In this document: one piece after another, positions 1 through 53,794 of the stretch
Layout of the letters: each line of letters begins with the position of its first letter
Numbering within the stretch: position 1 is the first letter of the stretch
Source: a virus
Taxonomy: Duplodnaviria; Heunggongvirae; Uroviricota; Caudoviricetes
Length of the DNA: 53,794 bases
Direction: 5' to 3' (one strand)
IMG/VR virus record: IMGVR_UViG_2740892439_000006
Span: 1-53,794 of that record
Made by a program: the position numbers and the translations under genes
The notes under the pieces: generated by a model
The model's database searches: none
Told to the model about the DNA's origin: nothing
The model's input: only the letters and a program-made list of their open reading frames with translations

Positions 1-41
1 ATTACCCATCTCTGAATTGTTACCCGTCTTCCTATCCAGAA

Positions 42-467
42 TTGTCCGGGAAGCTGTTAGCTCTATTAGCTAAAGCACCTACGGAATGGTTTAAGCCAGT
101 CGTTATCAATCCACACTTCCTGGATTACGGATCTGTTCGCACTCGTAACGAACTCAAAAACCTACTGGCGCATGGATTCATTCGACACCGTGCCGGGAAA
201 GGCTATCAGTTAGCGATTGCGCCAGAAGAGGCCGTGCGGCTATTCGCATATCGTGACAGCCAGACAAAAGCTCGGGTAATAGCTCAAATACTTCATAACG
301 GCAGCACCTATGCCCGCCAGTTTGGCGGCGACACGTCGCAGTTCTTGCGGGCGGTGCGATCGCTGGAGGCGCAAGGAATTATTGAAAGTTCCTGTCTTCC
401 TGTTCCTACCGTTCCACATATCAAACGTCGGGTTTACACCTTCACGCAGAGAGCTAAAAAACAATGA
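42..467 (+). CDS. hypothetical phage protein
   Basis: 141 aa ORF; stop overlaps start of next ORF (coupling). Confidence 0.4.
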   Translation: MSGKLLALLAKAPTEWFKPVVINPHFLDYGSVRTRNELKNLLAHGFIRHRAGKGYQLAIAPEEAVRLFAYRDSQTKARVIAQILHNGSTYARQFGGDTSQFLRAVRSLEAQGIIESSCLPVPTVPHIKRRVYTFTQRAKKQ

Positions 468-957
468 TTTACGTAAAAGTGAAACGCCTACATCTGGCAG
501 CAAAACTTCCAGCTTATGCCACCTCCGGATCGGCGGCGATGGATTTTGAGGCTGTTGAAATAAAACCATGCGTCGATAGCAATGGTGCAATTTCCTCAAG
601 CTGGTGGGTGTATACCGGACTGGCTATGGAGATCCCGCCCGGCTGGTGTCTGAAACTCTATCCGCGATCCGGATTGGGCTGCAAAAAACATACTCGCCTG
701 GCTAACTGCGTAGGAATTATCGACTCCGATTATCGCGGTGAAATCATGGCAAAACTGATTACTGATCCCGGCGGGGAAGGCGTTTGTCTCAAGCAGGAAT
801 GGCTGTCATGCAAGGAATTTTTGAGCGTGTTGAACAAGTCTCACTAGTCGAGGTTGAGGAACTCAACGAAACGGAACGTGGTGCTGGTGGCTTTGGTAGC
901 ACATCGGAAGGCCACTTTGAAATTAAGCGTTCACCGCTTCAGTACGAAAAGTTATAA
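464..957 (+). pseudogene. dut: dUTP diphosphatase (dUTPase), reading frame broken near 790-800
   Basis: N-part has dUTPase motifs (AYATSGSAAMD, RSGLG, GIIDSDYRGEI); C-terminal motif ERGAGGFGSTS continues in the minus-one frame (808..957); inserting one G in aagca->aaggca restores a single ORF. Confidence 0.6.
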
Positions 958-971
958 GCAGAGAAAAGACT

Positions 972-1649
972 ATGAATAACATGGCAACGAAAGAGCTTTT
1001 TAAGTTCCTTCCCAAATACAAAGCTCACAAAAACGTTAGTGCATCGAAAATCAAAAATGTTGTTATTTTCGGAGTAACTGATGCCCCACTTTGGGGCTGC
1101 ATCGAACTCGTTGAACCAAAAGGGGCAACAGTTTGTGTTGACGCAATGTTTTTACAAAAACACCGACCAAAAACTGGCGGGTATCTGATCGTTTATGAAA
1201 ACGGTTATCTGTTCTATGCCCCGGAGAAACCATTTGAGGAACGCTATGGCCTGGTTAACGACGCCTCCAAAAATGGAACCACGGTCATCATTACGGATGA
1301 CAACGGCGTGATGATTAATCTTACCGGGAGCGTAACTATTTCTGCTGGTGGCATCACCACCCAGCAAGAAGAAATCGACCTTGAAGCAGCCGACTTTTCT
1401 GACGCGCTGATGTGGCTGAAGGATGGCAAGAAAGTTGCTCGACGCGGGTGGAACGGCGAAAACCAATTCTGCTGGCTGGTTCCTGAAGGACAGTACCCGG
1501 CACGAATGGAAGCCATTAAGGGATATTTCCCCGGCGACCTCGTTCCGTATGGTGCTTATTTCGCCTTAAAAAATGCACAAGGTGTAGTTGTTCCGTGGGT
1601 TCCTTCTGTAGGCGACTTACTGGCATGTGACTGGTTTGTAGTGGAGTGA
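972..1649 (+). CDS. phage protein with C-terminal DUF2829-like (Tad2-like) domain
   Basis: C-terminus ...ALMWLKDGKKVARRGWNGEN...DLLACDWFVV matches remembered DUF2829 pattern; RBS gagaaaag upstream. Confidence 0.5.
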   Translation: MNNMATKELFKFLPKYKAHKNVSASKIKNVVIFGVTDAPLWGCIELVEPKGATVCVDAMFLQKHRPKTGGYLIVYENGYLFYAPEKPFEERYGLVNDASKNGTTVIITDDNGVMINLTGSVTISAGGITTQQEEIDLEAADFSDALMWLKDGKKVARRGWNGENQFCWLVPEGQYPARMEAIKGYFPGDLVPYGAYFALKNAQGVVVPWVPSVGDLLACDWFVVE

Positions 1650-1655
1650 TTTGAC

Positions 1656-2099
1656 ATGGAAAGCACCAAAACAATTCAATACCGCTTGCGTAATGGCCTG
1701 CTGGTGGCTGTTAACGCCGACATGTCACTGCCGTTTGACACGATTGAACGCACTATCATGACGTATCTCGGCTTTAATGAAGAGCTGAATGAAGAGCATG
1801 GCGTAGCTATATGGAGTGATGCAGACAGCGGCGTTCGTCGTTACATCACCGCCAGGGGCAAAGACTACTCTCTGGAAGAACTGTTTACCCTTGCGCAGTC
1901 TTTCGAATGTGTAGCATTAGACCTGTTTAATGATCCTGCTATAGCGCAACGACTTATACGCGAGCTTGGGCTATCCGTTACACCAATTATCTTTAAAAAT
2001 GGCAGCCTGACTGGCACATGGCGCGTAGAACGCATCTCAAACTACCTTCCATATAACCGACAGTTAAATGGAGTAATCTCCGGCGTTAATCAGCCGTAG
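1656..2099 (+). CDS. hypothetical phage protein
   Basis: 147 aa ORF, tight spacing with upstream gene. Confidence 0.4.
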   Translation: MESTKTIQYRLRNGLLVAVNADMSLPFDTIERTIMTYLGFNEELNEEHGVAIWSDADSGVRRYITARGKDYSLEELFTLAQSFECVALDLFNDPAIAQRLIRELGLSVTPIIFKNGSLTGTWRVERISNYLPYNRQLNGVISGVNQP

Positions 2100-2131
2100 C
2101 GTGTGAAAATGTAAACCTGGTTGTCGCTGTT

Positions 2132-2431
2132 TTGGCAACCGCATGTCGTGTTATCGGTTTGGCTAAACAGGCATTTATTCATTTCCCAAATGGTGCAGAA
2201 GGTAGCGCAGAGATTATCGCGTGTGATTTCGAATTTACCTGGATGCTACGCGAATATCTGGACCAAACAGTATTCCGTGCCGAAGAACTGGATATGTATA
2301 TCACGTCAACGATTCCAGACGATGTGCGAGCTGAAGCAATCGCTATAGCCAGGGCGAAATGCCGTGCGGCGATTGCAGAACGGGCCAAAGAAGAACAGTC
2401 CAATGATACAGCGGCAGAAGAGGTGAAATAA
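2132..2431 (+). CDS. hypothetical protein
   Basis: 99 aa ORF followed by intrinsic terminator. Confidence 0.4.
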   Translation: MATACRVIGLAKQAFIHFPNGAEGSAEIIACDFEFTWMLREYLDQTVFRAEELDMYITSTIPDDVRAEAIAIARAKCRAAIAERAKEEQSNDTAAEEVK

Positions 2432-2433
2432 CA

Positions 2434-2466
2434 AAAAGCCCGCTTGGTATGGCGGGCTTCTTTTCA
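2434..2466. terminator. bidirectional rho-independent terminator
   Basis: stem agcccgc/gcgggct with A-run upstream and T-run downstream, between convergent genes. Confidence 0.6.
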
Positions 2467-2661
2467 AATACTGGAAGCACTTTGTCTGCTACCAAGCATT
2501 CTCTGTTTAAGCACAACCATTTCCTGACGGCATAACACAGCAATAGCGGTCCTGGCGCCAATTTGCTTACCAATCAGGTATTGCTTTACCTCGCGGCGAC
2601 TCACGCCATCCAGAAGCATCTTTAACGCTTCACGGGACAATTTGTTGTATCTACGTGCCAT
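2464..2661 (-). CDS. small HTH-like protein downstream of doc
   Basis: ATG 4 bp after doc stop; 65 aa from MARRYNKL; track ORF extends further upstream in-frame. Confidence 0.4.
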   Translation of the reverse strand: MARRYNKLSREALKMLLDGVSRREVKQYLIGKQIGARTAIAVLCRQEMVVLKQRMLGSRQSASSI

Positions 2662-2665
2662 TAAT

Positions 2666-3046
2666 CTACTCCGCGGAACCATACAATCTACGTAACGTGT
2701 CGGCAACAGAAGATACAGATATCTCTCCGGTCGCAGCCCCTACGGTAAGGTCTGCCAGTTCAGGTGAATCAAATACCTGCACCCCGTTACGGCGTAGAAA
2801 TAGCAGCGCACTGTTTAGCGCGGTACGCTTATTGGCATCATTGAATATATGCCCTCTCGCTGTAGCCACCAGGTAGGTGGCGGAGACTTCGAAAAGGTCG
2901 GTGATCTCTTCGTAGGCAACTCTGGCCTGAACTCTCCCGATAATGGCCTCTGCCCTACCCGGATCTGACATTCCCGGCAGGCCGCCGTAGCGGTTTATAT
3001 TCGCATCATGAAGCGCAATAAGTTCTTCCGGTGATATATGCCTCAT
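2666..3046 (-). CDS. doc: Doc toxin (Fic/Doc family kinase)
   Basis: 126 aa; [11 protein letters not shown] motif; matches P1 Doc as I recall it. Confidence 0.95.
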
Positions 3047-3267
3047 TATCGGTTAACCAGTTCCTTGTTGGTGGAATCCAGAGTGTCAAACAGAGATGCA
3101 AATTCGGCATCCAGCGCCGCTTTTTTGTAGGCTTCGAAAGTAGCCTTGCTGACAATTACTGCTGGCTCACGGCCTCTGCGGGTGATTTCAACCTCTTCCC
3201 CGGCTTCAACATTGTTGAGCACTTCAGAAAAGTTGCCGCGCGCGGTACGGAAGTTAATGGATTGCAT
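3046..3267 (-). CDS. phd: Phd antitoxin
   Basis: 73 aa from [12 protein letters not shown]...; matches P1 Phd as recalled; stop/start overlap with doc. Confidence 0.95.
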
Positions 3268-3339
3268 AAACACCTCGTGTACTCATTATGTGTACACAAT
3301 TATAAACCTCACAGGCATAAAGCACCAGCACTTTGCAGC

Positions 3340-3729
3340 TTAAATAACCGGACAATCATCAAACTCCCCACTTCGGGCATCATTGATGACATGAGTGATC
3401 ACACCAAAAACAGCATTACTTCCCGTGCATCCATCGTCATCTACTGGTAACGCCTCTTTCTTCCCGGTGCTTAAATCCTCCAGGTGCTGGCGCGGATACT
3501 TCCTGTATCTCTTTATGCGATATTCACCCTCCATAGCGCACACAAGCAGCGAACCATCAACTGGAGTAAGCGAAGAATCAACCACCAGCAAAGCACCCTG
3601 CAATATTCCCTCACGGTGATGGCTGTCTGCCGCCCGCATGAAGTATGTCGCTGATGGATGCCTGATTAGTTGCTGATCAAGAGAAATTCTGCTTTCAACA
3701 TAATCCGCCGCAGGAGAAGGGAAGCCCAT
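3340..3729 (-). CDS. humD: UmuD-prime homolog HumD
   Basis: GFPSPAADYVE..RI.L.QQLI.HPSATYF matches UmuD after its cleavage site; position upstream of phd-doc as in P1. Confidence 0.85.
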   Translation of the reverse strand: MGFPSPAADYVESRISLDQQLIRHPSATYFMRAADSHHREGILQGALLVVDSSLTPVDGSLLVCAMEGEYRIKRYRKYPRQHLEDLSTGKKEALPVDDDGCTGSNAVFGVITHVINDARSGEFDDCPVI

Positions 3730-3748
3730 AGCGTTTTCACCTCAACAA

Positions 3749-3768
3749 TACTGTTCATTTATACAGTA
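3749..3768. promoter_or_regulatory. LexA (SOS) box upstream of humD
   Basis: TACTGTTCATTTATACAGTA = CTGT-N8-ACAG palindrome 20 bp upstream of humD start. Confidence 0.65.
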
Positions 3769-3903
3769 TACATTAAAGAGACACCTTTGGTGCAAACGCG
3801 TTATGTACATCAACCACCGCAGATGATTTTGTGCGCTTTGCTACTATTCATCACCAACGGATCAGCGTAACCTCGTTGCCAATCAGTTAATAAGGAATTG
3901 GCG

Positions 3904-4827
3904 TTAGCCACGGTTAACCTCCTGCGGCGGTTCTGGTAGAGGCATCCAGTGAGTTACTTTCGATGCCGGTTCTTCCCCATCATCAGTAACTGCCCACCAT
4001 TTGTTTCTCGACCAATCGTAATACCCTTCGAAGGTATCGCACTCAGTCCAGGCGTAAGACTTACCCCAACACCAAACATACTGTTTATCGTTCGGCATTC
4101 GCTCACTACAGCTTATCCAACTATCCGGAGTTGCCGGATAGTTGCCATTCACAAGGTCAGCTCGAACATATAGCGTGTCATCATGGTGTTGATTGTGGCT
4201 GCACCACGTTAATTCGCTTAACTCGCCATCTTCTGGCCATACTCCAGCTGTTTGCAGCCAGATATGGGCTGGCGCATCTTGGCAAGGTGTATTAACTGGA
4301 AACTTGTAAGTTTGGCTTACAGGTTGGCTACCCTGAAGCATGGCAGCGTGGCAGGCATACTCAACGCCCTTAACTGCATCTGCGCAGTAGTTATAGCGAT
4401 TGCATTCCACTAATTTCCGTTTGAGTTTTTCAATTGCCTGCGCGACAACAGCCTGTATTGGCGGAACGGCTGTTTGCTCTCGAACGTCATTAGTCGCTAT
4501 CGGTTCTGCTGCCAACTGACTGGCATATTTGTTAATGGTAACGATAAGCTCTTGCTCGGCCTCATCCAGACAATCACCGATACCTCGCCTGTCACCGTCA
4601 AAATCATCGAAATCGGCACGAATCCTGGCAACCTCCCGGATTGCGGACAACACTTCACCAGGAATAAGCGGAGAGTTGCCCGATAGTACATTCTGCTCCA
4701 GTGATGCCAGAGCAATTCGTGCCAGTTCTTCCGCTTCTTCTGCTGGCAGTACAACGTTGCTACCAGGTCCGTATGTTTCGCGCCACTGCTTGATTGTCAG
4801 CAGTCGCTCTTTGGTAATAGTGGTCAT
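3904..4827 (-). CDS. DUF551-like C-terminal domain phage protein
   Basis: 307 aa; C-terminal WISCSERMP...VTHWMPLPEPP pattern; RBS ggagag upstream. Confidence 0.5.
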   Translation of the reverse strand: MTTITKERLLTIKQWRETYGPGSNVVLPAEEAEELARIALASLEQNVLSGNSPLIPGEVLSAIREVARIRADFDDFDGDRRGIGDCLDEAEQELIVTINKYASQLAAEPIATNDVREQTAVPPIQAVVAQAIEKLKRKLVECNRYNYCADAVKGVEYACHAAMLQGSQPVSQTYKFPVNTPCQDAPAHIWLQTAGVWPEDGELSELTWCSHNQHHDDTLYVRADLVNGNYPATPDSWISCSERMPNDKQYVWCWGKSYAWTECDTFEGYYDWSRNKWWAVTDDGEEPASKVTHWMPLPEPPQEVNRG

Positions 4828-4833
4828 AGTTAG

Positions 4834-5067
4834 TTACTCTCCATAGTCTAATTTAACAAGTCGGCATTTGAGATATCCAAAATTCTCTGGCTTGGCATCT
4901 CTTAAATAAAATTCTTCAGGGAGTTTCCCCCTTATTTTTAATCTGCATAATTCTGTAAAAAACAACCCCCTATGATTTACAGGCTCACAACGCGGCATTA
5001 TCACAAACAACCCAATCCTGCTACCTGATATCACAGGACATAACGCGGCATCGTTAATTGTCGACAT
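4834..5067 (-). CDS. hypothetical small protein
   Basis: 77 aa from MSTINDAAL with RBS caggag; track ORF extends upstream from alternative start. Confidence 0.35.
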   Translation of the reverse strand: MSTINDAALCPVISGSRIGLFVIMPRCEPVNHRGLFFTELCRLKIRGKLPEEFYLRDAKPENFGYLKCRLVKLDYGE

Positions 5068-5268
5068 TTGGCGCTCCTGCAAGTTAGCCAGCAAACCATG
5101 TAAAAATAGTTTCCATGATTTAAATGTTGGAATTTTTATCACGTAATGTCGCAAAACTATTACTACACGCGTTGCACCACGCCGGTTAATATAAGCTCGC
5201 CTGAAGTTTGTCACGGTCTAATCTCCACCCTCTGAATCTGACAGAGTTCGCGGTGTGTTAACGCCATA

Positions 5269-5457
5269 TCACTCTCCTTTAGTGCGCAAGTGGTTTTTCC
5301 AGCGGTTTTGCGCCGCGCTGGGCTTTTTGCAACAACTGTAACTCATCACCCCGCAGCACCCCGTCAACCTCACTCGTCTGTTACTAATCCTCAACCACCT
5401 CCAGACCCCAACACCGTTTCTGCGAGCTAACAGAATTTTTGCCTTACGGTTTTTCAT
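5269..5457 (-). CDS. small basic protein
   Basis: 62 aa; ATGA overlap with upstream small ORF. Confidence 0.25.
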   Translation of the reverse strand: MKNRKAKILLARRNGVGVWRWLRISNRRVRLTGCCGVMSYSCCKKPSAAQNRWKNHLRTKGE

Positions 5458-5630
5458 CGTTTTGTTCTCCTGCGTTTCTTTGCTGCGCGCCGTGCAGCTG
5501 CAATACCGGTATGGCGGCGCTTTGGTGCCGGGATGATGTTGTCAGCCATCAGGACATGCGGCTTTGCAATTAGCGCAGAAGCCCAAAAACGAGTCGGATA
5601 CGGTAACAAGCCGATACATGCCACACGCAT
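5454..5630 (-). CDS. small basic protein
   Basis: 58 aa; strong RBS aaaggaggtgagta-ATG; start overlaps stop of upstream gene. Confidence 0.3.
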   Translation of the reverse strand: MRVACIGLLPYPTRFWASALIAKPHVLMADNIIPAPKRRHTGIAAARRAAKKRRRTKR

Positions 5631-6108
5631 TACTCACCTCCTTTGGCGTCAATATTTACAGCCTGGCAAGCCTCGTTGAGCACCCAGTCAACCGCGTCTT
5701 TCCATGCTCCGGTTTCAGCTGGCGGATTCTCACACTTTACCTGTTCATAGAAGCGTACAGCCTTAACCAGTCCGTCCGGCACTGCCTGTACCATCTGCGC
5801 CCTGACCCACGCCACCCGCGACGGTTCATATGGCACATGTTGTTCCTTTTTTCTTCATGGTAATGCCCATTACTCTCGTTAAATGGCAACACCTCATACA
5901 GCCCGGCACTTCTGAAATCAGCGTGTAATTGTTCCAGTGCCGCTTCGCTGGAGGTACCGATTGATGTGAGATAATCGAAAAGATTGGCGCATAAACCATA
6001 ATTTCGAGAAAACACCCCACCTGGTTTCGCCCCATTACTCAGCCACAAATCATAAGCAATATAAAACCCGTAAAGCTGTTTTCTGATATTTTCTTTGGTT
6101 TCTTGCAT
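5630..6108 (-). CDS. hypothetical protein, frame interrupted in an A6 run near 5848
   Basis: Two overlapping ORFs (5737..6108 and 5630..5836) join into one if the A-run is A7. Confidence 0.3.
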
Positions 6109-6143
6109 TATTTATTACCGCCCTTTCGGGCGGCCTCCTGACA

Positions 6144-6356
6144 TTAATCGTTGTGATAACTCATAGCTTCATTTGCAGCATCAACTGGATCAACATCCCA
6201 CCAGCAATAATTTGGGTCGGCTCCTTCAGGTGTCCACGGCTCTAATTCATTTTTTGCCGCATTCTCGTCGCCAGTAATTTTAAAAATCTGCTCAGAAAAT
6301 TTCCTCACCCACTCGTTATATTTTTCCGCATTAATGGTTTTCTGTGTATTTAACAT
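6144..6356 (-). CDS. hypothetical protein
   Basis: 70 aa ORF in leftward operon. Confidence 0.4.
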   Translation of the reverse strand: MLNTQKTINAEKYNEWVRKFSEQIFKITGDENAAKNELEPWTPEGADPNYCWWDVDPVDAANEAMSYHND

Positions 6357-6406
6357 AGATATACCTCCAGTTAATGATTTGATTTTATTTACAGTGCTAA
6401 ATTTAT

Positions 6407-6763
6407 TTATTCAGTTCTGGGTTTTGTCGCCCTGCGTATCCGCGCTTTCGCGTTACGCTCAATCTGAATTAACTTTTCTATATTTTTCCGTCTTTCCTGT
6501 TCCTCCTGGCGCAATAGCCTTACATCATCTGCCAGTCTGGTTTCTCTTTTCGCCACAGAGAGCATCCAGTCAAACGGCTCCACAACTGCACCGCAGATTT
6601 TACAGCGGACCTGACGCTCTTTTTCGTCAACCCGGACAGAAGCGTGATGGCAGTATGGTCTTTCCGATGGCTCATAAAGAAAATTAACCTGATCACGTGG
6701 GTCATCCTCCTTTACCGGAAATAAAACAATATTACTTAACTCATCTTCTGGTTTTATTTGCAT
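6407..6763 (-). CDS. hypothetical Cys/His-containing protein
   Basis: 118 aa from MQIKPEDE; RBS aaggagaggag; CHH...C.IC motif. Confidence 0.4.
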   Translation of the reverse strand: MQIKPEDELSNIVLFPVKEDDPRDQVNFLYEPSERPYCHHASVRVDEKERQVRCKICGAVVEPFDWMLSVAKRETRLADDVRLLRQEEQERRKNIEKLIQIERNAKARIRRATKPRTE

Positions 6764-7241
6764 GCTCCTCTCCTTTGATGCGAATGCCAGCGGCGCGTGG
6801 CACATTAACTTCCACGATGCGCACAGTTGGTTTGTACATCTCAATCGCTGTCAGCCAGTCAGCTCCTGTCATGCGCTTTTCCGCATCGCCATTAGTCCAC
6901 TGAACCGGTACACCAATAGCCTTCATCGCAATTTCTATTTCCCCGGCAATGGCGCTTTTCCCGCAACCAGTAAAACCAGAGACAACGACAAGAACTTCGC
7001 CTTTGGCTGGTTTTATTTCCCGCGCCTCCACCTCTGCAATTCGGCACATAGCATCGATATTTGTGTCTTCCAGGCGTTTAACTTCATCCAATAATGCCAA
7101 CGCGATATCTGGCGAAAAGTGCTTCATAAAATCGTTAAGCGCATTAATTCGCTGATCGAAAGGCATTACAGGCGCTTCACCAGCAATTTTTGTTTTTTCA
7201 GCAATTTCACGAAGCTTTTGATAGTCAATTTTGTTTGTCAT
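6741..7241 (-). CDS. P-loop (Walker A) containing phage protein
   Basis: 166 aa; GFTGCGKS motif. Confidence 0.45.
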   Translation of the reverse strand: MTNKIDYQKLREIAEKTKIAGEAPVMPFDQRINALNDFMKHFSPDIALALLDEVKRLEDTNIDAMCRIAEVEAREIKPAKGEVLVVVSGFTGCGKSAIAGEIEIAMKAIGVPVQWTNGDAEKRMTGADWLTAIEMYKPTVRIVEVNVPRAAGIRIKGEEHANKTRR

Positions 7242-7414
7242 GCCACTACCTCTTCGAATTTCAACTCCAATTGGTCACCCCAGATTTCACATGATTCGGA
7301 ACACGAACCAGTATCAAACCGCTTGGCCTGCACCATCGCCTGATACAAATTTCTGTAGTCGCTGTCGGCATACATTCTGGCAATCCCGTCAAGCGTCAGG
7401 TGACCACGGTACAT
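7238..7414 (-). CDS. small coupled ORF
   Basis: 58 aa; start overlaps end of PAPS-reductase-like gene, stop overlaps ATG of next gene (ATGA). Confidence 0.3.
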   Translation of the reverse strand: MYRGHLTLDGIARMYADSDYRNLYQAMVQAKRFDTGSCSESCEIWGDQLELKFEEVVA

Positions 7415-8115
7415 AACGTCTTTACCTGTTCTGCGATGACCATCCTGACGTGTTTGCCTGTAACCAGTTCATTAAAAACCCGCATCAGACCTGGTTCGTC
7501 TTTACATGCAAGCCCCAGCTTTTGCGTTGACTTTTTGATGCAAAAAACACAGTTCCCGAGGTGCTCCGGGATTTGCAAATCAAAAGGTTGTTTTCGCCAC
7601 CACCGGATAACATCCGACTTATCAAAATCTGACAGCTCGGCAAGATACCGGACGCCCGGTTTCGGTTTCAGCCTACGGGGTTCGTCCGCACGAATACCCA
7701 GCCATGTGATGTAATTCCCTCGCCCAAAATGGTCATCGCAATATTTCGTGAAAGGGGTGAGTTTTAGCCTGTCAGTACAGAACGCGCCGCCGATGTATGG
7801 CGTACCGTACTTTTTAACCATGTCCATAAACGGTTTAAGCACCGGCATTCGCGTCTGAATATCCTTTGGTTCCCATTCCGTATAACCATTTGGCTGCCCA
7901 AGTTCTGGATTTATATCGACCTGCAACACCGTTAGCGGTACATTCCAGAACTTCACAACCTCACGAATAAAGCGATACGTCAGAGGATGTTCACAGCCGG
8001 TATCCATAAAAATGAAATGGACGCTAGCGCCAGCTTTTCGCTGTGCTTCCATCAGATGAACGAGATAAGCCGATGTTCGTCCACCTGAAAAGCTGACAAC
8101 TTGATGCATACTCAC
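7396..8115 (-). CDS. phosphoadenosine-phosphosulfate reductase-like (PP-loop ATPase) protein
   Basis: SFSGGRTS PP-loop motif near N-terminus; 239 aa. Confidence 0.7.
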   Translation of the reverse strand: MSMHQVVSFSGGRTSAYLVHLMEAQRKAGASVHFIFMDTGCEHPLTYRFIREVVKFWNVPLTVLQVDINPELGQPNGYTEWEPKDIQTRMPVLKPFMDMVKKYGTPYIGGAFCTDRLKLTPFTKYCDDHFGRGNYITWLGIRADEPRRLKPKPGVRYLAELSDFDKSDVIRWWRKQPFDLQIPEHLGNCVFCIKKSTQKLGLACKDEPGLMRVFNELVTGKHVRMVIAEQVKTLCTVVT

Positions 8116-8118
8116 GGT

Positions 8119-8811
8119 TTATTCCTGAACGCGCTTAAACTCGATTACCCATACCCACGGGTTAGATAGCCAGTTATCCTGCCCGTAAATACTGCGCCAG
8201 ATATCACCAAAACCAACGCGATAAACAGCTTCCGGCGGCGTAATTTTGTACATCGCCGGAGATGCGCCTTCTGCTTTAGCATCTGCCTCGCTCATATCAC
8301 GCAGCCGTTCCACACGCACGTCGGTAATTTCCAGCAAAATACGCGAAGCCCAGCGCGGCATGTGAATTGATGGACGCCACCCGCCATCAAACTTTTCATT
8401 CACAGTGTGAGGTTTCCAGTCGGCATCATCGGGTATCGACCACAAACCGTAATCACCAGGCTTTTGCTCACAACTGGCCCGATAAATCCTTGCTGCGTTC
8501 TTCTCATCGCCACGACAAAGGTTGTCGTTCCAGTCCACACTGCAACCATCCTCATTGCCTAATATCGCCCACGCCTCACGGACCCATATGCGATCACCAA
8601 CGTTACCGAACGGGCATAAACCATGTTCAGGTGCATCCATAACGTGGGTATAGACACCATTGCGTTTCTTTGTCGGTTTACGGATAACTAGGCAGTTATC
8701 GGCCCTGACATTTTTTACAGGTCGGCGAGTCTGCGTCTTCCTTCCTTCGAGGATGGCCCTGACCATCTCATCGTTAAAAATCATCCCGCGTTCTTTCATT
8801 TTTTGATCCAC
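8119..8811 (-). CDS. ASCH-like domain phage protein
   Basis: N-terminal MVRAILEGRKTQTRR (GxKTxTxR-type motif). Confidence 0.45.
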   Translation of the reverse strand: MDQKMKERGMIFNDEMVRAILEGRKTQTRRPVKNVRADNCLVIRKPTKKRNGVYTHVMDAPEHGLCPFGNVGDRIWVREAWAILGNEDGCSVDWNDNLCRGDEKNAARIYRASCEQKPGDYGLWSIPDDADWKPHTVNEKFDGGWRPSIHMPRWASRILLEITDVRVERLRDMSEADAKAEGASPAMYKITPPEAVYRVGFGDIWRSIYGQDNWLSNPWVWVIEFKRVQE

Positions 8812-8815
8812 CTCA

Positions 8816-9811
8816 TCAGTTATTGAACGTGATCACTCCGCGCTCGATGGCGAAGTCAAAAAGCTGGTTAGCGGCTACGTAAAGGCGTATGCCATGTGCT
8901 TTTTCCCATGCCCGAACATCGTTTTCTGCGCTTCTGGCGCAGTCATCGCAAAGAGGAACAGCCCAGCGGTCGTGTTCGTTTAACGAGCGGGCGCGGTACA
9001 TGAACGGGTGGTTAACTTTGCCACCGCATCCGATGCACGGACGAGAAACCACAAACCGGAGATAAGCCGGGCTTTTACCGAGGACCGCTTTTGGTCGGCG
9101 CATATAAAGCAGGCCGGAATCCTCATCTACAGACAGGTTGACGATCTGCTCTGCGGTTATGTCCACCAGCTCGCGGGTACTGTGCTCCCAGGTGATATCT
9201 GATTCTTTCAGCGTACCGGTAGGGATTTCAGTTTTTGGCTGACAAAATGCAATGCGACCAGCTTCATCAGGCAGTTCGTCTTTAAGATTCCGGCGAATGG
9301 CCCAAAAGGTGAGTTCAACCATGCTCAGATCGCGATCTGGCGGAAGTTTTAACTCGCTGGCAGCCCAGTTCATAATCCAGTTGGCGCGATTCCGTGACAG
9401 TTGGTCTTCCAGCTTGCCGTATCCCTTCATCATGTATTCCGCATCATGCTTCCAGCACAGGCGAACGGCAGAACCGTTATAGAAATGGGTGGTTAGCTGG
9501 TGGCTGCAATCGCGCTTATCATGCGCCTGGCAATCGTGAATGTTGGTGCTAACCCAGTGAACGAGAGAATCCTCACCACCTAACGCGTTAAATACACGCT
9601 CACTTTGAAAAAAGGGTGCCAGTGACTGGTTGGCAACCAGTGAATAATTCAGGTCAACGACACCATCAGGGGTGTTTTCAGCCTGTTCACGCGGCAATGG
9701 GGATATAAGAAAACGGCGTCCTGCGCCGATGTAATTGCTGGTGGGCTTATCTACAGGAAAGACAGCCACACCAGTTTCATTTACGACATATGGGGTGATT
9801 ATTGCACTCAT
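8816..9811 (-). CDS. Cys-rich phage protein (DUF968/HNH-like C-terminus)
   Basis: 331 aa; C-terminal PCIGCGGK...HPFMY...PLCDDCAR motif. Confidence 0.45.
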   Translation of the reverse strand: MSAIITPYVVNETGVAVFPVDKPTSNYIGAGRRFLISPLPREQAENTPDGVVDLNYSLVANQSLAPFFQSERVFNALGGEDSLVHWVSTNIHDCQAHDKRDCSHQLTTHFYNGSAVRLCWKHDAEYMMKGYGKLEDQLSRNRANWIMNWAASELKLPPDRDLSMVELTFWAIRRNLKDELPDEAGRIAFCQPKTEIPTGTLKESDITWEHSTRELVDITAEQIVNLSVDEDSGLLYMRRPKAVLGKSPAYLRFVVSRPCIGCGGKVNHPFMYRARSLNEHDRWAVPLCDDCARSAENDVRAWEKAHGIRLYVAANQLFDFAIERGVITFNN

Positions 9812-9853
9812 AATGCATACCGACTCTGTTTTGTTCCGATCGGTAAAATAATA

Positions 9854-9883
9854 TGTTAGAAAACTAAAATCAATGTTCTAACG
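9854..9883. promoter_or_regulatory. palindromic operator-like site A (TGTTAGA-N16-TCTAACg)
   Basis: Inverted 7-mers with 16-bp spacer in promoter region of the leftward operon starting at 9811. Confidence 0.5.
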
Positions 9884-9909
9884 TGATTTTGAGTGCGTAA
9901 ATGATTTGA

Positions 9910-10602
9910 TCAGACTTTAAGCTGCCCTCCCTTCACCTGCATTAGCGTCAGATTTCCGCAAAAAACCGCGCCCGTGTCTATGTAGTGCTGATTCCAGTAT
10001 GCTTTTGGTCTTCGTACCGGTGTGTGCCCAAAGATAAAGCGATCTGCGCCTGTGATTTCTCCACCAATGCCATCTATCGAATCACCGACGCGACTGCGCG
10101 ACCAGACAACATCAAAAAGCGACACATCCTTACCGAACTGGTACTCTCCACCTGGATAGTCGGCATGGGCTATAACGATAGTTTCATGCCCGGTGTTCAA
10201 CTCAATGATATATGGCAGACGCTTTACCAGCTCCACCAGCGCCCAGGCTAATATTTCCTGATCAGTGTCCAGCATGAAGAACCATTGTCCGCCATTCATT
10301 AGCCAGTTATTCACGTTGCCATCAGGACTTAACGCATCAAGCATCAACCGCTCATGGTTCCCCATTACTGCCCTGAACCAGGGCATCTGCAATAGTTCCA
10401 GACATTCGACATTTTCAGTACCGCGATCGATAAGGTCGCCAACAGATATCAGTAAATCCTGCGCCGGGTCAAAATCCACACGATGGAGTTCGGACATCAG
10501 TCTGGTGTAGCAACCATGCAGATCACCAACAACCCATATGTTTCTGTAGCCAGAACCATCAATACGGCTATATAAATTCACTTCATGCATAGCCTGGATC
10601 AT
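9910..10602 (-). CDS. Ser/Thr protein phosphatase, lambda NinI type
   Basis: [30 protein letters not shown] motifs; start placed at MIQAMHEV directly after upstream stop. Confidence 0.85.
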
Positions 10603-10910
10603 GCGGCAACCTTCTCCCGCAGCCAGATACAAACTGGACCATCTTCAGTGTCATGAATAGAGCCAACAAACCAGCCTTCACCCTCTGGTCGCTCCGGTTC
10701 CCAGGCGGCAATATCGGGACCAGCTGCGTCCAGATCAAAATCATCTTCATCCATACTGCGAATAGTCCACTGAAGATTATTTTCCTTCATCCAGGCGTCA
10801 AATTCCTCAGTGGAAATATATTCACGGCCTGCGCAAAACTTTTCATACTCCGGATGTGTCCAGCAGCCATATTCATCACGTTCTACCGGCATTTCTTTAA
10901 TTGTGCTCAC
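10599..10910 (-). CDS. hypothetical protein
   Basis: 103 aa ORF, stop/start overlap with neighbours. Confidence 0.4.
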
Positions 10911-11131
10911 TCTTCATCCTCCAAGTCGGCAACGGCCTCCATCACATCAGAACCGCGAATAAACTCAAAAGCACGGCAAGCCATTTCAAACACCTGTTGT
11001 TCTTGCGGATGCGGTGACTCCCAATACTTAAAACCAGGTCGATGCTCGTAACCCATCATGGAATAAAAATCGCCAGCAAGTTCAATCGCGGCATCAACAA
11101 GTTCGCTATTTGTCATCGTCTGTTCTGTCAT
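10907..11131 (-). CDS. hypothetical protein
   Basis: 74 aa ORF, coupled. Confidence 0.4.
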   Translation of the reverse strand: MTEQTMTNSELVDAAIELAGDFYSMMGYEHRPGFKYWESPHPQEQQVFEMACRAFEFIRGSDVMEAVADLEDEE

Positions 11132-11403
11132 TTGGTTTTCTCCTGTCTGAACATCACTATCATCAGGTCGCCTTTTGTCGCTATCCTCGCTGTTGTGCCT
11201 GGTTCAATGCTGCCAAGTTCAAATGCGTCATAGAACGCTTCTAATGCCTTCTGGCGTAGTTCCTGTTTGCGCCGTTTTTTCCACTGTTTCAGGAAAATGG
11301 AACCCAGCCATCGCCATGTACGGGACATGATGTAAAGCCAACCGAGAAGTGCCAGACCAGAATTTAGGAGCGTATCGATCGTTATTGTCGTGTCGATATT
11401 CAC
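11128..11403 (-). CDS. hypothetical membrane protein
   Basis: 91 aa, hydrophobic N-terminal segment. Confidence 0.4.
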   Translation of the reverse strand: MNIDTTITIDTLLNSGLALLGWLYIMSRTWRWLGSIFLKQWKKRRKQELRQKALEAFYDAFELGSIEPGTTARIATKGDLMIVMFRQEKTK

Positions 11404-12095
11404 TTGCTGCTTCCTCTTCGAAGCTCATCGGCAAAGTCAGTTGCATGTTCACCGAGTAGTTTCCAGTTATCGCGTATATCAGATGCAAGCGACTGTTCGG
11501 ATTTTGAGTTACATTTCTGTGCAAACATCTCCAATCCCTGCGCCCGGACTTCAGCCAGGAAAGCATCAGTGGTTGGCGTTTCAGGTATCTGTCTCCTCAT
11601 CCGTTCTATTGCATGATTGAACCCGAAGTCTTCCGCGAGAGATACGTCATCCATATTGTCATTGTCATCCTCAATATCCCGTGATTCTGGAATTGCAGAC
11701 TTTATTCCCGCATTCTCCGCCGCCAGCGCCGCGCAATTACCCTCCAGCTCTGCAATGCGCTGTTTTGCGGCATCAAGTTCAATCGATAATTTTTCCAACT
11801 GCTCTTTATGCTTCTTGTATTCCTGATATGCGTGCCAAGACTGACCTTTGCGCACACTATCAGTAATATCAGTAATCTGTTCTGGTGTTAGCGTGGTCAG
11901 TGGCTGTGCTGGAAAAATCATCACTTGCCCGGCATCCCAATCAAAACCCACCTGAATTGACTGAACCTCAACTGATGGTGTTGAACCGATGCGACCAGGC
12001 GAATGAACAACGATCGTTACATCCATATCGCGACGATGGCTGTGGTTGTTGGACAAAATACGATTCACCAACTCAGAAAATTTGGAAAATTTCAT
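11400..12095 (-). CDS. hypothetical protein with central coiled coil
   Basis: 231 aa from MKFSKFSEL; start follows upstream stop. Confidence 0.4.
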
Positions 12096-12454
12096 GCTGA
12101 TTCCCTTTGCTCTTCCTGGATAATGTTGTTGCAATCTTTCACGCACTCGTTGCAGATGAAAACGTTGTCCCCGGCAATTAACTTTTTAACGGTGTGCTGG
12201 GATTTGTTGCAGAAGCTGCAATAAAGCGTTGGACTGACTGATACGGATGGTGCGCCAGATGTCAGCCGCGCGATGTCGTTCTTGCGACGCAATATCACAC
12301 GGCTGCACTCGACCAGTATCTCCGGGGATATCTTCTCCTCCGTAGCGAGCGTTTCTAATCGTTCGAGTATGTGGAAGGCTTTTTCCTGGGTAATCCTGGG
12401 TAATTCAGCGTTACGCTCTGCCAGTTGTGCGGGCGTTAAACCTTCAGACTTCAT
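12092..12454 (-). CDS. protein with C-terminal ClpX-type zinc-binding domain
   Basis: [39 protein letters not shown] matches the ClpX N-terminal ZBD; no AAA+ module. Confidence 0.55.
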
Positions 12455-12761
12455 ACACTCTCCTTTCGAAATAAACGTACTGATTAATCATGCTCAGGGG
12501 CATTTCGAGTTTTTCCGCGATCTCACGGCGGGGAACACCACACTGATGAAGCTGCCGTGCCAGTTCTATATCGCTCTGCCGGTATTTGGCTGACGGATGA
12601 AAGTCTCCTTTCAGAATCATGCTGATCCCCAACTCCCGCGCTTTAGTCCTGACGGCATCACCGGTACGACCGATCAGCTTCCCAATACTCTCGACCGTCA
12701 TAGTTCCGGCGCACTGGCGGAGTATCATGATTTCTGCCCTTCCCCATCCCCGCCAGCTCAC
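12444..12761 (-). CDS. hypothetical HTH-like protein
   Basis: 105 aa ORF. Confidence 0.4.
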
Positions 12762-13369
12762 GCAGAACTCCTTCTAACCAAAAGAACGCCATCTTCAGAA
12801 ACAACGTTGCAGGACTTCAGGTAATTCATTGCCTCTTTCGGTAATGGATTCTTTGGATCGGCGTTTGCCAGGGATTTCGATAACCTCATGATAAATTTGA
12901 TCATTACCTTCTGGCGGAGCTTGTGCTCATGAGATAAAGAAAGGTAATAGGAAATGGTATGGGCTAAACGCTCACGAAGCTGTTCTGTGCCGTGATATAC
13001 AGCAGCGATATCACGCAGTGCATTGACCAGTTCCCGGTAAATATGCGGAGCAACCTGGCATTCAATGTTGGTTGGTGACTCATAAATTACAGTCAGCCCC
13101 AGCTTTTCAGCCAGCGCGTGCTCTGCACGAGCACCAACCGAATCTTCCCATCGATTGAGCAAATAGATCGCATCAGCAGAACGCACCATTGCCAGGCAAA
13201 TATCCATGTATTCACTCTGACAAAGGCCACCAGGTAACACAGCTGGATTCAGAACGATATGCCCTTCAGCCATCAACTCGCTCGCTTTCGCATTAAACGC
13301 CGCACGGTTGTAATCTGGATAACCAGTCATCGGCCCCGCGATGTAAATTTTCAAAACACGTTTCACCAT
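12758..13369 (-). CDS. DUF4406-like (nucleoside 2-deoxyribosyltransferase-like) domain protein
   Basis: N-terminal KIYIAGPMTGYPDYN motif; start at MVKRV coupled to upstream small ORF (TGATG). Confidence 0.45.
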   Translation of the reverse strand: MVKRVLKIYIAGPMTGYPDYNRAAFNAKASELMAEGHIVLNPAVLPGGLCQSEYMDICLAMVRSADAIYLLNRWEDSVGARAEHALAEKLGLTVIYESPTNIECQVAPHIYRELVNALRDIAAVYHGTEQLRERLAHTISYYLSLSHEHKLRQKVMIKFIMRLSKSLANADPKNPLPKEAMNYLKSCNVVSEDGVLLVRRSSA

Positions 13370-13524
13370 CAAAATTTCCCCAGAATCGTGACGCAAAACA
13401 TAAGCACTGCGAAAAGCTCAATACCAAGCTCAAGTAGCGCCAACGCCCCGAAAAACAACACATAGAACAGGCCAATCTCATTCACAGATGGCTGGTGGAT
13501 CGCACTTAAAGCTATAAGCATCAT
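13369..13524 (-). CDS. small membrane protein, first gene of leftward operon
   Basis: 51 aa hydrophobic; RBS tggaggac-ATG. Confidence 0.5.
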   Translation of the reverse strand: MMLIALSAIHQPSVNEIGLFYVLFFGALALLELGIELFAVLMFCVTILGKF

Positions 13525-13563
13525 GTCCTCCAAACATTTATCAGTGATGATATTAATGTTTTA

Positions 13564-13593
13564 TGTTAGAAAATCAATTTTGAATATCTAACT
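13564..13593. promoter_or_regulatory. palindromic operator-like site B (TGTTAGA-N16-TCTAACt)
   Basis: In the divergent promoter region between the leftward operon and ref. Confidence 0.5.
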
Positions 13594-13641
13594 GTTTTGA
13601 TCAATCATAGAAAAATCGTTGAAAAGTAAGAGACTGCCATC

Positions 13642-14220
13642 ATGCAGAAACAGAGTTATTGGGAGAAACAGAGACAAAAAGCCATGCAAAAATTGGCTGA
13701 CCCGGCCTGGCGAGAGGAACAAAGGGCAAAGCGCCTTCAACAAGCTCAACGCCAGCAGCAGCGAGCGAGAGAAAAAGCCGCATCGCCTGAATATCGGCAA
13801 AAGAAAATTGAAAAAGCAAAGCAATATGAACAGCGGAGAAAAGATAAAGCTGTATCCGCTCCGCCCAAAAAAACACGCACGTCACGCGGCCTGAAAGGCA
13901 GATCACTCACAGCCGATGAACGCCGGATACAGACCGCTATCGGTACTCTCCCCTGCATTGCCTGCCATATTCACGGGCAACATAGCCCAGTGGTATCCCT
14001 GCACCATATCTTCGGGAGAACGGCAGAGAACGCGCATAAATATGTCCTCCCTTTGTGTAAATGGCACCACCAATACGCAGCGCCAGCCGAGGTCCGAGAA
14101 CAATATCCCTGGCTGGTCCCTGTTCATGCTGACGGAAAAATAGGCGGAAAAGCAGATTTCATGCGGCACAATGCCGATGAAATGACGTTGTATCAGATGG
14201 CGATTGAATTGATAAATTAG
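13642..14220 (+). CDS. ref: Ref-like HNH endonuclease
   Basis: LADPAWRE, SRGLKGR, LPCIACHIHG, SLHHI, LPLCKWHHQ, APAEVREQYPWLVPVHADG match P1 Ref as recalled. Confidence 0.8.
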   Translation: MQKQSYWEKQRQKAMQKLADPAWREEQRAKRLQQAQRQQQRAREKAASPEYRQKKIEKAKQYEQRRKDKAVSAPPKKTRTSRGLKGRSLTADERRIQTAIGTLPCIACHIHGQHSPVVSLHHIFGRTAENAHKYVLPLCKWHHQYAAPAEVREQYPWLVPVHADGKIGGKADFMRHNADEMTLYQMAIELIN

Positions 14221-14233
14221 TTTTCTAACATTT
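14211..14233. promoter_or_regulatory. operator-like half-site C
   Basis: Reverse complement reads aaaaTGTTAGAAAACTAAtt, same core as sites A and E; no matching second half. Confidence 0.3.
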
Positions 14234-14551
14234 TAAGTTGAATTGTAAATTTCTCCGATGTACATTCACTACCGATTGGCACACCGGTCAACTTTTTGAG
14301 ACAAACTGTTTAGTTTTTCGTATTATTGCCGCCGCTATACCTATGGCGGTGCAATATAGGTGGCTGAAAAGCCCCCGTTGACTCACGGTGTTCCAGCCTT
14401 TATTGCGCCGCCACCAGACCGTGGAACAGTCGATGGCGGCTCCGAAAGCAAGGAGTCACTACACTATGAACAGCTACTGTCTTTTCCCATCACTCGTTGT
14501 CCGCCACTCACGCGATAATCTGCATTCTTTACTCGCGCAGGGGGTGTCAAA

Positions 14552-14719
14552 ATGACCGTTCGCTACCTCAACTTTCAAATCCAGAACATCACTGGCGGTT
14601 GCTATGACTGGTTTGTCACTCTCGGAAAAGAAGTGATCACCGGGAAGCTGGATGAAGTGAAAGCTAAAGCAATGGCCTACGCCTGCAAGCAAGCCCGGAA
14701 GAAATCCGCCAAAGCATAA
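14552..14719 (+). CDS. small hypothetical protein
   Basis: 55 aa; RBS aggggg upstream; preferred over antisense track ORFs on composition only. Confidence 0.3.
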   Translation: MTVRYLNFQIQNITGGCYDWFVTLGKEVITGKLDEVKAKAMAYACKQARKKSAKA

Positions 14720-14821
14720 AATACTGACTGTTGCGCCCTGGCATTATCGTGGGGTATATTTCTACGGCACCTTAGAAAAACGGGTGCCGGGATTGAGACC
14801 CCGGATAATGCAAAAGGCGAC

Positions 14822-14848
14822 ACAGACGCCGAAAGCGTCTTTTTTTGT
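14822..14848 (+). terminator. rho-independent terminator
   Basis: stem agacgc/gcgtct, loop cgaaa, followed by T7. Confidence 0.6.
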
Positions 14849-14895
14849 GTCATGCCATCGCACAGCCATACGTAGCGTATAGCTCCAAGATCAAT

Positions 14896-14971
14896 GGTAG
14901 TGCTGGCTGGGCTGCCGAAAGGCAGGCCGGTTCCCTTTTGCGCCGGTAGTCTCAACCCAGCCAGTGCTACC
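14896..14971 (+). ncRNA. candidate structured RNA (c4-like antisense RNA position)
   Basis: 16-bp stem ggtagtgctggctggg/cccagccagtgctacc enclosing hairpin ctgcc-gaaa-ggcag, about 60 bp upstream of small ORF plus antirepressor. Confidence 0.3.
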
Positions 14972-15031
14972 GCCATTGAGATTGAGACCTCACGCGGTAG
15001 CTCCTTAAATTAGCAAAAGGAGGCTGCCAAT

Positions 15032-15247
15032 ATGGCTACTATCCCTACCCCAACTCATTCTGAATTTATCTGGCGTTTCTATTCCTGCCAAAAGCACCTG
15101 TATATCTGCGTCATGGCTGCTACCGAATCAGAGGCGCGCTCATACCTTCCCGAAGAACCCTGCATTTTTGCTGCTCGCTTCACTCTTGATGCGATGGAGA
15201 TCCTCAATTACTGGAATCTGCCGATGAACTGCGTGGAGGTGCACTGA
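15032..15247 (+). CDS. small protein in Icd-like position
   Basis: 71 aa; RBS aaaggagg; stop overlaps ATG of antirepressor-like gene. Confidence 0.45.
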   Translation: MATIPTPTHSEFIWRFYSCQKHLYICVMAATESEARSYLPEEPCIFAARFTLDAMEILNYWNLPMNCVEVH

Positions 15248-16173
15248 TGAATCTGTCCATCTCTCAAAAAGCGACAATGACAAGTATTGAGATCGCGGAG
15301 CTGGTGGGTAAGCGTCCTGACAACGTTAAACGCACCATTGAACACCTAGCGGAACGGGGCGTAATAACTTTTCCTCAAATTGAGGAAAAGCCCACCGCAG
15401 GCCGCCCGGCGAGCTATTACGTCTTCGAAGGCGAACAAGGCAAGCGCGATAGTATTATCGTCGTCGCGCAGCTCTCTCCCGAATTCACCGCCCGGCTGGT
15501 GGACCGCTGGCGCGAACTGGAGAGTGCCAAAGTACAGTTAAAATCAAAAGCCGAAATCCTAGCTGAAATGGCGCAAATGCATCTTGAGCATGAACGCCGG
15601 ATCAACGCCGTAAATGCCCAGGTAGCCGAGGTATCAGCACAAGTATCGATGGTCGCTGAAACACTCGAGCAAATAAAGAAAGGCAATATTCCGGAAGGCT
15701 ACATTGGCTACCGCCAGCTGGCGGCGAAATGTGGCCTGACTGAAGCCAAATGCCGAAACCTGGTCAACGCTTACCGGATTCCCACCGATACGCATGAGTT
15801 TTTAACTCCCGATGGTTTGCTTGCGCGACGCTCCATTGTGGCCCTGGCCCCCTTCCGGAAAGCCTTTAAGCAGGTGATGTCGGAGGCAGAACCACGCAAT
15901 AAACGCTGGTATCATCCAAAGATGGGGATGTTTCAGGCAATCCACCATCCTGTGCCTGAAAGTCCAAAGGCAAACCTGTCGTTGCATACCGCCAGAGAGA
16001 GGATTAAAACAGGCTATGCAATCGTATGCCGTCGAGCATCCTGGCCTGAAGGTGTATGGGTGTGGCCCGAAGGTGGATCACGAAAGCACTGGCGCACTAT
16101 CCGGGATGGGAAAATCCATGCGATTGATTTAGCTCCAGAGGATGTTGTTGCTACGGACTGGATTGTTAGTTAA
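15247..16173 (+). CDS. Rha-family antirepressor-like protein with DUF2829-like C-terminus
   Basis: N-terminal SIEIAELVGKRPDNVKRTIEHL (Rha-like); C-terminal YAIVCRRASW...DLAPEDVVATDWIV resembles the DUF2829 region of ORF 972..1649. Confidence 0.55.
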   Translation: MNLSISQKATMTSIEIAELVGKRPDNVKRTIEHLAERGVITFPQIEEKPTAGRPASYYVFEGEQGKRDSIIVVAQLSPEFTARLVDRWRELESAKVQLKSKAEILAEMAQMHLEHERRINAVNAQVAEVSAQVSMVAETLEQIKKGNIPEGYIGYRQLAAKCGLTEAKCRNLVNAYRIPTDTHEFLTPDGLLARRSIVALAPFRKAFKQVMSEAEPRNKRWYHPKMGMFQAIHHPVPESPKANLSLHTARERIKTGYAIVCRRASWPEGVWVWPEGGSRKHWRTIRDGKIHAIDLAPEDVVATDWIVS

Positions 16174-16181
16174 TTACTGTT

Positions 16182-16206
16182 GCCCCGGCCTGTCCGGGGC
16201 TTTAAC
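16182..16206 (+). terminator. weak terminator-like hairpin
   Basis: gccccgg/ccggggc stem followed by ttt. Confidence 0.35.
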
Positions 16207-16232
16207 TACTAAATAACCGGATTCTCCGCACG

Positions 16233-16517
16233 ATGAAGAAAATAGATTTCACTTACTCTGCTGCCACAATCCAGCGACGTTTCAGTCTCATAAGGGAAGT
16301 GGAACTATCAAAAAACTACTATCAAATTCTACTGGATGAAGAGTTTTCACTGATGGTTATAGCAGAAAAATTGGCTATGCCGAATGACCGGCACAAGGTC
16401 ATAGCCAGCCTGGATCTGGTGACAAACAGATACTGGGAATACGAGGAACTACTTGAAGTTGGCTTGATACGCGAGATGATAGAACAGGCTGTTCCCCTCC
16501 ACTTACAGCAACCATAA
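16233..16517 (+). CDS. hypothetical protein
   Basis: 94 aa ORF at start of AT-rich island. Confidence 0.4.
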   Translation: MKKIDFTYSAATIQRRFSLIREVELSKNYYQILLDEEFSLMVIAEKLAMPNDRHKVIASLDLVTNRYWEYEELLEVGLIREMIEQAVPLHLQQP

Positions 16518-16653
16518 TTGAAAGATCTTAACGATAGTCTGCCACGAATAGTTACTTCCACTGCCTAAAGTTATTTAATTGCATTACAAAGTGTAAATTA
16601 GTAACATTAGAATCTCACACAGCACTATAACTATATGTTTTTTATGTAAAAGG

Positions 16654-17013
16654 ATGATAATCGTGGCTACTAAAATTAAACTTGAAAACCCTCAAACTGG
16701 CGAATCAATCACCGGTTTTTATGGTTTTTCCTGGACTACATTCTTGTTTGGTGCTTTTCCAGCTTTGTTCAGGAAAGACTTTATAACTTTTATTGGGGTA
16801 TTTGTAGTTATGCTGATACTGGCATTCCTCACAGCCGGAATTGGCCCGTGGATTGCCTCATTTATCTGGGCGTTCATGTATAATAAATATTTCACCGTAA
16901 ATAAGATAAAACAAGGCTTCATTTTTGCTGGTTCTCACACAGAAAATGAGTTGGCTGCTAGCAAGCTAGGATTGTCATTAAATCAAAACAACTGCAAAAC
17001 TATTACCGAGTAA
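16654..17013 (+). CDS. hypothetical inner-membrane protein
   Basis: 119 aa with two hydrophobic segments. Confidence 0.4.
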   Translation: MIIVATKIKLENPQTGESITGFYGFSWTTFLFGAFPALFRKDFITFIGVFVVMLILAFLTAGIGPWIASFIWAFMYNKYFTVNKIKQGFIFAGSHTENELAASKLGLSLNQNNCKTITE

Positions 17014-17052
17014 AACCAAAAAGCAGGCTTAATAGTAAGCCTGCTATGTCAA

Positions 17053-17886
17053 TCACGAATCTCTCTGACAATTCAGAAACATAAACGCCCGCTTGTCTGT
17101 TAAATCCGTAACATAATACTCTCTCATGCCTGTAGGTTTTATTCTACGAGCATATACAAACTTATGAACTGGTTGTTTTTCCCCATAACTTACATCAGTC
17201 CTAAATTCATCAACCACGCTACCATCTTTTTCAGTTTCCTTTCTCACTAGCTGATTTTCTAATACAGGCTTTGATTCGTCCATGCCACTAAAAGCATCCT
17301 GACCTGTGCTGTTGCCTCGGTTTCCGCGTGGCAAATCCCATGAAAAATAAGTGCCATAGTCAGTAATCACACGATCCCATGTTCCGGAATCCCCCATATA
17401 GTTAGAACGCTCCCCCTTGTAAGTTACAGCCACCTTACAGGCATACGTTTCACCATTATTTTTTTTATCATGTCCAGCCATGCTTGCAGGAGTTGCAGGG
17501 GAATTATGAATAGATGCGCTTACATCATCTTGCGTTAATTCCTCAACTGGAGCAAATTCATATATGGGTGTGCCGAGGCTATTTAAATATAACTTATATC
17601 TAACCCTAAGCGCACTTCCATCTGAGAATTCATACGTTCCCAGGCATTGGAGCTTATTGTTTTCTCTTATCTCATTGATCTGATTATAAGCATCAATTAC
17701 AGAGATTGCTTCCTGCTCGTCCTTCAGCAGTTCATTATAATCATCGATTAACATCTGCCTAGTTTTAGGGGAATTGCAGTCAATTTTGCTAAAATCATAA
17801 GCAAAGGTGAGTGTGGGAACAAAAAGAGCAACAACAGTAGCTAGTATTGTTGAGGAAAATCTTTTTCCATTTTTTATAAAAAACAT
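17053..17886 (-). CDS. putative secreted protein (moron)
   Basis: Start at MFFIKNGKRFSSTILATVVALFVPTLTFA (signal-peptide-like) with RBS ggag; AT-rich. Confidence 0.45.
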   Translation of the reverse strand: MFFIKNGKRFSSTILATVVALFVPTLTFAYDFSKIDCNSPKTRQMLIDDYNELLKDEQEAISVIDAYNQINEIRENNKLQCLGTYEFSDGSALRVRYKLYLNSLGTPIYEFAPVEELTQDDVSASIHNSPATPASMAGHDKKNNGETYACKVAVTYKGERSNYMGDSGTWDRVITDYGTYFSWDLPRGNRGNSTGQDAFSGMDESKPVLENQLVRKETEKDGSVVDEFRTDVSYGEKQPVHKFVYARRIKPTGMREYYVTDLTDKRAFMFLNCQRDS

Positions 17887-18175
17887 TTCATTAACTCCAT
17901 ACCTTACCATCTTAGCCGCGAGCGCGGTCCCTAAAACCATTAACTTCACTGCACCGTCCTTCATGCAATCAAAATGACTTTTATGTTATAAAAATAATCA
18001 GCCAAATCAACATGATTTAGGCCAAATTTCTGTCAATAAATAAAATCCACAAAAAGTGGTTGACACTATTTTGGAAATCACAAACTGCACATAATCCATC
18101 GCGCTAACGGCTCCCGTTGAAGGTTCTTTTGACGATTAACTTTCAGCCGAAGCGCGGTAGGGAGTCATAACGCCA

Positions 18176-18206
18176 AAGCAGGCCGCCATGTGCGGCCTTT
18201 TTTTTG
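18176..18206 (+). terminator. rho-independent terminator
   Basis: stem ggccgc/gcggcc followed by T8. Confidence 0.6.
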
Positions 18207-18232
18207 TATCCGTCATCCGTGGAGGAAGGACA

Positions 18233-18886
18233 ATGGAAAAGATCGCAATATTCAGCCTGACCACCAGCAAGCCTCAAATGCTCACTGCAATACTGAAAGA
18301 CGGTGCTCTCATTATTAACGAAGTAAAACCCCTTCCCGCGTCAGCATTGGAGCAAAAGCAAAAAATTCCTCCAGCTATAGCAGCCCTGCGGAAAAGCAAA
18401 TTTAAGGTACTGGTAGACGAAATTACGCCAACGATCTCCGCTGGCACCGGAGCAAGCCAGGTGACTCTCAAGACCCGTCATGCCGATGGTAGAGCAGCAA
18501 TCATCGTCGGGATGGAAAGATACAGAGAGTTAAAACTCCAGAAGCTATTATCCCTGCCGCAAAATAACAAAGGTGCTTTCGAAATCCCTGACTCCATCGT
18601 TGACACCGAATACAACGGTAACGGAGAAGAAGTCTACCGGGTGAACTGGCAGGATATCAGGCCGGAACATATTCTGATGGTCCTGTGTTGTTACGCGACC
18701 GTATACCACAACGTTGCCAGTGCGGATTACGTAGAGCAAATGACCGGTACAGTCGAGAAAGAGCAAAAAACAGGCATACTCGCTTCGTTCCTTTCCATTA
18801 TTGGGCATGAAAAAGTTAAAGCAGGCACCTCCCAGCCAAAGTCACTGGCTGGGAAAGAAGTTGATGAAGATACCGTGATACTTTGA
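18233..18886 (+). CDS. hypothetical protein
   Basis: 218 aa from MEKIAIFSL; RBS ggaggaagg. Confidence 0.45.
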   Translation: MEKIAIFSLTTSKPQMLTAILKDGALIINEVKPLPASALEQKQKIPPAIAALRKSKFKVLVDEITPTISAGTGASQVTLKTRHADGRAAIIVGMERYRELKLQKLLSLPQNNKGAFEIPDSIVDTEYNGNGEEVYRVNWQDIRPEHILMVLCCYATVYHNVASADYVEQMTGTVEKEQKTGILASFLSIIGHEKVKAGTSQPKSLAGKEVDEDTVIL

Positions 18887-19214
18887 TCACATTAGTAGCT
18901 TTGTTAACTCCCTCAATACCAGGTAGAAGAGTAACAAAAATATTAACGCGAGTATTTGAGTGGTCAATGAAGCGTTCATAAACAGATCAATTAGCATTAA
19001 TAATTCGAAGATAACATCCATGTCATTCACTCCGTTTAATTTTTAATCTAATGCCAGCAAATGAAGCTGGCCCCCGCATAAAGATTAATGAAAGTCACTT
19101 GTCACCAGTGAGGGGATTTATGAACCACATCCCCCTGAACTGGTGGCCTGTCTGTTTCTCGCATTTCACACCCTGCATACAGTTTCCCCTAAGTTATGAC
19201 TGAGAGGCTTTGTT

Positions 19215-19544
19215 ATGGGCTATAGCAGACTCGACGATAGGTACATTGAAGACGATATTTTTCGTGCGCTGTTTCACCAGGAAATGATTAAGCGGGTATC
19301 GGAGTATCACTCTGATAATTTCCAGTACACGATAAAGATTGATGAAGTATATCGTTCAGACCTTGCAGCCTACCGGGCGTATGGCAATGCAGATTTACGC
19401 TGGGTATTCCGGGTGCTGGTGGGCCATGAGTCAGAAATGGAAGAAATGCCCGCAGGGACCACATTAACTCTTCCTGATGTGGCATGGCTGAGGAACAAGA
19501 TCCGTGATTACGCGAGCGCGGAACCGGAGATAGAAAATGCCTGA
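19215..19544 (+). CDS. hypothetical protein
   Basis: 109 aa; stop overlaps next start. Confidence 0.45.
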   Translation: MGYSRLDDRYIEDDIFRALFHQEMIKRVSEYHSDNFQYTIKIDEVYRSDLAAYRAYGNADLRWVFRVLVGHESEMEEMPAGTTLTLPDVAWLRNKIRDYASAEPEIENA

Positions 19545-20730
19545 TTTCCTGAAAAACCAAGACGGGCGCTATATCACTGATGGCCTGTCCTCTAAGGACT
19601 TCACACGTTTATTCGACCTTATCAGTAAAGAACAAACCCGTAAGCGCCGACAAGCTCACCGGACGCTGACGCCCGGCAGACTGAGGAACAAATCCGCCGA
19701 AGATATTCTCAAGTTGGGGAAGAAGAAAGGCGGCACATTCTTTACGCGAGACGATCTGAAAGGTTTCGAAAAGCTACGGAGTAAAACGCGCGAAAAATAT
19801 GACAGTAAGACGGCAGGCATCACATACGCCCAGCTGGTGGCATCCAGCCAGGCAATCGATATTAAGCGTGCAAATAACGCCGTGGATGACGGATCTGGTA
19901 TCAAAAGAGCTACACCCGTCTCTCTTCGCCACAATGTGATTAATATCCGCGTAGAAGCATCGGATATATCCGTCCACCAGCACCATATCGTCCGGATACG
20001 CTTTGAAGAATGGGATCAGATGGTTGATGACATCGCAGAAGACGATAAATCAGCTCTGAAAATCACTAAATCACTGTGCGCCGGGCGAGTGTCTTTCGAT
20101 TGTGACTGTGGTCGTCATCAATACTGGTATCGTTACATCGCTACTGCGGGTAACTTTGCCCTGGCCCCGCCAAAAGAATACGCCTATCCAAAAGTCCGTA
20201 ACCCTAAGCTACAAGGCGTCGCCTGTAAACACGTGATCCACTCAATGACGCGGTTACAATCCGCAAGTTGGCAAATGAGTATTGCTCGTGCACTACAAAA
20301 GGCTGCAACGCAAATTGCATTTGGTGACGATCGCCGACGTACAACCAAACACTTCTCAAAAGAAGACGAGAAGGAGTTTAATCGCAATCGTAGCAGTAAA
20401 ACGAACGTTGAAGCCGCCAAACGCGAATGGAGACTCTATCAGAAGCGCCAGGCAGCTTTAAGTACAAAACTGGCAAAGGACAACGGCAAGATCGACAAGC
20501 TACGTGACCAATTGACCAGGGCCAGAAAGTTGTCAGACGCACAGAAAAAACGGGCGGCTGCAAAAGAAGCGGCCTTGCAACGTGAGAAACAGAAAAATAA
20601 GGAACTTCAGCAACGCCTTGCCGATCAGTTCGCACTGAAGAAGCAGGCGTTCATTGATGCGCTTGTCATGGCTGGAACGCCACAAGAACAGGCTGAGAAG
20701 ATGTTTATAGAGTACGTGAAAAAAGCATAA
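19537..20730 (+). CDS. SWIM-zinc-finger-like protein with C-terminal coiled coil
   Basis: FDCDCGRH...(n)...CKHV fits CxCxnCxH; basic coiled-coil tail. Confidence 0.5.
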   Translation: MPDFLKNQDGRYITDGLSSKDFTRLFDLISKEQTRKRRQAHRTLTPGRLRNKSAEDILKLGKKKGGTFFTRDDLKGFEKLRSKTREKYDSKTAGITYAQLVASSQAIDIKRANNAVDDGSGIKRATPVSLRHNVINIRVEASDISVHQHHIVRIRFEEWDQMVDDIAEDDKSALKITKSLCAGRVSFDCDCGRHQYWYRYIATAGNFALAPPKEYAYPKVRNPKLQGVACKHVIHSMTRLQSASWQMSIARALQKAATQIAFGDDRRRTTKHFSKEDEKEFNRNRSSKTNVEAAKREWRLYQKRQAALSTKLAKDNGKIDKLRDQLTRARKLSDAQKKRAAAKEAALQREKQKNKELQQRLADQFALKKQAFIDALVMAGTPQEQAEKMFIEYVKKA

Positions 20731-20775
20731 ACCACACATAGCCTAGTAGTTTATGCTGGGCTTTCATTTTTTTGA
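20717..20775. terminator. bidirectional terminator between convergent genes
   Basis: stem agcataaac/gtttatgct flanked by A-run and T-run. Confidence 0.5.
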
Positions 20776-21492
20776 AAGATCAATTCCAGTATTATCAAAT
20801 AAACTGGAAATATCAGACACCAATTTATTAAAATGCTTGTCATCATTATAGAATGATGTGCTTTTTATAGCGACTATAAAATCACATAAATCTTGCGGAG
20901 ATTCAATGCTAACACCCTTATTTTTATATAGTTCAATAATACTGCCAACATCAGTATGCAATAGTTTTATCGCGCCACAAATTTCTCGCTGTTTCGTAGT
21001 TAGGTCATTAAGTTTATTTTCATTTTCATATAAGATTTGTTTTGAATATTTAGCATCATTGGTTGCTTGATTTAACTTTGTTTTCTTTCTTTGCAATTCT
21101 ATTCTTTTATCATAATCAGCAACTTCATCTAAATATCTTATTTCAGTGTATAATTTACTTGTTAGCTTAGATATCTTCAGTGTGAGAAAAGGAGCTAATA
21201 CAGATGCAAATACTCCATAAATAAATGGAATTACAACGTGATAAACCCACGGGGATACAATCCAATTATCAAAGAACGGGACATTACCACCAACAAAAAC
21301 AATAGATAATGTATATAGGATGTCGTCCTTTGACTTTAATATAATTAAAATATCCTTCCAGTTAATGATTAGAAAAGAAATGACAACATATGCAAAAACC
21401 TTGTTAAATATTTTATCTTTTATAATCTCAGAAAATGATTTTAGTTCTGTTTCATTTATAGACGGATTATCTTTAACTTTTTCTGACATCAT
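20764..21492 (-). CDS. membrane protein with cytoplasmic coiled coil (Abi-like candidate)
   Basis: 242 aa, very AT-rich codon usage, hydrophobic N-terminal half. Confidence 0.45.
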   Translation of the reverse strand: MMSEKVKDNPSINETELKSFSEIIKDKIFNKVFAYVVISFLIINWKDILIILKSKDDILYTLSIVFVGGNVPFFDNWIVSPWVYHVVIPFIYGVFASVLAPFLTLKISKLTSKLYTEIRYLDEVADYDKRIELQRKKTKLNQATNDAKYSKQILYENENKLNDLTTKQREICGAIKLLHTDVGSIIELYKNKGVSIESPQDLCDFIVAIKSTSFYNDDKHFNKLVSDISSLFDNTGIDLSKK

Positions 21493-21513
21493 AGCTTATC
21501 CTGATTACTTTTA

Positions 21514-21714
21514 TTATGGATAGTTAAAAGATTCAACAGGTGATGGTGGCTGAATTGGGTAATGTTTCTTCTCGTACTCCTCAATGAGAAGACTCATAAC
21601 CTCAAAGAAATCACCTTCCGGAGTATTCATTTCCGGTTCGTTATCGAACATCGGTTCGACAGCACGCAGTGCGGCCTCATAATCTTGTTCTGTACGGATA
21701 GGTTTAATGTTCAT
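21514..21714 (-). CDS. HigA-like N-terminal domain fragment (no HTH)
   Basis: 66 aa; TEQDYEAALRAVEPMF...EPEMNTPEGD resembles N-domain of two-domain HigA antitoxins. Confidence 0.4.
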   Translation of the reverse strand: MNIKPIRTEQDYEAALRAVEPMFDNEPEMNTPEGDFFEVMSLLIEEYEKKHYPIQPPSPVESFNYP

Positions 21715-21726
21715 TAATTACAAAGG

Positions 21727-21758
21727 AAAGCCCACTTGCTAAGTGGGCTTTTTGTATG
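21727..21758. terminator. terminator-like hairpin
   Basis: stem agcccactt/aagtgggct followed by ttttt. Confidence 0.35.
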
Positions 21759-21770
21759 TGTTTTACTATA

Positions 21771-22109
21771 TCAGGCTGCTTTTTTATTCAGGTTCCGCTG
21801 AGAAATAAATTTTTCAGCAGTATTGATACGACTTAACTCTTCCTGAACGCGCATATCATTTTCGACTTCCCACAGGTCTACTGCGGTCTGAAGATTAATC
21901 CAAAAATCTACAGAAGTATCGAATGCTTTTGCCAGGCGATATGCCATATCCATCGTTAGCTTACGATTATTATTAACAAGAGCACTTACGGTGTTACGAT
22001 GAACATGAAGTATTTCTGCTAACTCGTTGATCTTCAGCTCTAACGGCTCCAGGTATTCGTACAGCAGGATATCACCTACGGTCGTCGGTTTTCTGGTTGC
22101 CTGTTTCAT
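21771..22109 (-). CDS. higA: HigA-family antitoxin (XRE HTH)
   Basis: VGDILLYEYLEPLELKINELAEILHVHRNTVSALVNNNRKLTMDMAYRLAKAFDTSVDFWINLQ matches HigA family pattern. Confidence 0.7.
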   Translation of the reverse strand: MKQATRKPTTVGDILLYEYLEPLELKINELAEILHVHRNTVSALVNNNRKLTMDMAYRLAKAFDTSVDFWINLQTAVDLWEVENDMRVQEELSRINTAEKFISQRNLNKKAA

Positions 22110-22179
22110 TTTTTGCCCTTACTAGCGTGCGTATTAAGTGGACTCTGGTCAGAACCCGGTCCGTAACCGGGTATCTGTT

Positions 22180-22482
22180 TTAGTATTTGTGAGGGTCGAG
22201 ATACAAGTCCTCGGCCTTTCCGTTAACCCACTTAAAAATTAACCTATATTGCTTATTCACCCTTACTGATGAATAGCCATTTAGCTTCCCTGACAGTTCC
22301 TCATACCGATTACCTGGTGGTGATCTTAAATCCTTACAGGTAGTTGCGGCATTGATAATGTCCAACTTCCGTGACAATGTCATATGAATATCAGGAGGTA
22401 TCTTTCTATGTGGTGTTGAAAATTCAAAAAAATCATCAAGCCACGCATCCCTGAAATCCTTTATGTTAATTTTTTTGGTCAT
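22180..22482 (-). CDS. higB: HigB-family toxin (RelE/ParE superfamily)
   Basis: LRSPPGNRYEELSG...YSSVRVNKQYRLIFKW matches HigB pattern; upstream of higA. Confidence 0.7.
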   Translation of the reverse strand: MTKKINIKDFRDAWLDDFFEFSTPHRKIPPDIHMTLSRKLDIINAATTCKDLRSPPGNRYEELSGKLNGYSSVRVNKQYRLIFKWVNGKAEDLYLDPHKY

Positions 22483-22632
22483 TAGTCATTTGATCCTCCG
22501 TGATGATTACCGAATGCCATAACTATAGCGCACCGTTGCACTGTGCGCAAGTGCATTTTATGAATTCCCCCTCCTTCATCCAAAATCACAATCTCCAGAA
22601 AATCTTCCTTTCGATACCTGACAGATCGACCT

Positions 22633-23436
22633 TTGAGGATGCTTATGGGCCGTTTTGACGAATGGTTTGCTGACGATGCAAACCTGGCAAGTAAGGAGTC
22701 AGAACATGACAGCACGCAGAGAGAAACGCCAGCGCCGATTGAAGCGAATGCAGGAGGCGCGCCGGAACATGGCAATACAGGTTCGGATTCATTCAGCATT
22801 CTGGAAGAGCAACCCGCCGCCAAAGCTGATAGCCATGATAATTTTGCTGATAGCAACGGTGGCCTTACTCCGGATGCTGGCGAATCAGATATAGCCATAC
22901 TTCCATCTTCCCTGGCTGGCAGAGAACCGACTCCACAGTTAAAAGCACGCTATAACGGGCATAAAGCCTTTAACGACCAAATCCGCGCAGACTGGATGCT
23001 GATTATTGAATCCAGCCCAGACGCGTTTCAGGCTCTCTTATATCGACCAGATGTTGGCACATATGGGGTAGTCAGCGACGAAACAGGAGAAGAGTCATTC
23101 ACTGAACTGGATAACAACCAACGCGAACTGACTTACCAGGAACCTGAAATCGTTTATGTGCTGGATAACCCTGACGGGCGTGACTCTTTCCATGCGATTG
23201 ACGCAGACGGTGAGCAGGATGGCTTAACCGATGATGTTCTGATTCTGCGTATTGCAGCAAATAACGTCCCCGTCGGCTCAATTCTTGAATGGAATGAAGA
23301 GATGGTAAACGGCGTAGCGCGCCGCTGGTGGTACGTGCACCGTATTTTTAGCTACGGCACACAGCATGTTGGTTCGCTTTACTACTGCATACCTGCCAGG
23401 AATTTTGATACGACTCAAAACGGAGTGATCGAATGA
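22633..23436 (+). CDS. hypothetical acidic protein (start uncertain)
   Basis: 267 aa track ORF; 3-prime end coupled to next gene (ATGA); N-terminal part overlaps an SD-preceded small ORF in another frame. Confidence 0.35.
   Translation: MRMLMGRFDEWFADDANLASKESEHDSTQRETPAPIEANAGGAPEHGNTGSDSFSILEEQPAAKADSHDNFADSNGGLTPDAGESDIAILPSSLAGREPTPQLKARYNGHKAFNDQIRADWMLIIESSPDAFQALLYRPDVGTYGVVSDETGEESFTELDNNQRELTYQEPEIVYVLDNPDGRDSFHAIDADGEQDGLTDDVLILRIAANNVPVGSILEWNEEMVNGVARRWWYVHRIFSYGTQHVGSLYYCIPARNFDTTQNGVIE
22706..22894 (+). CDS. small basic protein with C-terminal transmembrane helix
   Basis: Strong RBS taaggag 7 nt upstream of ATG; 62 aa, R/K-rich N-terminus then hydrophobic stretch. Confidence 0.35.
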   Translation: MTARREKRQRRLKRMQEARRNMAIQVRIHSAFWKSNPPPKLIAMIILLIATVALLRMLANQI

Positions 23437-24200
23437 CTTCAAATAAAACCCTCCTGGCGCGAACAGGTGAATGGCAAACCTCACGCACAGGAAAATTCCA
23501 GACCACGGGCTTTGAAAACGTGGATAACGCGTTTGCGACGCTAATCAGCAACATTTTTTCTGATATCTTACTGGTGGCCCCCGCGCCGGAAGAAAAACGC
23601 TTTGCGTCATTCCTGAATCGTCCACCAGCAGAGCGTGTCTATGTGGCCCGTTTCGACAATGCGATCGAGTTTCTTAAAGCAGTTCGTCGCGCAAATGCCG
23701 GGCAAGGGAGAAAACCTGAAAACCAGAACATTAACCGGGATGCTCTCCCCCTGGTCAATATCTCACGCACTATGGATATCAATTATATCAACGATGATCA
23801 GCAGATTGACCGCAAAAAAGTAGCCAGTTTTTGCGAACCGGATACCGGAATGCCTTTAGCAGAACTGGAATACACCCAGGCCATTCTGACGTATGACGTT
23901 ACGTTAATGGCAACTGATAAAGCGACCATGAGTCTGATGTGTAATTCGCTGGGCGCACGCCTTCGCCTGATGACAGGTACACAATTTGAAGCAACCACTC
24001 ACCTTGTTCGTGTCCCGGTCCCGCTGATTTGCTCGATACAGGATTCCAAAGAAGTCGGCTTTACGGATGTTTCAGCACCAATTGGAGAAGAGCGTATTTA
24101 TGCCACACAAGCGCCGATAAGTGTGATTGCAGACGTGATCACAGCATGGGAGTTGGACGCAAAACGTATTATTACCGAAACCTCGATATCTATGGGGTGA
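23433..24200 (+). CDS. putative tail/baseplate structural protein
   Basis: 255 aa; translationally coupled series leading to spike-like gene. Confidence 0.4.
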   Translation: MTSNKTLLARTGEWQTSRTGKFQTTGFENVDNAFATLISNIFSDILLVAPAPEEKRFASFLNRPPAERVYVARFDNAIEFLKAVRRANAGQGRKPENQNINRDALPLVNISRTMDINYINDDQQIDRKKVASFCEPDTGMPLAELEYTQAILTYDVTLMATDKATMSLMCNSLGARLRLMTGTQFEATTHLVRVPVPLICSIQDSKEVGFTDVSAPIGEERIYATQAPISVIADVITAWELDAKRIITETSISMG

Positions 24201-24203
24201 TAA

Positions 24204-25184
24204 GTGGCCCAGGAGTTACAACAATATTTTCTACAGTCAGTGCTCATTAACGATAACAAAGTGCCACGAGACTGGATTTTTACCGCAGTATATGTAGAAA
24301 AAACCAGCCTCAAAGCCCCTTTGCTAAAACTGGAAATTCATGACGCTACCGGCACCGTAATTGATGACTGGAAAGCCAAATACGGTGCATCGCTGGTGGC
24401 TGAAATGGGCGATCCAAACGGTAATGCAGGCACTTTTAAAACAGATTTCTTTGTTACGTCTGCAATGCTGGCTGGTGATGTTGTTACCGTTATTGCTGTC
24501 AGTGAAGACGTGCGCAGGTTTAAGATCCCCTCCCCGCGCACAAATTTACATACCAACAAAACACCAGACGCTATATTCAAGGCATATTCCGGCAAGCTTA
24601 AAATTACCAGCAGCGTGCTAAAACGCGCAGTTACATATCATCTGAATGCCGGTGACAAACCGTCAAAAATGCTTTCGGAGATAGCGCGAGACAAAGGTGC
24701 ATTATGTTGGGTATGCCGGGGGGAATTTAACTTTTACACCCTGGCTGATCTGATGAAGCAAACGCCATCATTTACCTACGAGGGGAATAACCCTAAAGCA
24801 GAATACACTTTGTCCAAAATGCGCCTACTCCAACAGGAACATGCGACAACAGCAAAGAATCAATATCGTTTTGTTGGGTATTCCATGACCGATGGCTACG
24901 TCGAATATGGCGATAGCTCACTCCCAGTGCGTTATATATCCGACTCTGATATGGAAACTCTTCGCAATATGCAGCTGTCTCTCGTCCCCAAAATGGATAT
25001 AGAAGTCGCAGGCAATCCTGATATAAAACCGGGGATGGTGATAGAGATTATCGTATACCGCTATGACCAGGAAAACCGCATTGATGAATCAATGCCCCGT
25101 AAGCTGATAGTAAAAAATGTTGCGCACTTTGAAGACCGCGTAGGCTACACAACACGAATGATATTGGGAGTGCCGAACAAATGA
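24204..25184 (+). CDS. putative baseplate structural protein
   Basis: 326 aa; GTG start after upstream stop; coupled to next gene. Confidence 0.4.
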   Translation: MAQELQQYFLQSVLINDNKVPRDWIFTAVYVEKTSLKAPLLKLEIHDATGTVIDDWKAKYGASLVAEMGDPNGNAGTFKTDFFVTSAMLAGDVVTVIAVSEDVRRFKIPSPRTNLHTNKTPDAIFKAYSGKLKITSSVLKRAVTYHLNAGDKPSKMLSEIARDKGALCWVCRGEFNFYTLADLMKQTPSFTYEGNNPKAEYTLSKMRLLQQEHATTAKNQYRFVGYSMTDGYVEYGDSSLPVRYISDSDMETLRNMQLSLVPKMDIEVAGNPDIKPGMVIEIIVYRYDQENRIDESMPRKLIVKNVAHFEDRVGYTTRMILGVPNK

Positions 25185-25834
25185 AGCGTAGAGCGCAAAT
25201 TGTTGGAACTGTGCACCCGGCAGGGCTTATGCGTGCTCAAGTCCGTGTTTTACCTGACTGGAATGGCGTTCCTGATGACGATCTACCCTGGGCGGAATAC
25301 CTGTTACCCATCGGAAACGCTTTTGTACCCACAGTCAAAGGTGACCTGGTCTGGGTAGAGTTTCCTTATTTAGATGTTAACGGTCGAATAGACACCAGAC
25401 GCCCAATGATAGTTGGTGCCGCTCAGGATGCACCGGGAGGAATTCCAAACGTTGCACCAGAAGCATCTGGCAAAGGCAACGGCTGGACGCCGCCGGAAGT
25501 AGATGGAGCACCTCCCCGCCCCCAAATCTCAGCAACGAAAGACTTCGTTATTCACCGCAACAATATTCTTGAAGTACGAACTGCTGGTGGCGGCTATGAA
25601 ATTGCCAATACGGCAGCAGGCTCAAGGATTGGCATGAATGAGTCCGGGCAGATATATATCATTGGTCCGGCTGATGTAATCGTGAATGCAGGAGGGAGTG
25701 TTAACGTCAAATCAGCCAACAACATCAATGTTAAAGGGGAAAATATTGCTGTCACCGCTAACGGAGACATAGCTTTCAAGGCAGGAGGAACCTTTCAGGC
25801 CACTGCTAGCAACTTCGATTTCAAGAAAGGATAG
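25181..25834 (+). CDS. baseplate spike / gpV-like protein
   Basis: N-terminal OB-like region (GTVHPAG..AQVRV...GDLVWVEFP) and C-terminal Gly/Asn-rich beta-helix-like repeats. Confidence 0.5.
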   Translation: MKRRAQIVGTVHPAGLMRAQVRVLPDWNGVPDDDLPWAEYLLPIGNAFVPTVKGDLVWVEFPYLDVNGRIDTRRPMIVGAAQDAPGGIPNVAPEASGKGNGWTPPEVDGAPPRPQISATKDFVIHRNNILEVRTAGGGYEIANTAAGSRIGMNESGQIYIIGPADVIVNAGGSVNVKSANNINVKGENIAVTANGDIAFKAGGTFQATASNFDFKKG

Positions 25835-25843
25835 AAAATGCAC

Positions 25844-25887
25844 CCATTTGTGTTAGATAATTAATATGTATTTTCTAACACAAATGG
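25844..25887. promoter_or_regulatory. palindromic operator-like site D (perfect 14-bp arms, TGTTAGA-N16-TCTAACA core)
   Basis: ccatttgtgttaga ... tctaacacaaatgg immediately upstream of rdgC start. Confidence 0.55.
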
Positions 25888-25893
25888 TGAGAC

Positions 25894-26799
25894 ATGAGAT
25901 CAGTCGCTTTCAAAAATATCTTCATCTATCGTCTTTCACGCGAAGTTAGCTGGGATACTGCAGAAGTAAATGCAGCCCTTAGCAAGTTTGTGTTTACCCC
26001 ATGCGGTTCTCAGGATATGGCTAAAGCTGGTTGGACCCCCGTTCTTGGCGACAACCTCACCCATGAATACCAAGGTTTTCTTCTGATACAGCATAAACGA
26101 GAGGAAAAAATCCTACCCTCTCAAGTGCTCAAAGAAGAGTTACAGAAAAAAATCCTGACACTTGAAGAAGAGCAAGACAGAAAGCTGAAGAAGACTGAAA
26201 AAGATTCGCTGAAGGATGAAGTGCTTCACTCTCTGCTTCCTCGTGCTTTCACGAGAAAATCAGTCGCTAAAATCCTGATAGACCGAAGCAATCATCTGGT
26301 TTTTGTCGAGGCCAGCAGTGCTAAAAAAGCAGAGGATCAGCTGGCTTTGTTACGGAAATCGCTTGGCAGCTTGCCCGTTGTCCCCTTCTCTCCGAAAGAC
26401 CCATTAGAACTGACCATCACTGGCTGGATTAAAAATGGCTTCCCGAACGGTTTCCGTGCCGGTGAGGAAGCGACCTTAAAAGCATTGCTTGATGATGGCG
26501 GCGCGGTCCGCTGCAAAAAAGTGGACCTGCTATCCGACGAGATCATGAGTCATATAGAAGCTGGTAAGGTTGCAACCACAGTTGCGGTTAACTGGCAAGA
26601 CCGTGCATTTTTCAGACTGAATGACGATATGAGTATCAAGGCTTTGTCGTTCAGCGACGAATTGTACGACCAGAACGACGATATTGATCGAGAGGATGTT
26701 GCGCAACGATTTGACGCTGACTTTATCCTGTTTACTGCTGAATTATCCGCGATGTTCACTTCGCTGGTGGAGGCCGTTGGTGGTGAAGCAGAACGTTAA
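25894..26799 (+). CDS. rdgC: recombination-associated protein RdgC homolog
   Basis: [76 protein letters not shown] match E. coli RdgC as recalled. Confidence 0.85.
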
Positions 26800-26812
26800 C
26801 AATAGACCTCTG

Positions 26813-27463
26813 ATGGTGAGTCTTTGTGATTTCACGGGGAAAATGGTCGCCCCCTGGCTGGAGCATGGTATAGATGCTGTTATCGTCGATCCACAACACG
26901 CAGAGACCAGAGATGAGCTGATGCAATCAGGCGCAGTTCTGACACGTATCAGTGCGATTATCGATAGTGATGAAGTTTATGCTTTTCTCCGAAATAATTT
27001 ACAACGTATTGTGTTTTTAGCTGGTTTTCCGCCGTGCACGGACCTTGCTGTTTCCGGTGCGCGCTGGTTTGCGCATAAGGCTGACAAAGATCCGTTTTTC
27101 CAGTTCAAAGCGATGCAGGTCGTCTGGCAGTGTTACGATATTGCAAAGATGATTGGTTGCCCGTACATGATTGAAAACCCGGTCAGCCAAATATCGACAT
27201 TCTGGCGTAAACCTGATCACATCTTCCATCCTTACCACTTCACTGCATATTGCAAGGAAGACAATTACACCAAAAAAACATGCCTCTGGAGCGGGCAAGG
27301 CTTTGTCATGCCTGATGCCCTAATGGACGAATCATTAGGCAAGCCAGATAACAGAATCCATACCGCGCCACCTGGACCTGAAAGGGCTAATTTTCGAAGT
27401 GCTACTCCGCATGGATTCGCAAAGGCAGTTTTCGAAGCGAATAAGGGGGTGCTCTATGAGTAA
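26813..27463 (+). CDS. C5-cytosine methyltransferase-like protein (short, no obvious TRD)
   Basis: FLAGFPPCTDLAVSG (PC motif IV-like) and MIENPV (ENV motif VI-like); start at ATG 26813 just after rdgC stop. Confidence 0.4.
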   Translation: MVSLCDFTGKMVAPWLEHGIDAVIVDPQHAETRDELMQSGAVLTRISAIIDSDEVYAFLRNNLQRIVFLAGFPPCTDLAVSGARWFAHKADKDPFFQFKAMQVVWQCYDIAKMIGCPYMIENPVSQISTFWRKPDHIFHPYHFTAYCKEDNYTKKTCLWSGQGFVMPDALMDESLGKPDNRIHTAPPGPERANFRSATPHGFAKAVFEANKGVLYE

Positions 27464-28361
27464 ATCTATAGCAAGCATAGCCATAGAAAAACAGGATACG
27501 ATGGCTGAAATTAGCTATATGCGCACCATTCGGACTCAGGATGAATATGAGCGCCCGATCTTCAAATGGGTAGGCGGTAAATTCTCAGAGTTGCCTACAG
27601 TGCTTGAGCATCTACCACACGGCAAGCGGTTAATAGAACCATTCGTTGGTGGCGGTTCCGTATTTACAAATGCAGGATTTCGCCACAACCTGCTTAATGA
27701 TATTAACGGTGACCTGATTAACTTCTATCAGACATTGCAGCGAGAAGGACATTCGCTCGTCACGCTGTCATATAGTTTTTTCCAAAATTACAACAACGCT
27801 GACGCTTACCTCGAAGTGCGTGAGGCATTTAACAGAGGAAAGTATGACCAGCTACATCATGCTGCCGCCTTTTTGTACCTTAATCGGCACTGTTTTAATG
27901 GCGTAACGCGGTACAACCAAAATGGCGAGTTCAACGTGGGGTATGGCAAATACAAAGCGCCCTACTTCCCACATGCAGAGATGGAGGCATTTTTGGCTGA
28001 TGACGTACTCAAAAACACGTCCTTTGTATCAGGTGACTTTGCTGGCGTCATCGAGGCGGCTGGTGAAGGCGATGTGATTTTTTGCGATCCGCCGTATGAA
28101 CCGCTGCCGGATACAGAAGGGTTTACCAGTTATTCAGGAAATAGCTTCCGTTTCGACGAACAGAAACGGCTGGTATCTCTATTGGTGGAAGCCCACCAGC
28201 GCGGCGCTAAGGTAGTGATAACAAATAGTGGTGCGCCAAACATCCGTGAACTATATGAAGGAAACGGGTTTAAAGTACATCATATGGCAGCCAGACGGTC
28301 GGTGTCCTGCAAGGCGTCAACACGTGTAGTTGCTAACGATATAATTGCAATAATGAAGTAA
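27456..28361 (+). CDS. dam: DNA adenine methyltransferase (Dam family)
   Basis: FKWVGGK, EPFVGGGSV, FLYLNRHCFNGVTRYN, CDPPY motifs; start at MSKSIASIA with RBS aggggg overlapping upstream stop. Confidence 0.8.
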   Translation: MSKSIASIAIEKQDTMAEISYMRTIRTQDEYERPIFKWVGGKFSELPTVLEHLPHGKRLIEPFVGGGSVFTNAGFRHNLLNDINGDLINFYQTLQREGHSLVTLSYSFFQNYNNADAYLEVREAFNRGKYDQLHHAAAFLYLNRHCFNGVTRYNQNGEFNVGYGKYKAPYFPHAEMEAFLADDVLKNTSFVSGDFAGVIEAAGEGDVIFCDPPYEPLPDTEGFTSYSGNSFRFDEQKRLVSLLVEAHQRGAKVVITNSGAPNIRELYEGNGFKVHHMAARRSVSCKASTRVVANDIIAIMK

Positions 28362-28393
28362 AAAACGCCGCAGTAGCGGCGTTTACTTTTTTA
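28362..28393. terminator. bidirectional rho-independent terminator between dam and glnS
   Basis: stem cgccgc/gcggcg, loop agta, A5 upstream and T-run downstream. Confidence 0.7.
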
Positions 28394-28409
28394 TGTGGCG
28401 AAATACCTA

Positions 28410-30071
28410 TTAACCTAACTTCGCCCAGGTATCACGCAGCCCAACGGTGCGGTTAAATACCGGTTTTTCCGCCGTGGAATGGCGGCTGTCGAGGCAGAAA
28501 TAACCTTCACGCTCAAACTGGAATGCTTTACCCGCTACCGCGTCTTTCAGCGACGGTTCAGCAAAACCCTGTTTGATCACCAGCGATTCCGGGTTAATCA
28601 CCGACAGGAAATCATCCGCAGCACCTGGGTTCGGCACGCTGAACAGACGATCGTACAGGCGGATTTCAACCGGCAGCGCATGTGCCGCGCTCACCCAGTG
28701 AATAACGCCTTTCACTTTACGACCATCTGCCGGATCTTTGCTTAAGGTGTCGGCGTCATAAGTACAGAAGATGGTGGTGATATTGCCTTCGGCATCTTTC
28801 TCCACGCGTTCAGCCTTAATGACGTAAGCATTACGCAGACGCACTTCTTTACCCAGCACCAGACGTTTGTACTGCTTGTTAGCTTCTTCGCGGAAATCGG
28901 CGCGGTCGATCCAAATCTCACCGCTAAACGGCACCTGACGGCTACCCATTTCCGGTTTGTTTGGATGGTTCGGCATGGTGACCATTTCGCCTTCGCCCTG
29001 GTAGTTTTCGATAACCAGTTTCACCGGATCGATAACCGCCATTGCGCGCGGGGCATTTTCGTTGAGATCTTCACGGATGCAGGATTCCAGCGACGCCATT
29101 TCAATGGTGTTGTCCTGCTTGGTCACGCCGATGCGTTTGCAGAACTCACGAATAGAAGCCGCAGTGTAACCACGACGACGCAGACCGGAAATGGTCGGCA
29201 TACGCGGGTCATCCCAGCCTTCAACGTGCTTGTCGGTCACCAGCAGGTTCAGCTTACGCTTGGACATCACAGTGTATTCCAGATTCAGGCGCGAGAATTC
29301 GTACTGGCGCGGGTGAACAGGAATGGTGATGTTGTCCAGTACCCAGTCATACAGACGACGGTTGTCCTGGAACTCAAGCGTACACAGAGAGTGCGTAATA
29401 CCTTCCAGCGCATCGCTGATGCAGTGGGTAAAGTCGTACATCGGGTAGATGCACCACTTGTTACCAGTCTGGTGGTGTTCAGCAAATTTAATGCGGTACA
29501 GCACCGGATCGCGCATTACGATAAATGGCGACGCCATGTCGATTTTCGCACGCAGGCAGGCTTTACCTTCTTCAAAACCACCGGCACGCATTTTTTCGAA
29601 CAGCGCCAGGTTCTCTTCAACGCTGCGGTCGCGGTACGGGCTGTTTTTACCCGGCTGCGTCAGGGTGCCACGATATTCGCGGATCTGTTCCGGCGTCAGT
29701 TCATCAACGTACGCCAGGCCTTTATTGATCAGTTCAACAGCATAGGCATGGAGTTTGTCAAAATAATCGGAGGAGTAACGGATGTTGCCAGACCAGTGAA
29801 AACCTAACCATTCAACGTCGTTTTTAATCGACTCGACGTACTCGATATCTTCTTTTACCGGGTTAGTGTCGTCGAAACGCAGGTTGCACTGGCCTTTATA
29901 GTCCTGGGCGATCCCGAAGTTCAGGCAGATAGATTTCGCATGACCAATATGCAGATAGCCATTCGGTTCCGGCGGGAAACGGGTATGTACTGTGGTGTGC
30001 TTACCACTGGCCAGATCTTCATCGATGATCTGACGAATAAAGTTAGTCGGGCGGGCTTCTGCCTCACTCAT
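28410..30071 (-). CDS. glnS: glutaminyl-tRNA synthetase
   Basis: 553 aa; N-terminus [24 protein letters not shown] and HIGH-type motif region match E. coli GlnS as recalled; extreme C-terminus reads ...DTWAKLG. Confidence 0.95.
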
Positions 30072-30260
30072 TGTGGATTCCTCAAAGCGTAAACAACGTA
30101 TAACAGCGTATGATCTTATAAGCCGAATAGGCTGACAACCACTAGTTGATTAGAAATTGCTTTCTATCGTTATTTCAATAATGAGCTTTTTCATGAAGCC
30201 CACTTTTGCGCATAAGTAAATTAATGACAAATGGTACACAATTGGAACCAAAAAGGATGT

Positions 30261-30298
30261 AAAGGTGCACCAAATTAGTGGTGTATTGGTGCACCTTT
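30261..30298. promoter_or_regulatory. 12-bp perfect inverted repeat between glnS upstream region and partition operon
   Basis: aaaggtgcacca-N14-tggtgcaccttt; no adjacent T-run, so operator rather than clean terminator. Confidence 0.4.
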
Positions 30299-30339
30299 GG
30301 TTCAAGACTTTTTAAGTTCTAAAACCAACCTGAAAGACT

Positions 30340-30627
30340 TTATTTTGCTTCCTCAGACTCCGCTAACATGAGGATAGCATGGCGGATCATATTCAATTTG
30401 CTGCGATTATGCTTTTTACTTAACGCATCAAGTACTTGGTACTCGTATTCATTGAAACCAACACGAATAGATTTAAAATCACGTGGAGCGTCCTTATCGA
30501 GCACTTTGTTGTCTTCTGGTTGCTCACCCGGCACCAAATCAGCCTTACTGGCAAAATCCTCAATTCGGCGTTCAAGATCGGGGTCTTTTACTTCGGGGGC
30601 TTTTACCGATTTACGAGGCTTAATCAC
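30340..30627 (-). CDS. partition RHH protein (ParG-like)
   Basis: 95 aa; downstream of and overlapping small ParA; C-terminal MIRHAILMLAESEE ribbon-helix-helix-like. Confidence 0.5.
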   Translation of the reverse strand: MIKPRKSVKAPEVKDPDLERRIEDFASKADLVPGEQPEDNKVLDKDAPRDFKSIRVGFNEYEYQVLDALSKKHNRSKLNMIRHAILMLAESEEAK

Positions 30628-31261
30628 TTAATAACTCCTTAACCAACATCTGGATTTCACCTTTAGCTTTCCCGTTGTCCATCTCAACAACGCCCTTCCC
30701 TTCAGCCATGCAATCGCGGTAAACCTTACGATCACGAATGATGGTTTTCAGCAACTTCAGTTGCGGATATTCAGCCAGGTACTCTTTGGCCTCATTGGTT
30801 TCATTCACAACCGGATTGGATGGGGCCATTGTTAAGACTGCGAACGCCTTAATGCTAGGATTAGGCATCAGGTCCAAAGCCTCTTCAAACACTTCAACAA
30901 AGTGTGCCAGCGTGTCTAAATCTGGTTGAGATGGTCTGAATGGGACCAACACAATATCTGCAGCGGTTATGCCTGTACGCATCTCTTTGCTATCGCGCCC
31001 GGCTGTATCAACAACTACAAATTCATAACGCTTATCCAGATCGAGAAGTGTTTCTCGAATATTACCAAACTTCTGGACACAATGAATTACAGGAGAAACC
31101 TCTGCCGTGTTACGGTCAGCTGCCCAGCGGGCAGCTGTTCCTTGCTTGTCTGCATCTAGTAACACTACATCCTTATTTGCGCGGGCAAGCTCCGCACAGA
31201 TGTTTACGCTTGTGGTTGATTTTCCACAGCCACCTTTTTGGCTGACTACCAATATAATCAT
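30620..31261 (-). CDS. parA: small ParA-type partition ATPase (type Ib)
   Basis: Deviant Walker A VVSQKGGCGKST; start at MIILVV with RBS gagg. Confidence 0.7.
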   Translation of the reverse strand: MIILVVSQKGGCGKSTTSVNICAELARANKDVVLLDADKQGTAARWAADRNTAEVSPVIHCVQKFGNIRETLLDLDKRYEFVVVDTAGRDSKEMRTGITAADIVLVPFRPSQPDLDTLAHFVEVFEEALDLMPNPSIKAFAVLTMAPSNPVVNETNEAKEYLAEYPQLKLLKTIIRDRKVYRDCMAEGKGVVEMDNGKAKGEIQMLVKELLSD

Positions 31262-31504
31262 ATCCGTTCCTCGGTGTGATTTTGGTATCAAAACGGTTCC
31301 AGATAAGAGCCTTTTTGATGCGGGACAGGCTCTATAATGGAGTCATTAATGTTTGGCAAAGTATAACATCAATCAGACCAAATACACCTTATATTGCATC
31401 CTATTTAACACGAAATCAGCCCAAAATTGGAACCAGATACAAAATAACCCCATAACAGCACCTAAGTGGTACCAAACAAACACTAATTAGACACCATTAA
31501 GGCA

Positions 31505-31535
31505 TAAAAAAGGCTGCAATTTGCAGCCTTAAACC
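31505..31535 (-). terminator. rho-independent terminator after parR
   Basis: stem aggctgca/tgcagcct with A-run on plus strand (T-run on minus). Confidence 0.5.
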
Positions 31536-31548
31536 AGCACATCTTCTG

Positions 31549-31893
31549 TCAATCAGGTAGAGAGTCAGCTAGATTGCGCGCCGACGCGCTTTTGGCTACA
31601 AATTGCTCCTTCACTGGCTCAATGGAGGCAGGGCGCTCCTCAACCGCAGCTGGTAGTTCCAGGAAGGATGCCAGCATTTTTCGGATCAGCTCCGGGTTAT
31701 TGTCTTCGGTCAGCAGGGAAGCCAGTAATCCTGGAAGCCTGCTATCGACTTCTCCCAGCGCAAGCCCTGCCAACAATGCAGTTCTTGCCATATCGCTATG
31801 TTTTTTTATCTTCTCGCTCGCCGCCTTTTCATTGGCATAAGCCTCTGGGCGAAGATAAATCATCACTTTCTTACGTTCCTGAGACATGGACAT
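31549..31893 (-). CDS. parR: ParR-like centromere-binding protein
   Basis: 114 aa immediately downstream of parM; RTALLAGLAL resembles R1 ParR as recalled. Confidence 0.6.
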   Translation of the reverse strand: MSMSQERKKVMIYLRPEAYANEKAASEKIKKHSDMARTALLAGLALGEVDSRLPGLLASLLTEDNNPELIRKMLASFLELPAAVEERPASIEPVKEQFVAKSASARNLADSLPD

Positions 31894-31899
31894 ACCTCG

Positions 31900-32879
31900 T
31901 TAACCGATTGCTTTCAGGCCATGAACAAGAGCAAGTTGCGGGTCATCCGCCACGAAGAAACGGTCATCACGAATATTAACTTGCACGCGAATTGCATCTG
32001 CCACCAGCGGTGCGCCACCACCGATCACCATGACATGCGTATATCCTTTAAAGTCGCCAATCACATCAAGAACGCGGGTACGCAGACGGTCAATGCTTGC
32101 GGCAATGGCCTTTTTCACATCACCAATCGCTGATGGGTCATTGATATTGTCGTTCAGATAATCTTCATCGTGGCGGTTAATAATGAGCTGATCCACATTG
32201 TAATTTGACGTTTCGGTATTGGCCCTTGCAAGTGCTTGCCTTACTTCCCTGGTGACCAGTGATACACCAAGATTCGAATCGCCAAAAACACGGGAAACTG
32301 CCGTCATTTGTCCAGCGACCATTGAAACATCAAGGTAGTTCCACCCAAATCGACGATAAGAACAGAGTGGGCAGGGTTCAGATTGTCGCACAGGCTAATT
32401 CCCGCCGGGATAGACTCCGGGCGTACCGTAACTTTCTTAATAGTGAATACATTGCCTTTATTCAGCGTGACGGGGCGCATAAGACTGGCTTTCTTGCGCT
32501 CGATGTTATCGAGATTGTATTGCGCGTCGTCGTCGTAAAACTCTGCCAGAGGCAGCGTGACCACAATTTCTACTTCCTGCGGCTCAATACCGCTTGTCAG
32601 CAGGGCATGGTGAACAGCCAGGACGTTAAGCGGGCTGTATTGCCATTCCACATTATTCGTCGGCAGAACATCTGGCGATATCAAGTCGTATGAATACTTT
32701 TCGTCGTCAATGACATAGTTAAACGGCTTGCCCGCACCAAATGTTGCTGACCATCCGCGCTTAAAGCTGTTAGGGCTGATGTGAGTGCGAGTTTCCCCGT
32801 CGTGCTCCCACAGCATTTTGATATTGGTTGAACCATCATCGATAAAAATGCGCATCTTCTTGCTCCACTTCTGAGACAC
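31900..32879 (-). pseudogene. parM: ParM (StbA) actin-like segregation ATPase, frame broken after DLGGTTL
   Basis: Two ORFs (32304..32879 and 31900..32391) each match R1 ParM halves ([11 protein letters not shown]; GYTHVMVIGGGA); frame restored by ttgatg->ttggatg. Confidence 0.75.
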
Positions 32880-33060
32880 ATTTGAGAATCAAAATGTAAT
32901 TTTAAAAGAGAAGCACCCAAAAATCCACACCAAACGAGATAAAAAAGAGCGCTTGTTGAGTTTATTTTGAGAATATCTTAATCACCCACTGAATGATGGT
33001 CTGATGGTGAGATTTATTTGAGAATGAATTGAGAATACAAAAATATTCCGAAATTTAACT
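32880..33060. repeat. parC-like centromere region with direct TTGAGAAT repeats
   Basis: At least five ttgagaat copies upstream of parM. Confidence 0.45.
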
Positions 33061-33121
33061 CTCCGTTTGAATGACGAAATAACAAAGTGATGACAATAGG
33101 AGGATAACCAGGAGGTGAAGA

Positions 33122-33406
33122 ATGAGCGCAATAGCCACCAGCGACACCCTTTGTTCTGGTCACGGAGGATTTCCGCCGCGACTGGTAGCTGAAACCGTTC
33201 CCTGGTTCACCGTTAACGGTAAGCCAGTTGTTGTAGATGGTGCCATGTTTCCCAGTCACACTGACGGTAACAGTGCACATCCAGGGGCAGCTGTATCGAC
33301 GCGAGTATGGTTTTCGATAGGTGGAAAGGGAGTTGTCTGTGTAGGCGATCCGCTTTCTTGTGGTTCTGTTATCGCCAACGGCGAGGATATTTTTCAGGTT
33401 GCATAA
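33122..33406 (+). CDS. PAAR-like spike-tip protein (tentative)
   Basis: 94 aa, Gly-rich, GKGVVCVGDPLSCGSVIANGED motif; RBS aggagg. Confidence 0.4.
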   Translation: MSAIATSDTLCSGHGGFPPRLVAETVPWFTVNGKPVVVDGAMFPSHTDGNSAHPGAAVSTRVWFSIGGKGVVCVGDPLSCGSVIANGEDIFQVA

Positions 33407-34212
33407 TGCTTGATTCAATAGGTGAAGTTAAAGCCTTCAAAATTCTGTCAGATGCCGGTATCTCTACACCAGAATCTATAACCATAAGCCGGGCAGCTTC
33501 TGTAAAAGCCTCATCGCTCGCCAGCGCCATACAGGGAATAGTTCACGCCGATAAAACCTATCCTGATTCTGTTTCGGCCTGGACTACTCAATTGCTTGGC
33601 TTTTCTGAACAGCTCAATGAGGCCAGCAAAGCGTCTTCATTACTGGCTGATTCTCTTTCCCCATACACCAAGCCATCAGAGCTGTTACAGATGAAGATTG
33701 GCTGGGAATGCTACGCAAAAGGTAACGAGCTGACCCCCATACCTGCTTTCGCCCTTGTTGAGGGAATGGGGAATGTTTCCATTCCGCAATCCCTAACGGA
33801 CGCATTGACGGCGCTAAAACTTGATGCTCTGAAAACCGCCATGAACGCCATTAACGCAAAAATTGAAGCTGCCGGAAGTGCTGGTGGTGGTGAAAGCGAT
33901 GGTGGACAGGGTGGTGCTGGGGGCGCTCAGGCTCCAGTCATTACTCAGGATGAAATTGATGCTTTACGGGAAGCAGTGACAGCCGCCGAAGTTTTACTCT
34001 CCGAAATTAACTCAGCAAGTGAGGGTGTCGTAGCCCTTACAGGTCGCATTAAAACGTCAACCACTCAGGCAACCAAAGGTTTAGAGAACGCTGTCGCCAT
34101 CACGTTAACTGGTTCTCTACTGGATAATGCAGTAATGAGTCCGGCAATCAGTTTAATCATGCCACAAGGCGTTATCGATGCGCTCCAAAAGAACACCAAA
34201 AAGGAACCATAG
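33406..34212 (+). CDS. hypothetical virion-associated protein
   Basis: 268 aa from MLDSIGEV, TAATG overlap with upstream stop; Gly-rich linker. Confidence 0.4.
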   Translation: MLDSIGEVKAFKILSDAGISTPESITISRAASVKASSLASAIQGIVHADKTYPDSVSAWTTQLLGFSEQLNEASKASSLLADSLSPYTKPSELLQMKIGWECYAKGNELTPIPAFALVEGMGNVSIPQSLTDALTALKLDALKTAMNAINAKIEAAGSAGGGESDGGQGGAGGAQAPVITQDEIDALREAVTAAEVLLSEINSASEGVVALTGRIKTSTTQATKGLENAVAITLTGSLLDNAVMSPAISLIMPQGVIDALQKNTKKEP

Positions 34213-34267
34213 AAACACTACTTAGGCACACAATAGGATGTAAATTGGTACATATTTAACACCAAAA

Positions 34268-34741
34268 ATGAACCTGAAGAGGATGGTTTTGAAAAAGATA
34301 ATTTTGATTGTAATTGCGCTTTTAGCCATTTCTGGAATTTACCGAACAACGACGGCAGTTATCGAACACATCAGGTATGTCCGATCGCTTGAAGACTCAA
34401 AATCACAACTGGAAAGCACGAACAACACGCTTTCTACCGCATTACAGTTAAGTGAGAACGCTCGCTCAGCCATGCTGACCGAAAACGAAAGAATTAAAGC
34501 ACTGGAAAAGGAGTACCAGCGCAAAACAGCAGAACTGAATGCCAACCTAATCAAACAACGAGAGGAAAGCCAGAATGAAATCACTCGCCTTGAAAATGCG
34601 TTACGCCGTGCTGGGATTAACGATGTGCGTGTGCCTGATGACGTTATCAGGATGCAGCGGGAACGGGCAAAAGCCATCAACCAGCGTGCCAGTGAAAATT
34701 ACCGTAGAAGCCACCAGCAAGCCGCAGGCAAATCTGATTGA
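34268..34741 (+). CDS. Rz-like inner-membrane spanin
   Basis: N-terminal TM helix then long coiled coil; embedded out-of-frame lipoprotein ORF. Confidence 0.55.
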   Translation: MNLKRMVLKKIILIVIALLAISGIYRTTTAVIEHIRYVRSLEDSKSQLESTNNTLSTALQLSENARSAMLTENERIKALEKEYQRKTAELNANLIKQREESQNEITRLENALRRAGINDVRVPDDVIRMQRERAKAINQRASENYRRSHQQAAGKSD

Positions 34742-34907
34742 TTACTCCCCTTGTTTAGTGCCAGAGGACACGCCAGTGCTGTTAAACAAGTATCCGACAT
34801 ACGCTGAACAGTTATTCAGCACGATCGACGAATGCAACCAACGAAACGCACTGAATAACCAAAGAAACAGGGAGATTTGGGAAGGGAAGGGGGATCAAGG
34901 CTCCTGA
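34575..34907 (+). CDS. Rz1-like outer-membrane lipoprotein spanin
   Basis: Lipobox LSGC after signal peptide; overlaps Rz-like gene in another frame. Confidence 0.5.
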   Translation: MKSLALKMRYAVLGLTMCVCLMTLSGCSGNGQKPSTSVPVKITVEATSKPQANLIDYSPCLVPEDTPVLLNKYPTYAEQLFSTIDECNQRNALNNQRNREIWEGKGDQGS

Positions 34908-35353
34908 AGCCAGATGTCCTGGCTGTCAGCTTCTTCGAAACCGTGACAGACGTTAAAGTCACTCAAGCGATACTGACGCTGACGGCCTCTATTTCGCTCA
35001 TGCCAATGCATATATCCACCAGCAAATGCCAGCGGACAATCACTATAGTCTATGTAACCAATACCATTCCCCAAACGTGCTTCGCGCGCACCGGCTTTCC
35101 AGGACAGTAGAAAAGAGTCACGATCCGCCAGCATAACAACAAAATCGTCCGGATCTCCGATACAGTGAAGAATACCTGCCTTACATAACTGCTTGAGCGC
35201 TTTGGACTGGCTCAGGATGTCTTCTCCGTAATACTGAAAACAATCATCAACAACAGCGGGATAGCCTGCCGGGGGATTCAGGCTGGTTGGTATAGCTGAC
35301 GCGATCGACAGCATTAAGCGATATTGTGTTTTTGATGGGTTAACGTGGCTCAT
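34895..35353 (-). CDS. hypothetical protein
   Basis: 152 aa ORF. Confidence 0.4.
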   Translation of the reverse strand: MSHVNPSKTQYRLMLSIASAIPTSLNPPAGYPAVVDDCFQYYGEDILSQSKALKQLCKAGILHCIGDPDDFVVMLADRDSFLLSWKAGAREARLGNGIGYIDYSDCPLAFAGGYMHWHERNRGRQRQYRLSDFNVCHGFEEADSQDIWLQEP

Positions 35354-35369
35354 TTTGTCCCTTGTTTAC

Positions 35370-35762
35370 TCATTGTCGCCATGCGTTTTTTAACTCAGGA
35401 ATATCTGCCATTTCAATTAACTTGCGAAGTCCAGCACTGACTTTCCCATTACCAACCATAGCAAGCCAATCTCTTACTGCTTTCGGCATGTAGAGCGTTG
35501 CTGTTACCGGCTCTTCAACCCTGGCAGGACATCCGCATACAGGCCATTTAATTGATTCCATAACTTCGGAGGCTGGGGTGAGGGCGGGGACATTGAGTAT
35601 ATCTCTACCAGAAAACTGGATAACGATCCGTTCAGCTAGCGAGAGTATCTCACTTTCGGCAAGAATTGATGCCAACTGCGCCTCAACAAGAAAGCGACTT
35701 GTTGTGTTCAGAGAGTGGCTCTTAGCGCCATTTTTATACGAAACAAAGATTCGATACGCCAT
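35370..35762 (-). CDS. hypothetical protein
   Basis: 130 aa ORF. Confidence 0.4.
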   Translation of the reverse strand: MAYRIFVSYKNGAKSHSLNTTSRFLVEAQLASILAESEILSLAERIVIQFSGRDILNVPALTPASEVMESIKWPVCGCPARVEEPVTATLYMPKAVRDWLAMVGNGKVSAGLRKLIEMADIPELKNAWRQ

Positions 35763-35777
35763 AACTCTAATGATTTG

Positions 35778-35808
35778 TGTTAGAAAACTAAAATTAAATC
35801 ACATAACA
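35778..35808. promoter_or_regulatory. operator-like site E (good left half, degenerate right half)
   Basis: gTGTTAGAAAACTAAAAT shares 17-bp core with site A; sits between divergent genes upstream of structural operon. Confidence 0.35.
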
Positions 35809-35919
35809 ACATGCGTGTTAATATATTTTATTTTACTAAGCCTATTGACTAAATCACAAAGTATGTATTGTTAGCACGTCAAAAGAACCTTCACGCCGCG
35901 CCCGAATTTAGGCTTAACC

Positions 35920-37617
35920 GTGAATAAAAACATTCAGCCAGCTCGTGATCGCGAGCGCGAGATTATGAATCGGGCGGCAAGCGTCATGGCTATGACCGTC
36001 GATCCGACCACCGATGCAGCAGGCAACATGATTGCTGACCAGGCAGTAATGATGGAAAACCTGGATAAAGCAATCCAGAAAGTGCCTATGTTTGAAGGCG
36101 TAAATCCAGAGGTCGCTCGTCAGATCACTGGTGGGTGGGCTATGTCTCTGCATGAGTATAAACGTCAACATGGTCATTACCCGGCAAGTGACATCCTGGC
36201 GAACGCACACATGGCTCTTGAACGCCTGATGACTGAATGTGCCAGTGATACCCATGAAGGCACGGGTAAGGCAATGTTTGAGTCTGTCGCGCAATCAATG
36301 CGTAGCTCTGACGGCGTAATGAAAGTTGCTCAATATGCTGCTCTAATTCTGCCTGCCTCTCTGGGCGCTGCTACCAGTGATGCCTGTACTTTTGTTCCTT
36401 GTGATCGTGACGAGTCAAATATTTATGAACTGGTCAACGTAGCAGGCACAAAATTCGGCACCTTCAAACAAGGTGACGAACTGAATATGCAGTCAGCTGG
36501 TGTTTATTCTCAAATGAAGCGCCTGTATACCCTTTCCACTAAAGGGGATGGCAGCACCAAAACCTTCCAGTTCGACATCCAAAATTTTGAGGGACAATCC
36601 TGCCCGCTTCGCGCTGGTTATAACAAACTGCTGATCAACCGCAAACCGTCCAAAGTTGACGACGGCGATGGCAACCTTTATTTCAATGCTAAAGACAGCA
36701 AAGGTAATGCTTTCTCAGCGACTGCCAAAGTTGCCTATGACACTGGTGTCATTGACATTACATTTACCCAGGCTCCGCCAGAAGGTACTGAAATTGCTGT
36801 TCAGGTCGAAATTAACATCGAGCGCAATCCAAGCCTGATTCCGGTGATCAACCAGGCTATGCGTAAGTACGAAGTTCGTCCGTCCCAGTACGTAATTGCT
36901 TCCGAACACACGGTAATGTCCGCATCCGATTTAAGCCGTGAGCACGGCCTTGAATTAGCGGCACTTCAGTTCTCCGCGATGCGTAACTGGATCTCCCATG
37001 AAACCGACATCATGCGTCTGCGCACCCTGGTATTCCATACCGTTTATGGTCGTGAATTTGATGTGGCTCTGCCGGAAGCTCAAAACTATGAGTCCTGGGT
37101 CGGCCTCCTGCGTCACGTAGTAAACGCTCTGTCTCAAGAAATGGCAAATCGTACCCTGACAACGGGTATTCGTGGCGGCTTTGCTGGTGGTGACGCCGCG
37201 AACTTCCTGCGCTCTCTGCCTCCACAGCACTTCCAGATCGCACCAGGTTACGTTCAGTCGCCGTATGTACAGTACATCGGCACCCTGTTTGGCACGATTC
37301 GTATTTACGAAGTGCCGCAACCTGTCTGTGAGCAATTCCAGGCACAGGGATATGACTTCGGGCTGGATGACATCTTCTTCTATGGGCGTGGCGAAGGCAT
37401 CGGTAAAGCCGGTCTGATTGCTGGTGATGCAGTCCCAGCAATCCCTTACGTGCACGAAACCAATCCGTCTCTCGTTAACCGTACCACTCTCTGGGGCAGT
37501 GCCATCAACGAAGTACATCCTCGCAACGGTGAAAACTACTTCACCCGCCTGCGTCTGACTCGTGCCAAAGAAGGTGCTATCGACATGCTGACAGGCAAGG
37601 TTAACGAAAAAAAGTGA
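35920..37617 (+). CDS. large structural protein (putative major head protein)
   Basis: 565 aa; GTG start; position directly upstream of Ig-like and sheath genes. Confidence 0.4.
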   Translation: MNKNIQPARDREREIMNRAASVMAMTVDPTTDAAGNMIADQAVMMENLDKAIQKVPMFEGVNPEVARQITGGWAMSLHEYKRQHGHYPASDILANAHMALERLMTECASDTHEGTGKAMFESVAQSMRSSDGVMKVAQYAALILPASLGAATSDACTFVPCDRDESNIYELVNVAGTKFGTFKQGDELNMQSAGVYSQMKRLYTLSTKGDGSTKTFQFDIQNFEGQSCPLRAGYNKLLINRKPSKVDDGDGNLYFNAKDSKGNAFSATAKVAYDTGVIDITFTQAPPEGTEIAVQVEINIERNPSLIPVINQAMRKYEVRPSQYVIASEHTVMSASDLSREHGLELAALQFSAMRNWISHETDIMRLRTLVFHTVYGREFDVALPEAQNYESWVGLLRHVVNALSQEMANRTLTTGIRGGFAGGDAANFLRSLPPQHFQIAPGYVQSPYVQYIGTLFGTIRIYEVPQPVCEQFQAQGYDFGLDDIFFYGRGEGIGKAGLIAGDAVPAIPYVHETNPSLVNRTTLWGSAINEVHPRNGENYFTRLRLTRAKEGAIDMLTGKVNEKK

Positions 37618-37764
37618 TGGTGGCGAACGTGTCGGTATCACCAACGTCACTTGACGTAGATGAAGGTGAAACTATCGCCGCGAACACTTCAAAGGCACAG
37701 AAAAAAACAAAGCAGAAGTAAGGCAAAAACACGCCCCTGAATAAGGGGCGTTCAGGAGAAAAGA

Positions 37765-38043
37765 ATGGCAAACATTCAAGTAACTATCACGCCATCTGAC
37801 GCAACAGACAAATCTTTCACTGTTGAGTCAGATCACCCTGAAATTGTCCAGGTTGATGGCACTACATGTACCGCTCTTAAGGCCGGGCAGGCAGTGCTGA
37901 CAATCAAAACAAATGACGGCAATAAAACCGCACAGTGCACAGTCACTGTTAGGGAGGCACCTAAAAGCGTAAGCGCCGTCAGTGTTGAACCAACTACGAA
38001 AGAAGTAACCGTAGGCGACAACTTCACGGTAAGCGAATCCTGA
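37765..38043 (+). CDS. bacterial Ig-like (Big_2) domain protein
   Basis: TALKAGQAVLTIKTNDGNKTAQCTVTV typical Big_2 signature. Confidence 0.55.
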   Translation: MANIQVTITPSDATDKSFTVESDHPEIVQVDGTTCTALKAGQAVLTIKTNDGNKTAQCTVTVREAPKSVSAVSVEPTTKEVTVGDNFTVSES

Positions 38044-38110
38044 TCAGAGGCTGCCCATTAACCGTGGGTAGCCTTGCCTCGTTCTCTCGCTTTAGAGGAT
38101 AAGAACCAGC

Positions 38111-39769
38111 ATGAATAAGATTAGTTTTTCGGTAGGGCAGGCAGCTGGCGTTGCTGTAATGTCAGTAAATGCTGACGCTACCCTCACCAATACCAGCGGT
38201 GGCGCATCCGTCTTTGCTGGGCTTGTAATATCGCGTCGTGGCGCACCGGGTAAGGTACTGAAAGTTGACGATACGACTTATCAAAGCGTATTAGGTTCAC
38301 CGATTCACCCTCGCCAGGGCGCGGCATTTGAACCATATCGCCACGTGGAGCGTGCAGTAAAAGGCGGCTCTGGATATGTCGTTCGAGTTTGCGCTAAAGA
38401 CATGAAGGTGCCGGGTATTTCTGTTTCCGTTGTGGGCAAAGCAAAAGCGGCAAAGGCGAGCAAAGAACTTTCCGTTGAACCTACTGAAACCACAGTAAAT
38501 CCAGGTGACACATTAAGCGTTGGTGTTGCTTCAACTGCAACGACTCAATCAGTGTCCTTCACACCCAAAGAGACGCCCCAGATTAAAGGTGAAGAGAAGG
38601 CATTATTCTTCATCAAAGATGGTGATGCATCTCAAAATCGCACGTTATCACTAACTCGCGATGATGAAGAAAGCGAACTCTTTACGCTGACGCTGAAAGA
38701 AAAACAAACCGATGGGTCCATTGAGGTGCTGGAAAGCCACCAAGTGTCTTTCAATCCAGAAGGCACTAACGACATGGGCCAACCAGCATGGATTCCGACA
38801 CTGCTTGAAAGCCAGTCCACTCGCATTGGTGCCGTACTGGCAGATAATGCAGAAGCATCCGCTGCTCAACTCATTTTTGAGGATGTAGCTTTTGAAGGTG
38901 GTACTGATGGAGATCTGTCCGAAATTGACACTGAAGACTATCTGGAAGCATTAAAGGTTCTCGAAGCTTCAGAGGTTAATTACACCGCATTGCTGTCACT
39001 GGGTTGTTATGACGCATCCGCCTTAGCCGCAATCAAAAAGCTGGCTGAAGATGTTCGCGTAGACATGTTCTATGACCTGAAGGGCAACCAGACACCTGAA
39101 AACGCTATTTCAGAAGCGAAAAGCCATAGTTTTGGCGGCTCACATCAACCAAGCCGTTACTACTTCCCGCTCTCCTGCCGAGATACTTTCACTGGAATGA
39201 ATGTCGTCTATGGCATTAGCTGCGACGCATTCGTAGCGAAAGCAAAAGGAGTGGCGCTGGTACCGGATGTTGGTGGTTGGCATTACGCACCGGCAGGTAT
39301 ATCACGCGCGATTATTGATCGACAGAACATTGCCCGAATTCCAAATATCGGTGCAGTTGATCGTGAAGCGTTCGTTCTTGCGCGCATTAATCCAGTTTCA
39401 GTTGCTGCTGACGGGTCCGTTTACATTGACGACTCTTTAACAACTTACAGCAAAAACAACTATCTGCGATTCCAGCATGTGTCTTCCTTGATGAACGCCA
39501 TCGCCAGAGATTTCTATGAAGTAGCTCAGGCGATTAAGCACGAACCGGATGGCATTACCAAAGAAACGCTAATGAAAGCAATGACTGAATTGCTTGACCG
39601 TTACGTTGCAGCCGGTGCGCTGGTTACTCCACGTGACAAGTCCCAGGGTGAAGATCCATATGTTGTTCAGGTTGTCCAAAAGGACATCGATCTGTGGGAA
39701 GTGTCCTGGTCTGTTTGTCCGACCGGTACAGCTCGCCGAATCGTCGGTAAGCCAATTCTGATGCGCTGA
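38111..39769 (+). CDS. contractile tail sheath protein
   Basis: 552 aa; C-terminal GWHYAPAGISRAII and LRFQHVSSLMNAIARDF resemble conserved sheath segments (T4 gp18 WMSPAGYNRG / VRRLFNM). Confidence 0.6.
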   Translation: MNKISFSVGQAAGVAVMSVNADATLTNTSGGASVFAGLVISRRGAPGKVLKVDDTTYQSVLGSPIHPRQGAAFEPYRHVERAVKGGSGYVVRVCAKDMKVPGISVSVVGKAKAAKASKELSVEPTETTVNPGDTLSVGVASTATTQSVSFTPKETPQIKGEEKALFFIKDGDASQNRTLSLTRDDEESELFTLTLKEKQTDGSIEVLESHQVSFNPEGTNDMGQPAWIPTLLESQSTRIGAVLADNAEASAAQLIFEDVAFEGGTDGDLSEIDTEDYLEALKVLEASEVNYTALLSLGCYDASALAAIKKLAEDVRVDMFYDLKGNQTPENAISEAKSHSFGGSHQPSRYYFPLSCRDTFTGMNVVYGISCDAFVAKAKGVALVPDVGGWHYAPAGISRAIIDRQNIARIPNIGAVDREAFVLARINPVSVAADGSVYIDDSLTTYSKNNYLRFQHVSSLMNAIARDFYEVAQAIKHEPDGITKETLMKAMTELLDRYVAAGALVTPRDKSQGEDPYVVQVVQKDIDLWEVSWSVCPTGTARRIVGKPILMR

Positions 39770-39806
39770 TTTATAACCCCCGCTAAATGATGCGGGGGAG
39801 AGAGGT

Positions 39807-40547
39807 TTGAATATGAAAAATTATACTGCTGATCCTTTTATGCGTGCGATTTTCGGTTCTGGCTGCTTTGAAAGCGGTGATAAATCCACGCAGGACAATA
39901 ATGATAACGCCATGCTGGAAAGCGCAGGACAGAAAGGAAAGGACACTCAACCAAAGCCCAAAGACGACATTGAAACCGCGATGATGGAAGCGGTTGAATC
40001 CCGTGCACAAGGTGATATGCGCAGCCTGGCAGCTTCCATGCTTGCTGGTTGGGTTGAAGATGGTGATCCGGAGGCTGACTCATTTGATGCATTAGCAATC
40101 ACTATGGCTGGCCTGGCTGATATCGATGAAGACACCGATTTCACCGATGAGCAAATCGATGCTTATAACGATGCTCTCGCAGCTCTTGCTGATGCAGCTG
40201 TTGCGCTTGGCGCTGATCAGGACGATGTAACCGAAATGATCGACGATGAAGATGACTCAGCTGCCGAACGTGTTTATGACGCTCTTTCCGAAAGCGACAC
40301 CGACATGATGGAAACAGCTATTGCCATTTACACCGTTGCTGGTGGTGATAGCGCAATGCTGGAAGCGGTACGTAAAAAAGTGGTTCGTGATGGCAAGGTT
40401 ACCATCATCCGTAAACGCCCGCGTCCTCGCCGCATGACGTCATTGCAAAAACAGGCGCTGAAAAAAGCACGCCGCAAAGCACATACATCCGTAGCGAATA
40501 TCAACCGCAAAAAATCAATGCGCATTCGCAAAAAACGCGGTTTGTAA
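39807..40547 (+). CDS. acidic protein with highly basic C-terminus
   Basis: 246 aa; D/E-rich body, R/K-rich tail. Confidence 0.4.
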   Translation: MNMKNYTADPFMRAIFGSGCFESGDKSTQDNNDNAMLESAGQKGKDTQPKPKDDIETAMMEAVESRAQGDMRSLAASMLAGWVEDGDPEADSFDALAITMAGLADIDEDTDFTDEQIDAYNDALAALADAAVALGADQDDVTEMIDDEDDSAAERVYDALSESDTDMMETAIAIYTVAGGDSAMLEAVRKKVVRDGKVTIIRKRPRPRRMTSLQKQALKKARRKAHTSVANINRKKSMRIRKKRGL

Positions 40548-40596
40548 GTGACATAGGCCGCCTGCAAAGGTGGCCTCTACCTGGGAGAAATAGCGT

Positions 40597-41187
40597 TTGA
40601 TTTGCGGCGCGATAATGCCTGACGGAATAAGTCCGTTAATGAAGGTTTATATCCTCTCTTCAGAGGATATGGTCGTCGGTTATATCGGTGAAGGATCTAC
40701 CGCAGAACTGTCATCAATGTGGCAATCACCATTTGAAAACCAGTCAGTAGGAGGTTTGCTTGGCGGTATTAGCGCTGCGGCTGGCTCTCTTGCAGATACG
40801 CTTCAGACCGCAACCGGCGTAACAACAAAAACCCTCTTCAACTCAATGCTTGTTTGGGAAGGTCAGCAACCGCCTGAATTTAATCTGGTAATTGATTTCA
40901 TGGCGACAACGAACGCGCAACTTGAAGTGAACGCAGCCATTACAGCATTGCTGAAGATGGAATCGCCGGAACTGAACAATGTAGCGCCATTCGGTCGTCG
41001 CCCGGAGACAGTAACGTTAAACATAGGTAGGAACATAGCCCTTACCGACGTTGTTATCAAAAGCGTGAGTTACCAACTGGACGCCCCGCGCACACCGGAA
41101 GGCTATTTCACTCATAACACGGTAACCCTGCAATGCAGCGGTAACACATCGATCAACCGTAGCAATATCTCATCTGTTTTTGTGTAG
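40597..41187 (+). CDS. tail tube-like protein (tentative)
   Basis: 196 aa track ORF between sheath and tube-like gene; true start uncertain. Confidence 0.35.
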   Translation: MICGAIMPDGISPLMKVYILSSEDMVVGYIGEGSTAELSSMWQSPFENQSVGGLLGGISAAAGSLADTLQTATGVTTKTLFNSMLVWEGQQPPEFNLVIDFMATTNAQLEVNAAITALLKMESPELNNVAPFGRRPETVTLNIGRNIALTDVVIKSVSYQLDAPRTPEGYFTHNTVTLQCSGNTSINRSNISSVFV

Positions 41188-41195
41188 GAGTATTT

Positions 41196-41687
41196 ATGTC
41201 CGGTTTTGCAAATACAAAAGCCGATATGGCCTTTCTAAAATCCCGGTTTAATAAAAACCTGGCTGCAGGCGAAAAACTTATTGGTTCTGAATATTGGATG
41301 ACCATTAAGGGTTACGAACATCTGTCTGTACTAGTTCGTACAGCTCAGTTACCAGAAATGACACGTGAAGATGTGGAGGATTACGCCCCTGGTGGCATGA
41401 AATTCAACCAGCACGGACCATTACGCAACTCTGGTGAATTTCAGGTCACATGCGCGGAAACTATCGAAGGCGCAGTTCTCGCCGCTGTAAAACAGATGGT
41501 ATACGGAAAAGAATATCTGGAAATTACCTTACAGGCGGCGGCTGAATCGAATAGCGGTAACCATAAAGGTCTGATCCGCACATATTTTCATTGCAAAGTG
41601 TATTCCGACGCCGTGGACTTCTCATCCGAAGACGTAACGGCGGTCGTTAAACCTTCCCTGCGCATTGTTTACAACTGGGCGGAATAA
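41196..41687 (+). CDS. tail tube protein (gp19-like)
   Basis: 163 aa; size and position downstream of sheath; GEFQVTCAET segment resembles T4 gp19 region. Confidence 0.45.
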   Translation: MSGFANTKADMAFLKSRFNKNLAAGEKLIGSEYWMTIKGYEHLSVLVRTAQLPEMTREDVEDYAPGGMKFNQHGPLRNSGEFQVTCAETIEGAVLAAVKQMVYGKEYLEITLQAAAESNSGNHKGLIRTYFHCKVYSDAVDFSSEDVTAVVKPSLRIVYNWAE

Positions 41688-41741
41688 TCCCTATCCCGCC
41701 CTTGTGGCGGGAACATCCTTGTTATTGAGTTGTAGGCAACA

Positions 41742-42140
41742 ATGACACCAATTGAATTATTAGAAAGCGTTAAAGAGCGATTTAATCCGCTGCTTGTGCG
41801 TGAAGAAGAAACGTTGAAAGCATTCCTGATCAAAGCTCTGACCACGTATCAGGACAGGGCAGGGGTAGTGAAAACGTTAAAACTTGAAAAAGCTGGTGGT
41901 ACTGCAATCCCGTTGCCAGAAGATTATCTCTCTCTGGTTCATGTTACCGACAACAACGGCTTGTTGGTCTATTCGGATGAATTATCCGGATTTATTGAAT
42001 TAGAGCTAACAGGTTCAGAACGCTGGCCTTTTCGAATGCTGTATCTGGTTAATCTACGCGACAGAGAGCTGGATGAATGGCAAGTGCTCCTGCAATCATT
42101 GGAATGCTGGAGGAATATCTGGAGGCGCTTATCAATGTAA
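41742..42140 (+). CDS. hypothetical protein (possible tail assembly chaperone, frame 0)
   Basis: 132 aa; overlaps next ORF by 64 bp in minus-one frame. Confidence 0.35.
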   Translation: MTPIELLESVKERFNPLLVREEETLKAFLIKALTTYQDRAGVVKTLKLEKAGGTAIPLPEDYLSLVHVTDNNGLLVYSDELSGFIELELTGSERWPFRMLYLVNLRDRELDEWQVLLQSLECWRNIWRRLSM

Positions 42141-42292
42141 GAAATGTCGCCCGGCAGCGTAGAGCGTCCATCGACGGGAAATTTGACTACTCCGATCTGC
42201 CCGATGAAGCCACGCTATATGCCCGCGTGCAGGAGATTGAGGAAAAAATGTCCTCAAACCGGGCCATTATTCCGGGGGCTACCATTTTTTAA
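42077..42292 (+). CDS. hypothetical protein (possible minus-one-frame extension)
   Basis: 71 aa; frame 2 relative to upstream ORF frame 0. Confidence 0.3.
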   Translation: MASAPAIIGMLEEYLEALINVRNVARQRRASIDGKFDYSDLPDEATLYARVQEIEEKMSSNRAIIPGATIF

Positions 42293-42307
42293 CGCTGGAG
42301 GCGCAGA

Positions 42308-43015
42308 GTGAGTATTTTCAGCAGCGTTGGTAGAACGTTGACCACCGCATTGTCATTTAACACGAAATCATTCACCAGCAACCTCATTAGCGACATTCTT
42401 GATAAAGCCATATCAGGCGGCGGGGTAAGCGGGAATTACAGTAGCGATATTGCCTACGGGAAAAATATTGTTGCTGCCGCTATGCGTATCCGTTACGCCC
42501 AGGGGTGGCAGTGGACCGTTGAAGTGGATGGCCTGAACGGCTTCGATATGTTCGTGAAGGATATCACCTACAGCAGTGGAAACATTGAGACAGAAAGCAA
42601 GGTGATCGGCAGCGTAGAATTCAGCAAGCCAACCTATGTTAGCGCCGGACCGGTCACTATGACCGTGAGGGATACCGAAGATGGCAAGATCATGGACTGG
42701 TTCAAAGAGCGTCGTTCTCGTGTAACAAATCCTGATGGAACAATAAACCTTCCTCCTGAATATCTGATGAAAATCCGTGTCTACCGGGTGACTCAGGACG
42801 GCGGAAAAGAACTGGAAGAAGAAATGCGCGTATTTCCTACGCAACTTGGGGAAATCACACGCTCACGTGATCAGGTGTCAGAGTTCTTGTCATACCCAAT
42901 CACTTTCCAGAAATACACATCCGCAGGCTCAGGTGTTTCTGCTTTGGTCAACGGTGCCGCTGGCATGGCTACAAGTGCGTTAAAGGGGGCTGTGAGTGGA
43001 GTGATCAAATTCTGA
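42308..43015 (+). CDS. hypothetical structural protein
   Basis: 235 aa; GTG start. Confidence 0.4.
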   Translation: MSIFSSVGRTLTTALSFNTKSFTSNLISDILDKAISGGGVSGNYSSDIAYGKNIVAAAMRIRYAQGWQWTVEVDGLNGFDMFVKDITYSSGNIETESKVIGSVEFSKPTYVSAGPVTMTVRDTEDGKIMDWFKERRSRVTNPDGTINLPPEYLMKIRVYRVTQDGGKELEEEMRVFPTQLGEITRSRDQVSEFLSYPITFQKYTSAGSGVSALVNGAAGMATSALKGAVSGVIKF

Positions 43016-43029
43016 ATAGCTTTAATTAT

Positions 43030-43400
43030 GTGTGCTGGAGGGTTGCTCATTTCCCGTCAGCACCCACGCCCTCAACGATAGCGGGTAGGGAAGGTAGCGC
43101 AATTTTGAGGGCATTTTTTACATCATCAATTCATCTGTAATGAAGGCATTCTTTACACATTTCAATAATATCAATCAGTTAACACAGTGAATGATAATAA
43201 AAAAGCGCAATAAGAATGCACGATACGCACGATATTGGTTGAGGGCGATTTTTACATAGTCCTTACATATCAATACGTTATATAAAAACACAACTTGCTA
43301 ATAACAAGATACATGCAATTAAGATGTAAAAATTGCCCTCAATTGCCGATCGTTAAGGGCAAATTCTACACCTTGAGAGGGGTGTAAAAATTGCCCTTAA
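43030..43400. repeat. incA-like iteron array downstream of repA
   Basis: Copies of tgagggca(a/t)ttttacatc in both orientations (around 43103, 43238, 43323, 43352, 43381). Confidence 0.6.
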
Positions 43401-44152
43401 GACTGCTGATAGGTAAATTTTATCCTGGTAACTTTGCCGCCTTCCGTCACCTCTGAGAAGACTATTTTCATTTTTGTATTTTTTTCAATCTCTGCTACAG
43501 CCTTCGTTAAAAAACTTCTCTTAAATTCGGCATACCGCTGATAGCTTTTTGGTAACCCATAACGCTCCCGCATCCATTCGACGCCAAGTATGGCAAAGCC
43601 GCTTCCATCATCCTTCCTGTACTGGCATAAGGACTCATAAAGCCGCATAGAATAAGGATTTGTAAGGCGAGATACTTCGGTAAAATTCAGCCTTGTGAAT
43701 CTCTTATCAAGCAGAGTAAAAAACGGCATGAGATATGGATTAAGATGAATAATGTAAGTCCCGCGCCGTGGTGAATAGGCATCCTTAATCATCCAAGGAT
43801 AAGACTCATAACTGTCTTCTGATTCGGTCGATTCATCAGGGTTATATATCGTAACTTTCTTCTCGCTAAGCCCTGAAATGGCCTTACGAATATCCTTGCT
43901 GGCTTCAGCAGAGGGCAAATTATACATCTCTGCATATTCGTTGACCGTCAACTCACAGGCACCTGAACCAAGAACGCCATCCTTAGAAGCATAGCGAAGT
44001 CTTCCCACCACAATAAACAACAGTCGCTTTTGGTCGCGAGTCAGGTGATAAGCAGCCTCCGTGATCTCATTGGCTTGTGCCAAACTACGACTAATAGGTG
44101 TCGCTGACTCAATCAGGCTGACGGCTTTTGCTGTTAATTCCGCTCTGTTCAT
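43397..44152 (-). CDS. repA: iteron-binding replication initiator RepA (Rep_3-like)
   Basis: Gene flanked on both sides by 19-22 bp iterons; start at MNRAELTAK chosen by RBS; family from context and size. Confidence 0.8.
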   Translation of the reverse strand: MNRAELTAKAVSLIESATPISRSLAQANEITEAAYHLTRDQKRLLFIVVGRLRYASKDGVLGSGACELTVNEYAEMYNLPSAEASKDIRKAISGLSEKKVTIYNPDESTESEDSYESYPWMIKDAYSPRRGTYIIHLNPYLMPFFTLLDKRFTRLNFTEVSRLTNPYSMRLYESLCQYRKDDGSGFAILGVEWMRERYGLPKSYQRYAEFKRSFLTKAVAEIEKNTKMKIVFSEVTEGGKVTRIKFTYQQS

Positions 44153-44174
44153 AACCCTGTGTGATCCTTCAAAT

Positions 44175-44293
44175 GGTGAGGGCAATTTTTACATCACTTT
44201 GAGGGCAATTACTACACCTTTTGAGGGCAAATCTTACACCTTTTGAGGGCAAATCTTACACCGATCGTATTTAATTGAGGGCAAATCTTACAC
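44175..44293. repeat. origin iterons (five direct repeats, about 22-bp phasing)
   Basis: tgagggcaa(a/t)tcttacacc at 44177, 44200, 44222, 44244, 44275. Confidence 0.7.
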
Positions 44294-44329
44294 CAGCCTC
44301 CTCTACAGCCCGCGCCACTACTGGCTCCA

Positions 44330-44440
44330 GCGACGCCTAAAAAGGATCTAAAAAGGATTAAAAATGGAAAAAGGTTTATAAAAATACTCTGTGGATATGT
44401 GAGTAGCGTCACTTAAGGTGTAAAAATCACCCTCAATAAT
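44330..44440. other. AT-rich origin flank with DnaA-box-like site and inverted iteron
   Basis: taaaaagga x3; tgtggatat (8/9 to DnaA box) at 44390-44398; inverted iteron at 44417-44436. Confidence 0.4.
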
Positions 44441-44540
44441 CGCTTCTCGACCAGCAAAGATCTTCATTCAATCCCCATCGCAAATCACACACTCCCTATC
44501 CTCTGGAAAATGAACAGATACCTGCTTTTCGGAGGAATAA

Positions 44541-45362
44541 TTGAACATTCCAAAATTCCCATTGCCTTCCCGTCCTGAGACAGAAATTCAGTTCCACGCC
44601 CCTACCGTGAAGGATGCGCTGAAATATTCTGACCTGAACCCGGCAGAAGATGAGGCAACTACTACAGAGTACCTTAACTCTATGCAGGATGGTGAAATTA
44701 ACGACAGTGCTAACTGGACAGTTCAGGATCGCAGAACTGCTCTTTGGTGGATATTTGTTAATTCGCGCCCCGATGCAGTAATGACCTACTCCTATGAGTG
44801 CAGTCACTGCGGTAATACGCATCATGCAGATATTAACCTGAGCGACCTGGCCCAAACAGTAGAAATACTCACTGTACCTCCTTACGTGAAAACCAACGTA
44901 CCAGTAAATGGAGTACCAACTGACTGGATACTTAAACCATTAACCGGGAAAGGCGCGGAACTCCTTGAACGAATGCGAGCGTCACTTCCTGATATGAAAA
45001 GCCCCGAATACAGTGCAGGCGTGGCCCGTATGCGCATTGCAGAACTCGCTTTATGCACGGCACTGGACGACGATCCGGAAGACTTCACTCAAGCAGCTAA
45101 CCGACGCTTCGACATCATTGAAAGCATGGCGCTTGAAACCGAGTTTACACCGCTTGTGGCTCGCATACAGCTTATGCAAAAAGACCTACGCCACGGCCTG
45201 AAAATGTCTATTGAGAGAGGCACAAGCCGACTGATCCTGCCTCCGCAACATTGCAAAAACGCTAAGGAGGGTGCAGATGTGACAACCACACTGTACGTCC
45301 CCTTTCTCAATAGAGAGTTTATCCCATCAATTAGATCTGAATGGATGGCTAACCATTATTAA
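44541..45362 (+). CDS. hypothetical protein
   Basis: 273 aa ORF downstream of origin. Confidence 0.4.
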   Translation: MNIPKFPLPSRPETEIQFHAPTVKDALKYSDLNPAEDEATTTEYLNSMQDGEINDSANWTVQDRRTALWWIFVNSRPDAVMTYSYECSHCGNTHHADINLSDLAQTVEILTVPPYVKTNVPVNGVPTDWILKPLTGKGAELLERMRASLPDMKSPEYSAGVARMRIAELALCTALDDDPEDFTQAANRRFDIIESMALETEFTPLVARIQLMQKDLRHGLKMSIERGTSRLILPPQHCKNAKEGADVTTTLYVPFLNREFIPSIRSEWMANHY

Positions 45363-45376
45363 CAACCTGACTCTAT

Positions 45377-48300
45377 ATGGATATCAGCCCGTTAGCGACG
45401 TTGAACAATTACCGCAATGGCGAGCACTCCATATGTCAAAAGCCCTGGAAGAAAAATACAAAGCTCAAGCCGGGAAACGTTGATCGCGCTGGTAAAAGAG
45501 AGGTTATTTTGAAAGAGAATAAAGACCGTATCGCAATAATTGACGCTATTCAGGAAGCGAGCACAAACGAACTTAAAGCTCTTGCTGAGGTAAAAGACGC
45601 CATTCTTTCTGGGGCAAGCACCATAACTCAACAGGACGAAAGGCAAGGCAGAGTTAGCAACAGACTATCACGCAGGCGTAAAGACTACGAGCAAAGTACA
45701 TCTGATAGCGTTAGAGATGTCCAAACTAACCCATATAAAAAACGTCTCCCTGCTAAAAAGGAAAGGGCACCGATAAACCAAACCGTGGACCGCTCTATCG
45801 TTGCAACGAACACACCAGAAAGTGTTCGCTCCGTGCAATCACGTCAGACCATCCGAAAACCGGACGGTTTTATACCGGTAGCTGCTAATTCAGCCCCTCT
45901 TGAACCACAATCCCCCCAAAGTCTAAAAGGCCCGCTGCGGGATAGTAGTGGACGTTTTGTATCCCAAAAAAGCAATGAGGATGTAGCCAGAAAAAAAGAA
46001 TTGCAGAACGCACGTAAAGCCGACGCAAAATTACAAGCTGGCTTTCTCAGAAAGCTAGGTTCCATTATGGGGGTAGATGGCAATCAGTCTTCCAGTGAAG
46101 AGTCTTTAACAAATGCAGCTGGTGTCGGTGCTGGTGGGCCGTTATGGATGGCGGCTCGTGGCATGTACGACATAACTAAAGAGATCACAGGTAAAGCAGA
46201 ATCTCTTAAAGAATGGGTAGAAAAGGGGAAAAAAGAAACATCAACCTCGAAAGCGATATCACCAGTAATTACTTATCCGGCGGTGGTGAATTCTCAAAAA
46301 GCAACATCTGCAAAAGCGTTCAATAACGCTGTTGAGACAAAATCTGCACAAGCAGTAGAAGAGCAAACCAAAATCCTTCAGACCAATGACAACAAAATAA
46401 TTGATGGTCTGGAAAATGTTTCTGACGAGATACTTAAGCTTCGGAAATCAGTGTCTTCTGGAAATAAGTTCGGATTAAGTGATCTCTGGAAAAATCGAGC
46501 AAGCAGAAGAAATAAAATCAATATTGGTGATCAGACGGGAAAAAATAAACGGAACAAATCGAAAAGGAAAGGCCGCAATCTTGGAAAAAAAGCACTCTCC
46601 GCTGGCGAAAAAGTTGCTGCCGGTAGCGCTGCGGCTGGCACTGGTGTCGGAGCAGCAAAAGTAGTTAAAAATAAGATCAGCAAACCCAAAGATGTAAGCA
46701 CTATCAGCGATACATCAAAGGGGATTGCAAAGGAAACAAAAAATACTGCTAAGGCCGTGAAGTCAGCTGGTGTTGTGGCTGAAGATGCCACCATTAAAAC
46801 CGGCGAAGCCATTGCAAAGAAAAAAACTGAATCTGTAGCCCTCAAAAGTGCTGCAAAAATAGGTGTTAAATCAGCAGCATCCACAGCGGCAAGAGCGGTC
46901 CCTATCATCGGTTCGCTGGCAATGGCTGGATATGACGCCATAGATGGTTACACAGATACAGAGGCGCAAAAGGCAGCCTTTGGTTTAAGTGACGATGATG
47001 CTGTATCCGAACAGCAAAAAACGGCTTACGCAACAGCTAATGTGCTCGATATGGGGGGCTTGGTGTCGGGCGCAACGAACTTGATAGGGAAAGGAATTTC
47101 TGCGCTAGGATTTGAAAGAGCAGGTGAAAAACTTCAGAATTTTGATACCGGAGATATTGCTCGTGGTGTTAACGGCGCGGTAGATATCACCAAATCTGTT
47201 TTTGGTAGCCTTAAGGATACATTTTTATCCACTGACGAAAACACGAAACAAGTAAAAAAAGCTGTTGAAGACGGCACCAAAAAAACTGTCGATGCGATTC
47301 ATTCTCTAGGTGAACAATTACAAGGTGGGCGTAATGGCGAGGATGGAGTTGGTGAGCACGGGTATACTTCTCCAACTGAATTTAGTGCACCTGCCAACAA
47401 CACCATTGCAGCGGATCTGAATATTGGCGGCAGCAACGCTAAAAACCGCAATTACCGAAATAATAATCTCGGCAATCTTGTTTTTGCCAACCAGGAAGGG
47501 GCGACGTTGGAATCGCCAAATGCAAAAGGTGAACAACGTTTTGCGCGATTTAACACGCCTGAAGAAGGGATCAGGGCACTGGCAAACCAGGTTTCCAGCT
47601 ATTACAACGGCACCAGTGCTGCAGCGGGATATCAGAAGTTACAGACGGTATCCAGCATCATTTCAAAATGGGCACCGCCAAATGAGAACAATACTAACCA
47701 ATATATTGATAACGTCAGTAAATATCTTGGTGTATCGCCTAATGAAAAAATAGATGTCAGCAACCCAGAGGTTATGACGCAATTAGTTCGTGCAATTGCG
47801 ACGAAAGAAGGCGGAAATCCGGCAGTTAATAATGAGTTCATTAAGAATGCACTTGGAGCATTTAACACAAACACTGGTCGATGGGAGGGACAATTCTCTG
47901 ACGAAACATTGGCGCGGATTAATAAAATTCAGAAAGAAAATGGTGGTCAGCTAATTGCCCGCGATTCGCAATATAGTGTTGGTCGCAAGGTAAAATATGC
48001 TAATGGAAAATCTCCAGCTCATCCAGTTTTGAATGCCGTTCCGACAGCAACACAACAGCCAATTGAGGTTGCACAACATGCCCAGGCAGTCAAAAAGCCA
48101 CAAAAAACAGGCAATCAATCGCAACCGATTAATCCAGAGAATGTTGATGTTAATACTGGCTCGCCATCAAGTCTGCTTGAGAGATTAATCGCTATAAATG
48201 ACAGCGGGGTAGGTAATTTATTTGGAGGTGCAGCTACCAGCCTTGCTGGTACAAGCCTTGGCCTGATTAAGGATTTTGCGTCGGCGACTTCGTTTGGTTC

Positions 48301-48790
48301 TATATCTTCGCTTTCCGAAAAAGCGAAAGGAATGGATCAGGCTCTTACTGAAAAGATATCCAGCTTAACCGGTAAATCTTTTGGATTTCAAAAAGCAAGC
48401 CAGGTAACTGATATAAGAGACGCTTTACAAAAAAGACCAAAAGCTGAACGCGATATGCCTTCAGTGGATCTTCTCTCCGGTGTTTCTTCGGCAAGTGAGA
48501 GTGAAAAAATCTCTGTAAACTCAAGGGGGATTCCAGTTTATGACAATGGATACAAGGTAATTGATGGTGAAGATAAGGGGGTGCTTGGCTCTTTGTTTGA
48601 CTCGTCATTAACAGGTCTGAAACGTATTAGCTCTGCTGTGTTACCTGCAATTGGCGATAACGTTTCACAACTTATTGGTGGGGTAGATGGCACAGGCATT
48701 GTTAATGATTTGGTTTATCAGGCTACTGGGCAGAATTCAACAATTGCCAGGCTATTAGCCCGCTTACCAGGAGCGCCGGTAGTTGGCTGA
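45377..48790 (+). CDS. large virion protein (tape-measure / Sit-like)
   Basis: 1137 aa, Ala/Gly/Lys-rich low-complexity centre; position after tube/chaperone-like genes. Confidence 0.45.
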   Translation: MDISPLATLNNYRNGEHSICQKPWKKNTKLKPGNVDRAGKREVILKENKDRIAIIDAIQEASTNELKALAEVKDAILSGASTITQQDERQGRVSNRLSRRRKDYEQSTSDSVRDVQTNPYKKRLPAKKERAPINQTVDRSIVATNTPESVRSVQSRQTIRKPDGFIPVAANSAPLEPQSPQSLKGPLRDSSGRFVSQKSNEDVARKKELQNARKADAKLQAGFLRKLGSIMGVDGNQSSSEESLTNAAGVGAGGPLWMAARGMYDITKEITGKAESLKEWVEKGKKETSTSKAISPVITYPAVVNSQKATSAKAFNNAVETKSAQAVEEQTKILQTNDNKIIDGLENVSDEILKLRKSVSSGNKFGLSDLWKNRASRRNKINIGDQTGKNKRNKSKRKGRNLGKKALSAGEKVAAGSAAAGTGVGAAKVVKNKISKPKDVSTISDTSKGIAKETKNTAKAVKSAGVVAEDATIKTGEAIAKKKTESVALKSAAKIGVKSAASTAARAVPIIGSLAMAGYDAIDGYTDTEAQKAAFGLSDDDAVSEQQKTAYATANVLDMGGLVSGATNLIGKGISALGFERAGEKLQNFDTGDIARGVNGAVDITKSVFGSLKDTFLSTDENTKQVKKAVEDGTKKTVDAIHSLGEQLQGGRNGEDGVGEHGYTSPTEFSAPANNTIAADLNIGGSNAKNRNYRNNNLGNLVFANQEGATLESPNAKGEQRFARFNTPEEGIRALANQVSSYYNGTSAAAGYQKLQTVSSIISKWAPPNENNTNQYIDNVSKYLGVSPNEKIDVSNPEVMTQLVRAIATKEGGNPAVNNEFIKNALGAFNTNTGRWEGQFSDETLARINKIQKENGGQLIARDSQYSVGRKVKYANGKSPAHPVLNAVPTATQQPIEVAQHAQAVKKPQKTGNQSQPINPENVDVNTGSPSSLLERLIAINDSGVGNLFGGAATSLAGTSLGLIKDFASATSFGSISSLSEKAKGMDQALTEKISSLTGKSFGFQKASQVTDIRDALQKRPKAERDMPSVDLLSGVSSASESEKISVNSRGIPVYDNGYKVIDGEDKGVLGSLFDSSLTGLKRISSAVLPAIGDNVSQLIGGVDGTGIVNDLVYQATGQNSTIARLLARLPGAPVVG

Positions 48791-48873
48791 ATAATGGTAT
48801 TCAACAAACCGCAGATAGCATTAGAGGTATATCAAACGAAGCCAATAATGCCATATTTGGCTCTGCGTCAGCC

Positions 48874-49158
48874 GTGCAAGAACCTTTTCTTGCTTTGCCA
48901 CCACAGCTTCCTACTGTAACAGATCTCGCACGAAGCGGAATAAGACAACCATTAACTACTGACACTATAAATAACGATCCTGCTATGTTGAAGGCGCTGG
49001 ATAACATCTGCTCTATCCTGAACGATCTTCTGAATGTGAACAAGAACAATACAAAAGGCGATCCGGATAAGGTTGTCAAAACATCGCAGCCGCAACCGCG
49101 ACCACGTGCTAGCACAACTATTAATGACCCGTCGCTGGATGCTCTGCTTGAGGATTAA
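48874..49158 (+). CDS. possible minus-one-frame C-terminal continuation of the large virion protein
   Basis: Frame 1 is open from 48721 through 49158 overlapping the end of the frame-2 ORF; no RBS before the GTG start. Confidence 0.3.
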   Translation: MQEPFLALPPQLPTVTDLARSGIRQPLTTDTINNDPAMLKALDNICSILNDLLNVNKNNTKGDPDKVVKTSQPQPRPRASTTINDPSLDALLED

Positions 49159-49163
49159 TACAG

Positions 49164-49538
49164 ATGCTTTATGAAATAGACGCAAGACTTCAAACGAATG
49201 AGAGCGGTGTCATTATTGCAGAAGGAAGTACCGCAGCATGGATGGCCCGACTTGACGAGTGGCTACGAACCCCTGAAGGGAGTGTTTATGGTTTACCCTC
49301 TTGGGGGAATCCAATGGAAGAATTTAAGCATGAACCATTCGGCTCTGAAACTTCGCACATAGTTGAAGTGGCTATTGAAGGGAGAATGATGAAAAAACTA
49401 CGACAAGACTTGCCAGGTTTGGATGTGCAGGGGATTCGTTGCACATCAATTTCTGAAGATTCTTTATTAATTAGTTTTTATGCGAAAGGTGGGAGCATGG
49501 ATATTGTTATGCAGAAATCAAGTGGGGTGGGCGCGTGA
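49164..49538 (+). CDS. small baseplate protein (gpW/gp25-like, tentative)
   Basis: 124 aa, RBS, coupled to following baseplate gene. Confidence 0.35.
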   Translation: MLYEIDARLQTNESGVIIAEGSTAAWMARLDEWLRTPEGSVYGLPSWGNPMEEFKHEPFGSETSHIVEVAIEGRMMKKLRQDLPGLDVQGIRCTSISEDSLLISFYAKGGSMDIVMQKSSGVGA

Positions 49539-50963
49539 CGATTACAGAATTACTGGACAAATTTAATGCCAAGTTAAATGAAAACACATGGTGGTCACGA
49601 TTTGTAAATAGTCAGTTTGTGCAGATGCACGCTATATTCGGATCACAGCTTATTTATATTGCCCGTACATTTGCAAGCCGCGGCCTCACTGAGGGACTTA
49701 TTTCAACGGCTACGCGCCGCTCAAGTATTTTAGCGGTTGCTGAAGACCGTAGCTACGTAGGGCGATTTGTTAGTGCTTCATACGGAACAACGTCTATAAC
49801 CAATAAAACTGATCGGGATATTACGTTACCAGCCGGGGCTGAATTGCTTGCCAATGACCAAACACCTTTGGCAATTATTAACAGTGTTGTAATTCCTGCT
49901 GGAGGAACTGTTTCTGGCGTAGAACTAAACAGCATGAAGCTGTTAGCGTTACATTTGATATTGAGAAGGAAACTTTATTTCTGACATTGTTGCTTTCCAG
50001 AGAGTTAACAAAAGAAGTCTCTAGCCTTGATGTTTATGTTATTACAGATGGCGTAGAAGAAAAATGGACATATAACCCATTATTTAGAATGTCCAGAGAC
50101 AAGAGTAAGCACTATTCATTGGCATATAAACCTACAGAACAACTTGGAGTCAAGTTTGGTGATGGTTCTATGGGTATGATGCCTCCAGCAGGCTGTCAGG
50201 TTCGAATCGATGTTATGGCTAGCTTGGCGACTATACTTTGGCTGAAGGACAAAAGTTAGAACCGGCTGGAAATATCGCTCAATATGTGGAGTCACTAGAG
50301 TTTAAAATTGATTCGATCATTACCGGTGGTAGTGGTATGGAAACTACAGAAGAAACTCGAAATCGTGCTCAGTATTATGTTGCATACGATGAACAAGTGG
50401 TATGGGGCGGTGATTATCGCCAATTCATTCAGAATGTTGTTCATGGAACTTCATGGTTGAACGTTTGGGGCGAAGCGTTACAAGAGAAAATAACTGGGTT
50501 TGACGTTCGAAACATCAACAAAATTTTCTTTTGCGGACATAAGCCGGGTGTAAGCCAGGCTCAGCTAAAATCAGAAATACTGAAAGCTCTAGAGAATGTT
50601 CCAAATGAGTTGAACAAGCGGTTCGAGTATGTAGATACAAATGAACAGCCATTTACTATAAATTTTATAGGTATTGCACGTAAAAATGTTCTGATAGACG
50701 ATGCTCAAAATGCTATTAAAGCAGCGTTGGAAGATAATTTTGGCCGTGATTCGTCATCATTCAGTTTATTACTACAGAGTGATGATGATTCCCAGCAATG
50801 TTATGCACAGGTAAAAGTTAAAGATATTTGGCGAGTAATAGAGTCTCTGGATATGTTTCTGTCTTACGACATAACAATACAAAATATGAAAGATGCTGTT
50901 TACTTTAATGACTTCATTTATCTTGACGTGAAATCTTCAACGTTCAGCATTTCTTACCCGTAA
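49535..50963 (+). pseudogene. baseplate J-like protein split into three consecutive ORFs by two minus-one frame changes
   Basis: ORFs 49535..49984, 49987..50259, 50238..50963 in frames 2,1,0 with no RBS for the second and third. Confidence 0.4.
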
Positions 50964-50973
50964 TGAGGTTAGC

Positions 50974-51819
50974 ATGAAAGATAATTGGCTTAAGGAACGA
51001 TTAACTAAAGTAAAACAGGATTCCCATCTCTGGAGTGCCTTTATAGACGCTTTGCAAGATGTCTGGAATGAGGCAGTAGAACCAATATTAACAAGAATAA
51101 GTAACAGAAAATCCTTCTTCACTATGGACAGTGAGGATATGGATGCCCGCATTGCTGAATACGGGCGTTTTTTCGTTATCACTGAAAAAGATAAGGCCCG
51201 TAGGCCAATGCTGCTGGCGCAACGTTTAGATGAAGTGCACTTTAAAGGCACTATCTTGCCTATTGAGCAGACATTCTGGCGTGAATTCGGTTGTATTCCT
51301 GTTAGTTGGGAACCGCTATATGCACCTGTAAATATAGAAAAACACCCCTATGGTTCATATTTTGCGACCGAAATAGAAATACCTACGGCACAGGCTCAAT
51401 TCGGTGAGTTCTTCCTGACATCAAGGGGGCTGGTCGTTGTTGATCAGAACAAGCTATATCGCTCATATGGAGAGCAGGATAAAGAAGCCGCTGTGCAGAA
51501 ATTGTTATCTGACTTCGAAACAGTAATAGCCCCTTTGTTGCCATTGCATATTGTTTTTGATGGCGTCTCGTTTCGGCTTAGTGCTGTATTCCCTGAAGTG
51601 GCAGAAATACTAAATTGCTTGTCTACGGATGTTTCGGTAATTGAAGGTGTTTATGTTACTGAGAGTATGGCTGATATGCTATCCCGTAGTGATACCTCCT
51701 GCCAGGTAGACAATATTTCTCTTAACGCCATACCGAACCGAACGGCAGAAAAGCAATTACATCTTGATGTAACCCCACTCGATGCGTGGCCTTTGGATTA
51801 CCACCTTCAACCTGTTTAA
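50974..51819 (+). CDS. baseplate/tail protein (gpI-like, tentative)
   Basis: 281 aa downstream of J-like gene. Confidence 0.4.
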   Translation: MKDNWLKERLTKVKQDSHLWSAFIDALQDVWNEAVEPILTRISNRKSFFTMDSEDMDARIAEYGRFFVITEKDKARRPMLLAQRLDEVHFKGTILPIEQTFWREFGCIPVSWEPLYAPVNIEKHPYGSYFATEIEIPTAQAQFGEFFLTSRGLVVVDQNKLYRSYGEQDKEAAVQKLLSDFETVIAPLLPLHIVFDGVSFRLSAVFPEVAEILNCLSTDVSVIEGVYVTESMADMLSRSDTSCQVDNISLNAIPNRTAEKQLHLDVTPLDAWPLDYHLQPV

Positions 51820-51822
51820 TAA

Positions 51823-51848
51823 TTCTTCCCCCGCATTTGGGGGAAGAA
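51823..51848. terminator. perfect 10-bp hairpin without T-run
   Basis: ttcttccccc-gcattt-gggggaagaa. Confidence 0.3.
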
Positions 51849-51913
51849 CAACGGAAATCACAAACTGAGCATACTCTCCTTTGGTTCATTGCTTATGAAG
51901 GGGCTATGTTCGT

Positions 51914-52360
51914 ATGGCTGAAAATTTAAAGGCAAGAGATGGTAACCGCCTGTATAAGGCGCAATTGCTTTCCTACTATTATTCACGCCGCGCTGAGTCG
52001 GCGATCGGCAAAGGTGCGCGTTTTGTTATCTCTAAGGCGTATTGGTGCAAATCTAGTCTGGTAACTGCTAATGGTGCAGGAGGCTGGAATATAGCTGACA
52101 TTCCACTCGATTTTAAATTGAGTGATGCTCAACAGTTTGCAGTGTCCGATCTGATATTGTCCAGTGTGGATGGGATTATCACTATCAATGCAGCCTTCCC
52201 TCAAGAAAGAATGCCGGATAACACGCCTTACGACTTTAACACGCTTGTGCTTGTTGATGCTGAGGAACAGGCTTTTGGTGTGCTTTGCACCCAGCAAGAT
52301 ACCCTCTATAAAGGTAAACGTTACAGTATTCTCATGACAATCGAGCAAGTTGAGGGTTGA
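51914..52360 (+). CDS. hypothetical tail-associated protein
   Basis: 148 aa directly upstream of tail fibre gene. Confidence 0.4.
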   Translation: MAENLKARDGNRLYKAQLLSYYYSRRAESAIGKGARFVISKAYWCKSSLVTANGAGGWNIADIPLDFKLSDAQQFAVSDLILSSVDGIITINAAFPQERMPDNTPYDFNTLVLVDAEEQAFGVLCTQQDTLYKGKRYSILMTIEQVEG

Positions 52361-52362
52361 TT

Positions 52363-53794
52363 ATGGGGGCTGATAAAACGAACAACATAATGACACTATC
52401 CTCTGGTGTCTCACAGCCGTTGCTTGCTGATGTTCAATATTTCGAACTCTATAGTAGTTCGGCTCTTAACAGAAAACTTAAAAATATTGTTTTGCCTGGC
52501 TTTTACTGTGGATTTGAACCAGTTCCCGGCACAGGGTTGAGCGTCCGTATAACTTCTGAAAACTCAGAAGGTAAAGGGGCTGCTTCAGTAGATGTAAATA
52601 ATGTTCAGATATCCGTTCAGCAAATAGAAGATGTGACTGTCTTGGTAAAGGCTGGGGCTACCAACATTATTGTGCTGGAAGCCAATTTTGAACATGGTGT
52701 AAAAACGACACAGGTAGATAGCGCATCTTCTGTCAGCGCTGCAAGAATTTACGCGCGTACGGACAATACTATTGGGCAGAATCAAATTGAATTATGTCGA
52801 GTTATCGTGCCTAGCGGCGCAACGGCTGTGACTAAAGAAATGATTGTGCTTAAATACCGAGTTAACCGTGCTGTTGGTGTCGAATTCTCTAATGAAATAA
52901 GCAGTACAGAAGAAAGAAAAGCGGCTACACCTCTGGCTGTCAAAACTCTACATGATTTGGTTGATACAAAAGCACCGCTCGATAGTCCGCATCTGTCAGG
53001 TACGCCGACTTCGCCAACACCTGAACCCGGTACAAACAACACACAGATCGCAAATGCGGCCTTTGTCTATGCTGCTATAAATGCGCTTATCAATGGTGCT
53101 CCGGGAACGATGGACACGCTGAAAGAAATTGCAGCAGCCATCAATAACGACCCAAAGTTCAGCGAAACTATCAATAACGCACTGGCTCTTAAAGCTCCTT
53201 TGGCAAGCCCGGCGTTTACAGGTACGCCGACAGCGCCTACGGCCTCACAAGGCACAAATAGCACGCAGATTGCAAATACAGCCTTTGTTAAGGCAGCTAT
53301 AACGGCACTTATCAACGGTGCGCCTGGCACATTGGATACGCTGAAAGAAATAGCGGCTGCGATCAATAACGATCCGAATTTCAGCACAACTATCAACAAT
53401 GCCCTGGCTCTCAAAGCGCCTTTGGCAAGCCCTGCATTAACGGGTGTCCCTACTGCGCCGACCGCAGCACAGGGCACAAATAATACGCAGATTGCTACGA
53501 CCGCTTATGTAAGAGCTGCCATATCCGCATTGGTTGGTTCATCACCAGAAGCTCTTGATACCCTGAATGAGCTTGCCGCAGCACTTGGCAATGACCCGAA
53601 CTTTGCGACAACAATGACAAATGCGCTGGCAGGCAAACAGCCTCTGGATGCAACTTTAACCGCGCTCGCTGGCCTTGCGACTGGTGCAAACAAACTGCCT
53701 TATTTCACCGGTAAGGATACGGTAGCGCAGACTGATTTAACGTCAGTCGGTCGCGATATTCTGGCTAAAACAAGCACACTAGCCGTTATCCAAT
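52363..53794 (+). CDS. tail fibre protein (partial, runs off window)
   Basis: Repeated PAFTGTPTAPTA..GTN.TQIA.TAFV and GAPGTLDTLKEIAAAINNDP motifs typical of phage tail fibres; no stop before window end. Confidence 0.7.
   Translation, partial: MGADKTNNIMTLSSGVSQPLLADVQYFELYSSSALNRKLKNIVLPGFYCGFEPVPGTGLSVRITSENSEGKGAASVDVNNVQISVQQIEDVTVLVKAGATNIIVLEANFEHGVKTTQVDSASSVSAARIYARTDNTIGQNQIELCRVIVPSGATAVTKEMIVLKYRVNRAVGVEFSNEISSTEERKAATPLAVKTLHDLVDTKAPLDSPHLSGTPTSPTPEPGTNNTQIANAAFVYAAINALINGAPGTMDTLKEIAAAINNDPKFSETINNALALKAPLASPAFTGTPTAPTASQGTNSTQIANTAFVKAAITALINGAPGTLDTLKEIAAAINNDPNFSTTINNALALKAPLASPALTGVPTAPTAAQGTNNTQIATTAYVRAAISALVGSSPEALDTLNELAAALGNDPNFATTMTNALAGKQPLDATLTALAGLATGANKLPYFTGKDTVAQTDLTSVGRDILAKTSTLAVIQ
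52970..53634 (+). repeat. three tandem ~222-bp (74-aa) repeats inside tail fibre gene
   Basis: Units begin KAPLDSPHLSG / KAPLASPAFTG / KAPLASPALTG. Confidence 0.6.

What the first reader, a model, noticed from the sequence alone, without database searches (positions are those of the whole stretch)
19215..20730. Two-gene operon encoding a SWIM-zinc-finger protein with basic coiled-coil tail
A 109-aa ORF overlaps the start of a 397-aa ORF containing FDCDCGRH...CKHV (CxCxnCxH) followed by a long Lys/Arg/Ala/Gln-rich coiled coil. SWIM fingers occur in nucleic-acid-handling proteins; the function here is unknown and it may be a novel regulatory or defence component.
Basis: seen in the sequence. 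Interest (0 to 1): 0.5.

Follow-up and report, generated by a model that had tools for sequence, protein, structure and literature searches.

The report
Phage P1-type tail genes 26 and 25
The two genes are the counterparts of bacteriophage P1 tail-assembly genes 26 and 25, so they are ordinary phage morphogenesis genes, not a defence or regulatory system. The larger protein's mechanism is still unknown, and it does carry an invariant zinc-finger-like motif that I found no published mention of.

Summary
The ORFs and the motif are real. ORF 19215-19544 (109 aa) overlaps ORF 19537-20730 (397 aa) by 8 nt. The large protein has C189-x-C191 ... C230-x-H232, followed by a basic helical tail.

The window is a P1-family phage-plasmid, 94.5% identical in DNA to Escherichia phage D6.
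- **Small ORF:** it matches P1 gp26, the T4 gp53-like baseplate "plug" that has been built into P1 cryo-EM maps.
- **Large ORF:** it matches P1 gp25 ("tail stability"; phrog_1722, E 5e-196). P1 gene 25 is defined by amber mutants. gp25 gave only two peptides in virion proteomics and is not named in either P1 cryo-EM report, and HHpred gave it no role.

The SWIM reading is partly supported.
- The four ligand residues are invariant down to 22% identity.
- Pfam SWIM stays below threshold, and the spacer (38 residues) is unusually long.

The 26-25 pair is adjacent in most lineages across many bacterial orders, and nearly always sits among tail and baseplate genes.

My best reading (inferred) is a zinc-stabilised, sub-stoichiometric baseplate/tail assembly factor. 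The defence or regulator reading is not supported. These are known genes with a modest new structural annotation.

The parts
19092..19100 (.). Perfect 9-bp palindrome AAGTCACTT, resembling the -22 box of the P1 late promoters LP26/LPpmgL. Its role here is uncertain.
   Evidence: In P1 the -22 box AAATGACTA followed by TAGAAT is annotated upstream of gene 26. In the window only the leftward orientation has a usable -10 (AGTGACTT-TCAT-TAATCT, 19082-19099). The motif alone is not enriched.
19215..19544 (+). Gene 26 homologue: 109-aa T4 gp53-like baseplate 'plug' protein
   Evidence: phmmer to PDB 9ay5_S/9vzk 'Gp26', E 1e-16. phrog_1269 baseplate wedge subunit, E 2.3e-36. D6 annotation 'similar to P1 gene 26'. 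Placed as a six-fold plug between wedge and hub in P1 (PMC12810830).
19526..19544 (+). Translational-coupling junction: GGAG (19526-19529), ATG of gene 25 (19537), TGA of gene 26 (19542-19544), 8-nt overlap
   Evidence: Read directly from the sequence. The same -8 spacing is the commonest in related loci (63 loci). Spacings of +1, -1, +9 and -4 come next.
19537..20730 (+). Gene 25 homologue: 397-aa basic protein (pI 10.0) annotated 'tail stability' in P1
   Evidence: tblastn to P1 gene 25: 56.7% identity, E 4e-112; D6: 98.2%. phrog_1722 E 5e-196. 714 cluster representatives with E <= 1e-3, lengths mostly 330-450 aa among the 150 listed. pI and charge.
19798..20406 (+). Globular core of gp25 (aa 88-290): three-stranded sheet plus helices that carry the zinc motif
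20101..20232 (+). SWIM-like ligand set C189-x-C191 ... C230-x-H232, with a 38-residue spacer containing the near-invariant loop E214..P218-K219..N222-P223..G227
   Evidence: Invariant columns in A1 and A2. Sub-threshold Pfam PF04434 matches on this stretch in homologues.
20392..20670 (+). Basic Lys/Arg/Ala/Gln-rich long helix (aa 286-378)
   Evidence: Predicted helices 291-314 and 316-378. 25 K+R against 11 D+E. The tail is net positive in 23 of 24 distant homologues although its sequence is not conserved.
20671..20727 (+). Short C-terminal helix (aa 379-397) with conserved G380 and A386
   Evidence: Invariant G380 and A386 and near-invariant F372 in the P1-like set. Helix 383-396 in the model.
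20740..20772 (+). Terminator-like hairpin and T-run ending the 26-25 unit
   Evidence: Consensus scan hit AGCCTAGTAGTTTATGCTGGGCT followed by TTCATTTTTT. The region folds with z = -3.2.
20764..22482 (-). Opposite-strand insertion that separates gene 25 from gene 7. It holds a 242-aa protein of unknown function, a 66-aa regulator-like ORF and a HigA/HigB-like antitoxin/toxin pair.
   Evidence: phrog_8191. phrog_10398, phrog_1381 'plasmid antitoxin with HTH domain' and phrog_3066 'toxin of TA system'. D6 has the same arrangement. In P1, gene 7 follows gene 25 directly.
22633..25834 (+). Remainder of the ancestral operon: homologues of P1 genes 7 (stopper), 24 (tail terminator), 6 (hub) and 5 (spike)
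   Evidence: phrog_1906, phrog_1767, phrog_1390 and phrog_430. PDB 9ums_B 'Gp7', E 6e-43. Roles taken from PMC12810830.

Best explanation
The locus is the gene 26 - gene 25 pair of a P1-family (D6-like) phage-plasmid.

gp26 is the small plug that glues the baseplate wedges to the central hub. This is shown by homology to a protein placed in cryo-EM maps.

gp25 is a conserved accessory morphogenesis protein. This is shown by homology, by gene context and by the P1 annotation.

The proposed mechanism is inferred:
1. A structural zinc ion held by C189/C191/C230/H232 rigidifies a SWIM-like module.
2. The near-invariant loop of that module (E214...PK(I/V)RNP...G227) docks on a baseplate or tube-initiation partner. 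gp26 and the hub/tube-initiator complex are the leading candidates.
3. The long basic helix reaches an acidic surface such as the tube lumen or the tape-measure complex.
4. The protein acts in small amounts during baseplate/tail assembly or stabilisation and is largely absent from, or disordered in, the finished virion.

Loss would give unstable tails.
For: Identity of the element:
- 94.5% DNA identity to phage D6, and about 100 E. coli plasmids carry the region.
- D6 and P1 annotations name genes 26 and 25.
- gp26 matches PDB Gp26.
- gp25 matches P1 gene 25 and phrog_1722.

Tail association:
- A gp26-like ORF lies directly upstream of the gp25-like ORF in 221 of 239 viral loci.
- It does so in about 36 of 44 clusters at 60% identity, and in 65 of 78 loci in the one-genome-per-species collection.
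- Five of the twelve exceptions were given family scans or carry jackhmmer-labelled neighbours. Four of them sit beside tape-measure, tube-like, PmgG-like, hub or spike genes. The fifth (a Desulfosarcina prophage) has an antirepressor directly upstream and helicase/primase genes, with a PmgG-like gene about 1.8 kb away.

Accessory rather than bulk structural role:
- P1 gp25 gave 2 peptides (8.4% coverage) in virions, and HHpred found no match above 50% (PMC9024508).
- No PDB chain matches gp25.

Constraint and zinc module:
- gp25 is more conserved than gp26, gp7, gp24, gp6 and gp5 at every divergence level beyond near-identical relatives.
Against: - No direct evidence links gp25 physically to gp26 or to the hub. 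Adjacency to gp7 (the stopper) is almost as conserved in the P1-like clades.
- The P1 'tail stability' label is shared with gp7 (stopper) and, as 'baseplate or tail stability', with gp24 (terminator). The site of action could therefore be the neck end of the tail.
- Two peptides in purified virions leave room for a low-copy structural or ejected role.
- A pI of 10 and a SWIM-like finger would also suit nucleic-acid binding.
- I could not read the original mutant electron-microscopy paper (Walker and Walker 1983) or the P1 genome paper.
- CRISPRi against P1 genes 25 and 26 lowered plating only about 10-fold (PMC10695390).
Confidence: 0.5

Rival explanations
1. gp25 is a genuine low-copy virion component. 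It would be flexible or symmetry-mismatched, for example lying in the tail-tube or neck lumen beside the tape measure or the DNA end. It would then be invisible to averaging and might be ejected with the DNA.
For: - It was detected, weakly, in purified P1 virions.
- The long basic helix (aa 291-378, about 13 nm if straight) and net charge of +34 would suit a lumen or DNA. That tube lumens are negatively charged is from my own knowledge.
- In some lineages the gene directly follows the tape-measure gene (L318, and Rb1 L004).
- The tape measure Sit and the tripod UpfB are also unresolved in the P1 maps.
Against: - Only 2 peptides from a 45.8-kDa protein.
- It is not reported in two independent cryo-EM studies.
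- No unassigned density is mentioned in PMC12810830.
Confidence: 0.25
2. gp25 is a nucleic-acid-binding regulator, using a SWIM finger plus basic arms. It would control the expression or translation of tail genes, and the tail defect would be indirect.
For: - The SWIM-like motif, and pI 10.0.
- The homologue in Xanthomonas phage Rb1/GYRb1 was annotated as an MvaT-type nucleoid regulator.
- In a Desulfosarcina prophage it sits next to an antirepressor and replication genes.
Against: - No significant match to any DNA-binding family.
- The MvaT label has no support in Pfam scans of this protein or of 24 family representatives, where MvaT is not among the listed families. The Rb1 protein itself was not scanned.
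- In the great majority of lineages the gene is embedded in, and translationally coupled to, tail structural genes.
- P1 late gene control is already assigned to Lpa (from my own knowledge).
Confidence: 0.1
3. The pair is a defence or anti-defence module carried by the plasmid-prophage.
For: The element carries accessory cargo nearby, including a toxin-antitoxin pair directly downstream. SWIM domains do occur in some nucleic-acid-handling proteins (from my own knowledge).
Against: - No PADLOC hit.
- One partner is a baseplate protein with a solved position.
- The pair is core, not variable: it is among the 21 'extremely conserved' genes of P1-like phage-plasmids (PMC9603915).
- It is conserved with tail genes across many bacterial orders.
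Confidence: 0.03

Closest known systems
Bacteriophage P1 gp25 ('tail stability protein', PHROG 1722) and its D6 orthologue (orf74)
   Same: Full-length homology: 98.2% to D6, and 56.7% over aa 1-334 to P1. The position is the same, directly after gene 26. The length and the basic helical tail are also the same.
   Different: The C-terminal tail diverges from P1 beyond about aa 334. Here the gene ends a two-gene unit, because a 1.9-kb opposite-strand cassette separates it from gene 7.
Bacteriophage P1 gp26 / T4 gp53-like baseplate plug (PDB 9ay5, 9vzk)
   Same: The 109-aa ORF aligns over aa 4-99 with the solved P1 Gp26 chain (E 1e-16) and matches phrog_1269.
   Different: It is shorter than P1 gp26 (109 against 125 aa). 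Pfam Phage_gp53 and Phage_tail_X are only sub-threshold (E 0.05-0.07).
SWIM zinc finger (Pfam PF04434; e.g. ZSWIM8, Shu2)
   Same: It has the CxC...CxH ligand pattern. The CxC lies at the end of a strand and the CxH at the start of a helix. The best structural neighbour is ZSWIM8, and Shu2 is also listed.
   Different: - The spacer is 38 residues, with an extra helix and a conserved loop. Canonical SWIM domains have a much shorter spacer: the Pfam model is only 38 positions in all.
- No member reaches the Pfam cut-off.
- Foldseek finds nothing.
- The context is phage tail assembly.
T4 baseplate-hub assembly factors gp51/gp26/gp28 (non-structural or catalytic)
   Same: This is a proposed functional analogy only: essential for tail formation, little or none retained in the virion. 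Gonzales et al. suggested it for the unassigned P1 proteins (PMC9024508).
   Different: No sequence or fold similarity was detected. The analogy is untested.

Membership tests
P1 gp25 family (PHROG 1722, 'tail stability protein') | Significant full-length sequence similarity to P1 gene 25 product | tested here: met
   tblastn 56.7% identity over aa 1-334, E 4e-112. phrog_1722 E 5e-196 covering aa 2-396.
P1 gp25 family (PHROG 1722, 'tail stability protein') | Position directly downstream of the gene 26 homologue, within the tail gene cluster | tested here: met
   8-nt overlap with the gp26 homologue. The D6 and P1 maps agree. Homologues of genes 7, 24, 6 and 5 follow after a 1.9-kb insertion.
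P1 gp25 family (PHROG 1722, 'tail stability protein') | Conditional-lethal tail-stability phenotype | not testable with these tools
   Known only for P1, through its annotation. The original paper is not held in the library.
P1 gp26 / T4 gp53-like baseplate plug | Sequence similarity to the P1 Gp26 chain built into baseplate maps | tested here: met
   9ay5_S/9vzk, E 1e-16, aa 4-99. phrog_1269 E 2.3e-36.
P1 gp26 / T4 gp53-like baseplate plug | Pfam Phage_gp53 (PF11246) at the gathering score | tested here: not met
   13.6 bits against a cut-off of 21, E 0.053. The published HHpred link of P1 gp26 to T4 gp53 is 98.9%.
SWIM zinc finger (PF04434) | CxCxnCxH ligand signature, conserved across the family | tested here: met
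   C189, C191, C230 and H232 are invariant in A1 (38 sequences) and A2 (24 sequences, 22-50% identity).
SWIM zinc finger (PF04434) | Short spacer between CxC and CxH (the Pfam model is 38 positions in all; a range of roughly 6-25 residues is recalled from Makarova et al. 2002, from memory) | tested here: not met
   There are 38 residues between C191 and C230. They include helix 192-204 and a conserved loop.
SWIM zinc finger (PF04434) | Pfam model at the gathering score (19.6 bits) | tested here: not met
   The window protein has no hit at E <= 1. Five of 24 homologues have hits at E 0.04-1, the four inspected scoring 10.4-12.7 bits, placed on the CKH helix.
SWIM zinc finger (PF04434) | Fold similarity to a solved SWIM domain | tested here: inconclusive
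SWIM zinc finger (PF04434) | Zinc binding | not testable with these tools
   This needs metal analysis of purified protein.
Parallel coiled coil | Sustained heptad repeat with hydrophobic a/d positions | tested here: inconclusive
   The best register has 44% L/I/V/M/F/Y/W (63% counting Ala) at a/d positions over aa 286-378. A long single helix is predicted. The oligomeric state is unknown.
Known anti-phage defence systems (PADLOC-DB) | Match to any defence-system protein model | tested here: not met
   No hits at E <= 0.01 for either protein or for the two flanking proteins.

The most novel reading that the evidence does not exclude
gp25-like proteins would form a widespread, previously unrecognised class of zinc-finger (SWIM-derived) tail-assembly factors. 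The family has at least 714 clusters at 50% identity and spans Gamma- and Betaproteobacteria and Desulfobacterota. Such a protein would partner the gp53/gpX-like plug to lock baseplate wedges onto the hub, or alternatively act as a basic lumen protein ejected with the DNA. This would give a first mechanism to the last unplaced essential protein of the P1 tail operon.
Probability: 0.35. Interest if true: 0.45.

Novelty: already known. Interest (0 to 1): 0.3.

Why it matters
P1 is a workhorse of E. coli genetics, and P1-like phage-plasmids spread resistance genes. After two cryo-EM studies, gp25 is the one protein of the 26-25-7-24-6-5 tail operon without a place or a mechanism.

Three observations give concrete, cheap experiments for assigning its role:
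- gp25 carries an invariant SWIM-like zinc site and a conserved loop.
- It is more conserved than its structural neighbours.
- It almost always travels with the plug gene.

For genome annotation, these results show that the label 'transcriptional regulator MvaT', given to a homologue in a recent phage genome, is probably wrong. They also show that the locus should not be counted as a candidate defence system.

Tried and rejected
- **Foldseek of the domain model against the PDB:** no meaningful hit (best E 0.22).
- **AlphaFold-database (afdb50) fold search:** the library was not available.
- **Sequence and profile searches of the PDB with gp25 and with the domain profile A6:** only chance-level hits.
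- **NCBIfam and PADLOC:** no hits.
- **Head-related role (MuF/SPP1 gp7-like):** I considered this because in Acinetobacter phage ABMM1 the pair lies between the terminase and capsid genes. I rejected it. The 512-aa neighbour is fibre-like (phrog_4545/3737) rather than a portal. Other lineages put the gene beside tape-measure, tube, PmgG-like, hub and spike genes.
- **Is the conserved downstream phrog_4597 protein a diverged gp7 stopper?** jackhmmer found no link, and hhalign gave 2.4% probability. Unresolved.
- **Promoter of the unit:** the P1 late-promoter -22 box is present as a palindrome at 19092-19100, but only the leftward orientation has a plausible -10. No P1-type C1 operator is in the window. 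Unresolved.
- **Papers not held in the library:** Lobocka 2004 and Walker and Walker 1983. The 'tail stability' phenotype is therefore cited only through annotations.

Full report
**1. The observation**

Both ORFs exist exactly as described: 19215-19544 (109 aa) and 19537-20730 (397 aa), both on the + strand.
- The ATG of the second lies 8 nt before the TGA of the first and is preceded by a GGAG.
- The large protein reads ...RVSFDCDCGRHQYW... and ...GVACKHVIH..., that is C189-x-C191 and C230-x-H232.
- Residues 286-378 are rich in Lys/Arg (25), Ala (16) and Gln (10) out of 93 residues.
- The motif is not a chance pattern. The four putative ligands are invariant in 38 close homologues. They are also invariant in 24 representatives of 50%-identity clusters that are only 22-50% identical to the query.
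- The spacer contains further invariant residues (E214, P218, N222, P223, G227).

**2. What the element is**

The 2-kb region is 94.5% identical in DNA to Escherichia phage D6. It is 80-99% identical to plasmids in 100 of 5,426 complete E. coli genomes and never matches a chromosome. The window is therefore a P1-family phage-plasmid.
- D6 annotates the two genes as 'similar to P1 gene 26' (baseplate wedge subunit) and 'similar to P1 gene 25' (tail protein).
- The small protein matches the P1 Gp26 chain of PDB 9ay5/9vzk (E 1e-16) and phrog_1269.
- The large protein matches P1 gene 25 (56.7% identity over aa 1-334, E 4e-112) and phrog_1722 (E 5e-196).
- In P1 the two genes head the operon 26-25-7-24-6-5, behind the late promoter LP26.
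- In this window, as in D6, a 1.9-kb opposite-strand cassette lies between gene 25 and gene 7. It holds a 242-aa protein of unknown function, a small regulator-like ORF and a HigA/HigB-like antitoxin/toxin pair.
- A terminator-like hairpin with a T-run follows the gene 25 stop codon. The 'two-gene operon' is thus a local consequence of that insertion.

**3. What is known about the two proteins**

- A 2026 cryo-EM study of P1 places gp26 as a six-fold 'plug' that attaches the wedges to the central hub. It places gp7 as the stopper, gp24 as the tail terminator, gp6 as the hub and gp5 as the spike. It states that almost all proteins from head to tail were identified, and gp25 is never mentioned (PMC12810830).
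- An independent preprint likewise models gp26 but not gp25. Its two mentions of 'gp25' refer to the T4 protein.
- No PDB chain matches gp25.
- In virion proteomics, P1 gp25 met only the two-peptide threshold (8.4% coverage). HHpred gave no match above 50%. The authors suggested that such proteins might be chaperones or cofactors (PMC9024508).
- CRISPRi against P1 genes 25 and 26 reduced plating about 10-fold (PMC10695390).
- gp25 and gp26 are among 21 'extremely conserved' genes of P1-like phage-plasmids (PMC9603915).

So gp26 has an established structural role. gp25 is an established morphogenesis gene whose mechanism is unknown.

**4. Structure and the SWIM question**

AlphaFold2 on the homologue alignment gives a confident full-length model (pLDDT 82.9, pTM 0.72) with three parts:
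- an N-terminal helical region;
- a core with a three-stranded sheet, a strand ending in CxC, a helix, a long loop and a helix starting at CxH;
- two consecutive helices (291-314 and 316-378) followed by a short terminal helix.

The other evidence is weaker:
- Foldseek found nothing.
- Pfam SWIM is the most recurrent family among 24 diverse members, but always below threshold (5 of 24, best E 0.041).
- The four of those matches that I inspected fall on the right residues, the CKH helix, and one of them spans both halves.
- The spacer is 38 residues, far longer than the 38-position Pfam model allows for.

I therefore call this a SWIM-like or SWIM-derived zinc module. The motif and the best fold match are met. 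The Pfam threshold and canonical spacing are not met. Zinc binding is untested.

The 'coiled coil' is a predicted long basic helix with only a moderate heptad signal. Its sequence is poorly conserved, but its positive charge is kept in 23 of 24 homologues.

**5. Distribution and context**

- A profile search of 1.84 billion cluster representatives found 714 proteins (351 at E <= 1e-10). The 150 listed are mostly 330-450 aa long.
- In viral contigs, a gp26-like ORF lies directly upstream of the gp25-like ORF in 221 of 239 loci. The commonest spacings are -8, +1, -1, +9 and -4 nt.
- After clustering at 60% identity, this holds in about 36 of 44 clusters, and in five more the plug gene is 0.3-3.5 kb upstream.
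- In a one-genome-per-species collection it holds in 65 of 78 loci. Hosts include Enterobacterales, Vibrionales, Desulfobacterota, Acinetobacter, Pseudomonas, Burkholderiales and Nitrosomonas.
- In P1-like clades the gene is followed by the gp7, gp24, gp6 and gp5 homologues.
- I examined five of the twelve loci that lack an upstream plug gene. Four have tail genes as neighbours: tape measure then gp25-like then tube-like protein; PmgG-like then gp25-like then fibre-like then gp26-like; gp7/gp6/gp5 then gp25-like; and gp24-like and capsid genes on either side. The fifth, a Desulfosarcina prophage, has an antirepressor directly upstream and helicase/primase genes, with a PmgG-like gene about 1.8 kb away.
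- Beyond near-identical relatives, gp25 is more conserved than the five structural proteins of its operon at every divergence level. For example, its median identity is 56.5%, against 30-50% for the others.

**6. Interpretation**

*Shown:* the locus is the P1-type gene 26-25 pair. gp26 is a baseplate plug. gp25 belongs to a large, strongly conserved, tail-associated family with an invariant Cys2-Cys-His site.

*Inferred:* gp25 is a zinc-stabilised accessory factor of baseplate/tail assembly or stabilisation. It would act in small amounts and not be retained, or not be ordered, in the virion. It probably works with the plug or the central hub/tube-initiation complex.

I give this about 0.5. The rivals are:
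- a low-copy, flexible or ejected virion protein (0.25);
- a nucleic-acid-binding regulator (0.1);
- a defence module (0.03).

The rest is left open. The main uncertainty is where the protein acts. Its P1 label 'tail stability' is shared with the stopper, and in part with the terminator. Its linkage to gp7 is nearly as tight as its linkage to gp26 in P1-like clades, so a role at the neck end cannot be excluded.

**7. Verdict**

The SWIM idea is partly supported and appears unreported for this family: no paper in the held library links a SWIM domain to a phage tail protein. The suggestion of a novel regulatory or defence component is not supported.

These are known, annotated phage tail genes. 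The added value is a structural annotation and a testable hypothesis for the one unplaced protein of the P1 tail operon. Interest is modest (0.3).

Noticed in passing
window 20764-22482 (- strand): A cassette inserted between tail genes 25 and 7, relative to P1. It holds a 242-aa protein of unknown function (phrog_8191; I did not test whether the N-terminal half is membrane-spanning), a 66-aa regulator-like ORF (phrog_10398/1373), and a HigA-like HTH antitoxin (21771-22109) with a HigB/RelE-like toxin (22180-22482). The same layout is in phage D6.
   Followed up: partly
window 14767-14977 (+): Rfam hits above gathering score: isrK Hfq-binding RNA (14767-14845, 59 bits) and C4 antisense RNA (14890-14977, 76 bits). 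They lie just upstream of an Ant-type antirepressor gene (15247-16173), matching the P1/P7 immunity region I.
   Followed up: no
window 19082-19135: A perfect palindrome AAGTCACTT (19092-19100) resembles the P1 late-promoter -22 box, but with a usable -10 only for leftward transcription. It is followed by a GGGGAT...ATCCCC hairpin (about 19112-19137) in the leader of gene 26. No P1-type C1 operator was found anywhere in the window.
   Followed up: partly
window 28410-30071 (- strand): A 553-aa ORF at the position where D6 annotates a phage-borne glutaminyl-tRNA synthetase (GlnS-like). This is unusual cargo for a P1-family element. ARAGORN found no tRNA genes in the window.
   Followed up: no
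L004 (Xanthomonas phage Rb1, PQ569993.1) 5758-6879: The gp25 homologue is annotated 'transcriptional regulator MvaT', and the accompanying paper describes it as the most conserved region shared with Acinetobacter phage ABMM1. The label is probably a mis-annotation driven by the basic helical tail.
   Followed up: partly
L003 5699-6247, L004 6884-7387 and related loci: In the ABMM1/Rb1-type clade, the gp25-like gene is always followed by a roughly 170-190-aa phrog_4597 protein of unknown function. It shares short motifs with the P1 gp7 stopper (HPNT..C.VYRK against PDAFQALLYRP), but the similarity is not significant (hhalign probability 2.4%).
   Followed up: partly
L267, L269, L270, L272 (Desulfosarcina/Desulfatitalea genomes): Here gp25-like genes lack a detectable gp26, gp7, gp24 or capsid gene within 10 kb. 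In L270, the only one of the four whose neighbours were scanned, it sits beside antirepressor, helicase/primase and PmgG-like genes. This is a rearranged prophage context that might separate gp25 function from the plug.
   Followed up: partly
PMC10695390 (P1 CRISPRi table): Knock-down of P1 genes 25 and 26 lowered plating only about 10-fold, while the downstream gene 7 scored below 1e-5. This suggests either weak guides or an internal promoter ahead of gene 7 in P1.
   Followed up: no

Follow-up and report, generated by a model that had tools for sequence, protein, structure and literature searches.

Lambda RexB, P22/lambda SieB, HK97 gp15 and T4 Imm are prophage-encoded inner-membrane proteins of superinfection exclusion or abortive infection (Abi). 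PD-lambda-2 is a validated Abi system of Escherichia coli, built of three genes and resembling a toxin-antitoxin (TA) module, the third gene of which is dispensable for neutralisation but essential to defence (Vassallo et al. 2022, PMC9519451). The locus described here lies in a stretch of viral DNA of 53,794 nucleotides (hereafter 'the window'), which is a D6-like (P1-family) phage-plasmid. It contains a homologue of D6 orf73, which stands last in a TA-containing cassette and specifies a predicted membrane protein that differs greatly between otherwise near-identical elements. No description of this gene was found in the literature on D6 orf73, on phage-plasmid defence hot spots or on tripartite HigBA systems.

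In P1, genes 26, 25, 7, 24, 6 and 5 are contiguous and the orf73 homologue is absent. D6-like elements have instead a cassette inserted between genes 25 and 7 on the opposite strand, comprising in order HigB, HigA, a truncated HigA-like ORF and the orf73 homologue (Table 1). The full-length counterpart of the truncated ORF is D6 orf72, a 119 aa protein, the helix-turn-helix (HTH) half of which is missing in the window allele type; the PD-Lambda-2_B model matches the 66 aa remnant with E = 2.5e-16 (positions 1-65 of 402), as against 4e-43 for D6 orf72 (positions 1-119). The initial annotation described the gene as convergent to a SWIM operon, and it is indeed convergent with its plus strand neighbour, but this proves to be the tail operon containing P1 genes 26 and 25. 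The hairpin separating the two had been taken for a bidirectional terminator. This is half true: its nine base pairs followed by UUUCAUUUUUUU make a good terminator by consensus on the plus strand, whereas on the minus strand no U-run follows the stem. The hairpin between higA and the 66 aa ORF is terminator-like on both strands, with the better U-run again on the plus strand, and a T-run hairpin lies between the HTH gene and orf73 where the allele is of the D6 type. A promoter scan predicted no sigma-70 promoter on the minus strand within positions 21493-21770, and an Rfam scan of positions 20400-22800 gave no match near the gathering scores.

Table 1. Features of the cassette and its flanks, with positions numbered from the first nucleotide of the window
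Feature	Position	Strand	Evidence and remarks
P1 gene 25 homologue (tail protein), left flank	19537..20730	+	D6 and P1 annotation; 57% aa identity to P1 gp25
Hairpin between stop codons of gene 25 and the orf73 homologue	20740..20762	.	Plus strand intrinsic terminator; left edge of variable segment
orf73 homologue, ATG-to-stop ORF	20764..21492	-	242 aa; window-type allele; phrog_8191 family
C-terminal domain, codons 192-242	20767..20919	-	Small domain of three helices; allele-variable
Polar continuation of second helix, codons 106-191	20920..21177	-	Probable coiled coil; AF2 helix 81-191; most allele-variable part
Second hydrophobic helix, codons 81-105	21178..21252	-	Hydropathy; AF2; P89 invariant, P101 nearly so
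First hydrophobic helix, codons 31-53	21334..21402	-	Hydropathy; AF2 helices 31-43 and 45-53
66 aa ORF, N-terminal half of HigA-like HTH protein	21514..21714	-	phrog_10398, phrog_1373; D6 alignment
G+C hairpin between higA and 66 aa ORF	21725..21753	.	Strong; -17.9 kcal/mol, z = -5.5
HigA antitoxin (Xre HTH)	21771..22109	-	TIGR02607, E = 8e-30; PF01381
HigB toxin (RelE-like)	22180..22482	-	PF05015, E = 4e-35
P1 gene 7 homologue (tail protein), right flank	22633..23436	+	P1 counterpart starts 3 nt past gene 25

The start, stop, strand and length of the ORF are exactly those initially annotated, and it is a real gene. A good Shine-Dalgarno sequence (AGGA) lies 6 nt 5' of the ATG in the window, and a pN/pS ratio of 0.30 across ten copies of the window allele indicates purifying selection. 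The encoded protein shares 57% aa identity with D6 orf73. With a GC content of 28.3%, compared with 46.5% for the window and 38-50% for its neighbours, the gene is as AT-rich as was first noted. The recent acquisition proposed on this basis needs qualifying, since low GC is common to every allele and to the whole family. Nor is the gene a lone recent arrival, as it forms the end of a TA-containing cassette found repeatedly in several lineages of plasmids and phage-plasmids; the insertion site is a hot spot of long standing at which alleles turn over.

Searching plasmid sequences identified the window-type allele (at least 90% aa identity) in 71 records, and some allele in about 99 Escherichia, Salmonella and Shigella plasmid records, against 117 with a D6-type gp25. 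The comparison of presence and absence among related elements that the initial annotation had proposed shows the gene to be missing from P1 and from the D6-like plasmids L004 and L005, disrupted by a frameshift or truncation in L025 and L028, and interrupted by IS903B in L048. Hence it is a dispensable accessory ('moron') gene of the D6-like phage-plasmid, and a structural or morphogenesis role is rejected on this distribution. Such broken copies, together with poor codon usage and the failure to find a promoter, might suggest a hitch-hiker in decay and without function, retained only through its proximity to the addiction modules. This is very hard to credit, however, given the purifying selection on the window allele and its good ribosome binding site, the confident structural model described below, and the retention of a full-length ORF with the conserved set of motifs in all nine diverged alleles.

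At least nine alleles, with 30-80% aa identity to one another, are found at the one site, and the flanking genes (gp26, gp25, HigA, HigB, HTH, gp7 and gp24) are 96-100% identical in most loci. Nucleotide identity to D6 drops sharply from 99-100% to 68% at the breakpoints, the right one of which is near position 21540. Between alleles, the membrane part has 58% identity and the C-terminal domain a mean of 35%, and across residues 121-191 the mean pairwise identity of the nine alleles is 24.5%. A second phage-plasmid lineage has the same character, in that the proteins P0030 and P0039 share 27% identity and their flanks 83-93%. The pattern of variation is therefore arms-race-like. At the same site, a related E. 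fergusonii plasmid has a 179 aa gene annotated as a 'stationary phase growth adaptation protein'.

The hydrophobic N-terminal half reported in the initial annotation consists of two stretches, at approximately residues 31-53 and 81-105, where Kyte-Doolittle means over 19 residues reach 1.97 and 2.05 respectively. An AF2 model built from three sequences was unusable (pLDDT 46), and a 32-sequence alignment was used in its place; the resulting model (pLDDT 81) begins with an N-terminal amphipathic helix, after which come two membrane helices, the long helix that continues from the second of them, and a C-terminal domain. The first hydrophobic helix is kinked at N44 and W45, within the sequence N44-W45-K46-D47; all of 32 family members have N44, and at least 90% of them W45. 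Residues 81-191 are modelled as a single unbroken helix, with block pLDDT values of 89-98 over residues 81-170, and the C-terminal domain is composed of helices at residues 199-210, 213-216 and 219-234 (block pLDDT 38-74 over residues 191-242). Lysine and arginine residues lie on both the N- and C-terminal sides of each hydrophobic stretch, and the intervening loop is acidic; by the positive-inside rule, this would place both termini in the cytoplasm. These analyses support the prediction of a two-helix membrane protein with a long cytoplasmic helix. That this helix is a coiled coil, as originally proposed, is suggested by its continuity in the model and by the good heptads at its ends, where hydrophobicity at the a and d positions is 0.75-0.88 (residues 100-134 and 163-197), but the very polar middle (residues 121-162) has weaker heptads, with values of 0.5-0.62. 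The helix is thus probably a coiled coil, through which the protein may oligomerise.

On the basis of a profile match over residues 1-242 (E = 7e-121), the protein belongs to the uncharacterised phrog_8191, or orf73, family, an exhaustive HMM search for which, covering 1.84 billion proteins, returned 45 cluster representatives with E < 1e-3. Members have in common a length of 200-320 aa, a long helix, a small C-terminal domain and the N-terminal motif KDKLFNK..Y...SF...NW..ILIL.KSK.DI..TL ... LP...G..AS...P..T, in which P89, like N44, is invariant and S39 and P101, like W45, are retained in at least 90% of members. A word-indexed homologue search based on the alignment of the family was dominated by coiled-coil words and yielded one further protein; the related loci were gathered with a closer sub-alignment of the family. 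The protein itself matches no family in Pfam and PADLOC (E <= 0.1) or in NCBIfam, and hence none of the known Abi, Sie or other defence families in these collections, nor does its model match any of them in fold. Across 32 family members, Pfam and PADLOC returned nothing beyond coiled-coil noise, such as ZapB, JetC, LmuB and PD-Lambda-1, a profile search of PDB sequences matched coiled coils alone, and comparison of the model with PDB folds gave no match. The top Foldseek matches were K+ channels, the best of these being 1f6g (E = 1.7, probability 0.13); a KcsA-like channel with two transmembrane helices and a P-loop was rejected on account of this E value and because the 'VGG' following the short helix is not kept in the family, leaving no conserved filter motif.

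The suggestion that the gene is an Abi-like candidate gains from the genomic contexts of its relatives, which adjoin validated or typical defence genes. Some lie downstream of HigB-HTH pairs matching PD-Lambda-2_A (E = 1e-41) and PD-Lambda-2_B (E = 4e-43); others lie 12 nt past a DUF4145 protein matching PD-T7-4, follow TacA-TacT, occur in an island with integrase, WYL and GmrSD genes, or sit beside AAA_13. Toxin, antitoxin and family gene are found in that order in the D6-like elements L003, L022-24, L029 and L049 and in the distant D6-like contig L027, as well as in L045, which represents another lineage of the P1 supergroup and has a different insertion site, in L036, where TacAT takes the place of HigBA, and in the Klebsiella IncFIB plasmids (L048). 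The proteins of the trio in L027 and L048 are 99%, 99% and 93% identical, implying that the three genes moved en bloc.

Such recurrence across lineages, with the transfer of the trio as a unit, raises the possibility that the orf73 homologue is the obligate third component of a tripartite defence cassette analogous to PD-lambda-2, made up of a HigB-like toxin, a HigA-like HTH protein and a membrane protein, the last of which would be the sensor or effector coupling infection to toxin release. The matches of the HigB to PD-Lambda-2_A and of the HTH protein to the N-terminus of PD-Lambda-2_B favour this arrangement, as does the need for PD-lambda-2C in defence (PMC9519451). We nonetheless consider it unlikely. 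The window, which represents the commonest form of the locus, lacks the PD-lambda-2A-like HigB and retains 66 aa of its HTH protein, but its orf73 homologue remains intact and shows purifying selection; a HigB-HTH pair occurs without the gene in L004, and the gene occurs without any TA module in L007, from an Enterobacter chromosome, and L046, both of them solitary chromosomal copies. In most loci with an intact HTH gene, the product of that gene varies little (97-100% identity), whereas the accompanying alleles share 36-60% identity with the window allele, indicating that the two do not co-vary. The tree of the TA proteins is likewise discordant with that of the family gene, and homology to PD-Lambda-2_C is absent.

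The same observations bear on a simpler pairing, in which orf73 would encode a membrane-damaging toxin and the HTH protein of orf72 its antitoxin or repressor. In almost every phage-plasmid copy the gene directly follows one for an Xre-type HTH protein, and two-helix membrane proteins are common toxins. However, the HTH protein already has a cognate HigB of its own, to which it is translationally coupled in L003 and L004, and solitary chromosomal copies of the family exist. As the HTH domain is gone from the commonest allele type while the gene is kept, and co-variation of the two is missing, this pairing is rejected as quite improbable.

The reading that we favour, tentatively and at somewhat less than an even chance, is that the protein is a membrane superinfection-exclusion or Abi factor, expressed in the plasmid state, which would protect the lysogen from other phages. 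Conflict with other mobile elements is the simplest account of the extreme allele diversity in near-identical backbones and of the repeated defence neighbours, and the solitary chromosomal copies imply that the family protein can work alone. Being on the strand of the TA genes, directly downstream of them and opposite the late tail operon, the gene is placed for low-level expression through read-through from the TA promoter, and we infer this to be the route by which it would be expressed in the lysogenic (plasmid) state. The second membrane helix is predicted to run on into a cytoplasmic helix of around 85 residues ending in the C-terminal domain; these variable parts may recognise a phage-derived cue or partner, upon which the conserved membrane module would act at the inner membrane, by blocking entry or by permeabilising or depolarising the membrane.

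Against an exclusion or Abi function stand the lack of sequence or fold likeness to known defence families, the absence of a predicted upstream sigma-70 promoter and the T-run hairpin preceding the gene in D6-type alleles, and the recurrence of the gene beside TA modules could mean simply that both insert at a common hot spot. Nor do all AT-rich, fast-evolving accessory genes of mobile elements serve in defence. The protein might have an accessory membrane role unconnected with phage defence, in the element's own lysis or lysogeny, in plasmid maintenance, in exclusion of related plasmids or in host envelope physiology. The occurrence of the family on non-phage IncFIB plasmids and in chromosomes, the want of homology to defence proteins and the annotation of the gene at the same site in the E. 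fergusonii plasmid would suit such a role, but the P1 life cycle runs without the gene, and allele diversity in identical backbones next to repeated validated defence genes would be left to explain; on balance, we regard it as having a low probability.

Were the protein an exclusion or Abi factor, the alleles would be expected to differ directly in the phages they target, and a new effector should emerge from the conserved membrane module. Phage-plasmids of the D6-like and P1-like kinds are common residents of E. coli, Salmonella and Shigella, and most of the 117 plasmids with a D6-type gp25 carry an allele. At least nine alleles with 30-80% identity in near-identical backbones amount to a natural specificity-swap experiment. 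The placement of the gene downstream of interchangeable TA pairs also bears on the role of third genes in TA-type defence, as in PD-lambda-2. More speculatively, and rather doubtfully at present, the orf73 family might be a new class of anti-phage membrane protein, with a two-helix effector and a hypervariable sensor, travelling in third position within exchangeable TA cassettes (HigB-HigA or TacAT) and forming with them a modular unit of TA plus membrane partner that is shared by phage-plasmids, conjugative-type plasmids and chromosomal islands. Even if it is not a defence gene, the locus remains a clear case of a hot spot within a late operon where cassettes are exchanged.

Known systems resemble the orf73 homologue in different respects. 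The two-helix effectors of CBASS, retron and SLATT systems likewise possess a pair of membrane helices, and the membrane is their presumed site of action; one of the 32 family members has a weak match to a PADLOC '2TM effector' (E = 4e-4), but the protein in the window matches neither Pfam SLATT nor PADLOC models, and no partner generating a nucleotide signal is encoded nearby. PD-lambda-1 and DUF4041 proteins are built alike, with the membrane anchor preceding a central coiled coil, and the family member P0036 matches PD-Lambda-1 models with E of about 2e-5; this match, however, covers the coiled coil only, the family lacks the C-terminal nuclease, and the protein in the window has no match. 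RexB, SieB, gp15 and Imm are similar in being small inner-membrane moron proteins that are expressed from the prophage and dispensable to the phage, but the orf73 homologue has no fold match and no Pfam match, the SieB family included (E <= 0.1). None of the four is known to have an 85-residue cytoplasmic helix plus a C-terminal domain. PD-lambda-2 differs in that the relatives' homologue of component B lacks the peptidase domain, being 119 aa in length against a profile of 402 positions, and in the window component B is cut to 66 aa and component A is replaced by the PF05015 HigB/HigA pair; PADLOC gave no match for the HigB of the window, although component A is present in L004 (E = 1e-41), and PD-Lambda-2_C matched neither the protein in the window nor D6 orf73. 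What the relatives have in common with PD-lambda-2 is the three-gene layout, in which the two upstream genes match PD-Lambda-2_A and the N-terminal 119 residues of PD-Lambda-2_B, and the third gene is unrelated to neutralisation.

Judged by the identity of the region, which is 82% to Escherichia phage D6 and 98-99% to around 78 plasmids of E. coli, Salmonella and Shigella, each about 90 kb long, the window is a D6-like phage-plasmid of the P1 family. In P1, genes 26-25-7-24-6-5 form a single unbroken late operon, gene 7 starting 3 nt after gene 25 stops; in D6-like elements, this junction holds an insertion on the opposite strand. The window has the gp26 gene preceding that of gp25 (19537-20730, + strand), with gp7, gp24, gp6 and gp5 encoded on the + strand past the cassette. 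The initial annotation had placed a 'SWIM operon' here, but the protein is a homologue of the P1 tail protein gp25 (57% amino acid identity to P1); a CxC...CxH motif is present, and no Pfam match was found at E<=0.1. The insertion is composed, in order along the - strand, of HigB, HigA, a hairpin, a 66-aa ORF and the gene studied here, a homologue of D6 orf73. The latter is annotated as a hypothetical protein and falls within phrog_8191 (E=7e-121), a family of unknown function. The HigB/HigA pair (21771-22482, - strand) is complete and 99-100% identical to that of phage D6. At around 22548-22565 (+ strand), 5' of gene 7, CAAGTGCAT-tt-TATGAAT is similar to LP26, a late promoter of P1 (CAAATGACT-agcg-GTAGAAT); this candidate would allow late transcription of genes 7-24-6-5 to resume beyond the cassette and its + strand terminators.

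Features of the insertion (nucleotide positions in the window) and of the predicted orf73 homologue (residues)
Feature	Position	Strand	Details
HigB	22180-22482	-	PF05015, E=4e-35
HigA	21771-22109	-	TIGR02607, E=8e-30
Strong hairpin	21725-21753		between HigA gene and 66-aa ORF
66-aa ORF	21514-21714	-	21 nt before orf73 homologue
orf73 homologue	20764-21492	-	242 aa, ATG start
Hairpin	20740-20762		between orf73 homologue and convergent upstream gene; good + strand terminator
Amphipathic helix	residues 11-28		AlphaFold2 model
Helices	residues 31-43 and 45-53		AlphaFold2 model; kink at N44-W45
Short helix, then loop	residues 58-65		AlphaFold2 model
One continuous helix	residues 81-191		AlphaFold2 model; block pLDDT 89-98 over 81-170
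Three-helix C-terminal domain	residues 199-234		AlphaFold2 model

The orf73 homologue occupies the reading frame originally called and is as AT-rich as was then claimed, having a GC content of 28.3% against a window average of 46.5% and 38-50% in neighbouring genes. Further low-GC patches (GC 0.38-0.41) are found at 16000-18000, 43000-44000 and 50000-51000, the first containing a 119-aa membrane-like ORF (16654-17013, + strand) and a simB-like gene (17053-17964, - strand). A good Shine-Dalgarno sequence (AGGA) precedes the ATG of the window copy by 6 nt; a promoter scan found no promoter belonging to the gene itself. The hairpin beyond its 3' end, previously described as a bidirectional terminator, merits that name in shape only, there being no U-run on the - strand.

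The hydrophobic N-terminal half noted in the initial annotation resolves into two hydrophobic stretches, at approximately residues 31-53 and 81-105. Both have Lys/Arg on their N- and C-terminal sides and are separated by an acidic loop, a charge distribution that fits an N-in/C-in topology by the positive-inside rule. Structure prediction with AlphaFold2 reached a pLDDT of 81 with a 32-sequence alignment, as opposed to 46 with three sequences. Good heptad repeats run through residues 100-134 and 163-197; the middle, which is very polar, shows them weakly. The protein itself had no match in Pfam, PADLOC or NCBIfam at E<=0.1, and 1.84 billion cluster representatives, searched exhaustively with an HMM, yielded only 45 proteins (E<1e-3), of 200-320 aa. 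These have in common the N-terminal signature KDKLFNK..Y...SF...NW..ILIL.KSK.DI..TL, then LP...G..AS...P..T, in which N44 and P89 never vary and at least 90% of members have S39, W45 and P101; beyond it come a polar, helical stretch that differs in length and a short C-terminal domain. Scanning the 32 aligned members against Pfam and PADLOC returned only coiled-coil noise (for example ZapB, JetC, LmuB and PD-Lambda-1), as did a sequence search of the PDB.

The most striking result is the hypervariability of this gene. Across viral contigs and plasmids sharing the same backbone, most loci match the window at 96-100% identity in gp26, gp25, HigA, HigB, the HTH protein, gp7 and gp24, whereas the product at the orf73 position is 97, 60, 46, 45, 43, 41, 38, 37 or 36% identical. 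There are at least nine alleles, with pairwise identities of 30-80% and GC contents all between 28 and 35%. Mean pairwise identity among alleles is 58% in the predicted membrane part (residues 20-120), 24% in the helix (residues 121-191) and 35% in the C-terminal domain. A second, distant lineage of the P1 supergroup behaves alike, two relatives (P0030 and P0039) being 27% identical between flanking proteins that are 83-93% identical.

The 66-aa ORF bears on how the window allele arrived. Its D6 counterpart, orf72, encodes 119 aa with a C-terminal Xre-type HTH (PF01381) and matches the first 119 positions of the PD-Lambda-2_B profile (E=4e-43); the window ORF is the N-terminal half alone of such a protein (E=2.5e-16). 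In the plasmid collection, this allele type lacking the HTH is more common than any other. In alignment with D6, the window is 99-100% identical rightwards from 21541; identity drops to 58% at 21493-21540, where around 160 nt are absent from the window, and is 68% across the orf73 homologue. From these steps in identity, the window allele came in through a recombination event whose breakpoint lies in orf72, and the HTH half is missing from it. D6-type alleles have a hairpin with a T-run between the HTH gene and the orf73 allele. The gene shares its strand with the maintenance toxin-antitoxin (TA) genes, whose expression is required in the plasmid state; the late operon runs on the other strand. 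Given this position, the failure of the scan to find a promoter of its own and the T-run hairpin, the gene would most simply be expressed by transcripts that start at the TA promoter and read through at an attenuated level.

In D6-like elements the gene is always downstream of the HTH gene, upstream of which is either a PF09907 HigB (PD-Lambda-2_A, E=1e-41; L003, L022-24, L028, L029 and L049) or, as in D6 and the window, the PF05015 HigB/HigA pair. The order of toxin, antitoxin and family gene is also found in a distant D6-like contig (L027) and at 3204-4414 of a Klebsiella pneumoniae IncFIB plasmid (L048; 54 similar records), where the third gene is truncated by IS903B. As the proteins of these two trios are 99%, 99% and 93% identical, the trio has moved as a block, evidence of transfer between a phage-plasmid and a non-phage plasmid. 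PD-lambda-2 is an experimentally validated abortive-infection system; defence requires its third gene, whereas toxin neutralisation does not (PMC9519451). The recurrence of the trio might suggest that the orf73 homologue is the obligate third component of such a tripartite system. However, the window has neither a PD-lambda-2A-like HigB nor an intact HTH protein, each module is also found alone (HigB-HTH in L004-type plasmids, and a solitary family gene among housekeeping genes of an Enterobacter chromosome), the partners show no co-variation, and the tree of the TA genes conflicts with that of the family gene; hence this is unlikely. The same facts count against the protein being a toxin paired with the HTH protein, which is very unlikely.

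The order of toxin, antitoxin and family gene recurs at a different site in a distant P1-supergroup phage-plasmid lineage, where a cassette consisting of the family gene with either HigB-HTH (L045) or TacA-TacT (L036) is flanked by homologues of the window genes at 41196-41687 and 41742-42140; the corresponding window site, 41687-41742, is empty. Other neighbourhoods differ. One relative (P0036) begins 12 nt after a DUF4145 gene (L035, 5309-5989, + strand) matching PD-T7-4 (E=5e-13), a single-gene defence system, and another adjoins an AAA_13 ATPase and integrase fragments. P0027, on locus L037, shares an island with an integrase, a WYL/WCX regulator and GmrSD. Directly after it is a 28-aa remnant (6707-6790, - strand) like the gp25 C terminus (57% identity, E=3e-4), perhaps the scar of a capture from a D6-like element.

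Presence and absence among relatives, the comparison proposed in the initial annotation, indicates that this is not a conserved structural gene. It is absent from P1 and from L004-type D6-like plasmids, which have HigB plus HTH alone at the site, is frameshifted or truncated in two further loci (L025 and L028), and the family gene is cut by IS903B in 54 Klebsiella plasmids. An E. fergusonii D6-like plasmid (L005) has instead an unrelated 179-aa gene at the gene-25/gene-7 junction (1908-2447, - strand; annotated 'stationary phase growth adaptation protein', no Pfam match), hence the junction is a general cargo hot spot. Within the plasmid collection, the window-type allele (at least 90% amino acid identity) occurs in 71 records, and any allele in around 99 Escherichia, Salmonella and Shigella records, compared with 117 having a D6-type gp25. 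Within the window-type allele (ten copies), pN/pS is 0.30, most flanking genes having 0.06-0.14; the gene is not junk, and this value and the conserved motifs make a decaying remnant very unlikely.

The gene is a moron that encodes an accessory protein, probably membrane-bound. The reading with the best support, if a tentative one, is that it acts in conflict with other phages: it is dispensable, is under purifying selection within an allele, shows extremely fast allele turnover in constant backbones and is repeatedly close to validated defence genes; a function not related to defence is improbable. In such a conflict, recognition of a phage cue would fall to the variable part of the protein, its cytoplasmic helix and C-terminal domain, and the conserved two-helix module would then act on the inner membrane, through an entry block or permeabilisation. 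Neither the family nor the HigB-HTH-membrane protein trio is described in the literature searched or in four profile libraries. Membrane exclusion and abortive-infection proteins borne by prophages and plasmids are a well-known kind, to which this gene appears to belong; neither the family itself nor this architecture and series of alleles is well known.

Follow-up and report, generated by a model that had tools for sequence, protein, structure and literature searches.

Introduction

Toxin–antitoxin (TA) systems of the PF05015/TIGR02607 type, among them HigBA of Rts1 and Proteus vulgaris and GraTA of P. putida, consist of a ribosome-dependent mRNase, HigB, and its antitoxin HigA, which neutralizes the toxin and also represses the operon. 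Orphan antitoxins, or ‘anti-addiction’ modules, are a further concept in the field and are exemplified by the chromosomal ccd of Erwinia chrysanthemi. [quoted passage not shown] Two helices of E. coli HigA wrap around HigB, with the HTH motif at the C terminus (PMC7984235). HigA2 of Vibrio cholerae needs no more than its N-terminal segment to neutralize the toxin (PMC5416850). A HigA-like domain also occurs in the PD-lambda-2 system, where it is fused to a C-terminal peptidase in the B protein, and a C component related to a P4 antitoxin is needed for defence (PMC9519451).

Here, we describe a locus on a D6-like phage-plasmid in which a complete higBA pair of the first type is followed by a 66-codon reading frame related to the K-12/Shigella antitoxin. 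This frame is the 5′ portion (58 codons) of a gene for a two-domain HigA of the K-12 HigA/YgjM type and belongs to another family than the adjacent higA. Its gene name and pseudogene status are already given in the D6 GenBank record and in RefSeq, so the finding itself is already known; the reconstruction of a cassette swap and the series of lesions presented below add detail to it and do not define a new kind of system.

Results and discussion

A complete higBA cassette on a D6-like phage-plasmid

The window, by which we mean the whole stretch of 53,794 nt that was analysed, is by sequence comparison a D6-like phage-plasmid of the P1 family. Phage D6 (MF356679/NC_050154) carries the same locus as orf70-orf71-orf72, with the same cassette junction and 99.4% DNA identity over positions 21533–23500 (rightwards from 21533). 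About 70 plasmids of E. coli, Salmonella and Shigella, nearly all typed as non-mobilizable, are ~99% identical to this region across its whole length. The locus is present in 95 of 5,426 complete E. coli genomes and is plasmid-borne in every case. Its TA genes are housed in a variable island between the homologues of P1 gene 25 and gene 7, and the features of the region are as follows.

22483..22582, minus strand: upstream part of the cassette with a candidate higBA promoter/operator (palindrome and −10-like element)
22180..22482, minus strand: higB, 100 aa, opening gene of the intact TA cassette, encoding a RelE-fold toxin of the HigB/GraT type (PF05015)
22154..22172, minus strand: GC-rich hairpin in the 70-nt higB–higA spacer (7 pairs, 5 of them G–C)
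21771..22109, minus strand: higA, 112 aa, single-domain HTH antitoxin, plasmid paralogue of chromosomal YbaQ (TIGR02607)
21725..21753, no strand assigned: 11–13-bp hairpin right behind the higA stop, at the 3′ end of the cassette (fold −17.9 kcal/mol, z = −2.7)
21722..22582, minus strand: whole higBA cassette (promoter region, higB, higA and hairpin), 861 bp, delimited by blastn and MAFFT breakpoints
21514..21714, minus strand: higA2 pseudogene remnant, 66 codons, identified by profile, D6 homology and structure-model evidence and by its PGAP label

The toxin assignment is strong: HigB matches Pfam PF05015 over the full profile (positions 1–91 of 91, E = 4e-35) as well as phrog_3066 (‘toxin of TA system’), equals D6 orf70 in length, and has GraT as its closest solved structure (6F8S_B, E = 3e-14). 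The antitoxin lies directly downstream of it. HigA matches TIGR02607 (‘antidote_HigA’) at 102.5 bits (cutoff 47.7; E = 8e-30), also matches the HTH_3 domain PF01381 of Pfam, and aligns to E. coli YbaQ (2EBY) over residues 1–108 (E = 1e-53). In domain content and toxin-first order, this pair belongs with Rts1/P. vulgaris HigBA, P. putida GraTA and E. coli YbaQ.

Upstream of higB, a palindrome, TGCACTGTGCGCAAGTGCA, at 22537–22555 and a −10-like TATAGT at 22522–22527 (minus strand) mark out 22483–22582 as a candidate promoter/operator of higBA, although a simple promoter scan made no call there. By analogy with related systems, HigB would be an mRNase that depends on the ribosome. HigA would restrain it and probably represses its own promoter as well. 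The working TA unit would be this two-gene pair, in which the remnant has no part.

Pairwise blastn and a MAFFT alignment against the sibling plasmids pKOr024_2 and pTB423, which carry a different toxin gene (higB2) at this position, place the cassette breakpoints at 21721/21722 and 22582/22583; homology to the higB2-type siblings restarts only at 22583. D6 shares the hairpin at 21725–21753; the higB2-higA2 siblings lack it. In either orientation it resembles a terminator, the U-tract being weaker on the minus strand. By megablast, the 861-bp cassette was found only on D6-like plasmids in E. coli. At just 70–77% identity, the chromosomal ybaQ locus does not account for its origin.

A second intact TA module of the element was located by tblastn with P1 Phd and Doc sequences as queries.

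2669..3267 (approximate ends), minus strand: phd-doc, with 98.6% (Phd, E = 5e-45) and 98.4% (Doc, E = 1e-80) identity to the P1 queries

The element therefore carries at least two TA modules, as the original prediction stated, and this combination of higBA and phd-doc has already been published for D6-like elements (PMC6799933). The two modules would act side by side in plasmid addiction, possibly also against phages, and together should stabilize the plasmid prophage.

The 66-codon frame is the N-terminal part of a two-domain HigA

The three minus-strand frames follow one another in the order higB, higA, 66-codon frame, and a spacer of 56 nt separates the higA stop from the last of them. Used alone as a query, the 66-aa sequence has no match in Pfam, NCBIfam or, by sequence (phmmer), the PDB. 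Homology was established instead through PHROGs and PADLOC profiles, the full-length gene of D6 and a structure model. The frame matches positions 1–63 of 166 of phrog_1373 (E = 8e-19) and positions 1–65 of 402 of the PADLOC profile PD-Lambda-2_B (E = 2.5e-16). Its codons 1–58 (21541–21714) share their start codon with phage D6 orf72 and are identical to it at 57 of 58 positions, which rules out a chance open reading frame. Beyond codon 58 the identity breaks off and ~200 nt are missing from the window; the last eight codons and the stop (21514–21540) come from a deletion or recombination junction. RefSeq annotation by PGAP agrees, labelling the window-type frame of pE2863-2 and pB20159_2 as ‘type II toxin-antitoxin system HigA family antitoxin; incomplete; missing C-terminus’.

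The parent protein, D6 orf72, has 119 residues with HTH_3 at residues 63–115 and is annotated as ‘HigA family addiction module anti-toxin’. It aligns to E. coli/Shigella HigA (5IFG, 5YCL) across both domains (residues 6–112, E = 8e-8), and together with the higA2 of the sibling plasmids it follows the K-12/Shigella plan of hairpin and HTH, with only ~24% identity to K-12-type HigA (likewise 24% when the hairpins are aligned structurally). The 66-aa sequence itself has no Pfam match to an HTH domain, and the corresponding part of orf72 is deleted from the window.

An AlphaFold model of the 66 residues shows a two-helix hairpin (helices 9–24 and 32–51; pLDDT 85.8) followed by a low-confidence tail, with pLDDT 90–95 for residues 1–50. 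The seven best structural matches in the PDB are all E. coli/Shigella HigA chains (rmsd 1.9–2.7 Å), at E-values of 0.4–2 that are non-significant alone with so short a query. Compared with K-12-type HigA, the window keeps the first 58 codons and with them the N-terminal hairpin; the HTH domain, an adjacent PF09907 toxin gene and expression signals of its own (promoter and Shine–Dalgarno sequence) are gone. The single-domain antitoxins of the Rts1/GraTA/YbaQ family, which consist of an HTH domain without an N-terminal hairpin, are unrelated to the remnant in architecture.

These results bear out the original prediction of a toxin-first higB-higA pair followed by a frame resembling the N-terminal, non-HTH domain of two-domain HigA proteins: the pair is identified by PF05015 and TIGR02607, the frame by orf72, profiles and model. 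The alignment proposed as a check succeeds through the parent orf72, and the sensitive homology search links the frame to the N-terminal parts of phrog_1373 and PD-Lambda-2_B. Its position downstream of higA was also correctly given, although the distance is 56 and not 57 nt.

Sibling plasmids point to a single cassette swap

Between the homologues of P1 genes 25 and 7, sibling plasmids show five states of the locus.

State 1, pTB423: higB2-higA2 only, without the third gene (orf73)
State 2, pKOr024_2: higB2-higA2-orf73
State 3, phage D6: higB-higA-hairpin-higA2 (full length)-orf73
State 4, the window: D6-like arrangement with higA2 truncated
State 5, pMTY12355_3: IS3 element inserted within the stump

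HigB2 of pKOr024_2 and pTB423 is a PF09907 HigB toxin (E = 2e-34) related to K-12 HigB; it matches the K-12/Shigella structures 5IFG_A and 5YCL_B at E = 3e-8, and the toxin-first order is alike. In both plasmids the higB2 stop lies 3 nt ahead of the higA2 ATG, and a GGAG Shine–Dalgarno sequence is contained within the 3′ end of the toxin gene. A PF09907 toxin stands upstream of higA2 in siblings (loci L004 and L005), and the immediate upstream neighbour of the 66-codon frame in the window is the unrelated higA with its hairpin. By tblastn, the window has no higB2.

Across PLSDB, higB2 is found in 24 records, at one place in each, and the listed window-type plasmids are not among them. By approximate counts, the intact higB2-higA2 pair occurs in ~18–21 records, a full-length or near full-length orphan higA2 without higB2 in ~18 (the frame being confirmed as intact in D6 and p98205 only), and the window-type stump, the commonest state, in ~70 of 112. 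The same cassette junction was found in every orphan-state element examined, which points to a single swap event.

From these states we infer the direction of the change. The variable island would first have held a higB2-higA2 operon, and the self-contained higBA cassette would then have displaced higB2, its promoter and the ribosome-binding site of higA2, up to the higA2 start codon. The outcome would be the arrangement of phage D6, with a full-length orphan higA2. With neither a toxin to neutralize nor its own signals for expression, this gene probably decayed, and in the lineage of the window a deletion or recombination would have taken out codons 59–119 (the HTH domain) and the downstream hairpin, bringing the stump up against a divergent allele of the gene that follows.

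PADLOC matches to PD-lambda-2 are strong at this locus: the sibling HigB2 matches PD-Lambda-2_A at E = 3e-42 and HigA2 matches the first 119 of 402 positions of PD-Lambda-2_B at E = 4e-43. Yet Pfam finds no peptidase domain on the B-like protein, there is no C component, and the window is without any A component. We therefore rejected membership in PD-lambda-2; the HigB- and HigA-like domains are what is shared.

The putative swap is also visible in the expression signals. Where the intact operon has the 3′ end of higB2, D6 and the window have the hairpin and then CCTTTGTAATTAATG, without a Shine–Dalgarno sequence; at the place of the GGAG motif stands CCTTTGTAATTA. A promoter scan, which was crude and yielded no more sites than shuffled sequence, found no minus-strand promoter-like site between 21714 and 21771. 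Read-through from the higBA promoter into the 66-codon frame is possible, the hairpin upstream of it having a poor U-tract on the minus strand, and the AU-rich start region might permit translation without a Shine–Dalgarno sequence.

Probable decay of the orphan antitoxin gene along several routes

Behind the identical cassette junction, higA2 has been hit by four independent lesions.

3′ truncation of higA2: the window type
+1 frameshift at codon ~52: P0012 and loci L010–L013, present in 74 collection blocks
In-frame loss of codons 27–45 (57 nt): P0044 and loci L014 and L015
IS3 insertion in the stump: pMTY12355_3

In addition, the protein collection holds a frameshifted variant of the window type itself (P0031). 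When the 66 residues were searched against the database, most matches were short fragments, broken off at many different points and continuing in unrelated frameshift tails; the small number of full-length relatives in this search reflects a limitation of the word index. A conserved family of short proteins made of the N-domain only was considered and rejected, breaks at many positions with unrelated tails being the pattern of decay.

Substitutions were compared between the two contexts. The two intact-pair alleles differ by 19 synonymous changes and 1 non-synonymous change (dN/dS 0.01), and their N-domains by 8 synonymous and 0 non-synonymous differences, versus ~1–2 synonymous and 3 non-synonymous changes in orphan-state N-domains. 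These counts are small and are only suggestive of relaxed constraint on the orphan higA2. In the C-terminal halves of the orphans dS jumps, a sign of recombination with intact-pair alleles.

Could the 66-aa protein instead be a third component of the adjacent higBA, either as a co-regulator or as a second antitoxin against the PF05015 HigB? It is encoded on the same strand 56 nt downstream of higA, and three-gene TA-like systems such as PD-lambda-2 exist (PMC9519451). The frame nevertheless belongs to the other antitoxin family, the one paired with PF09907 toxins, and lies outside the cassette boundary, behind the cassette hairpin. In a three-component TA system the third gene should be conserved and intact together with the pair; across the siblings an identical higBA is accompanied by a frame that is full length, truncated, frameshifted, internally deleted or interrupted by IS3. 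Chromosomal relE-like/ybaQ paralogues, moreover, are reported as two-gene or ybaQ-only loci. Because the frame is of a different family, outside the cassette and freely variable, we consider a third-component role very unlikely.

Of the two roles originally proposed for the frame, the one that survives is that of a remnant of a second antitoxin, for which the full-length gene is found in D6 and, beside its own toxin, in the siblings. A third regulatory component does not fit a frame that lacks a Shine–Dalgarno sequence behind the hairpin and is disrupted independently in relatives, and the word ‘gene’ was an overstatement, RefSeq/PGAP marking a pseudogene. In our reading the 66-codon frame is probably a non-functional, 3′-truncated higA2 remnant left after the cassette swap, and the stump would be inert DNA.

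A different question is whether the stump is still made and serves as a stand-alone ‘anti-addiction’ antitoxin against HigB2 that competing D6-like phage-plasmids with the same replicon and a higB2-higA2 pair either bring in or leave behind. The window-type element could in this way resist such competitors or displace them. The locus resembles anti-addiction modules in that the antitoxin gene has lost its toxin partner and toxin-bearing relatives circulate, and the K-12 chromosomal ybaQ, which has no toxin, shows the same orphan-antitoxin pattern. The stump retains the complete toxin-binding hairpin, predicted to be well folded and corresponding to the two helices by which E. coli HigA, with its HTH at the C terminus, wraps HigB (PMC7984235); in VcHigA2 such an N-terminal segment neutralizes the toxin by itself (PMC5416850). 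Siblings bearing higB2 circulate in the same species and share the replicon cluster (rep_cluster_1704). No state is commoner than that of the window (~70 of 112 PLSDB records), and the weak minus-strand U-tract of the upstream hairpin would favour read-through. The distribution of lesions is also in keeping with such a role. The two commonest, the window truncation and the codon-52 frameshift, leave the hairpin whole and the two that destroy it are rare, a bias that would be explained if the stump were an anti-addiction weapon between phage-plasmids.

Against this, the stump has no Shine–Dalgarno sequence and no predicted promoter and sits behind a hairpin. Relatives tolerate an IS3 insertion as well as a 57-nt deletion running through the toxin-binding hairpin, the frameshifted variant P0031 exists, and non-synonymous changes build up in the orphan N-domains. 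The abundance of the window type is explicable by clonal spread, 62 records being at least 99% identical, and the short homologues, with their many breakpoints and unrelated tails, do not look like a conserved short family. The multiple inactivating lesions set this locus apart from anti-addiction modules and argue for decay. We regard a stand-alone anti-addiction antitoxin as unlikely. Its specific form, in which higBA read-through would yield the retained hairpin as a minimal antitoxin without DNA binding that disarms the HigB2 of incompatible D6-like phage-plasmids, seems quite unlikely; if the stump did protect against a rival HigB2, antitoxin fragments would act in plasmid competition.

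On the preferred reading of an inert remnant, the locus records TA turnover at a variable island: one TA cassette came in whole in place of the toxin half of another, and the antitoxin left behind is being lost by at least four independent routes. It also illustrates, on a small scale, how orphan antitoxins come about. For annotation, the frame should not be counted as a gene, nor the module as three-component.

The truncation abuts a divergent allele of the downstream gene

The gene beyond the truncation point differs between the window and D6, which keeps the full 119-aa orphan and another orf73 allele.

20764..21492, minus strand: orf73-like gene, 242 aa, divergent allele abutting the truncation point (phrog_8191, function unknown)

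The orf73-like protein matches phrog_8191 at E = 7e-121 and has no match in Pfam and none in PADLOC, for which the versions of the window, D6 and pKOr024_2 were tested. In D6 and the higB2 siblings, the higA2 stop is followed by a GC hairpin (GGCGGTC...GACCGC) and a T-run (TATTTT), both of which are missing from the window.

The truncation may therefore have been kept for what it removed: with the HTH half and this terminator-like hairpin gone, the orf73-like gene would come under read-through from higBA. Besides the loss of the hairpin and T-run, this reading could draw on the scan of 21492–21725, where no minus-strand promoter-like site was found, and on the orf73 allele exchange that accompanies the truncation. 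It is a purely sequence-based argument, however, and the scan performed no better than on shuffled sequence. The orf73-like protein has no assigned function, and the junction is explicable by a single recombination between diverged alleles, with no selection needed. Retention for the sake of orf73 expression is in our judgement distinctly unlikely. The truncation coincides with the exchange of the orf73 allele; DNA identity between alleles of this gene is only ~67–87%, and pTB423 lacks it altogether.

Intact higB2-higA2 pairs resemble part of PD-Lambda-2

Two sibling plasmids of the D6-like window carry an intact higB2-higA2 pair, a PF09907 toxin with a two-domain HigA.

L004:2323-2988, intact higB2-higA2 pair of pKOr024_2
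L005:2324-2989, intact higB2-higA2 pair of pTB423

When searched with PADLOC, the sibling pair very strongly matches two components of the three-component anti-phage system PD-Lambda-2, namely PD-Lambda-2_A (E=3e-42) and positions 1-119 of PD-Lambda-2_B (E=4e-43). However, the sibling higB2-higA2 has neither a peptidase domain nor a C gene and may represent a minimal PD-Lambda-2 relative borne by phage-plasmids. Many Stx-converting lambdoid phages also encode HigA2 homologues within the immunity region (~44% identity), often without annotation.

NC_004813 (BP-4795), 9418-9753, example of a lambdoid-phage HigA2 homologue

Orphan higA2 has been damaged independently

In other D6-like elements, the toxin-less higA2 has acquired lesions that are independent of one another: a +1 frameshift at codon ~52 (L010-L013), which is widespread and occurs in 74 collection blocks; an in-frame loss of 57 nt (L014 and L015); and an IS3 insertion (L006:1262-2490). 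In L010, gene calling gave no higB ahead of higA, and the higB toxin may thus be damaged there as well.

The higBA cassette has a chromosomal paralogue

The phage-plasmid higBA cassette (window 21771-22482) is paralogous to the relE-like/ybaQ locus of the E. coli chromosome, with 70-77% DNA identity. Among 5,426 E. coli genomes, this locus occupies 4,833 chromosomal places, yet both toxin and ybaQ are kept in only ~1,260 chromosomes. Most chromosomes, including that of K-12 MG1655, have ybaQ without the toxin, so that this HigA gene is orphaned too. The HigB of the plasmid might be cross-neutralised by YbaQ made from the chromosome.

Within the cassette, higB and higA are separated by an unusually long spacer of 70 nt containing a GC-rich hairpin, which might uncouple antitoxin from toxin expression.

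22154-22172, GC-rich hairpin ACCCGGTCCGTAACCGGGT in the higB-higA spacer
22482-22898, minus strand, 138-aa ORF that overlaps both the higB promoter region and the beginning of the gene-7 homologue on the plus strand

This ORF gave no meaningful match in a family search (E=0.31) and is most likely spurious.

Variable genes in the gene-25/gene-7 gap

The variable island between the P1 gene-25 and gene-7 homologues also contains an orf73-like gene.

20764-21492, minus strand, orf73-like gene (242 aa, phrog_8191)
L011:3745-4233, extra PF27200 (YjaZ) gene (162 aa), after orf73 in the same island of another D6-like element

The orf73-like protein has no match in Pfam, NCBIfam or PADLOC. At least three strongly divergent alleles exist (about 67-87% DNA identity), and pTB423 has no orf73-like gene; its behaviour is that of a rapidly evolving accessory (moron) gene within the island. 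The additional PF27200 gene in some D6-like elements adds to the evidence for an insertion hotspot in this gap.

Follow-up and report, generated by a model that had tools for sequence, protein, structure and literature searches.

A probable small membrane-protein gene overprinted in the +1 frame of tail gene 7 in D6-type phage-plasmids

A 62-codon reading frame lies out of phase within the 5′ part of tail gene 7 in the window (the whole 53,794-nt stretch of viral DNA analysed here), and comparison with its relatives suggests that it is probably a genuine gene, translated independently and overprinted in +1 phase on gp7's acidic N-terminal linker. Both frames are maintained, the +1 frame keeping a strong Shine-Dalgarno (SD) sequence and ATG of its own. 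The pattern of substitutions indicates that the +1 frame is under purifying selection at the protein level, strongest on an Arg/Lys-rich N-terminal helix. The features referred to below are as follows.

22483-22644, no strand: intergenic region separating gene 7 from the divergently oriented higB (minus strand), from comparison of the D6 and P1 annotations
22635-22639, plus strand: SD of gene 7 itself, GAGGA, 5 nt before ATG 22645; -6.0 kcal/mol; invariant in the D6 clade
22645-23436, plus strand: gene 7, homolog of P1 gene 7, tail protein of 263 aa; annotated in D6 as "similar to P1 gene 7"
22692-22698, plus strand: SD of the embedded ORF, TAAGGAG, separated by the 7-nt spacer tcagaac from ATG 22706
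22706-22894, plus strand: embedded ORF, 62 codons and TAG; predicted small tail-anchored membrane protein
22706-22768, plus strand: codons 1-21, Arg/Lys-rich N-terminal helix MTARREKRQRRLKRMQEARRN; predicted cytoplasmic
22745-22747, plus strand: codon 14, CGA (Arg); TGA in lab phage D6, followed directly by ATG codon 15
22814-22822, plus strand: codons 37-39, Pro-Pro-Pro hinge between two helices; break at 36-38 in the AF2 model
22826-22879, plus strand: codons 41-58, predicted hydrophobic transmembrane helix LIAMIILLIATVALLRML

Phage-plasmid D6 shares 99.4% identity with the window at the gene 7 locus; of 5426 complete E. coli genomes, 83 carry a D6-type element. The start annotated in D6 corresponds to window ATG 22645, giving a product of 263 aa that matches PHROG 1906 (tail protein, E=4e-116). 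A first-pass annotation had described the small ORF as out of frame within a 267-aa ORF; the longer figure comes from a mechanical call at TTG 22633, and the out-of-frame position holds (22706-22645 = 61, hence +1). Similarity to P1 gp7 is confined to residues 99-255 in tblastn and the first 98 residues are not alignable. Residues 13-98 form an acidic, hydrophobic-poor and poorly conserved linker (16 D/E, 4 K/R and 11 hydrophobic residues of 86), and the whole overlap lies inside it.

Such a poorly aligning N-terminus could be taken to mean that gene 7 starts after 22894, or that ribosomes shift into the +1 frame and make a fusion of the gp7 N-terminus to a membrane segment, and two database proteins (P0001 and P0002) do join the gp7 N-terminus to the +1 frame. 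Their junctions, however, fall at different points, as expected from indel or assembly errors, and a frameshift product would not need the conserved SD and ATG that the +1 ORF possesses. A late start is opposed by the N-terminal motif MGRFDEW, which is common to P1 (MAGFFDDMF) and every other clade and is preceded in the D6 clade by an invariant SD. Moreover, the gene-7 frame is open across the overlap in 58/58 distinct sequences, where every indel has a length divisible by three, and contains no ATG between the stop of the small ORF and the conserved domain. A late start or frameshift is thus scarcely credible. Since the overlap is read in the gene-7 frame as well, these are genuinely overlapping genes; of the two arrangements that the first-pass annotation had offered, a later start of the long ORF or a true overlap, the selection on the +1 frame and the conserved upstream start of gene 7 favour the latter.

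Reading from ATG 22706-22708 to TAG 22892-22894 gives the 62-aa translation MTARREKRQRRLKRMQEARRNMAIQVRIHSAFWKSNPPPKLIAMIILLIATVALLRMLANQI. The near-consensus SD reported 7 nt before this ATG was found by direct reading; its predicted duplex with the 16S 3′ end (-8.7 kcal/mol) ranks within the top 1.9% among all 964 ATGs on the plus strand of the window; gene 7 and the tail genes around it have weaker SDs (-5.8 to -6.8 kcal/mol for the latter). Upstream starts for the small ORF (TTG 22655 or ATG 22676) were rejected, as relatives carry stop codons between either of them and ATG 22706. The protein contains 14 K/R against 2 D/E overall and 10 against 2 in residues 1-21, while the hydrophobic helix at about 41-58 reaches a Kyte-Doolittle 17-mer mean of 2.66, in agreement with the basic N-terminus and single hydrophobic helix first described. 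AF2 models helices at 3-35 and 39-61, the latter with pLDDT >90, separated by a break adjoining the Pro-Pro-Pro motif. Translation would begin within the gene-7 mRNA, directed by this strong SD, and the product would insert as a tail-anchored inner-membrane protein, with its cationic helix (net +8 over residues 1-21) on the cytoplasmic face, followed by the Pro-Pro-Pro hinge, one membrane helix and about four residues beyond.

The 62-aa protein matches nothing in Pfam or PHROGs. No homolog outside the gene-7 locus was found among 5.8e9 clustered proteins (word-indexed search) and 1.84e9 representatives (full HMMER search), which returned only the two frameshift fusions of the gene-7 locus and three repeat-rich long proteins. 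Among phages, tblastn with the 62-aa protein matched D6 only, over residues 18-62, the match being limited to this part by the nonsense codon of D6. Host gene 7 occurs also in clades without a selected +1 ORF, so the +1 ORF is taxonomically restricted compared with gene 7, in line with a de novo origin.

An open +1 frame is in itself poor evidence for a gene. The frame might be a compositional by-product of an acidic, hydrophobic-poor linker, with no protein made or selected: a +1 stop requires a T as the second base of a gene-7 codon, runs of GAN give many Lys and Arg codons when shifted by one, and the SD-like AAGGAG is no more than a Lys and a Glu codon. Under random synonymous recoding of gene 7 the openness of the +1 frame is expected (P 0.1-0.37), and ORF length was discarded as evidence since recoding leaves the frame open just as often. 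The gp7 homologs of Citrobacter, Erwinia and Serratia, and of a related 17-sequence clade with 52-56% gp7 identity, likewise carry open +1 stretches, 47-83 codons long, that show no sign of selection. The hydrophobic helix is another matter, as it needs particular synonymous codons: 0/5000 recodings reach it in the window, L010, L011 and L046 (P<0.0002), and in L047 it has P=0.006.

Conservation of the embedded ORF extends well beyond its open frame. It is intact in 33/33 good-quality loci of the D6 clade, and two distant members, L046 (68% gp7 identity) and L047 (57%), retain the SD, ATG-ACA-GC, the basic helix, the hydrophobic C-terminal helix and the stop position, L046 also keeping a W-K-x-x-P-P-P motif. 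The ATG and SD persist where the gene-7 residues differ, with a purine-rich SD (TAAGGAG, AAAGGGA, GGAGGAA or GAGGAG) 7-9 nt before the start in relatives, a point against the by-product explanation. In 6/7 comparisons with the window, identity in the +1 frame equals or exceeds that in the gene-7 frame over the same bases.

The phase of substitutions is more decisive. It was followed in a D6-clade data set containing about eight truly divergent sequences, phylogenetically related to one another, with loci L006, L009 and L013 left out as frameshift-ridden assemblies. Downstream gene 7 has variable columns at 11, 6 and 110 of its first, second and third codon positions (163 each), whereas over +1 codons 1-21 the counts are 11, 5 and 1 (21 each). 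The loss of third-position variation (P=2e-8) and gain of first-position variation (P=9e-7) place the changes on gene-7 codon position 1, which is the third position of the +1 frame. Of the 12 variable +1 codons in this segment, 7 keep the +1 amino acid, while the gene-7 amino acid is kept in 0/12; an unselected +1-frame control gives 1/114 invariant (P=7e-8). At codons 8, 14 and 19, each in a separate lineage, Arg is retained through a change from CGN to AGR. An OLGenie-like analysis of codons 1-21 gives dNN/dNS of 0.16 for the +1 frame against dNN/dSN of 1.56 for gene 7, and 0/2000 bootstrap replicates had dNN>=dNS.

The signal is uneven along the ORF. Codons 43-62 have 5/18 variable codons invariant for the +1 amino acid against 1/114 in the control (P=1.5e-4), but the middle codons 22-42 show no preference for the +1 frame (0/17 invariant, against 4/19 for gene 7), and real signal of selection is limited to the N-terminal segment and the hydrophobic one. 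Over the whole ORF dNN/dNS is 0.41, and 0/2000 bootstrap replicates had dNN>=dNS, but this ratio was judged weak, as a control region with few differences also gives 0.41, and sub-regions and codon-phase counts were relied on instead. This equality with the control is a point for the by-product explanation, as is the nonsense codon of lab phage D6, but the switch of variation to +1 third positions, the 7/12 synonymous codons against 1/114 and the codon-dependent helix leave it improbable. Nor does the phase test fire on acidic linkers in general: the 52-56% identity clade, with an open +1 frame, shows no signal (third-position variability 25/41 vs 99/167, P=1), and its possible GTG-started +1 ORF was not accepted as a gene for the same lack of selection.

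Lowered synonymous variability alone, as seen in D6-clade codons 1-21 and in the P1 clade below, would be expected from any embedded element, and the overlap does lie near the 5′ end of the transcript. A non-coding mRNA or DNA element, such as a structure tuning gene 7, an internal promoter or a protein-binding site, could therefore be the cause of the constraint. It would not, however, be expected to make variation three-periodic in the +1 phase or to preserve +1 amino acids, including Arg through the two-step CGN-to-AGR change, and relatives retain the start and stop as well as the hydrophobic helix. Neither a promoter nor a terminator turned up within the overlap in a consensus scan, and we regard a non-coding element as very improbable. 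An antisense 138-aa ORF (22482-22898) was also considered as a source of the pattern; the third codon positions of this ORF and of gene 7 coincide base for base, so it cannot explain the substitutions.

Transcription would be late, assumed as for the P1 26-25-7-24-6-5 operon. A toxin-antitoxin insertion splits gene 7 from genes 26-25, so the intergenic region 22483-22644 must hold the promoter of a 7-24-6-5 transcript. Upstream of gene 7, a sigma-70 consensus scan of the plus strand of this region found no promoter, and comparison by eye with the P1 late promoter LP26 revealed no matching late-promoter motif. A conserved intergenic block, TTCGATACCTGATAAATCGACCTTTGAGGA, reads CTGACAGATCG in the window. 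A type I toxin, a small hydrophobic protein whose mRNA is silenced by antisense RNA transcribed at the same locus, was also considered. Over 22100-23500 a consensus scan, which is weak evidence, gave no promoter-like site inside the ORF on either strand, and the nearest minus-strand site in this weak scan lies about 110 nt downstream of the ORF, at 23031-23002.

The TGA at codon 14 of lab phage D6 bears on what the product might do. An exact-pattern scan of IMG/VR gave 0 matches to this variant. As D6 is viable, the full-length protein is dispensable for plaque formation; reinitiation at the TGA-ATG junction could still give D6 the 48-aa membrane part.

A comparable arrangement is present in P1 itself. 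P1 gene 7 holds an unannotated +1 ORF of 59 aa starting MLKSK, and a +1 ORF in gene 7 is seen in P1, P7, JK004 and Pantoea P1-like elements. In this clade 18/64 third positions of gene 7 are variable where the +1 ORF overlaps, compared with 123/138 downstream of it (P=5e-18) and 27/34 upstream, and 12/35 codons are invariant for the +1 amino acid against 2/125 in the control (P=1.4e-7). The P1-clade ORF resembles the D6-type ORF in its host gene, frame and rough place in the gene-7 alignment, in its dual-coding signature, in the order of a basic stretch and then a hydrophobic helix, and in an SD made from Glu codons (GAGGAAG). It differs in having two or three hydrophobic segments and in extending into the conserved part of gp7, and the P1 ORF lacks the long Arg-rich helix of the D6 type. 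BLASTP between the P1 and D6-type +1 proteins gives a marginal E=0.005, and the register of the alignment disagrees with positional homology, so a common origin is at most tentative.

Annotations examined (the 535-feature entry of P1, and the GenBank, RefSeq and PGAP annotations of D6) contain no feature inside gene 7, and the literature searched gave neither a report of an ORF inside P1 gene 7, though one may exist, nor ribosome-profiling or proteomic data for D6- or P1-type phages. Bacterial genetics has relied heavily on P1 for seventy years, yet this interior ORF is absent from the records examined. Gene 7 was classed as "essential" in CRISPRi work (PMC10695390), and if the overlap is real, knock-down or mutagenesis of gene 7 strikes two genes together. 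The clades would also offer a natural series for gene birth by overprinting, with the +1 frame of the linker unselected in some and selected in others, and another small membrane protein would join the phage effectors overlooked by gene callers. A more general lesson is that openness of the +1 frame in an acidic linker is uninformative, and that the phase of substitution decides.

What the protein does is the most speculative part of our reading. By analogy, it may be a non-essential accessory of the lytic cycle that acts at the membrane; instead of forming a structural part of the tail, it might modulate DNA entry or events at the envelope or in lysis. A broader proposal, which we consider rather unlikely, is that in P1-like phages, P1 included, the gene overprinted on the gene-7 linker encodes a late membrane effector of a new kind, while the related clades whose +1 frame is open without being selected represent a proto-gene stage. 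Within that proposal, the cationic peptide could possibly pair electrostatically with the acidic gp7 linker translated from the same mRNA and tether the baseplate or tail assembly to the inner membrane; alternatively, it could be a lysis-timing or DNA-entry (exclusion) factor unrelated to the holin, spanin and Sim systems.

The holin and spanin classes fit the embedded protein poorly. Holins and antiholins have one to four membrane helices and a charged cytoplasmic C-terminal domain and are usually encoded beside the endolysin gene; here the charged domain is N-terminal, about four residues follow the helix and the gene lies in a tail operon. An Rz1-like o-spanin was rejected as well, as the 62-aa sequence has no cysteine and the host is tail gene 7, not an i-spanin gene. 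P1 already has holins, an endolysin and spanins, the last being ppfA and mlp, located elsewhere in the genome (PMC9025707). Sequence features and the presence of such functions in P1 both argue against a spanin, holin or lipoprotein identity.

A small membrane protein encoded among tail genes would nevertheless have company. HK97 gp15 is a small inner-membrane superinfection-exclusion protein encoded in such a position, by a separate gene with its own promoter that is expressed from the prophage. The embedded ORF, in contrast, is overprinted, a consensus scan found no lysogenic promoter for it, and the two proteins share no sequence similarity.

Closer in architecture is MS2 L, a single-gene lysis protein of ssRNA phages. 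Both proteins are small (75 aa for L, 62 aa here), have a basic soluble N-terminal domain followed by a C-terminal membrane helix, and are encoded out of frame over another gene. A conserved LS motif after the hydrophobic domain is a hallmark of MS2 L-like proteins, and the Leu-Ser dipeptide is absent from the whole 62-aa sequence. L can do without its N-terminal domain, its activity lying in the membrane part (PMC10688784), and lab phage D6, which loses only codons 1-14, offers a parallel. The embedded protein differs from L in lacking sequence similarity to it, in overlapping a tail gene and in belonging to a 90-kb dsDNA myovirus; with holins, an endolysin and spanins in its relative P1, a single-gene lysis function is not needed.

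Precedents for the genetic arrangement are phiX174 E (in gene D) and lambda Rz1 (in Rz), +1-frame genes that lie wholly within another gene and have an internal start of their own. E is a small membrane protein (PMC10688784), but its membrane helix is N-terminal whereas that of the embedded protein is C-terminal. Rz1 is a lipoprotein with a lipobox cysteine, a residue that the embedded protein lacks, and both E and Rz1 sit in lysis or morphogenesis contexts whereas the embedded ORF sits in a tail-stability gene. What E, Rz1 and the embedded ORF have in common is a small product, predicted in the present case, that is targeted to the envelope and encoded in the +1 frame of the host gene it overlaps.

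The window is a P1-like phage-plasmid of the D6 type. Between 22400 and 23500 it is 99.4% identical to Escherichia phage D6, and the signals picked out there by the first-pass annotation are all present: TAAGGAG, a 7-nt spacer and ATG 22706, opening a frame that is +1 relative to gene 7 and encodes the 62-aa protein MTARREKRQRRLKRMQEARRNMAIQVRIHSAFWKSNPPPKLIAMIILLIATVALLRMLANQI. The SD-preceded small ORF is confirmed as described. The longer ORF had been given as 267 aa; this holds as a mechanical call from TTG 22633, but the start annotated in D6 is ATG 22645, yielding 263 aa.

22692-22698, plus strand: Shine-Dalgarno (SD) TAAGGAG (sequence read)
22706-22894, plus strand: embedded ORF, 62 aa, stop TAG 22892-22894 (sequence read)
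22645-23436, plus strand: gene 7, start ATG 22645, tail protein of 263 aa, homolog of P1 gene 7 (PHROG 1906, E=4e-116; D6 annotation)

The pairing of the embedded SD with the 16S 3' end (-8.7 kcal/mol) ranks in the top 1.9% of the window's 964 plus-strand ATGs, compared with -6.0 kcal/mol for gene 7 and -5.8 to -6.8 kcal/mol for genes 26, 25, 24, 6 and 5. Single-sequence AlphaFold predicts a helix at residues 3-35, a break at 36-38 adjoining PPP (residues 37-39), and a second helix at 39-61 with pLDDT above 90. Residues 1-21 carry a net charge of +8.

The entire small ORF occupies codons 21-83 of gp7, the gene 7 product, inside a poorly conserved N-terminal stretch (residues 13-98) that is acidic and hydrophobic-poor (16 D/E, 4 K/R, 11/86 hydrophobic); the window gp7 aligns with P1 gp7 over residues 99-255 only. 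Could such a linker produce the frame by composition alone, with no gene needed? A +1 stop requires T at host codon position 2, which leaves a hydrophobic-poor linker open in +1, and GAN (Asp/Glu) codons give a Lys/Arg-rich +1 reading. When gene-7 synonymous codons were resampled 5000 times with the codon usage of neighbouring tail genes, +1 lengths at least as great as observed had P=0.10-0.37 in five divergent relatives. Open +1 runs of 47-83 codons also occur in Citrobacter, Erwinia and Serratia gp7 homologs and in a 17-sequence group at 52-56% gp7 identity (the 52-56% clade). Openness and basic character are therefore no evidence of a gene. Composition does not, however, account for the phase of substitutions, the conservation of embedded codons, the hydrophobic helix, or retention of the SD and ATG in deep relatives.

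Gene-7 DNA was drawn from plasmids, species-representative genomes and IMG/VR, and the phase test used seven codon-aligned D6-clade sequences (76-100% identical), the divergent ones being few and related. Across embedded codons 1-21, variable columns at gene-7 positions 1/2/3 number 11/5/1 of 21 each, against 11/6/110 of 163 each in gene-7 codons 101-263; variation disappears from gene-7 third positions (Fisher P=2e-8) and increases at first positions, which are the third positions of the embedded frame (P=9e-7). Twelve of these 21 codons vary in nucleotides, and the +1 amino acid is retained in 7/12, the gene-7 amino acid in 0/12; in the rest of gene 7, an unselected +1 control, the figure is 1/114 (P=7e-8). 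Arginine is kept through CGN-to-AGR changes at embedded codons 8, 14 and 19, in a separate lineage each time, and an invariant MTARREKRQRRLKRM is spelled with differing codons where gp7 shifts from ETPAPIEAN to EETTTVEAN. OLGenie-like estimates for codons 1-21 give dNN/dNS of 0.16 in the embedded frame and dNN/dSN of 1.56 in gene 7, and 0/2000 bootstrap replicates had dNN>=dNS.

The hydrophobic helix (Kyte-Doolittle 17-mer mean 2.56-2.85) depends on T-ending gene-7 codons and was reproduced in 0/5000 recodings of the window and of relatives L010, L011 and L046, with P=0.006 for L047. Of the variable codons among embedded codons 43-62, 5/18 are invariant in the +1 product (control 1/114, P=1.5e-4). 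Codons 22-42, which overlap the conserved SFSILEE motif of gp7, have no +1 preference (0/17 invariant in the embedded frame, 4/19 in gene 7), and the whole-ORF dNN/dNS of 0.41 is equalled by a control region with few differences. The embedded ORF is uninterrupted in 33/33 good-quality D6-clade loci. As a negative control, the equivalent +1 frame of the 52-56% clade has ordinary third-position variability (25/41 vs 99/167, P=1), so an acidic linker is not in itself enough to trigger the test. An antisense 138-aa ORF (22482-22898, minus strand), spanning the overlap and the intergenic region, was rejected as the source of the pattern, as its third positions coincide with those of gene 7; it is most likely spurious. 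A fragment of it is annotated in one low-quality plasmid record.

Gene 7 of P1, of Cronobacter phage JK004 and of three further P1-type elements also contains a +1 ORF, with two or three hydrophobic segments, whose place in the alignment roughly matches that in D6-type elements.

L003 (P1 NC_005856, in gene 7), 2397-2576: +1 ORF, 59 aa from MLKSK, MLKSKPMVLTLVILLILWRTITFPIWITACLVILVCATVIKVMQFLITLCGWTGSKQSS; SD GAGGAAG, from Glu codons
L004 (JK004), 2298-2576: +1 open frame, extending upstream into a basic stretch

In this clade gene-7 third positions vary at 18/64 codons within the +1 ORF vs 123/138 downstream (P=5e-18) and 27/34 upstream (P=1.6e-6), and 12/35 codons are invariant in the +1 product vs 2/125 in the control (P=1.4e-7). 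The 535-feature P1 record has no annotation at this ORF. The P1-type and D6-type proteins resemble each other only marginally, in a register at odds with positional homology.

Among deeper relatives, L046 (68% gp7 identity) encodes the +1 protein MTAPRQKRQRRQKK...TWKRPPPPWVLLLMIMVISLVVM behind SD GGAGGAA, and L047 (57%) encodes MTARRQMRQRRLKRE...AVLIALGMLMTATGATFLLRMM behind GAGGAG; the stop position is shared by both ORFs. Among the first 15 codons, 11 differ between the window and L047, and 8 of those 11 changes are synonymous in the +1 frame. Over the same bases, identity to the window in the embedded frame is at least that in the gene-7 frame in 6/7 comparisons (90/85/58/70/72/42% vs 86/79/46/48/47/25%), L046 being the exception (34% vs 38%). 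In the 52-56% clade (L049-L066, L076; IMG/VR), a hydrophobic C-terminal +1 segment, PLAVLMTLTAAAVRIMTR, lies at the equivalent position (recoding P=0.003), with a conserved GTG behind GAGG. Gene-7 synonymous variation is not suppressed there, and this frame may represent a proto-gene or else a copy that has decayed.

Laboratory phage D6 itself (L001/L002) carries CGA to TGA at embedded codon 14 (window 22745-22747), a variant with no exact match in IMG/VR. The full-length embedded protein is therefore dispensable for plaque formation. The TGA directly precedes ATG codon 15, where reinitiation could yield a 48-aa membrane part, and the change may represent either a laboratory loss or tolerated truncation to that part.

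A later start for the long ORF is unsupported, because the N-terminal motif MGRFDEW (P1: MAGFFDDMF) is common to all clades, the gene-7 frame is free of stops through the overlap in 58/58 distinct sequences, whose indels are all multiples of three, the acidic linker is also present in clades without a selected +1 ORF, and no gene-7-frame ATG lies between 22894 and the conserved domain. The gene-7 SD ahead of MGRFDEW is likewise invariant in the D6 clade. The other proposal, genuinely overlapping genes, is supported by sequence comparison: both frames are kept, with a +1 selection signal and gene 7 read through the overlap.

P1 has genes 26-25-7-24-6-5 in an uninterrupted row downstream of late promoter LP26, whereas the window and D6 carry an oppositely oriented block between genes 25 and 7.

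20764-22482, minus strand: block inserted between genes 25 and 7 (order compared with P1)
22180-22482, minus strand: HigB toxin (Pfam HigB-like, E=4e-35)
21771-22109, minus strand: HTH antitoxin, member of the block
within 20764-22482, minus strand: orf73 and a 66-aa ORF, members of the block
within 20764-22482, minus strand: 242-aa ORF with no assigned function, listed as a member of the block

Other D6-clade plasmids have a "stationary phase growth adaptation protein" gene here instead, which marks the spot as a hot spot for accessory-gene exchange. The block leaves gene 7 preceded by a divergent intergenic region (22483-22644), where a consensus scan found no plus-strand sigma-70 promoter; by analogy with the P1 tail operon, the gene-7 transcript is assumed to be late. 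Between higB and gene 7, a perfect 6-bp inverted repeat followed by TTTTAT (22537-22555, TGCACT gtgcgca AGTGCA) was flagged by the scan as terminator-like and could equally be a HigA operator. Just 5' of gene 7, a block at 22620-22630 is kept across the D6 clade, reading CTGATAAATCG in most relatives and CTGACAGATCG in the window and L014; should TGATAAAT form part of the gene-7 promoter, operon expression may differ with the window variant. Further along lies a full-length glutaminyl-tRNA synthetase (553 aa, 28410-30071, minus strand; Pfam tRNA-synt_1c, E=6e-130), also annotated in D6.

Searches of 5.8e9 clustered proteins and of 1.84e9 representatives returned no homologs of the 62-aa protein except two frameshift fusions of the same locus. 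These (P0001 and P0002, from Logan assemblies) switch from the gp7 N-terminus into the +1 frame at differing points, most likely arose from indel errors or misassembly, and are the sole form of the hidden protein in protein databases. Lack of homologs, together with open unselected +1 frames in relatives, is consistent with a gene that arose de novo by overprinting a tolerant, poorly conserved linker. Judged on substitution patterns, the embedded frame is probably a selected protein-coding gene; neither it nor the comparable P1 ORF appears to be annotated, and both appear to be orphans.

Ribosomes would initiate internally at the strong SD on gene-7 mRNA. By the positive-inside rule, the product would be tail-anchored in the inner membrane, with the cationic helix cytoplasmic and about four residues outside. 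That helix is under the strongest selection, so its binding partner is probably acidic, whether phospholipid head groups, nucleic acid or gp7's own acidic linker. P1 possesses holins, endolysin and spanins (PMC9025707). Our best guess, offered with low confidence, is that the protein is a non-essential accessory factor acting at the membrane during the lytic cycle, with an effect on lysis timing, envelope events or DNA entry. The kind is already known, an overprinted small phage membrane protein; phiX174 E and lambda Rz1 are the textbook examples of +1 genes contained entirely within another gene. A lipoprotein with a lipobox was rejected for want of a cysteine, a holin since its charged domain would have to lie at the opposite end, and membership of the MS2 L family since the protein has no Leu-Ser dipeptide and does not resemble L proteins in sequence. 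In architecture it comes closest to MS2 L, in which a soluble basic N-domain is dispensable, activity resides in the C-terminal membrane helix, and the gene is encoded in overlap (PMC10688784).

Follow-up and report, generated by a model that had tools for sequence, protein, structure and literature searches.

An operon that couples an RdgC homologue to DNA methylation, uhr-hrdC-dmt, has been known from phage P1 since 1989–2004. In this operon hrdC ("homologue of rdgC") lies immediately upstream of dmt and overlaps it, and Dmt is one fused polypeptide that combines a C5-methyltransferase (C5-MTase, PF00145) with a Dam domain (PF02086). The operon is repressed by C1 at Op68, where the upstream C1 operator deviates from the consensus by one mismatch, and dmt is listed with the C1-controlled P1 genes that are induced in the lytic cycle (PMC4713147). 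In a CRISPRi screen P1 hrdC and dmt were both non-essential, hence phenotypes of this operon may be conditional. A second described system is that of phage D6, which reportedly goes back to a study by Gilcrease and Casjens from 2018. In the D6 record (GenBank MF356679), orf65 is entered as an RdgC-family protein that is "similar to P1 hrdC", orf64 as a putative cytosine methylase and orf63 as Dam. In D6-like plasmid prophages the operon has been described as a "DNA methylation module" (PMC6799933).

We examined the version of this operon in a stretch of viral DNA of 53,794 nucleotides (the window). This window represents a D6-like (P1-related) phage-plasmid with 99.8% identity to deposited plasmids and 91% nucleotide identity to phage D6. 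Its matches in E. coli are exclusively plasmid-borne (101 of 101, none chromosomal). Between positions 25844 and 28393 three overlapping genes on the + strand code for an RdgC homologue, a C5-MTase-like protein and Dam (Table 1). The junctions had initially been described as overlapping or near-overlapping, and we found that rdgC and the MTase gene share 17 nt (with ATG 26813 as the start, a gap of 13 nt would separate them); the MTase gene and dam share 8 nt in every relative examined. The operon is flanked by baseplate gene 5 upstream and glnS downstream. Since no terminator separates the operon from the late tail genes 7-24-6-5, which directly precede it on its own strand, late read-through transcription into the operon is possible. 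At the other end, a terminator between the stop codons of dam (28361) and glnS (28410) is common to the operon and the convergent glnS. An Rfam search (E ≤ 1) over positions 25000–28600 returned nothing exceeding the gathering score. None of these features (genes, overlaps, palindrome, terminator) is due to chance.

Table 1. Features of the hrdC-methylase operon (positions in the window)
Feature	Positions	Strand	Details
sigma-70-like promoter candidate	25832–25861	+	-35 TAGAAA at 25832–25837, 18-nt spacer, -10 GATAAT at 25856–25861
palindrome, probable repressor operator	25844–25887		core TGTTAGA-N16-TCTAACA at 25851–25880
hrdC, RdgC family	25894–26799	+	301 aa; PF04381, NF001462, 2OWL
short "Dcm-like" C5-MTase-like gene	26783–27463	+	226 aa (GTG 26783); 216 aa (ATG 26813)
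Dam-family N6-adenine methyltransferase	27456–28361	+	301 aa including a 30-aa N-terminal Dmt linker remnant
bidirectional intrinsic terminator	28363–28384		9-bp stem, 6 GC pairs, T-runs on both strands

In phage D6 these three genes recur, with neither their order nor their overlaps changed. D6 also shares the palindrome ahead of the operon and the terminator behind it, and its operon has the same neighbours, a homologue of P1 gene 5 on the upstream side and glnS on the downstream side. The two operons are separated by point differences only, for example at ATG 26813, which reads GTT in D6, and nothing in the window is functionally distinct. Because the operon is already annotated in D6, and its P1 counterpart is long known, it is ordinary as a discovery; it matters little in this respect and is useful as a correction and as a tidy example. 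The comparison with P1 reveals the same rdgC-first coupling: hrdC is immediately upstream of, and coupled to, the coding capacity for C5 and Dam methylation, and both operons encode C5 and N6-adenine methylation capacity together. The two systems differ in that the window operon has no uhr gene, follows tail gene 5 instead of upfB/upfC, and distributes over two separate genes what P1 encodes in one. On balance, we consider it likely that this operon is the D6-lineage version of the C1-controlled uhr-hrdC-dmt operon. In placing RdgC outside the standard P1 genes, the initial annotation was wrong. With hrdC directly upstream of dmt in P1, and D6 orf65 recorded as "similar to P1 gene hrdC", the pairing of rdgC with methylases is an ancestral P1-group arrangement rather than an unusual addition, and one that the P1/D6 group has conserved.

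Homology to family models and to a solved structure places the product of the first gene in the RdgC family. This protein matches the Pfam RdgC model PF04381 over profile positions 3–298 of 298 (E = 4.8e-102, 341.7 bits, cut-off 25) and scores 387 bits against the NCBIfam RdgC equivalog NF001462 (cut-off 330). The similarity to RdgC proposed at the start of the operon was also borne out by a full-length alignment with the sequence of the E. coli RdgC crystal structure 2OWL (61% identity over 297 aa, E = 1.8e-110). Identity amounts to 54% with P1 HrdC and 90% with D6 orf65.

The third gene was correctly recognized as coding for a Dam-family adenine methyltransferase. Its product matches the Pfam D12 MTase family PF02086 (1.9e-56, 192 bits) and TIGR00571 (249 bits, cut-off 114.85), aligns with E. 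coli Dam structures at 1.7e-58, and contains the motifs CDPPYEP (DPPY) and PFVGGGS (FVGGG). With 240 bits it remains below the cut-off of the E. coli Dam equivalog NF008152 (441 bits). It differs from E. coli Dam at L122 (Val instead) and P134 (Gly instead), which we take to be DNA-contact positions in the E. coli Dam structure; P1 Dmt differs in the same way. The hrdC and dam products are phage-borne paralogues of E. coli RdgC and Dam with full-length homology. The window Dam shares 69% identity with the C-terminal half of P1 Dmt and, unlike P1 Dmt, stands alone but retains a remnant of the linker. From this identity to the GATC-methylating Dam half of P1 Dmt we infer that the enzyme is specific for GATC. 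A D6-like plasmid from E. marmotae carries a fused canonical P1-type C5+Dam Dmt at the MTase position of the operon, and the Dam half of this protein, linker included, is 80% identical to the window Dam. This observation shows that the MTase position is functionally a "C5 MTase + Dam" slot.

The operon could also serve chiefly in counter-defence and RecA control, with the methylases acting against restriction and RdgC damping RecA, thereby blunting RecA-triggered defences or restraining Ref. Several observations are consistent with this idea. The methylases are indeed orphans as first assumed, with no nuclease nearby, and PADLOC returns "orphan methyltransferase" as the best match for Dam. E. 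coli RdgC, to which the hrdC product is 61% identical, is a RecA antagonist, as reportedly established in the biochemical work of Drees et al. in 2006. Furthermore, ref (13642–14220) lies behind the same operator motif as the hrdC operon, which makes co-expression of hrdC and ref plausible, even if control of RecA or Ref by the RdgC homologue is speculation. On the other hand, the documented role of P1 Dam is to methylate pac sites for packaging, and because packaging needs this methylation, dmt is essential in dam- hosts (review PMC12707154). An anti-restriction role of the methylases, as initially proposed, is therefore incomplete as an explanation. D6-like elements already contain the anti-restriction genes darA, darB, ddrA, ddrB and ulx. 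The frequencies of GATC (0.72 of expectation) and CCWGG (0.83) in the window are mildly low and do not indicate strong avoidance. Our literature search found no paper that ties an RdgC from a phage either to defences depending on RecA or to Ref. In other phages rdgC is found with SSB, annealing-protein, exonuclease and integrase genes rather than with methylases, and linkage of rdgC to methylases was not found in Klebsiella BU9, Vibrio R20L, Vibrio 51E28.4, Pasteurella Pmp11 or Pseudomonas BR228a. Given this evidence, counter-defence as the chief function of the operon appears doubtful. A search across the window for a pac-like cluster of GATC sites found none.

The palindrome upstream of hrdC measures 44 bp, with 18-nt arms that are 94% complementary and separated by 8 nt. 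A scan for promoters produced a candidate with 9 of 12 consensus matches, the -10 hexamer of which falls within the left palindrome arm; this candidate may be the operon promoter. Among D6-like elements we distinguished 12 variants, each of which has the sequence TAGATAATT unchanged, and the core of the palindrome is invariant in D6-like lineages with coding flanks that are only ~69% identical. The outer arms differ among lineages with their complementarity retained. Such covarying arms are not required of a plain protein-binding site. The geometry of the core (half-sites with 16-nt spacing) is also found at 9854–9883 and at 13564–13593, upstream of ref, in both cases without extended stems. 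The half-site TGTTAGAAAA occurs in five exact copies in the window and in ten in D6, one of them 28 nt upstream of D6 c1. The 14-nt palindrome arm in full has no second copy elsewhere, and only the shorter core recurs. Scanning with the core produced 20 matches in viral contigs and none in genome contigs, and a search of the window for the P1 C1 operator consensus came back empty. The recurrence of the core upstream of ref and of the half-site in front of D6 c1 support the prediction, made already in the initial annotation, that the palindrome is a repressor operator, which a C1-type repressor is predicted to bind. If so, D6-like elements use a dyad-symmetric operator of other sequence (TGTTAGA-N16-TCTAACA) in place of the asymmetric one in P1.

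Alternatively, the palindrome could be an RNA or DNA hairpin instead of an operator, acting as a stabiliser, an RNase III site or an insulator at the end of the late tail transcript. The ribosome-binding site of rdgC would then be occluded, and the operon would be expressed late by read-through. The palindrome does fold strongly as RNA (-23 kcal/mol, z -5.2), and its right arm extends into the Shine-Dalgarno sequence (GGTGAG). The genes ahead of it are co-oriented, and the stop codon of gene 5 is just 10 nt away from the stem. In addition, five outer pairs of the stem covary across four lineage types, G-U cases included, with a score that is reached by none of 500 shuffles. However, such covariation can also come from palindrome-templated mutation, and in this case it rests on about four lineages. 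Between the arms, the invariant core preserves a mismatch (GATAAT versus GAAAAT), which would be lost from a pure hairpin. The stemless copies of the half-sites with 16-nt spacing before ref and at 9854–9883, and the half-site before D6 c1, also argue against a hairpin. For these reasons we regard a hairpin in place of an operator as unlikely, although the two roles are compatible with each other. Since the palindrome is not followed by a U-tract, it is not an intrinsic terminator.

The middle ORF was resolved only by PHROGs, homologue searches and a fold search. It has no Pfam or NCBIfam match (E ≤ 1), no PADLOC match, and no PDB sequence match either as a single sequence or as a 70-sequence profile. 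In contrast, the protein matches PHROG 757 "DNA methyltransferase" at 9e-78, a type of short C5 protein with homologues in 1589 phage records. The likely start of the gene is GTG 26783, which is preceded by GGAGG at 26769–26773 and is shared by D6 and two lineages of ~69% identity, whereas ATG 26813 is replaced by ATA in E. fergusonii. The C5-MTase motifs proposed for this protein are real, with ENP in place of the suggested ENV: the catalytic Pro-Cys of motif IV is found in PPC at C75 and the motif VI glutamate at E121. Both motifs are invariant in 68–70 homologues with 34–52% identity, and the lysine pair K154/K155 is invariant or nearly so in the same set. The modeled structure corresponds to a DNMT3-like C5-MTase catalytic domain. 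Among solved structures it matches DNMT3B best, an enzyme whose target-recognition domain is minimal. The short C5 protein (only 216–226 aa) lacks a separate domain of this kind between motifs VIII and IX. It resembles other PHROG 757 members in length (~215–235 aa), in its DNMT3-like fold and in having no Pfam model. Because PF00145, NCBIfam and PDB sequences do not match, we assign this protein to a sequence family of its own that shares the fold. The protein also has no sequence similarity to the C5 half of P1 Dmt (residues 1–390) or to JK004 gene 30. In the D6 lineage, the C5-methylase slot has thus been refilled by a short enzyme that is not homologous to the canonical C5 domain, next to a Dam that still holds the stub of the linker.

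A Dcm-like protein from Drexlerviridae (FritzSarasin orthologue) is 37% identical to the short C5 protein over 97% of its length (BLASTP E 3e-43). Residues C82, E128, K175 and K176 of the experimentally active Drexlerviridae homologue correspond to C75, E121, K154 and K155. The Dcm of KarlJaspers/K42 (Drexlerviridae) is the trigger of retron Ec86; the 37%-identical family member gave rise to 5-methylcytosine (5mC) in msDNA as detected by LC-MS, mutation of its catalytic Cys, Glu and Lys-Lys abolished the effect, and the target of the characterised relative is CCWGG (bioRxiv 10.1101/2023.08.16.553469). The Drexlerviridae dcm genes reside in virulent siphoviruses, whereas the short C5 gene belongs to a temperate phage-plasmid, where it is coupled to rdgC and dam in a putatively repressor-controlled operon. 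That the short C5 protein is a pseudo-enzyme, performs other C5 chemistry or acts on RNA or ssDNA is very improbable, given the near-complete conservation of the catalytic Cys, ENP Glu and lysine pair, the 5mC activity of a relative that depends on these same residues, and the presence of a canonical C5-MTase in the same slot of P1 and the E. marmotae plasmid. Since one member triggers a retron, the family deserves a curated model.

Taken as the D6-lineage version of the P1 operon, the locus may work as follows. In the plasmid prophage a C1-type repressor would bind the dyad, which overlaps with both the -10 hexamer and the predicted start of transcription, and so keep the operon off. Expression of the three genes, which are translationally coupled, would come early after induction or infection. 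Dam would methylate GATC on replicating phage DNA, which by analogy with P1 would enable pac cleavage and packaging and free the phage from any dependence on the Dam of its host. The short C5 enzyme would add 5mC and protect against cytosine-sensitive restriction. The RdgC homologue, in E. coli a dsDNA-binding ring that antagonises RecA, would be co-expressed with the methylases.

The coupling between the RdgC ring and the methylases has been kept despite the swap of the C5 module and could reflect a functional partnership rather than a historical accident. RdgC might, for instance, shield newly replicated phage DNA from RecA to allow its methylation, or might tether the methylases. A dual role of the palindrome is also conceivable, as an operator in DNA and as an RNA hairpin that silences rdgC translation on late read-through transcripts. 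If the short C5 enzyme is visible to retron Ec86-type sensors, it would expose D6-like phage-plasmids to them, and this exposure would explain why the C5 gene is kept repressed in lysogens. We regard these readings (the partnership, the dual role and the visibility to retrons) as a long shot. The short C5 family, for which Pfam has no model, comprises thousands of phage and prophage members.

The 2.55-kb region that holds rdgC, a short C5-methyltransferase-like gene (the middle gene) and dam aligned over its full length with Escherichia phage D6 (91% identity), and about 120 non-mobilizable plasmids of ~90 kb from E. coli, Salmonella and Shigella matched it at up to 99.8% identity. In 5,426 complete E. 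coli genomes, 101 of 101 matches were plasmid-borne and none was chromosomal. From the plasmid-only matches and the identity with D6 we conclude that the window belongs to a P1-related, D6-like plasmid prophage. The initial annotation of an rdgC/C5-methyltransferase-like/dam operon was confirmed as an observation. This operon is already annotated in D6, where the GenBank record names orf65 an RdgC-family protein similar to P1 hrdC, orf64 "putative DNA-cytosine methylase" and orf63 [quoted passage not shown], and it corresponds to the classical P1 operon. Our analysis adds a start codon for the middle gene, a D6-type dyad operator motif, a model-based, fold-level confirmation of the short C5 enzyme with its link to the retron-trigger Dcm family, and the exchange of a C5 module within the D6 clade.

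Features of the operon, its surroundings and the operator-like motif (window coordinates)
Feature	Position	Strand	Remarks
Dyad TGTTAGA-N16-TCTAAC(A)	9854-9883		operator-like motif
Dyad TGTTAGA-N16-TCTAAC(A)	13564-13593		operator-like motif; 50 nt upstream of ref
Operator-like motif	14221-14230	-	just 3' of the ref stop
Operator-like motif	17984-17993		
Operator-like motif	35778-35787		
Homologues of P1 tail/baseplate genes 7, 24, 6, 5			upstream of the operon
Palindrome	25844-25887		18-nt arms, 8-nt gap; between gene 5 stop and rdgC start
rdgC/hrdC (RdgC homologue)	25894-26799	+	Pfam 4.8e-102; NCBIfam equivalog above cut-off
Middle gene, GTG start	26783	+	nine bases 3' of GGAGG; 17-nt overlap with rdgC
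dam (Dam-family enzyme), ATG start at 27456	27456-28361	+	seven bases 3' of AAGGGGG; 8-nt overlap with preceding stop; DPPY and FVGGG motifs
Terminator	28363-28384		9-bp GC-rich stem, T-runs on both sides; ends operon and convergent glnS
glnS (glutaminyl-tRNA synthetase), full length	28410-30071	-	convergent with dam

The sequence identifies the first and third genes unambiguously. Similarity of the first product to RdgC is borne out by its family matches and by 61% identity to E. coli RdgC of structure 2OWL, and the assignment of the third to the Dam family by its motifs. The proposed overlapping junctions are present on both sides of the middle gene, for which GTG 26783 is most likely the start: this codon and the encoded VKQ..NNRPL peptide are kept in D6 and in S. 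dysenteriae and E. fergusonii plasmids, and the alternative ATG at 26813 reads GTT in D6 and ATA in E. fergusonii. The junction between the middle gene and dam is kept in every relative examined. Since no nuclease gene adjoins the methylases, they are orphans, as had been proposed.

The middle protein had no match in Pfam, NCBIfam or PADLOC, nor among PDB sequences even with a profile. Its family is nevertheless very large, with 6,933 proteins in a word-indexed search, 1,555 clusters at 50% identity in an exhaustive search, and homologues in 1,589 phage records, often labelled "Dcm-like"; PHROG 757 matches at 9e-78. The bacterial-chromosome homologues examined map to early or nin regions of prophages. 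A relative has been studied experimentally: retron Ec86 is triggered by the 711-bp dcm of a KarlJaspers-like Drexlerviridae phage, whose product methylates the retron's msDNA to give 5mC, and the C82A/E128A/K175A/K176A mutant is inactive (bioRxiv 10.1101/2023.08.16.553469). By way of its orthologue in phage FritzSarasin (37% identity to the middle protein, E 3e-43), these four residues align onto C75, E121, K154 and K155. Among 68-70 homologues of 34-52% identity, C75 (PPC motif), E121 (ENP) and K154 are invariant. Given these conserved residues and the active relative, the PC- and ENV-like motifs had been called correctly, and the middle protein is a real, full-length member of a short C5-methyltransferase-fold family rather than a fragment.

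The interpretation first attached to these genes holds in part. Its C5 motifs, orphan methylases and operator idea stand, whereas it was mistaken in taking RdgC to be foreign to P1: P1 hrdC lies immediately upstream of dmt, just as rdgC precedes the methylases here. P1 Dmt fuses a canonical PF00145 C5 domain to a Dam domain, whereas the window has separate genes; the Dam half of P1 Dmt shares 69% identity with the window's Dam, and the C5 half shows no similarity to the middle protein. The E. marmotae D6-like plasmid NZ_CP099353 (L005 4931-7344) carries a P1-type C5(PF00145)+Dam Dmt in the same slot after rdgC; the D6 clade has thus seen an exchange of the C5 module. That Dmt is split into two overlapping ORFs in its record, probably by a frameshift or else by sequencing error. 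The window Dam is 80% identical to it, including a 30-residue N-terminal extension that corresponds to the Dmt inter-domain linker. The simplest history is that the canonical C5 domain of a fused Dmt was replaced by the stand-alone short enzyme, or the reverse; in either direction the order hrdC, C5 methylase, Dam is preserved. In a Cronobacter P1-like phage the order is uhr-hrdC-(unknown 191 aa)-Dmt. In unrelated phages rdgC adjoins SSB, annealing-protein, exonuclease or integrase genes instead of methylases, so that the linkage is a feature of the P1/D6 group.

The prediction that the operon lies under a palindromic operator is well supported by motif recurrence and by analogy with P1, where a C1 operator stands 5' of uhr-hrdC-dmt as the palindrome stands 5' of rdgC. 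The half-site TGTTAGAAAA occurs in five exact copies in the window against an estimated ~0.2 expected from base composition, and extends to TTT(G/A)TGTTAGAAAA(C/T)TAA. The D6 genome has 10 exact half-sites with shared flanks, including one 28 nt 5' of the repressor gene c1. A promoter-like pair, TAGAAA-18-GATAAT, places its -10 within the left half-site of the predicted operator. The recurrent motif is probably a D6-type C1 operator set, distinct from the asymmetric ATTGCTCTAATAAATTT of P1; the P1 consensus is absent from the window, consistent with a different immunity specificity. In P1 itself (MH422554, 7900-7927), the 3' end of the dmt coding sequence holds two overlapping inverted copies of that consensus with 0 and 2 mismatches, a bivalent operator that presumably controls whatever lies downstream.

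Lineages with only ~69% identity in the flanking coding sequence keep the palindrome core TGTGTTAGATAATT...ATTTTCTAACACA unchanged. We gathered 12 distinct variants with a pattern that required this core, so they inform on the outer arms only. In the alignment of 25839-25892 with these variants, the outermost five stem pairs differ among four lineage types (CCATT/AATGG, CCAAT/ATTGG, AAAAC/GTTTT, TTCAA/TTGGA) with complementarity kept; 0 of 500 shuffles reached the observed covariation score, which reflects few independent events. One arm mismatch, GATAAT vs GAAAAT, is invariant. The RNA hairpin folds strongly (-23 kcal/mol, z -5.2), and it extends to the rdgC Shine-Dalgarno sequence. Covariation and hairpin could point to a further function at the RNA level, in late read-through transcripts, or to nothing more than palindrome-templated mutation.

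The evidence best supports an early DNA-modification operon under repressor control. The RdgC homologue is its least understood part. E. coli RdgC is a dsDNA-binding ring that antagonises RecA, and by homology the phage protein would do likewise; our literature search turned up no experiments on a phage-encoded RdgC. The speculative proposal that it tunes RecA-dependent processes or the Ref nuclease is compatible with its likely co-regulation with ref. P1 Dam has a documented role: packaging needs pac to be methylated, so dmt is essential in dam- hosts (PMC12707154); P1 hrdC and dmt were scored non-essential under laboratory conditions. Shielding from GATC-sensitive restriction is a plausible extra role of Dam, and for the C5 enzyme the probable benefit is protection from cytosine-sensitive restriction; it also comes at a cost, since a relative is what retron Ec86 senses. 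D6-like elements also carry Dar anti-restriction genes.

The glnS product is nearly identical to E. coli GlnS. D6-like elements are known to carry this gene as cargo (PMC6799933); the S. dysenteriae and E. marmotae relatives examined lack it. Genes for a RelE/HigB-type toxin and HigA-type antitoxin (21771-22482, minus strand, and the equivalents of D6 orf70-72) sit between two tail-gene blocks, just 5' of the gene 7-24-6-5-hrdC string. The closest E. coli RefSeq match, NZ_CP031917, has pseudogene flags (frameshifted or partial) on rdgC, the middle gene, dam, glnS and several neighbours; all are intact in the window, and the flags probably reflect assembly error rather than decay. Over the whole window, GATC (0.72) and CCWGG (0.83) are only mildly low, and GGCC is markedly rarer than expected under a maximal-order Markov model (98 observed vs 187, ratio 0.53).
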